NCBI GenBank assembly: GCA_034408725.1
Contig: JAWXCN010000224.1
Coordinates: forward strand, 1 to 11,100
Direction: 5' to 3'
DNA: 11,100 nt
Source of the DNA: Candidatus Hydrogenedentota bacterium
GTDB taxonomy: Bacteria; Hydrogenedentota; Hydrogenedentia; Hydrogenedentales; SLHB01
Within the stretch, counting starts at the first letter, position 1; every line of letters begins with the position of its first letter. The notes beneath the pieces were generated by a model. That model was given only the letters and a program-made list of their open reading frames with translations, had not been told where the DNA came from and made no database searches. Position numbers and translations under genes: made by a program. Positions 1 through 11,100 of the stretch are shown one piece after another.

Positions 1-12
1 ATCCGATCTTCA

Positions 13-44
13 AAGTCCCCCTTTGAAGGGGGATTTAGGGGGAT
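13..44. repeat. GC-rich palindromic intergenic repeat (AAGTCCCCCTTTGAAGGGGGATTTAGGGGGAT)
   Basis: TCCCCCTT (16-23) pairs with AAGGGGGA (26-33), followed by a second AGGGGGAT. Resembles the CCCCCTT-N-AAGGGGG-ATTTAGGGGG short dispersed repeats I recall from cyanobacteria and other phyla. Lies ~50 nt downstream of the minus-strand gene ending at 96, so it may also act as a terminator. Confidence 0.6.
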
Positions 45-95
45 GTAAGGTCTGATTTCCAAACTTCATATCGAACGAATCTCAAACTCAGGACA

Positions 96-842
96 CTAGG
101 AAGCGTCCGCAATTCGGGAAGCTATTTCTTTGGGTATCGGCGGCATCTCATCCCAGGTACGGCCGTCGAGCACCCGGCCGGCCTGTTTCTTTCTAACGCC
201 GCCCCACTGCTTGAAAAAGAATGGCACTCCGGCCCGGATGCACTGGTTCCGTATATCGATTACCCATTCAGACTTCATCGGCCGAGCCCCCGGTCCGGAT
301 TCACCCCCAACGATAGCCCAATCAATATCATCAAGGGTGAGTTTTGGGAGTGCACTCAAGAGTGGTTCAAGCGATAAAAATTTGATGTGAGCCCCGGAGT
401 TGCGCAAATGATCTATGCGAAAAGTGTACTTCGCCTGTTCGACGCTCACACCCATCCAGATGTGCTCTTCCCAAGGCAGAATTTTCCCAAGTTCTTCCAG
501 CCGATCAGCACGTTTCGTAAGAATCTGATATTGGTGCCAGTTCGCCTCGCGCATGACGTCGAATACACGCAATATGAATTCGATGGATACATCCTTGTGA
601 AACAAGTCGCTCATCGAGTTGACAAAGATTGTTCGCGGCTTCTTCCACGTTAGGGGAAGAGAAAGCGCTGTCTCGTGCGGCGTTAGTTTAAAGCCATTGA
701 CATAATTTGGCTGGCCCATCGCTTGTAAGCGATTTGCCATGCGCTCAGCATAACAGTGCTTGCATCCTGGGCTGATCTTCGTGCAACCGGTAAGAGGATT
801 CCACGTAGCTCCCGTCCACTCGATAGCTGAATTCGTTGCCAT
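96..842 (-). CDS. DUF5131 family / phage Gp37-Gp68-like protein with three-Cys motif (radical SAM-like)
   Basis: 248 aa. Family-typical motifs: [28 protein letters not shown] (Cx6Cx2C), [48 protein letters not shown] upstream of the ATG. Confidence 0.92.
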
Positions 843-887
843 CAGACTTCTCCAAGTCGGCGATACGTATCGAAACTCCCCTTATGC

Positions 888-1703
888 CTACCCCATCGCG
901 CTCATCATGATATGCGTCATATACCCCGATCCGGGCAGATTCTGGCCGCCGTCCGCGACGATGACCGTGCCCGTGACATACGTCGAGAGCGGACAGCACA
1001 GGTACGCGCACAAATTCCCGATATCCTCGACCGTCCCAAGCCGCTGTAATGGTATCGACTCGATCATTTTTTCCCGGCACCCTTCCGGCAGCAGCCGTTT
1101 CACACCTTCCGTGCCGTCGATCGGCCCCGGCGCGACGCTGTTGCAACGGATACCGTACTTGCCCCATTCGAGCGCGAGATTCTTCATCAAGTTGTCAATG
1201 CCCGCCTTTGCCGCGCCGACGTGGCACTGCATCGCGTAAGGTAGAAACGCCTGGCCCGCGGAAATAAAAATGACGCTGCCGCGGGTCTTCTGCAATTGCG
1301 GAAACGCCGCGCGACAGGAGTTGAACGAACCAATCAAATCGATGTCGATCACCGATTTGAACCCATTCGGACTCAACACTTCCGCTGGACACGGAAAATT
1401 GCCCGCAGCCCCGCACACGAGCACATCCATCGGGCCGAGCGCGTCTTCGCTCTGTTTCATCGACGCTTCCAGCGCGGCGAAATCCCGCACGTCCGCGGCA
1501 ACGCCGCAAACCTTCGCGCCCAACGCCTTCAACTCGCCCGCGGCAGTGTCCAGCTTCTCCTGCTTGCGTCCACACAGGCCGATGTTCGCGCCCAGCATTG
1601 CAAAAGTTTTTGCGATACCAAGGTTGATGCCGCTACCGCCGCCGGTGATGAAAGCGGTCTTGCCTTTGAACAGGTCCTTCGCGAATACGTCGGTGATTTT
1701 CAT
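888..1703 (-). CDS. SDR family oxidoreductase, 2,4-dienoyl-CoA reductase-like (DECR2/SPS19 type)
   Basis: 271 aa. TGGGSGI nucleotide-binding motif, GAAGNF, HVGAAKAG in place of YxxxK (typical of DECR-type SDRs), LALEWG..GIRCNSVAPGPI, YVTG..IVADGG. AAGGGG RBS. Confidence 0.9.
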   Translation of the reverse strand: MKITDVFAKDLFKGKTAFITGGGSGINLGIAKTFAMLGANIGLCGRKQEKLDTAAGELKALGAKVCGVAADVRDFAALEASMKQSEDALGPMDVLVCGAAGNFPCPAEVLSPNGFKSVIDIDLIGSFNSCRAAFPQLQKTRGSVIFISAGQAFLPYAMQCHVGAAKAGIDNLMKNLALEWGKYGIRCNSVAPGPIDGTEGVKRLLPEGCREKMIESIPLQRLGTVEDIGNLCAYLCCPLSTYVTGTVIVADGGQNLPGSGYMTHIMMSAMG

Positions 1704-1764
1704 CTTGTCGTCCCCTTACGCAAATGTGCTTTGCTCGATTGGATTGTACTGTGCTACAGATACT

Positions 1765-1797
1765 TCCCATAGGTCCCGTAGGTCCTATAGGTCCTAT
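1765..1797. repeat. 9-bp tandem repeat, ~3.7 copies
   Basis: TCCCATAGG / TCCCGTAGG / TCCTATAGG / TCCTAT at 1765, 1774, 1783, 1792. Confidence 0.85.
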
Positions 1798-1815
1798 TCG
1801 CTCCCCATACTCACG

Positions 1816-1843
1816 AAAAAAATGGCGGGTTAGAAAACCCGCC
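1816..1843 (-). terminator. Intrinsic terminator for the 1870..2712 gene (also REP-like)
   Basis: Minus strand reads GGCGGGTT-TTCT-AACCCGCC-A-TTTTTTT: 8-bp stem plus U-tract, 26 nt after the stop codon. Confidence 0.75.
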
Positions 1844-1869
1844 CTCCGAAAAAGCTTGCGACGGCACAA

Positions 1870-2712
1870 CTATTTGTTAGGGAAATACCGTCCGCGGATG
1901 GTGTGTGTGTTGCCGTCCAACACCGGCACAGTACGGTCCTTGGGCGTGCTGAATCCCGGCACGTCATTCCATTCAATCAGATGTTCGCCTACGAGCACGC
2001 CGGTGGCGGTCTCACCGCGCCGCATCCACGGGCCGCCGTCAATACGCCACCGGGCCTTTTTGCGCGCGCCCTTCGGTTGAATCTTGCACTTGATTGTGCC
2101 CGTGCCGTACTGCGCTTCGAGGGTGTGATTTTGATCCATGGTGAGGTACGCGATATGAAACGTCGAATGCACCTCGCCATTAAGAATCCAGCGCGCAAAC
2201 GGTTTTCCCTCATGCGAGACCGGCGCCCGCACGATGGCGTCATATGGCGTCTCATCATGAAACACGCGTTCGTATGGGGTCGTCAACGGATAGATGTCTT
2301 CGTTCAAAAACTCAATGTTCTCGTTCGGCGAGCTGGTCACCGTCAATGACACCGAGGGCGGTCCATACATAGCTTGGAAGGTCACCGGAGATGTCCCTGT
2401 CTCATACTCGACCACCAAGTCCGTTCCAAATAAAACGCCATTCTTTTGCCACTCGATAAATTCGCGCGTCTGCCATACCGCGGGTGCTTCCAGGTAAATA
2501 TCGATATGGTTATCAAAATTGTCCGTAAATGGAGTCGTAACGAGGCTCGGCGGGGAACCGTCAACTCCCATGAGAACTTGGACCCCTGAAATGGGGGACG
2601 ACTGTACGTTCAGAGGATCGTCCGCGTGTGCGACACTCAGGCCCCCAAATCCCAACCCGTAGAGTGCGAAACCAACATAAAAAACGCAAAGCCCAACACG
2701 GTGATGCATCAC
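1870..2712 (-). CDS. Putative secreted protein with two internal beta-rich repeats and a C-terminal PEGA-like domain
   Basis: 280 aa. Hydrophobic N-terminus ending AHA|DD (signal peptide). Repeats at aa ~34-117 and ~123-203 share LxVxSSP..TTP(F/Y)..AP..FxxWxxNG..AxYG. AGGAG RBS; true start may be the ATG at 2709. Confidence 0.8.
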   Translation of the reverse strand: MMHHRVGLCVFYVGFALYGLGFGGLSVAHADDPLNVQSSPISGVQVLMGVDGSPPSLVTTPFTDNFDNHIDIYLEAPAVWQTREFIEWQKNGVLFGTDLVVEYETGTSPVTFQAMYGPPSVSLTVTSSPNENIEFLNEDIYPLTTPYERVFHDETPYDAIVRAPVSHEGKPFARWILNGEVHSTFHIAYLTMDQNHTLEAQYGTGTIKCKIQPKGARKKARWRIDGGPWMRRGETATGVLVGEHLIEWNDVPGFSTPKDRTVPVLDGNTHTIRGRYFPNK

Positions 2713-2835
2713 ACTACTCCTGTTACAACCACATCGCCGCCGTCGCGAGGCAGTTTTTCCGGAGCGTTAACCGGATTGATTTGGATCAACGAATTACTAC
2801 GCTTCCCGGCGCCAAGGTGTCATTCGGGAACCCAG

Positions 2836-2865
2836 ATAATAGCATGACATTGTTCGTGGGGTAAA
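2836..2865 (-). promoter_or_regulatory. Putative sigma70 promoter for the secreted-protein gene
   Basis: Minus strand TTTACC-N18-TATTAT with extended -10 (TGcTATTAT). Confidence 0.4.
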
Positions 2866-2945
2866 GCGGGTAACATAGCACTGTCAATAAATTACCGCGC
2901 GTAACTCTTGTAAAATTACTGCCGAGTTGCGATAGAATCTGCCAC

Positions 2946-4484
2946 ATGCGCGCCGAAAGCAAAACGGGACACGACCTAATTCAAACCTTTGGCCTGATCG
3001 CCGGACCAGCCGCTTTTTTCATCACACTCTCGCTTCCCGCCGCTGACGGCCTGTCTGAACCCGCGCAACGCGTCGCGGCGGTTGCATTGTTGATGGGTAT
3101 CTGGTGGGTGACGGAGGCCGTCCCCATTGCCGCGGCATCCTTGCTGCCCCTCGCGCTGTTTCCCCTGCTTGGGGTATTGCCTGCGGTAGCGACGTCCGCC
3201 TGCTACGGCGATTCCACGATATTTCTCTTTGCCGGCGGCTTTTTCATCGCGATGGCAATGCAACAGTGGCGGCTCCATGAACGGCTGGCGCTGCATGTCA
3301 TCGGCATCACCGGCACGAACCCTTGCCGGCTCGTGCTGGGTTTCATGATTGCGTCGGCCAGTGTTTCCTTGTGGATATCGAATAGCGCAACCACGATGAT
3401 GATGATCCCAATAGCCCTGGCAGTCATCCAGGAATTTGAACGAGACGGAGAAGCGGCCTGGATCGGCGCGTTTGGTACATCGGTCATGCTTGGAATCGCG
3501 TACGCCTCGAGCATTGGCGGCGTTGGAACAATTGTAGGAACCGCGCCGAACGTCATTTTCGTGGGCCAATTCGCAAAACTGTTCCCGGATGCCCCACGCA
3601 TTACTTTCGGCCAGTGGATTCTTTTTGGCATACCTCTTGTCGTCGTGTTCATTCCTCTCGCCTGGTTCATATTGGTTCGAATCGTATACCGGCTCCCAAA
3701 TAACAGCGACAACGATTCGTTGGGCCTCCATATCATCCGGAAAAAGCTCGCCGATCTCGGCCCGATGGGCCGGGGCGAAAAGATTGTCGCGACAGTATTT
3801 GTGCTAACTGCGCTCGGCTGGGTGTTCCGTCAGGATATTCCCGTGGGCGGTTTTACAATACCCGGATGGACCGGCCTGATTCCCACGGCAAAAGGGGTTG
3901 AAGACGGCACGGTCGCCATCATCGGGGCCATGCTACTTTTCATGATTCCCGTGAATCTGCGCGAAGGCAAATTTGCACTCGAATGGGAATGGGCAAAACG
4001 CATTCCATGGGGCACGCTGCTCTTGTTCGGCGGCGGAATGGCGCTCGCGGAAGGGTTCAAAGTCACTGGTCTCGCCGAATGGGTAGGCGGGCATCTTGAC
4101 GGAATACGCGGGTTACATCCGTTAGTAATGGTTTTTCTGATTGCGGTGGGCGTCATCATTCTGACCGAATTCATGTCAAACACGGCGCTGACCATGCTAA
4201 TGGTGCCTTTACTCGCCGTAGCCGGTCCCAGCGTCCTACATGTCCACCCGTTATTTGTGCTTGTCCCCGCGGTGTTGAGTGCGTCGCTCGGGTTCATGAT
4301 GCCCGCGGGCACGCCGCCGAATGCGTTGGTATTTGGCACCGGCTACATCACCATCCCGCAGATGATGCGCGCTGGAATCGTACTGAACATTGTGGGCATT
4401 ATTTTGGTGACGATATTGGCCTATTTCGTTATCGTGCCGGTATTTGGAATTGACATCCACACAGTGCCAGATTGGGCCCGGTAG
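2946..4484 (+). CDS. DASS/SLC13 family sodium:dicarboxylate (or sulfate) symporter
   Basis: 512 aa, many hydrophobic segments. Motifs WWVTEAVP, SLWISNSATT, ASSIGGVGTIVGTAPN, LTEFMSNTA, FMMPAGTPPNALVF match SdcS/VcINDY-type transporters. Confidence 0.93.
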   Translation: MRAESKTGHDLIQTFGLIAGPAAFFITLSLPAADGLSEPAQRVAAVALLMGIWWVTEAVPIAAASLLPLALFPLLGVLPAVATSACYGDSTIFLFAGGFFIAMAMQQWRLHERLALHVIGITGTNPCRLVLGFMIASASVSLWISNSATTMMMIPIALAVIQEFERDGEAAWIGAFGTSVMLGIAYASSIGGVGTIVGTAPNVIFVGQFAKLFPDAPRITFGQWILFGIPLVVVFIPLAWFILVRIVYRLPNNSDNDSLGLHIIRKKLADLGPMGRGEKIVATVFVLTALGWVFRQDIPVGGFTIPGWTGLIPTAKGVEDGTVAIIGAMLLFMIPVNLREGKFALEWEWAKRIPWGTLLLFGGGMALAEGFKVTGLAEWVGGHLDGIRGLHPLVMVFLIAVGVIILTEFMSNTALTMLMVPLLAVAGPSVLHVHPLFVLVPAVLSASLGFMMPAGTPPNALVFGTGYITIPQMMRAGIVLNIVGIILVTILAYFVIVPVFGIDIHTVPDWAR

Positions 4485-4514
4485 CGGCCAAACGGGCGGC
4501 GGTTTGAAAAGTTC

Positions 4515-4543
4515 TTTACGAATGCGCGAAACCTGCCTATAAT
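4515..4543 (+). promoter_or_regulatory. sigma70-type promoter upstream of the PilB/GspE ATPase gene
   Basis: TTTACG (4515-4520), 17-nt spacer, perfect TATAAT (4538-4543). Confidence 0.65.
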
Positions 4544-4760
4544 CACCTTAGGCTGCAATTTCACAGTGTGTGTGCCGGCGGGGTACTGGCGCGTAAGATG
4601 ATTGGGGTTCGCGGTCGGGCGTTTCGTTTCCGGAGGGGTGGCAATTCATTTCTTCTTTTTCCACCAGCGTTGCGAGTGAAAGCCGATTGATCGAGTCAAG
4701 GCGGAGATCGAAGTGAGCTTTTGGCTTTCGTAGCTTATTTTGGGGAGGGGTTGAACGATT

Positions 4761-6758
4761 ATGGCGGAGAAGCAACGGCAAGCGCATCCCGGAGACGCGC
4801 TTGTCAAAAGTGACATCATCACGCGTGAAGAGTTAGATCACGCCAAGGCGCGAGAGACGCAATCCGGCGTGCCCTGGTACCGCTCGTTGCTGCAGGTTGG
4901 CAAAGTAACCCTGGACATGGTTGACCAGGGCTTGCGGACGGAGATTCATGTTCCCGGAATGAGCAGTGGCTCGAAACCCAAGGAGCAGGCTTCCTTGGGA
5001 GAGGCGCTGCTGAATATCAAGGCCATCACCAAGGAGCAGCTCGCGGACGCCCTTGCCGAACAAAAAAGCACGGGGCGGTTCCTAGGCGAGATTCTGATGG
5101 GTCGCGGACAGGTTACCGGCCGCACAATAAAGGTCGCTCTCGCCAAACAATCCGGTTTGGAATACAGCGAATTGGATGAAACCCCGAGTTATCAACACGC
5201 GCTGGATGCTGTCCCCGAAAGCGTTGCGCTGAAGTACCAGATGGTTCCCGTGCAACTCGAAGGGGACCGGCTCTCCTGCCTTATCAACAACCCGCAACTG
5301 CGAAACAGCATTGGCGATCTCGGGGTCATCCTGGGTAAACGCATTCATCCAATGGTGACGACGTGCGACGATATTAAGGCGGAAATAAAAGCACGCTACA
5401 AGGGGAAGTCGCAGATTGCGGCATCGCGCAAGGGCGCCGTACCGGAAGAACCAGCGCTCACGGTGAAAAAAGAAAAGGACCGCACCGACGGATCAAAAGC
5501 CAAGGGTAATATGGGCAATAACAAGCCCTCAGCCAAGGAGGAGAAAGCAGCCGTGGCGACAGTTCAGGAACCGAGGGAAAAGCGCAGGTTTGATGAAATA
5601 GCAAAAGAGGCGCAGGGCGCGCCCGTCATCAAACTGGTATCGACCATTATCGAAGGCGCGATTAATTCCGGCGCCACCGATGTGCACATGGACCCGCAGG
5701 AACCGGAGATGCGAGTGCGATACCGAATTGACGGCGTGCTGCACGACGTCATGAGCATTGCGCCCGAAATCGAGGCGGCAGTCATTTCCCGCATCAAGAT
5801 TATGTCGGACCTAGACATCACCGAAACGCGGCGCCCGCAAGATGGTCATATTCGTATCGAGTCAAAGGCCGGCGAGTATGACGTGCGCGTCGCCACTTTG
5901 CCGACGTACCTCGGCGAGCGCGTGGTACTAAGGCTGCTGGATCAGGCCAGCGTACTCGCCGGCATCAAGGACCTCGGACTCGAGTCCGAGGACGAGAAGA
6001 TTCTCACCCGCATGGTTGGACAACCCTATGGCATGATCCTCGTCACCGGACCGACGGGAAGCGGAAAAACGACAACCCTCTACGCCGCGCTAAACCAGAA
6101 AAACGTCCTGACCGACAGCATAGTCACCATTGAAGACCCCGTGGAATACCAGCTTTCCGGGATCAACCAGGTGCAAATAGACCCTGACATCGAAGTGACA
6201 TTCGCGTCCACGTTGCGCGCGTCTTTACGGCAGGACATCGATGTGCTGCTTGTCGGCGAAATCCGGGATGCTGATACCGCGCGCATCGCGATTCGGGCCG
6301 CCATGACGGGCCACCTGGTGTTCAGCACACTCCATACAAACGATGCGCCAGAGGCAATTTCTACCCTTCGTAACATGCAAGTCCCGTCGTATTTGATTGC
6401 CAGCGCGCTGACTACGATTGTCGCGCAACGTCTCATTCGTAAGATTTGTCCGGAATGTCGTGAAGCCTACGCCCCCCCCAAGCCCCTGCTAAAGTCGCTG
6501 CACCTCCCCGAGACGACTAAAAAATTGTATCGCGGAAAAGGCTGCGATTCCTGTTATCACACAGGCAACAAGGGCCGTACCGGCATCTTTGAAATTGTCG
6601 AGATTACCCCTGAAATTCGAAAAATGATTGCCGCGGACGCGCCTATCGAGTCCATCACGAAAACCGCCAAACTCAAAACTATGGCGGACCGGTGCCGGCA
6701 AAAAGTCAAGGATGGGGTGGTCACCGCGGAAGAATTCTTGCGCGTCATTCGGACGTAG
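4761..6758 (+). CDS. GspE/PilB family secretion/type IV pilus assembly ATPase with N-terminal MshEN-like repeats
   Basis: 665 aa. Walker A GPTGSGKTT, Asp box TIEDPVE, Walker B LLVGEIRD, His box TGHLVFSTLHTN, Zn-binding CPEC...CDSC, RYRIDG, RRPQDG. GGAGG RBS. Confidence 0.95.
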   Translation: MAEKQRQAHPGDALVKSDIITREELDHAKARETQSGVPWYRSLLQVGKVTLDMVDQGLRTEIHVPGMSSGSKPKEQASLGEALLNIKAITKEQLADALAEQKSTGRFLGEILMGRGQVTGRTIKVALAKQSGLEYSELDETPSYQHALDAVPESVALKYQMVPVQLEGDRLSCLINNPQLRNSIGDLGVILGKRIHPMVTTCDDIKAEIKARYKGKSQIAASRKGAVPEEPALTVKKEKDRTDGSKAKGNMGNNKPSAKEEKAAVATVQEPREKRRFDEIAKEAQGAPVIKLVSTIIEGAINSGATDVHMDPQEPEMRVRYRIDGVLHDVMSIAPEIEAAVISRIKIMSDLDITETRRPQDGHIRIESKAGEYDVRVATLPTYLGERVVLRLLDQASVLAGIKDLGLESEDEKILTRMVGQPYGMILVTGPTGSGKTTTLYAALNQKNVLTDSIVTIEDPVEYQLSGINQVQIDPDIEVTFASTLRASLRQDIDVLLVGEIRDADTARIAIRAAMTGHLVFSTLHTNDAPEAISTLRNMQVPSYLIASALTTIVAQRLIRKICPECREAYAPPKPLLKSLHLPETTKKLYRGKGCDSCYHTGNKGRTGIFEIVEITPEIRKMIAADAPIESITKTAKLKTMADRCRQKVKDGVVTAEEFLRVIRT

Positions 6759-6933
6759 CCCTGTATTTCATAGCGATATTCGCGTCAATATTTCCGACTC
6801 GATAGGTGTGTCTTCATTACTGAATGGTGGTGGCTATTTACGTCAAATTGCGCGCTGACAACCGTGGATCGCTTGCTTTTCCACGAACCCTCTGTTACAT
6901 TGCCGCGCGGGGAATCCACCTGGAACACAGGGT

Positions 6934-7481
6934 TGTGGATAAGGTGTGGATAAGTGGATGTGTCCGGTCTGAAGCAAACGTTATTCCCACCTTGGTTAAC
7001 CCGCGAAAATCCGTATCAATACGGCGCACCAAAAGGTTTTTATACTTTTAGGTGTTGGACCGTTAAACGGCATAAGTATCTGCAATCATTTTGTTTATGG
7101 GATAAATAGTTGGATACTTTATAGCTCAACAATAGGGTTGGTGAATTCCATTCTCTTTCGAGAATTGAATGAGGGATATTCAACCGGAGGTGTTATAAGT
7201 CTATTAAGTAGTGTGTGGATAAGTGATCTGGAAACGAAGTGTGAAGTAGATAGGGGATAAGTCTCAGAACCTGGTGGAAAAGCTGTTGGCTTATCCACTA
7301 AATAAGTCTCAATATGGCATCTGGGACGCCGAACAATCCGAACATCGGGGATGAGATGAAACACGGGAACAATCAACTCACAACTCATTCACCTATTTTT
7401 TCCAATCAGAGCATGGCTCCGAACCACATATCCACAGTTTCCATATCTCCTACTAAGACGGCTACTGTATCTATATATATT
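6934..7481. other. oriC: Candidate chromosomal replication origin (oriC)
   Basis: Perfect TGTGGATAA boxes at 6934-6942, 6945-6953, 7214-7222. Near matches at 6981-6989, 7252-7260, 7273-7281, 7291-7299, 7428-7436. Trio-like tract 7451-7465 and TATCTATATATATT at 7468-7481. AT-richer than flanking genes and directly upstream of dnaN. Confidence 0.85.
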
Positions 7482-7538
7482 GGTACCAAGTAAGACAGGC
7501 AATACATTCACCGATACCATCAGTGTGGAGACGACCGA

Positions 7539-8645
7539 ATGAAGATTCGTATTCCCAGGCAGGACTTGCTCGAAGCAGTCAACAAAGTAAAGACCGTTGT
7601 TTCACCGAAATCAGCCTTGCCGATCCTGTCGCATATTCTCATTGAAGCAGAGGACAACAGCCTCAAGCTCAGCGCGACCGATCTAAAAGTCAGTATTGAA
7701 TGCACAGTGGACTGTACGGTGACCGAGCCCGGATCACTTACCGTGTCGTCGCAACGTCTGTCCTCAATCCTTACGGAGCTGCCGGAAGGCGAAATTTCGC
7801 TTGACCTGGCCGGAAACAATGTAATCAACCTCCAATGTGGCAAGATTAAAACCAAGCTGTTCAGTATGAGCGCGGACGAGTTTCCGCCGGTCCGGACTTT
7901 CGAGGGGGTGGAACCGCTGGTCATGGACCAAAAAGTGCTCAAGAAAATGTTCCAGAAGACCAGTTTCGCGATTTGTTCGGACCAAGCCCGGTATAACCTC
8001 ACCGGATTGCTGTGCGAGCTGGCCGACGGAAAATTTACGGCGGTTGCGACGGATGGCCGTCGAATGAGCCTCTATTCAGAAAAAGAAGGCATTCCCAAGG
8101 GTGTAAACATCAAAGTAATCATTCCCGGCAAAATGATTACCGAGCTCGAACGCCTGCTCAGTGATTCCGGAGAGGTGCAGGTATTTCTCGATGAAAGCCA
8201 GGCAGCTTTCCAGTTTGATTCCTTACGCCTCGTAACCGCGCTTATCGAAGGGAACTTTCCAAATTACGACATGGTCATTCCAAAGAAACACGACAAGGAA
8301 GGCGTTATTCTTACATCGACCTTCATGGAAGCCATGCGCCGTACACGCACGATGACGAACGACAAATTCAACTCGGTCAGGGTAACGGTGAATGGCCCTT
8401 TGATGACGCTTAATGTTGTTACGCCTGAAGTGGGTGAATACGAAGAAGAGTTGGAGTGTGAATTTGATGGTGGAGCCATCGATATAGCCTTTAACCCTGA
8501 TTTTGTGATCGAAGTGTTGCGCCGCATCGAAACAGAAAAACTCAGTTTGGTGCTGAAGGATGGGTCAAGCCCCGGACTTCTAAAACCTTTCGAAGAAAAA
8601 TCTTCGCATCAATACCTTAACGTAATCATGCCGATCCGAATTTAG
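7539..8645 (+). CDS. dnaN: DNA polymerase III subunit beta (sliding clamp)
   Basis: 368 aa. PILSHIL, LSATDL, ADEFPP, RYNLTG, VATDGRRM, IIPGK, LIEGNFPNY, IAFNPDF, C-terminal VIMPIRI. GGAG RBS. Confidence 0.98.
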   Translation: MKIRIPRQDLLEAVNKVKTVVSPKSALPILSHILIEAEDNSLKLSATDLKVSIECTVDCTVTEPGSLTVSSQRLSSILTELPEGEISLDLAGNNVINLQCGKIKTKLFSMSADEFPPVRTFEGVEPLVMDQKVLKKMFQKTSFAICSDQARYNLTGLLCELADGKFTAVATDGRRMSLYSEKEGIPKGVNIKVIIPGKMITELERLLSDSGEVQVFLDESQAAFQFDSLRLVTALIEGNFPNYDMVIPKKHDKEGVILTSTFMEAMRRTRTMTNDKFNSVRVTVNGPLMTLNVVTPEVGEYEEELECEFDGGAIDIAFNPDFVIEVLRRIETEKLSLVLKDGSSPGLLKPFEEKSSHQYLNVIMPIRI

Positions 8646-8691
8646 CATTCAATCACACGGTGTATGTTGTGGCCGTATGACAGAATTCCAG

Positions 8692-8715
8692 GGAGGGCAC
8701 GCGTCCTCGCGTGCT
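8692..8715 (+). repeat. GGAG-led hairpin between convergent dnaN and pyrF (REP-like; possible terminator)
   Basis: GGAG-GGCACGCG-TCCT-CGCGTGCT: 7 Watson-Crick pairs plus a G-T pair, no long U-tract. Confidence 0.55.
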
Positions 8716-8721
8716 TCAAAT

Positions 8722-9507
8722 CTAATACACCCTCGCGCTTATTCCGCGGCCAATATCTTCGATGATGCGCTTTGCGGCATCGGGCCTATTGGCACTATTT
8801 CGAATTGGCCTGCCAACAACAATGTAATCCGCGCCGTCTTTTATAGCCTGGAATGGGGTGCATGGACGTTTATGATCGTCAGTGCCCAATCCCTCGGGTC
8901 GAATACCCGGACAAATAAGGATCGGGTTCTTATCCACGAAATGTTGTCGTAGCGCGCCAACATTCTCCCCTGACGTAATTAAACCATCGCATCCCATCTG
9001 TAAGGCAGATTCCGCGCGGGCTTCAATATATCGCTCGATTGTTGCGAATGGCCGGCCTTCCCCTACAACTCCGAGCTTGTGAAAATCCTGCCCATTCAGG
9101 CTCGTCAAAACCGTAATCTGAAAAATTTTGGGTAGCGCATTCTCACCCCGGCCATCTACCGCGGCCCTCGCGGTCGCCTCGGAGCCGTGAATAGTGACGA
9201 ACTCCACGTTCAGAGCCGCCATTTGTCTCATGGCCCTCGTTATCGTCTCGACTACATCGTCCATCTTAAGGTCGAAGAAAACTTTATGTCCGCGTTCATG
9301 AAGCGCCTTAATCGCATCGAGTCCAGCCGACAAAAACAACTCGAAACCCACCTTGAAGAAAGAGACCGATCCTTCGAGGCTGTCGACAAGTTCCAGGGCT
9401 TCTGAAAGATTATTGAAGTCCAGCGCGACGATTAGCCGCTCGCCGGGAGTTACATGGTTTTCCTCATGTTTATCGTGACGGCTGGTATCTTTGCTCATAG
9501 ATGGCAT
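8722..9507 (-). CDS. pyrF: Orotidine-5'-phosphate decarboxylase
   Basis: 261 aa. RLIVALD, FFKVG, DxKxxD (DLKMDD), VTIHG, TVLTS, PGIRP, GADYIVVGRPI. Confidence 0.92.
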   Translation of the reverse strand: MPSMSKDTSRHDKHEENHVTPGERLIVALDFNNLSEALELVDSLEGSVSFFKVGFELFLSAGLDAIKALHERGHKVFFDLKMDDVVETITRAMRQMAALNVEFVTIHGSEATARAAVDGRGENALPKIFQITVLTSLNGQDFHKLGVVGEGRPFATIERYIEARAESALQMGCDGLITSGENVGALRQHFVDKNPILICPGIRPEGLGTDDHKRPCTPFQAIKDGADYIVVGRPIRNSANRPDAAKRIIEDIGRGISARVY

Positions 9508-9655
9508 GTTTTTTCTTATCCCCTCGCAATCAAAGAATTCGTATGAAAACGGATTCTATCTTGCCATAGAAACGATCGTCGAGTCATTTGCGATCTTTAC
9601 TGCGAATGGCTTGAACAAAGGAGGAGAGACAACCTACATCGACTTGATTTTCCGT

Positions 9656-9883
9656 TGTGGATAACCTTCCAAAGCTAAGTTGCATGGAACTATGTTCCAC
9701 GTAAAAATTAGACGAGTAAGTCAAATTGAGCGAAAATCCTACTTTTGGTAGGCAGTTATAACTTATTTATATATAAGTGTTTACTGAGAAATATTAGGCG
9801 AACATTAGATTTTCGTGAATTTATGTGGCGCCCCCGGAAAAGGAGGAGCCTGTCTTGAACTGCGGTGAATAAGTTGTGAATAG
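9656..9883. promoter_or_regulatory. Second cluster of DnaA-box-like sites with parS-like and IHF-like sequences
   Basis: Perfect TGTGGATAA 9656-9664. GGTGAATAA 9864-9872 and TGTGAATAG 9875-9883. parS-like TGTTCCACGTAAAAAT 9693-9708. AT-rich inverted repeat ACTTAT-N6-ATAAGT 9761-9778. Confidence 0.5.
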
Positions 9884-10010
9884 AAGTGTTTTTTCGCTTT
9901 TCTGCGAAACAGATTTCCAGGATTCCAGGTTGAGGTGAACCCAGCCGGAACCGATTGAAGATTAAGATGGGGAAAACACCTTCAACCCCCACACCCGGTC
10001 ATTTTGCAGG

Positions 10011-10039
10011 TTGATTTTATCTCGCCGGAATGGCAGCAT
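10011..10039 (+). promoter_or_regulatory. Putative promoter for the riboswitch-gcvT transcript
   Basis: TTGATT-N17-CAGCAT with TG extension. Predicted start (~10046) falls a few nt before riboswitch P1. Confidence 0.45.
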
Positions 10040-10051
10040 ACCGCTGCTTTC

Positions 10052-10130
10052 GCCTGCCGTAACTGGCGATGCGACGTGGAAATAACCACGGGGGATCGGC
10101 AGGCCTTTCGAGAACGCCGTTCGCCTGGGC
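10052..10130 (+). ncRNA. ZMP/ZTP riboswitch (pfl RNA motif)
   Basis: P1 GCCTGCCG (10052-10059)/CGGCAGGC (10097-10104); junction TAACTGGCG; P2 CGTGG-AAATAA-CCACG (10075-10090); 11-nt linker; P3 GCCGTTCGCCTGGGC (10116-10130), whose loop CGCC pairs with GGCG (10065-10068) as a pseudoknot. Matches the known pfl consensus (ACUGRCG...GUGG..CCAC...GCCGnnCGYCUGGGC). Confidence 0.92.
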
Positions 10131-10201
10131 TCCCTGATGCTGTGTTGGTGCGGCACACCAGGGCACATCAGATATTTCTGTGGACCCGGAGGCGATTGAG
10201 G

Positions 10202-11100
10202 ATGCGGCGCACGCCTTTATATGATGAACACCTCGCGATGGGTGGCAAGGTCGTCGATTTTCACGGCTGGGCTTTGCCGGTGCAATTTTCGGGAATCGTT
10301 GAAGAGCACCAACACACGCGCACCAAAGCGGCGCTATTTGACTGTTCCCACATGGGCGAATTTTCCGTGCGTGGAAAAGTTGCCATGCAGGCATTCAGCG
10401 AACTCGTCTGTCTAAACCCGTTTAAGGTCCCCGTTGGTCGCGGCAAATACGGCGCGATGCTTCAGGAGGATGGTGGCATCATCGACGACGTAATCGCGTT
10501 CCGGCTCGGTGAAGAAGATTTTTTCGTTGTGACGAATGCGGGTCCGCTGGACACGGTATCGTCCAGAATGACAGCGGGAGGAGCCTCCGACGTTTCGGAT
10601 GCGACTGCGAAGATAGATATCCAGGGACCGTTCGCGCGCGACATCCTCGCGACCGAAATTCCCGCGTGTACGGAACTGAAGTATTATCAGGCGCGCCGCT
10701 CGGCCTGGAAGGGTGTGGACATCGTCCTCGCGCGCACGGGGTACACAGGCGAACTTGGCTATGAATTGTTTGTTCCCAATCGCATTGCCGTTGATTTCTG
10801 GCGCGCGTTGTTGGCGCATCCGGAAGTTAAGCCAGCGGGCCTCGGCGCTCGTGATACGTTGCGCACGGAATGTTGCTACGGACTTTCCGGTCAGGATTTC
10901 GATGCTTCGCGCACACCGTTGGAAGCAGCGATGGAATCGTTTATTGCGTGGGACAAAGATTTCGTGGGCAAATCGGCCTTGGAAGCCAAACGCGATGCAG
11001 GCGGCTACCCGATTTTGACGCCCATCAAAACGCAAGACCGGCGCGCGCCACGCCACGAGTTCGACGTCAAGCACGACGGCGAGATTGTCGGCGCCGTTAC
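10202..11100 (+). CDS. gcvT: Glycine cleavage system aminomethyltransferase T (3' end beyond window)
   Basis: Translated by hand; open to the window end: MRRTPLYDEHLAMGGKVVDFHGWALPVQFSGIVEEH..LFDCSHMGEF..GGIIDD..VVTNAG..IQGP..ARTGYTGELGYE..GLGARDTLRTE. GGAGG RBS at 10188-10192. Absent from the ORF track because no stop codon falls in the window. Confidence 0.96.
   Translation, partial: MRRTPLYDEHLAMGGKVVDFHGWALPVQFSGIVEEHQHTRTKAALFDCSHMGEFSVRGKVAMQAFSELVCLNPFKVPVGRGKYGAMLQEDGGIIDDVIAFRLGEEDFFVVTNAGPLDTVSSRMTAGGASDVSDATAKIDIQGPFARDILATEIPACTELKYYQARRSAWKGVDIVLARTGYTGELGYELFVPNRIAVDFWRALLAHPEVKPAGLGARDTLRTECCYGLSGQDFDASRTPLEAAMESFIAWDKDFVGKSALEAKRDAGGYPILTPIKTQDRRAPRHEFDVKHDGEIVGAV

What the first reader, a model, noticed from the sequence alone, without database searches (positions are those of the whole stretch)
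10052..11100. ZMP/ZTP riboswitch, not a glycine riboswitch, sits in front of gcvT
Seen: a full pfl-motif aptamer (P1, P2, P3, GGCG/CGCC pseudoknot) ends 71 nt before the gcvT ATG, and I find no glycine aptamer hallmarks. Established: gcvT operons are commonly led by glycine riboswitches, while ZTP riboswitches sense 10-formyl-THF shortage and are best known upstream of purH, pfl, fhs, folD and glyA. Inference: glycine cleavage here is induced by one-carbon/folate demand, as a source of methylene-THF, and not by glycine excess. I cannot say how rare this pairing is.
Basis: partly seen in the sequence, partly recalled or inferred. Interest (0 to 1): 0.75.

Follow-up and report, generated by a model that had tools for sequence, protein, structure and literature searches.

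The report
ZTP riboswitch controlling glycine-cleavage gene gcvT
A known type of RNA sensor for folate shortage (the ZTP riboswitch) sits in front of the glycine-cleavage gene gcvT of an uncultured bacterium, a sensible but rarely seen pairing and not a new kind of system.

Summary
Rfam places a complete ZMP/ZTP aptamer (RF01750) at 10049-10137 (+), 58.6 bits against a gathering score of 39. No glycine-riboswitch match appears in 9400-10400 even at E<=10. The aptamer's 3' motif ends at 10130, 71 nt before ATG 10202 of a true GcvT (TIGR00528 256 bits, cut-off 236). The closest GcvT relatives are Candidatus Hydrogenedentes MAG proteins.

Most likely mechanism, from folding only: a translational ON switch. 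Without ligand, 10115-10129, which includes the pseudoknot 3' strand, pairs with 10185-10209, which holds the Shine-Dalgarno GGAGG and part of the start codon. Locking the aptamer lowers the cost of opening that site from 11-13 to 6-8 kcal/mol.

The pairing is uncommon. In a sample of other ZTP loci, 0 of 79 had gcvT downstream: glyA 35, folD 17, serC-like 15, purH 8, others 4. The sample is capped and mostly Actinomycetota. The pairing is not unique: two GcvT homologues (57-59% identical) have over-extended N-termini that translate a ZTP aptamer.

Verdict: a new member of a known kind, of modest interest. I found no paper that reports the pairing, but Kim et al. 2015 could not be read.

The parts
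10049..10137 (+). ZMP/ZTP riboswitch aptamer (pfl motif): P1 10052-10059/10097-10104; P2 10063-10064/10092-10093 and 10076-10079/10086-10089; P3 10116-10118/10128-10130
   Evidence: Rfam RF01750, 58.6 bits vs gathering 39, full-length model match
10065..10068 (+). 5' strand of the pseudoknot (GGCG)
   Evidence: position in the cmscan alignment; complementary to 10122-10125
10115..10129 (+). switching strand: P3 5' strand, P3 loop and pseudoknot 3' strand (CGCC 10122-10125). In the ligand-free fold it pairs with 10185-10209
   Evidence: pairs listed for the minimum-free-energy fold; same helix
10134..10171 (+). hairpin inserted between the aptamer and the ribosome-binding site (-19.5 kcal/mol); it does not overlap the aptamer
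   Evidence: not called a terminator by the consensus scan
10185..10209 (+). ribosome-binding region: Shine-Dalgarno GGAGG 10188-10192, start codon ATG 10202-10204; complementary to 10115-10129
10202..11100 (+). gcvT, glycine cleavage system aminomethyltransferase; the first 299 codons, the 3' end lies beyond the window
   Evidence: Pfam PF01571 E 2e-72; TIGR00528 above its cut-off; 79% identity to Candidatus Hydrogenedentes GcvT

Best explanation
This is a ZTP (ZMP/ZTP, pfl-motif) riboswitch in the 5' leader of gcvT in a member of the candidate phylum Hydrogenedentota, and it most likely acts as a translational ON switch. When 10-formyl-THF is scarce, ZMP/ZTP accumulates and binds the aptamer. 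Binding locks the pseudoknot (10065-10068 with 10122-10125) and P3. That keeps 10115-10129 away from its alternative partner 10185-10209, so the Shine-Dalgarno GGAGG and the AUG are free and GcvT is made. GcvT, probably together with the rest of the glycine cleavage system encoded beyond the window, then converts glycine plus THF into 5,10-methylene-THF and refills the one-carbon pool. Without ligand the 15-pair alternative helix closes over the 10134-10171 hairpin and hides the ribosome-binding site. Shown: aptamer identity, absence of a glycine aptamer, gene identity, the complementarity, and the recurrence in relatives. Inferred: ligand response, direction of control, translational rather than transcriptional control, and co-regulation of gcvH/gcvP.
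For: Aptamer: RF01750 at 58.6 bits against a gathering score of 39, full model length. No glycine riboswitch at E<=10 in 9400-10400. GcvT passes the TIGR00528 equivalog cut-off.

OFF helix: the minimum-free-energy fold pairs 10121-10129 with 10185-10195 and 10115-10120 with 10204-10209. The duplex energy is -14.2 to -15.6 kcal/mol, depending on which flanking bases are included.

Direction of control: the cost of opening 10186-10205 is 11.3-13.1 kcal/mol in the free ensemble and 6.4-8.5 kcal/mol with the aptamer locked, for all five assumed 5' ends.

No terminator-like site was found on the + strand in 9450-10300.

Analogy: among 79 other ZTP loci, most start codons lie about 25-45 nt after the aptamer. 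Many folD and glyA leaders carry an SD-containing stretch complementary to the same CCUGGG strand. In 48 of the 76 loci that could be analysed, the best duplex segment holds an SD-like motif.

Metabolic fit: in the same sample ZTP precedes glyA 35 times, folD 17, serC-like 15 and purH 8.

Recurrence: the over-extended N-termini of GcvT homologues P0099 and P0073 can encode the 15-nt ZTP 3' motif. P0099 can also encode the 5'-domain motifs in the right order. That motif threads nowhere else in 43,285 residues. Their motif-to-start spacings are about 69 and 79 nt, against 71 nt here.
Against: Nothing was measured: there is no binding assay, no expression data and no mapped transcription start.

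In the simple base-pair probability view, the SD is not more open when the aptamer is locked (mean unpaired 0.45 free against 0.37 locked). It re-pairs with a G-U-rich stretch at 10045-10051. Only the opening-energy measure favours the ON reading.

The complementarity is only mildly better than chance: 4% of 200 composition-matched shuffles pair as well. Across the comparison loci the same control is weak, with 11 of 76 at <=5% and a median z of 0.08.

P3 has only three standard pairs, and cmscan flags four non-standard pairs.

gcvT was downstream of 0 of 79 other ZTP loci, and a GcvT-like match occurred in 0 of 120 loci by tblastn. The regulon assignment therefore rests on this locus plus two indirect cases.

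A third over-extended homologue, P0014, shows no ZTP signature.

The 10134-10171 hairpin followed by a stretch with 5 U in 8 could terminate some transcripts.
Confidence: 0.7

Rival explanations
1. The riboswitch acts on transcription. The 10134-10171 hairpin with its U-containing tail is an intrinsic terminator, and ZMP binding permits read-through.
For: The hairpin is stable at -19.5 kcal/mol and is followed by a stretch with 5 U in 8 bases (sequence). Many ZTP riboswitches use terminators (Weinberg 2010, PMC2864571, passages read). In my sample, L074 (pfl) and L048 (metH) have perfect 11-bp complements to the pseudoknot strand well upstream of the start codon.
Against: The hairpin begins after the aptamer ends and shares no base with P3 or the pseudoknot, so ligand binding has no evident way to prevent it. 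The consensus scan calls no terminator on the + strand here. The U-tract is interrupted. The sequence complementary to the pseudoknot strand lies at the Shine-Dalgarno site and not in the hairpin.
Confidence: 0.1
2. The aptamer is inactive, or it works as an OFF switch in which ligand binding favours pairing of the SD with 10045-10051 stacked on P1. In that case gcvT would not be induced by ZTP.
For: With the aptamer constrained, the predicted fold pairs 10188-10194 with 10045-10051. Rare OFF-type ZTP riboswitches have been proposed (the moeA case in Sherlock 2022, PMC9481103, passages read).
Against: All highly conserved aptamer positions are intact and the score is far above the gathering score. 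The 10045-10051 helix is rich in G-U pairs, and the region may not even be transcribed. The opening cost is lower in the locked state for every 5' end tried. Shutting off a methylene-THF source during formyl-THF shortage makes no metabolic sense.
Confidence: 0.07
3. Dual control: ZTP acts together with a glycine-responsive element not in Rfam, or with a protein regulator binding the 540-nt spacer 9508-10048. Glycine excess would then still matter.
For: The spacer between pyrF and the aptamer is long, AT-rich (G+C 0.42) and unexplained. ZTP/glycine tandem arrangements exist on other genes (Sherlock 2022, PMC9481103).
Against: No glycine riboswitch hit even at E<=10, and no other RNA family at its gathering score in the window. 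Nothing in the spacer was shown to be conserved.
Confidence: 0.13

Closest known systems
ZTP riboswitches upstream of glyA, for example the pfl element of Cupriavidus metallidurans, shown there by a glyA-lacZ fusion induced by trimethoprim (PMC10882993, passages read); also 35 of 79 loci in my sample
   Same: Same aptamer class, same expected ON response to 10-formyl-THF shortage, and a target enzyme that loads THF with a methylene unit. The ribosome-binding site lies close behind the aptamer.
   Different: The target is the T protein of the glycine cleavage system, not SHMT. The aptamer-to-start distance is 71 nt with a 38-nt hairpin inserted, against a typical distance of about 30 nt. The host is Hydrogenedentota, not Proteobacteria or Actinomycetota.
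Glycine riboswitch (gcvT motif, RF00504) upstream of gcvT operons, for example in Bacillus subtilis (reviewed in PMC7266159, passages read)
   Same: Same regulated gene and the same position in the 5' leader; both switch the gene on.
   Different: The aptamer and ligand are unrelated, and no RF00504 match exists here. The logic changes from substrate excess (glycine) to product demand (one-carbon units).
Transcriptional ZTP riboswitches of Clostridium beijerinckii pfl and Fusobacterium ulcerans (PMC10085676 and PMC7484762, seen only as titles and abstracts in the listings)
   Same: Same aptamer; the pseudoknot 3' strand is the switching element.
   Different: Those use an intrinsic terminator that overlaps the aptamer. 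Here the alternative partner is the Shine-Dalgarno region.
Tandem ZTP/glycine riboswitches of Bacillus and Oceanobacillus on a serine-biosynthesis gene (Sherlock 2022, PMC9481103, passages read)
   Same: They link ZTP sensing to serine, glycine and one-carbon metabolism.
   Different: Those carry two aptamers (ZTP ON, glycine OFF) on a different gene. Here there is one ZTP aptamer, on gcvT.

Membership tests
ZMP/ZTP riboswitch (Rfam RF01750, pfl motif) | Covariance-model score at or above the curated gathering score over the full model | tested here: met
   58.6 bits against 39, model positions 1-86 of 86, E 1e-7
ZMP/ZTP riboswitch (Rfam RF01750, pfl motif) | Two subdomains (P1/P2 and P3) joined by a GGCG/CGCC pseudoknot, with the conserved 3' motif CCGNNCGCCUGGGC | tested here: met
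   cmscan alignment: GGCG at 10065-10068, CGCC at 10122-10125, 3' motif at 10117-10130. P3 has only 3 standard pairs.
ZMP/ZTP riboswitch (Rfam RF01750, pfl motif) | Expression platform whose alternative structure uses the pseudoknot/P3 3' strand | tested here: met
   Predicted helix 10115-10129 with 10185-10209 covers the SD and part of the AUG. The opening cost falls when the aptamer is locked. This is prediction only, and the shuffle control is weak at 4%.
ZMP/ZTP riboswitch (Rfam RF01750, pfl motif) | Selective binding of ZMP/ZTP and ligand-dependent gene control | not testable with these tools
   Needs in-line probing or ITC, and reporter assays
ZMP/ZTP riboswitch (Rfam RF01750, pfl motif) | Association with purine or one-carbon (folate) metabolism genes | tested here: met
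   The downstream gene is GcvT, which produces methylene-THF. gcvT itself was not among 79 other ZTP-associated genes.
Glycine riboswitch (Rfam RF00504) | Match to the covariance model upstream of the gene | tested here: not met
   No RF00504 row at gathering score in the window, nor at E<=10 in 9400-10400
GcvT, glycine cleavage system aminomethyltransferase (TIGR00528) | Score above the equivalog cut-off, as opposed to the paralogous DmdA, SoxA and YgfZ-type folate-binding proteins | tested here: met
   256.4 bits against 235.85 with only 299 residues. DmdA, SoxA and TMAO-demethylase models score far below their cut-offs.
GcvT, glycine cleavage system aminomethyltransferase (TIGR00528) | Operon with gcvH and gcvP | not testable with these tools

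The most novel reading that the evidence does not exclude
In Hydrogenedentota the glycine cleavage system as a whole may have been rewired from the usual substrate control (glycine riboswitch or glycine-responsive regulators) to alarmone control by ZTP. This would use a lineage-specific long translational platform, with a hairpin inserted between the aptamer and the SD, conserved across GcvT genes that have diverged to 57% identity. Glycine cleavage in this phylum would then be primarily an anabolic one-carbon supply route that is switched on by folate stress.
Probability: 0.4. Interest if true: 0.45.

Novelty: new member of a known kind. Interest (0 to 1): 0.3.

Why it matters
The locus adds the glycine cleavage system to the genes that the folate-stress alarmone ZTP can switch on. 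It shows that one operon, gcvT, is controlled in different phyla by two unrelated riboswitches with opposite logic: substrate excess in one case and product demand in the other. It also gives a concrete regulatory clue about one-carbon metabolism in an uncultured phylum. On the practical side, the gcvT frame is open right through the riboswitch, and some database GcvT proteins carry N-terminal extensions that are translated riboswitch. That is an annotation artefact, but it can be used to detect riboswitches from protein data alone. Nothing here changes how ZTP riboswitches are understood to work.

Tried and rejected
1. Global tabulation of genes downstream of ZTP aptamers. These are mostly Actinomycetota, and the pattern required one sub-variant of the aptamer. 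It is therefore a biased sample and not a census. One flanked locus (L050) had no usable ORF, which leaves 79.

I could not do a covariation analysis of the aptamer or platform. I could not check for gcvH/gcvP. I could not count relatives with or without ZTP or glycine riboswitches.

3. A search with the N-terminal extension of P0099 alone found only the protein itself.

4. The 150 representatives from the exhaustive protein search and the 54 new neighbours of P0099 yielded no further informative extension. The new ones are 9-23 aa long, too short to reach an aptamer about 70 nt upstream.

5. The listing of cluster members gave no organism names for P0099, P0073 or P0014.

6. Literature: searches found no paper that pairs ZTP/pfl with gcvT or glycine cleavage as a regulated target. 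Kim et al. 2015 and Meyer et al. 2011 are not held. The supplements of Weinberg 2010 that are held as text contain no gcvT, aminomethyltransferase or glycine-cleavage term. The PDF gene lists may not have been readable.

7. The sigma-70 scan found no convincing promoter for the leader, so the transcription start remains unknown.

8. Mononucleotide-shuffle controls for SD/pseudoknot-strand pairing are not discriminating in these G+C-rich leaders.

Full report
1. Observation

A gathering-threshold cmscan of the whole window against Rfam 15 returns one hit. It is RF01750 (ZMP/ZTP riboswitch, pfl motif) at 10049-10137 on the + strand, with 58.6 bits against a gathering score of 39, E 1e-7, and all 86 model positions matched.

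The printed alignment places the structural elements as follows:
- P1 at 10052-10059/10097-10104.
- The two-pair P2 base at 10063-10064/10092-10093.
- The P2 hairpin at 10076-10079/10086-10089.
- The pseudoknot strands at 10065-10068 (GGCG) and 10122-10125 (CGCC).
- P3 at 10116-10118/10128-10130.

Every upper-case consensus position is matched. cmscan flags four non-standard pairs, at the outer ends of P1 and P3.

A permissive scan of 9400-10400 (E<=10, both strands) shows no glycine riboswitch. It lists only chance-level rows for unrelated families.

The ORF that follows is GcvT. Pfam GCV_T scores E 2e-72. NCBIfam TIGR00528 scores 256.4 bits against a cut-off of 235.85, even though the window truncates the protein at residue 299. 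The paralogous DmdA, SoxA and demethylase models score far below their cut-offs.

The start at ATG 10202 is supported by relatives: 115 of 122 homologous proteins in hand begin at exactly that residue.

2. Context

The window also encodes:
- DUF5131 (96-842, -).
- A short-chain dehydrogenase (888-1703, -).
- An ORF with no family match (1870-2712, -).
- A Na/sulfate-type symporter (2946-4484, +).
- A type II/IV secretion ATPase (4761-6758, +).
- dnaN (7539-8645, +).
- pyrF (8722-9507, -).

pyrF and the gcvT leader diverge across a 540-nt spacer with low G+C. The closest GcvT proteins, at 79% identity and below, are named by NCBI as Candidatus Hydrogenedentes or Hydrogenedentota MAG proteins. 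The window therefore very probably comes from that uncultured phylum.

3. Expression platform and mechanism

Folding 10110-10215 or 10045-10225 gives one dominant arrangement:
- 10121-10129 pairs with 10185-10195. The first stretch holds the pseudoknot 3' strand and the P3 3' strand.
- 10115-10120 pairs with 10204-10209.
- Together these make 15 pairs. They cover the Shine-Dalgarno GGAGG (10188-10192), the G of the AUG and the next five bases.
- This long-range helix closes over a separate hairpin, 10134-10171 (-19.5 kcal/mol).

The strand that ZMP binding must recruit into the pseudoknot and P3 is therefore the same strand that hides the ribosome-binding site. That is the logic of an ON switch.

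Quantitatively, the cost of opening 10186-10205 is 11.3-13.1 kcal/mol in the unconstrained ensemble. It is 6.4-8.5 kcal/mol when the aptamer pairs are enforced and the pseudoknot bases are blocked. This holds for five assumed 5' ends between 9950 and 10051.

There are caveats:
- In the locked model the SD is predicted to re-pair with a G-U-rich stretch at 10045-10051. Plain unpaired probabilities therefore do not rise (0.45 against 0.37).
- The transcription start is unknown.
- The duplex (-14.2 kcal/mol) is matched by 4% of composition-preserving shuffles.

The consensus scan calls no terminator on the + strand. The 10134-10171 hairpin does not overlap the aptamer, so a ligand-controlled terminator is hard to construct. 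I therefore rank translational control first and transcriptional control as a minor rival.

4. Comparison with other ZTP loci

Of the 120, 118 also carry the 3' motif within 120 nt, so the pattern is specific.

tblastn with the window's GcvT finds nothing in any of the 120 loci.

Pfam assignment of the first downstream ORF was possible in 79 of the 80 flanked loci, because L050 had no usable ORF. The counts are:
- SHMT/glyA: 35.
- folD: 17.
- Class-V aminotransferase (serC-like, followed by serA in L043): 15.
- AICARFT/purH: 8.
- metH, pfl, an MFS transporter and kdpD: 1 each.
- GCV_T: 0.

So gcvT is not a common ZTP target in this sample.

The platform can also be compared. The distance from aptamer to start codon is typically about 25-45 nt in the sample, and only 7 of 79 loci exceed 60 nt. 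Many folD and glyA leaders carry, just before the start codon, an SD-containing stretch complementary to the same CCUGGG strand. In 48 of the 76 loci that could be analysed, the best duplex segment contains an SD-like motif. The shuffle control is weak, however, with 11 of 76 at <=5%. The window uses the same principle, with a hairpin inserted.

5. Recurrence of the pairing

In the window the gcvT reading frame stays open back to TTG 10004, straight through the riboswitch. Gene callers can therefore over-extend the protein.

Searches listed 173 distinct homologue clusters. Three have N-terminal extensions of at least 34 residues:
- P0099 (414 aa, 57% identical to the window's GcvT). Its extension can encode, in the correct order, the ACYGGCG, GTGGA and ACCAC blocks (residues 15-23) and the 15-nt 3' motif GCCGNNCGCCTGGGC (residues 31-35).
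- P0073 (390 aa, 59% identical). Its extension starts inside the aptamer and encodes the same 15-nt motif at residues 3-8, using the same bases as window 10117-10134 read in another frame.
- P0014 shows no signature.

As a control, the 15-nt motif threads nowhere else in 43,285 residues of the first protein set. It threads at 2 places in 55,958 residues of the representative set.

The implied motif-to-start distances are about 69 and 79 nt, close to the 71 nt here. The ZTP-gcvT arrangement, with a long platform, therefore recurs in at least two diverged relatives. For the other homologues nothing can be said, because their gene calls start at the true start codon.

6. Literature

Weinberg et al. 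[quoted passage not shown] Its supplements that are held as text contain no gcvT term.

Sherrill-type reviews and later work describe ZTP riboswitches as activators of 10-formyl-THF supply:
- PMC7266159 (passages).
- PMC9971707 (passages).
- PMC9481103 (passages). This paper also reports ZTP/glycine tandems on a serine-biosynthesis gene, and remarks that glycine can feed THF through the cleavage system.
- In Cupriavidus metallidurans, pfl-glyA responds to trimethoprim (PMC10882993, passages).

Eight full-text searches found no paper that reports a ZTP riboswitch on gcvT. Kim, Nelson and Breaker 2015, the paper most likely to list such an association, is not held. I cannot exclude that the pairing is already catalogued there.

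7. Verdict

The regulatory reading is the best-supported one but has not been tested experimentally.

The element is a bona fide member of a known riboswitch class. It uses a known type of platform and sits on a gene that fits the known regulon logic, but that gene is unusual for the class and the host phylum is uncultured. I classify it as a new member of a known kind, with interest 0.3.

The boldest reading the evidence allows is a phylum-wide replacement of glycine-sensing control of the cleavage system by ZTP-sensing control (probability about 0.4).

Noticed in passing
window 6934-7436 (also 9656-9664): There is a cluster of DnaA boxes in the AT-rich gap just upstream of dnaN: perfect TTATCCACA at 6934, 6945 and 7214, and one-mismatch copies at 7291 and 7428. 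Window-wide there are 10 matches against 1.78 expected, and 0 of 200 shuffles reach 10. G+C falls to 0.44 in this gap. This is probably the chromosomal replication origin, with no dnaA gene directly upstream of dnaN. A further perfect box lies at 9656-9664 in the pyrF-gcvT spacer.
   Followed up: partly
window 9508-10048: The 540-nt non-coding spacer between pyrF and the riboswitch has G+C of about 0.42. It contains several short direct repeats and has no Rfam match above chance. The promoter and transcription start of the gcvT leader were not located.
   Followed up: partly
window 10004-10201; proteins P0099, P0073: The gcvT reading frame is open through the whole riboswitch, back to TTG 10004. 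In public protein sets, some GcvT entries carry N-terminal extensions that are translated ZTP aptamer. This is an annotation artefact, and it can be used to detect riboswitches from protein sequences.
   Followed up: yes
window 1870-2712 (-): This 280-aa ORF has no Pfam or NCBIfam match. It was not examined further.
   Followed up: no
loci L002, L009, L022, L030, L034, L040, L042, L043, L045, L052, L064, L072, L073, L075, L077: In 15 of 79 sampled ZTP loci, the riboswitch precedes a class-V aminotransferase (serC-like). In L043 this is followed by a phosphoglycerate dehydrogenase (serA). Most of these loci are from Solirubrobacterales and related MAGs. In these lineages ZTP appears to control serine biosynthesis.
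   Followed up: partly
loci L001, L017, L041, L079, L070: In Streptomyces and one other actinobacterial MAG, the ZTP aptamer precedes a short AICARFT-only protein of 345-385 aa. It matches only the C-terminal part of PF01808 and lacks the MGS domain of full-length PurH.
   Followed up: no
loci L012 and L053: Two pattern hits have atypical neighbours. L012 lacks the 3' pseudoknot motif and is followed by an MFS transporter 208 nt away. L053 is followed by kdpD 260 nt away. These may be orphan or degenerate aptamers.
   Followed up: no
window 9945-9962 and 10186-10203: An 18-nt direct repeat (83% identical) duplicates the SD-to-start region of gcvT about 240 nt upstream. Its meaning is unknown and it may be chance.
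   Followed up: no
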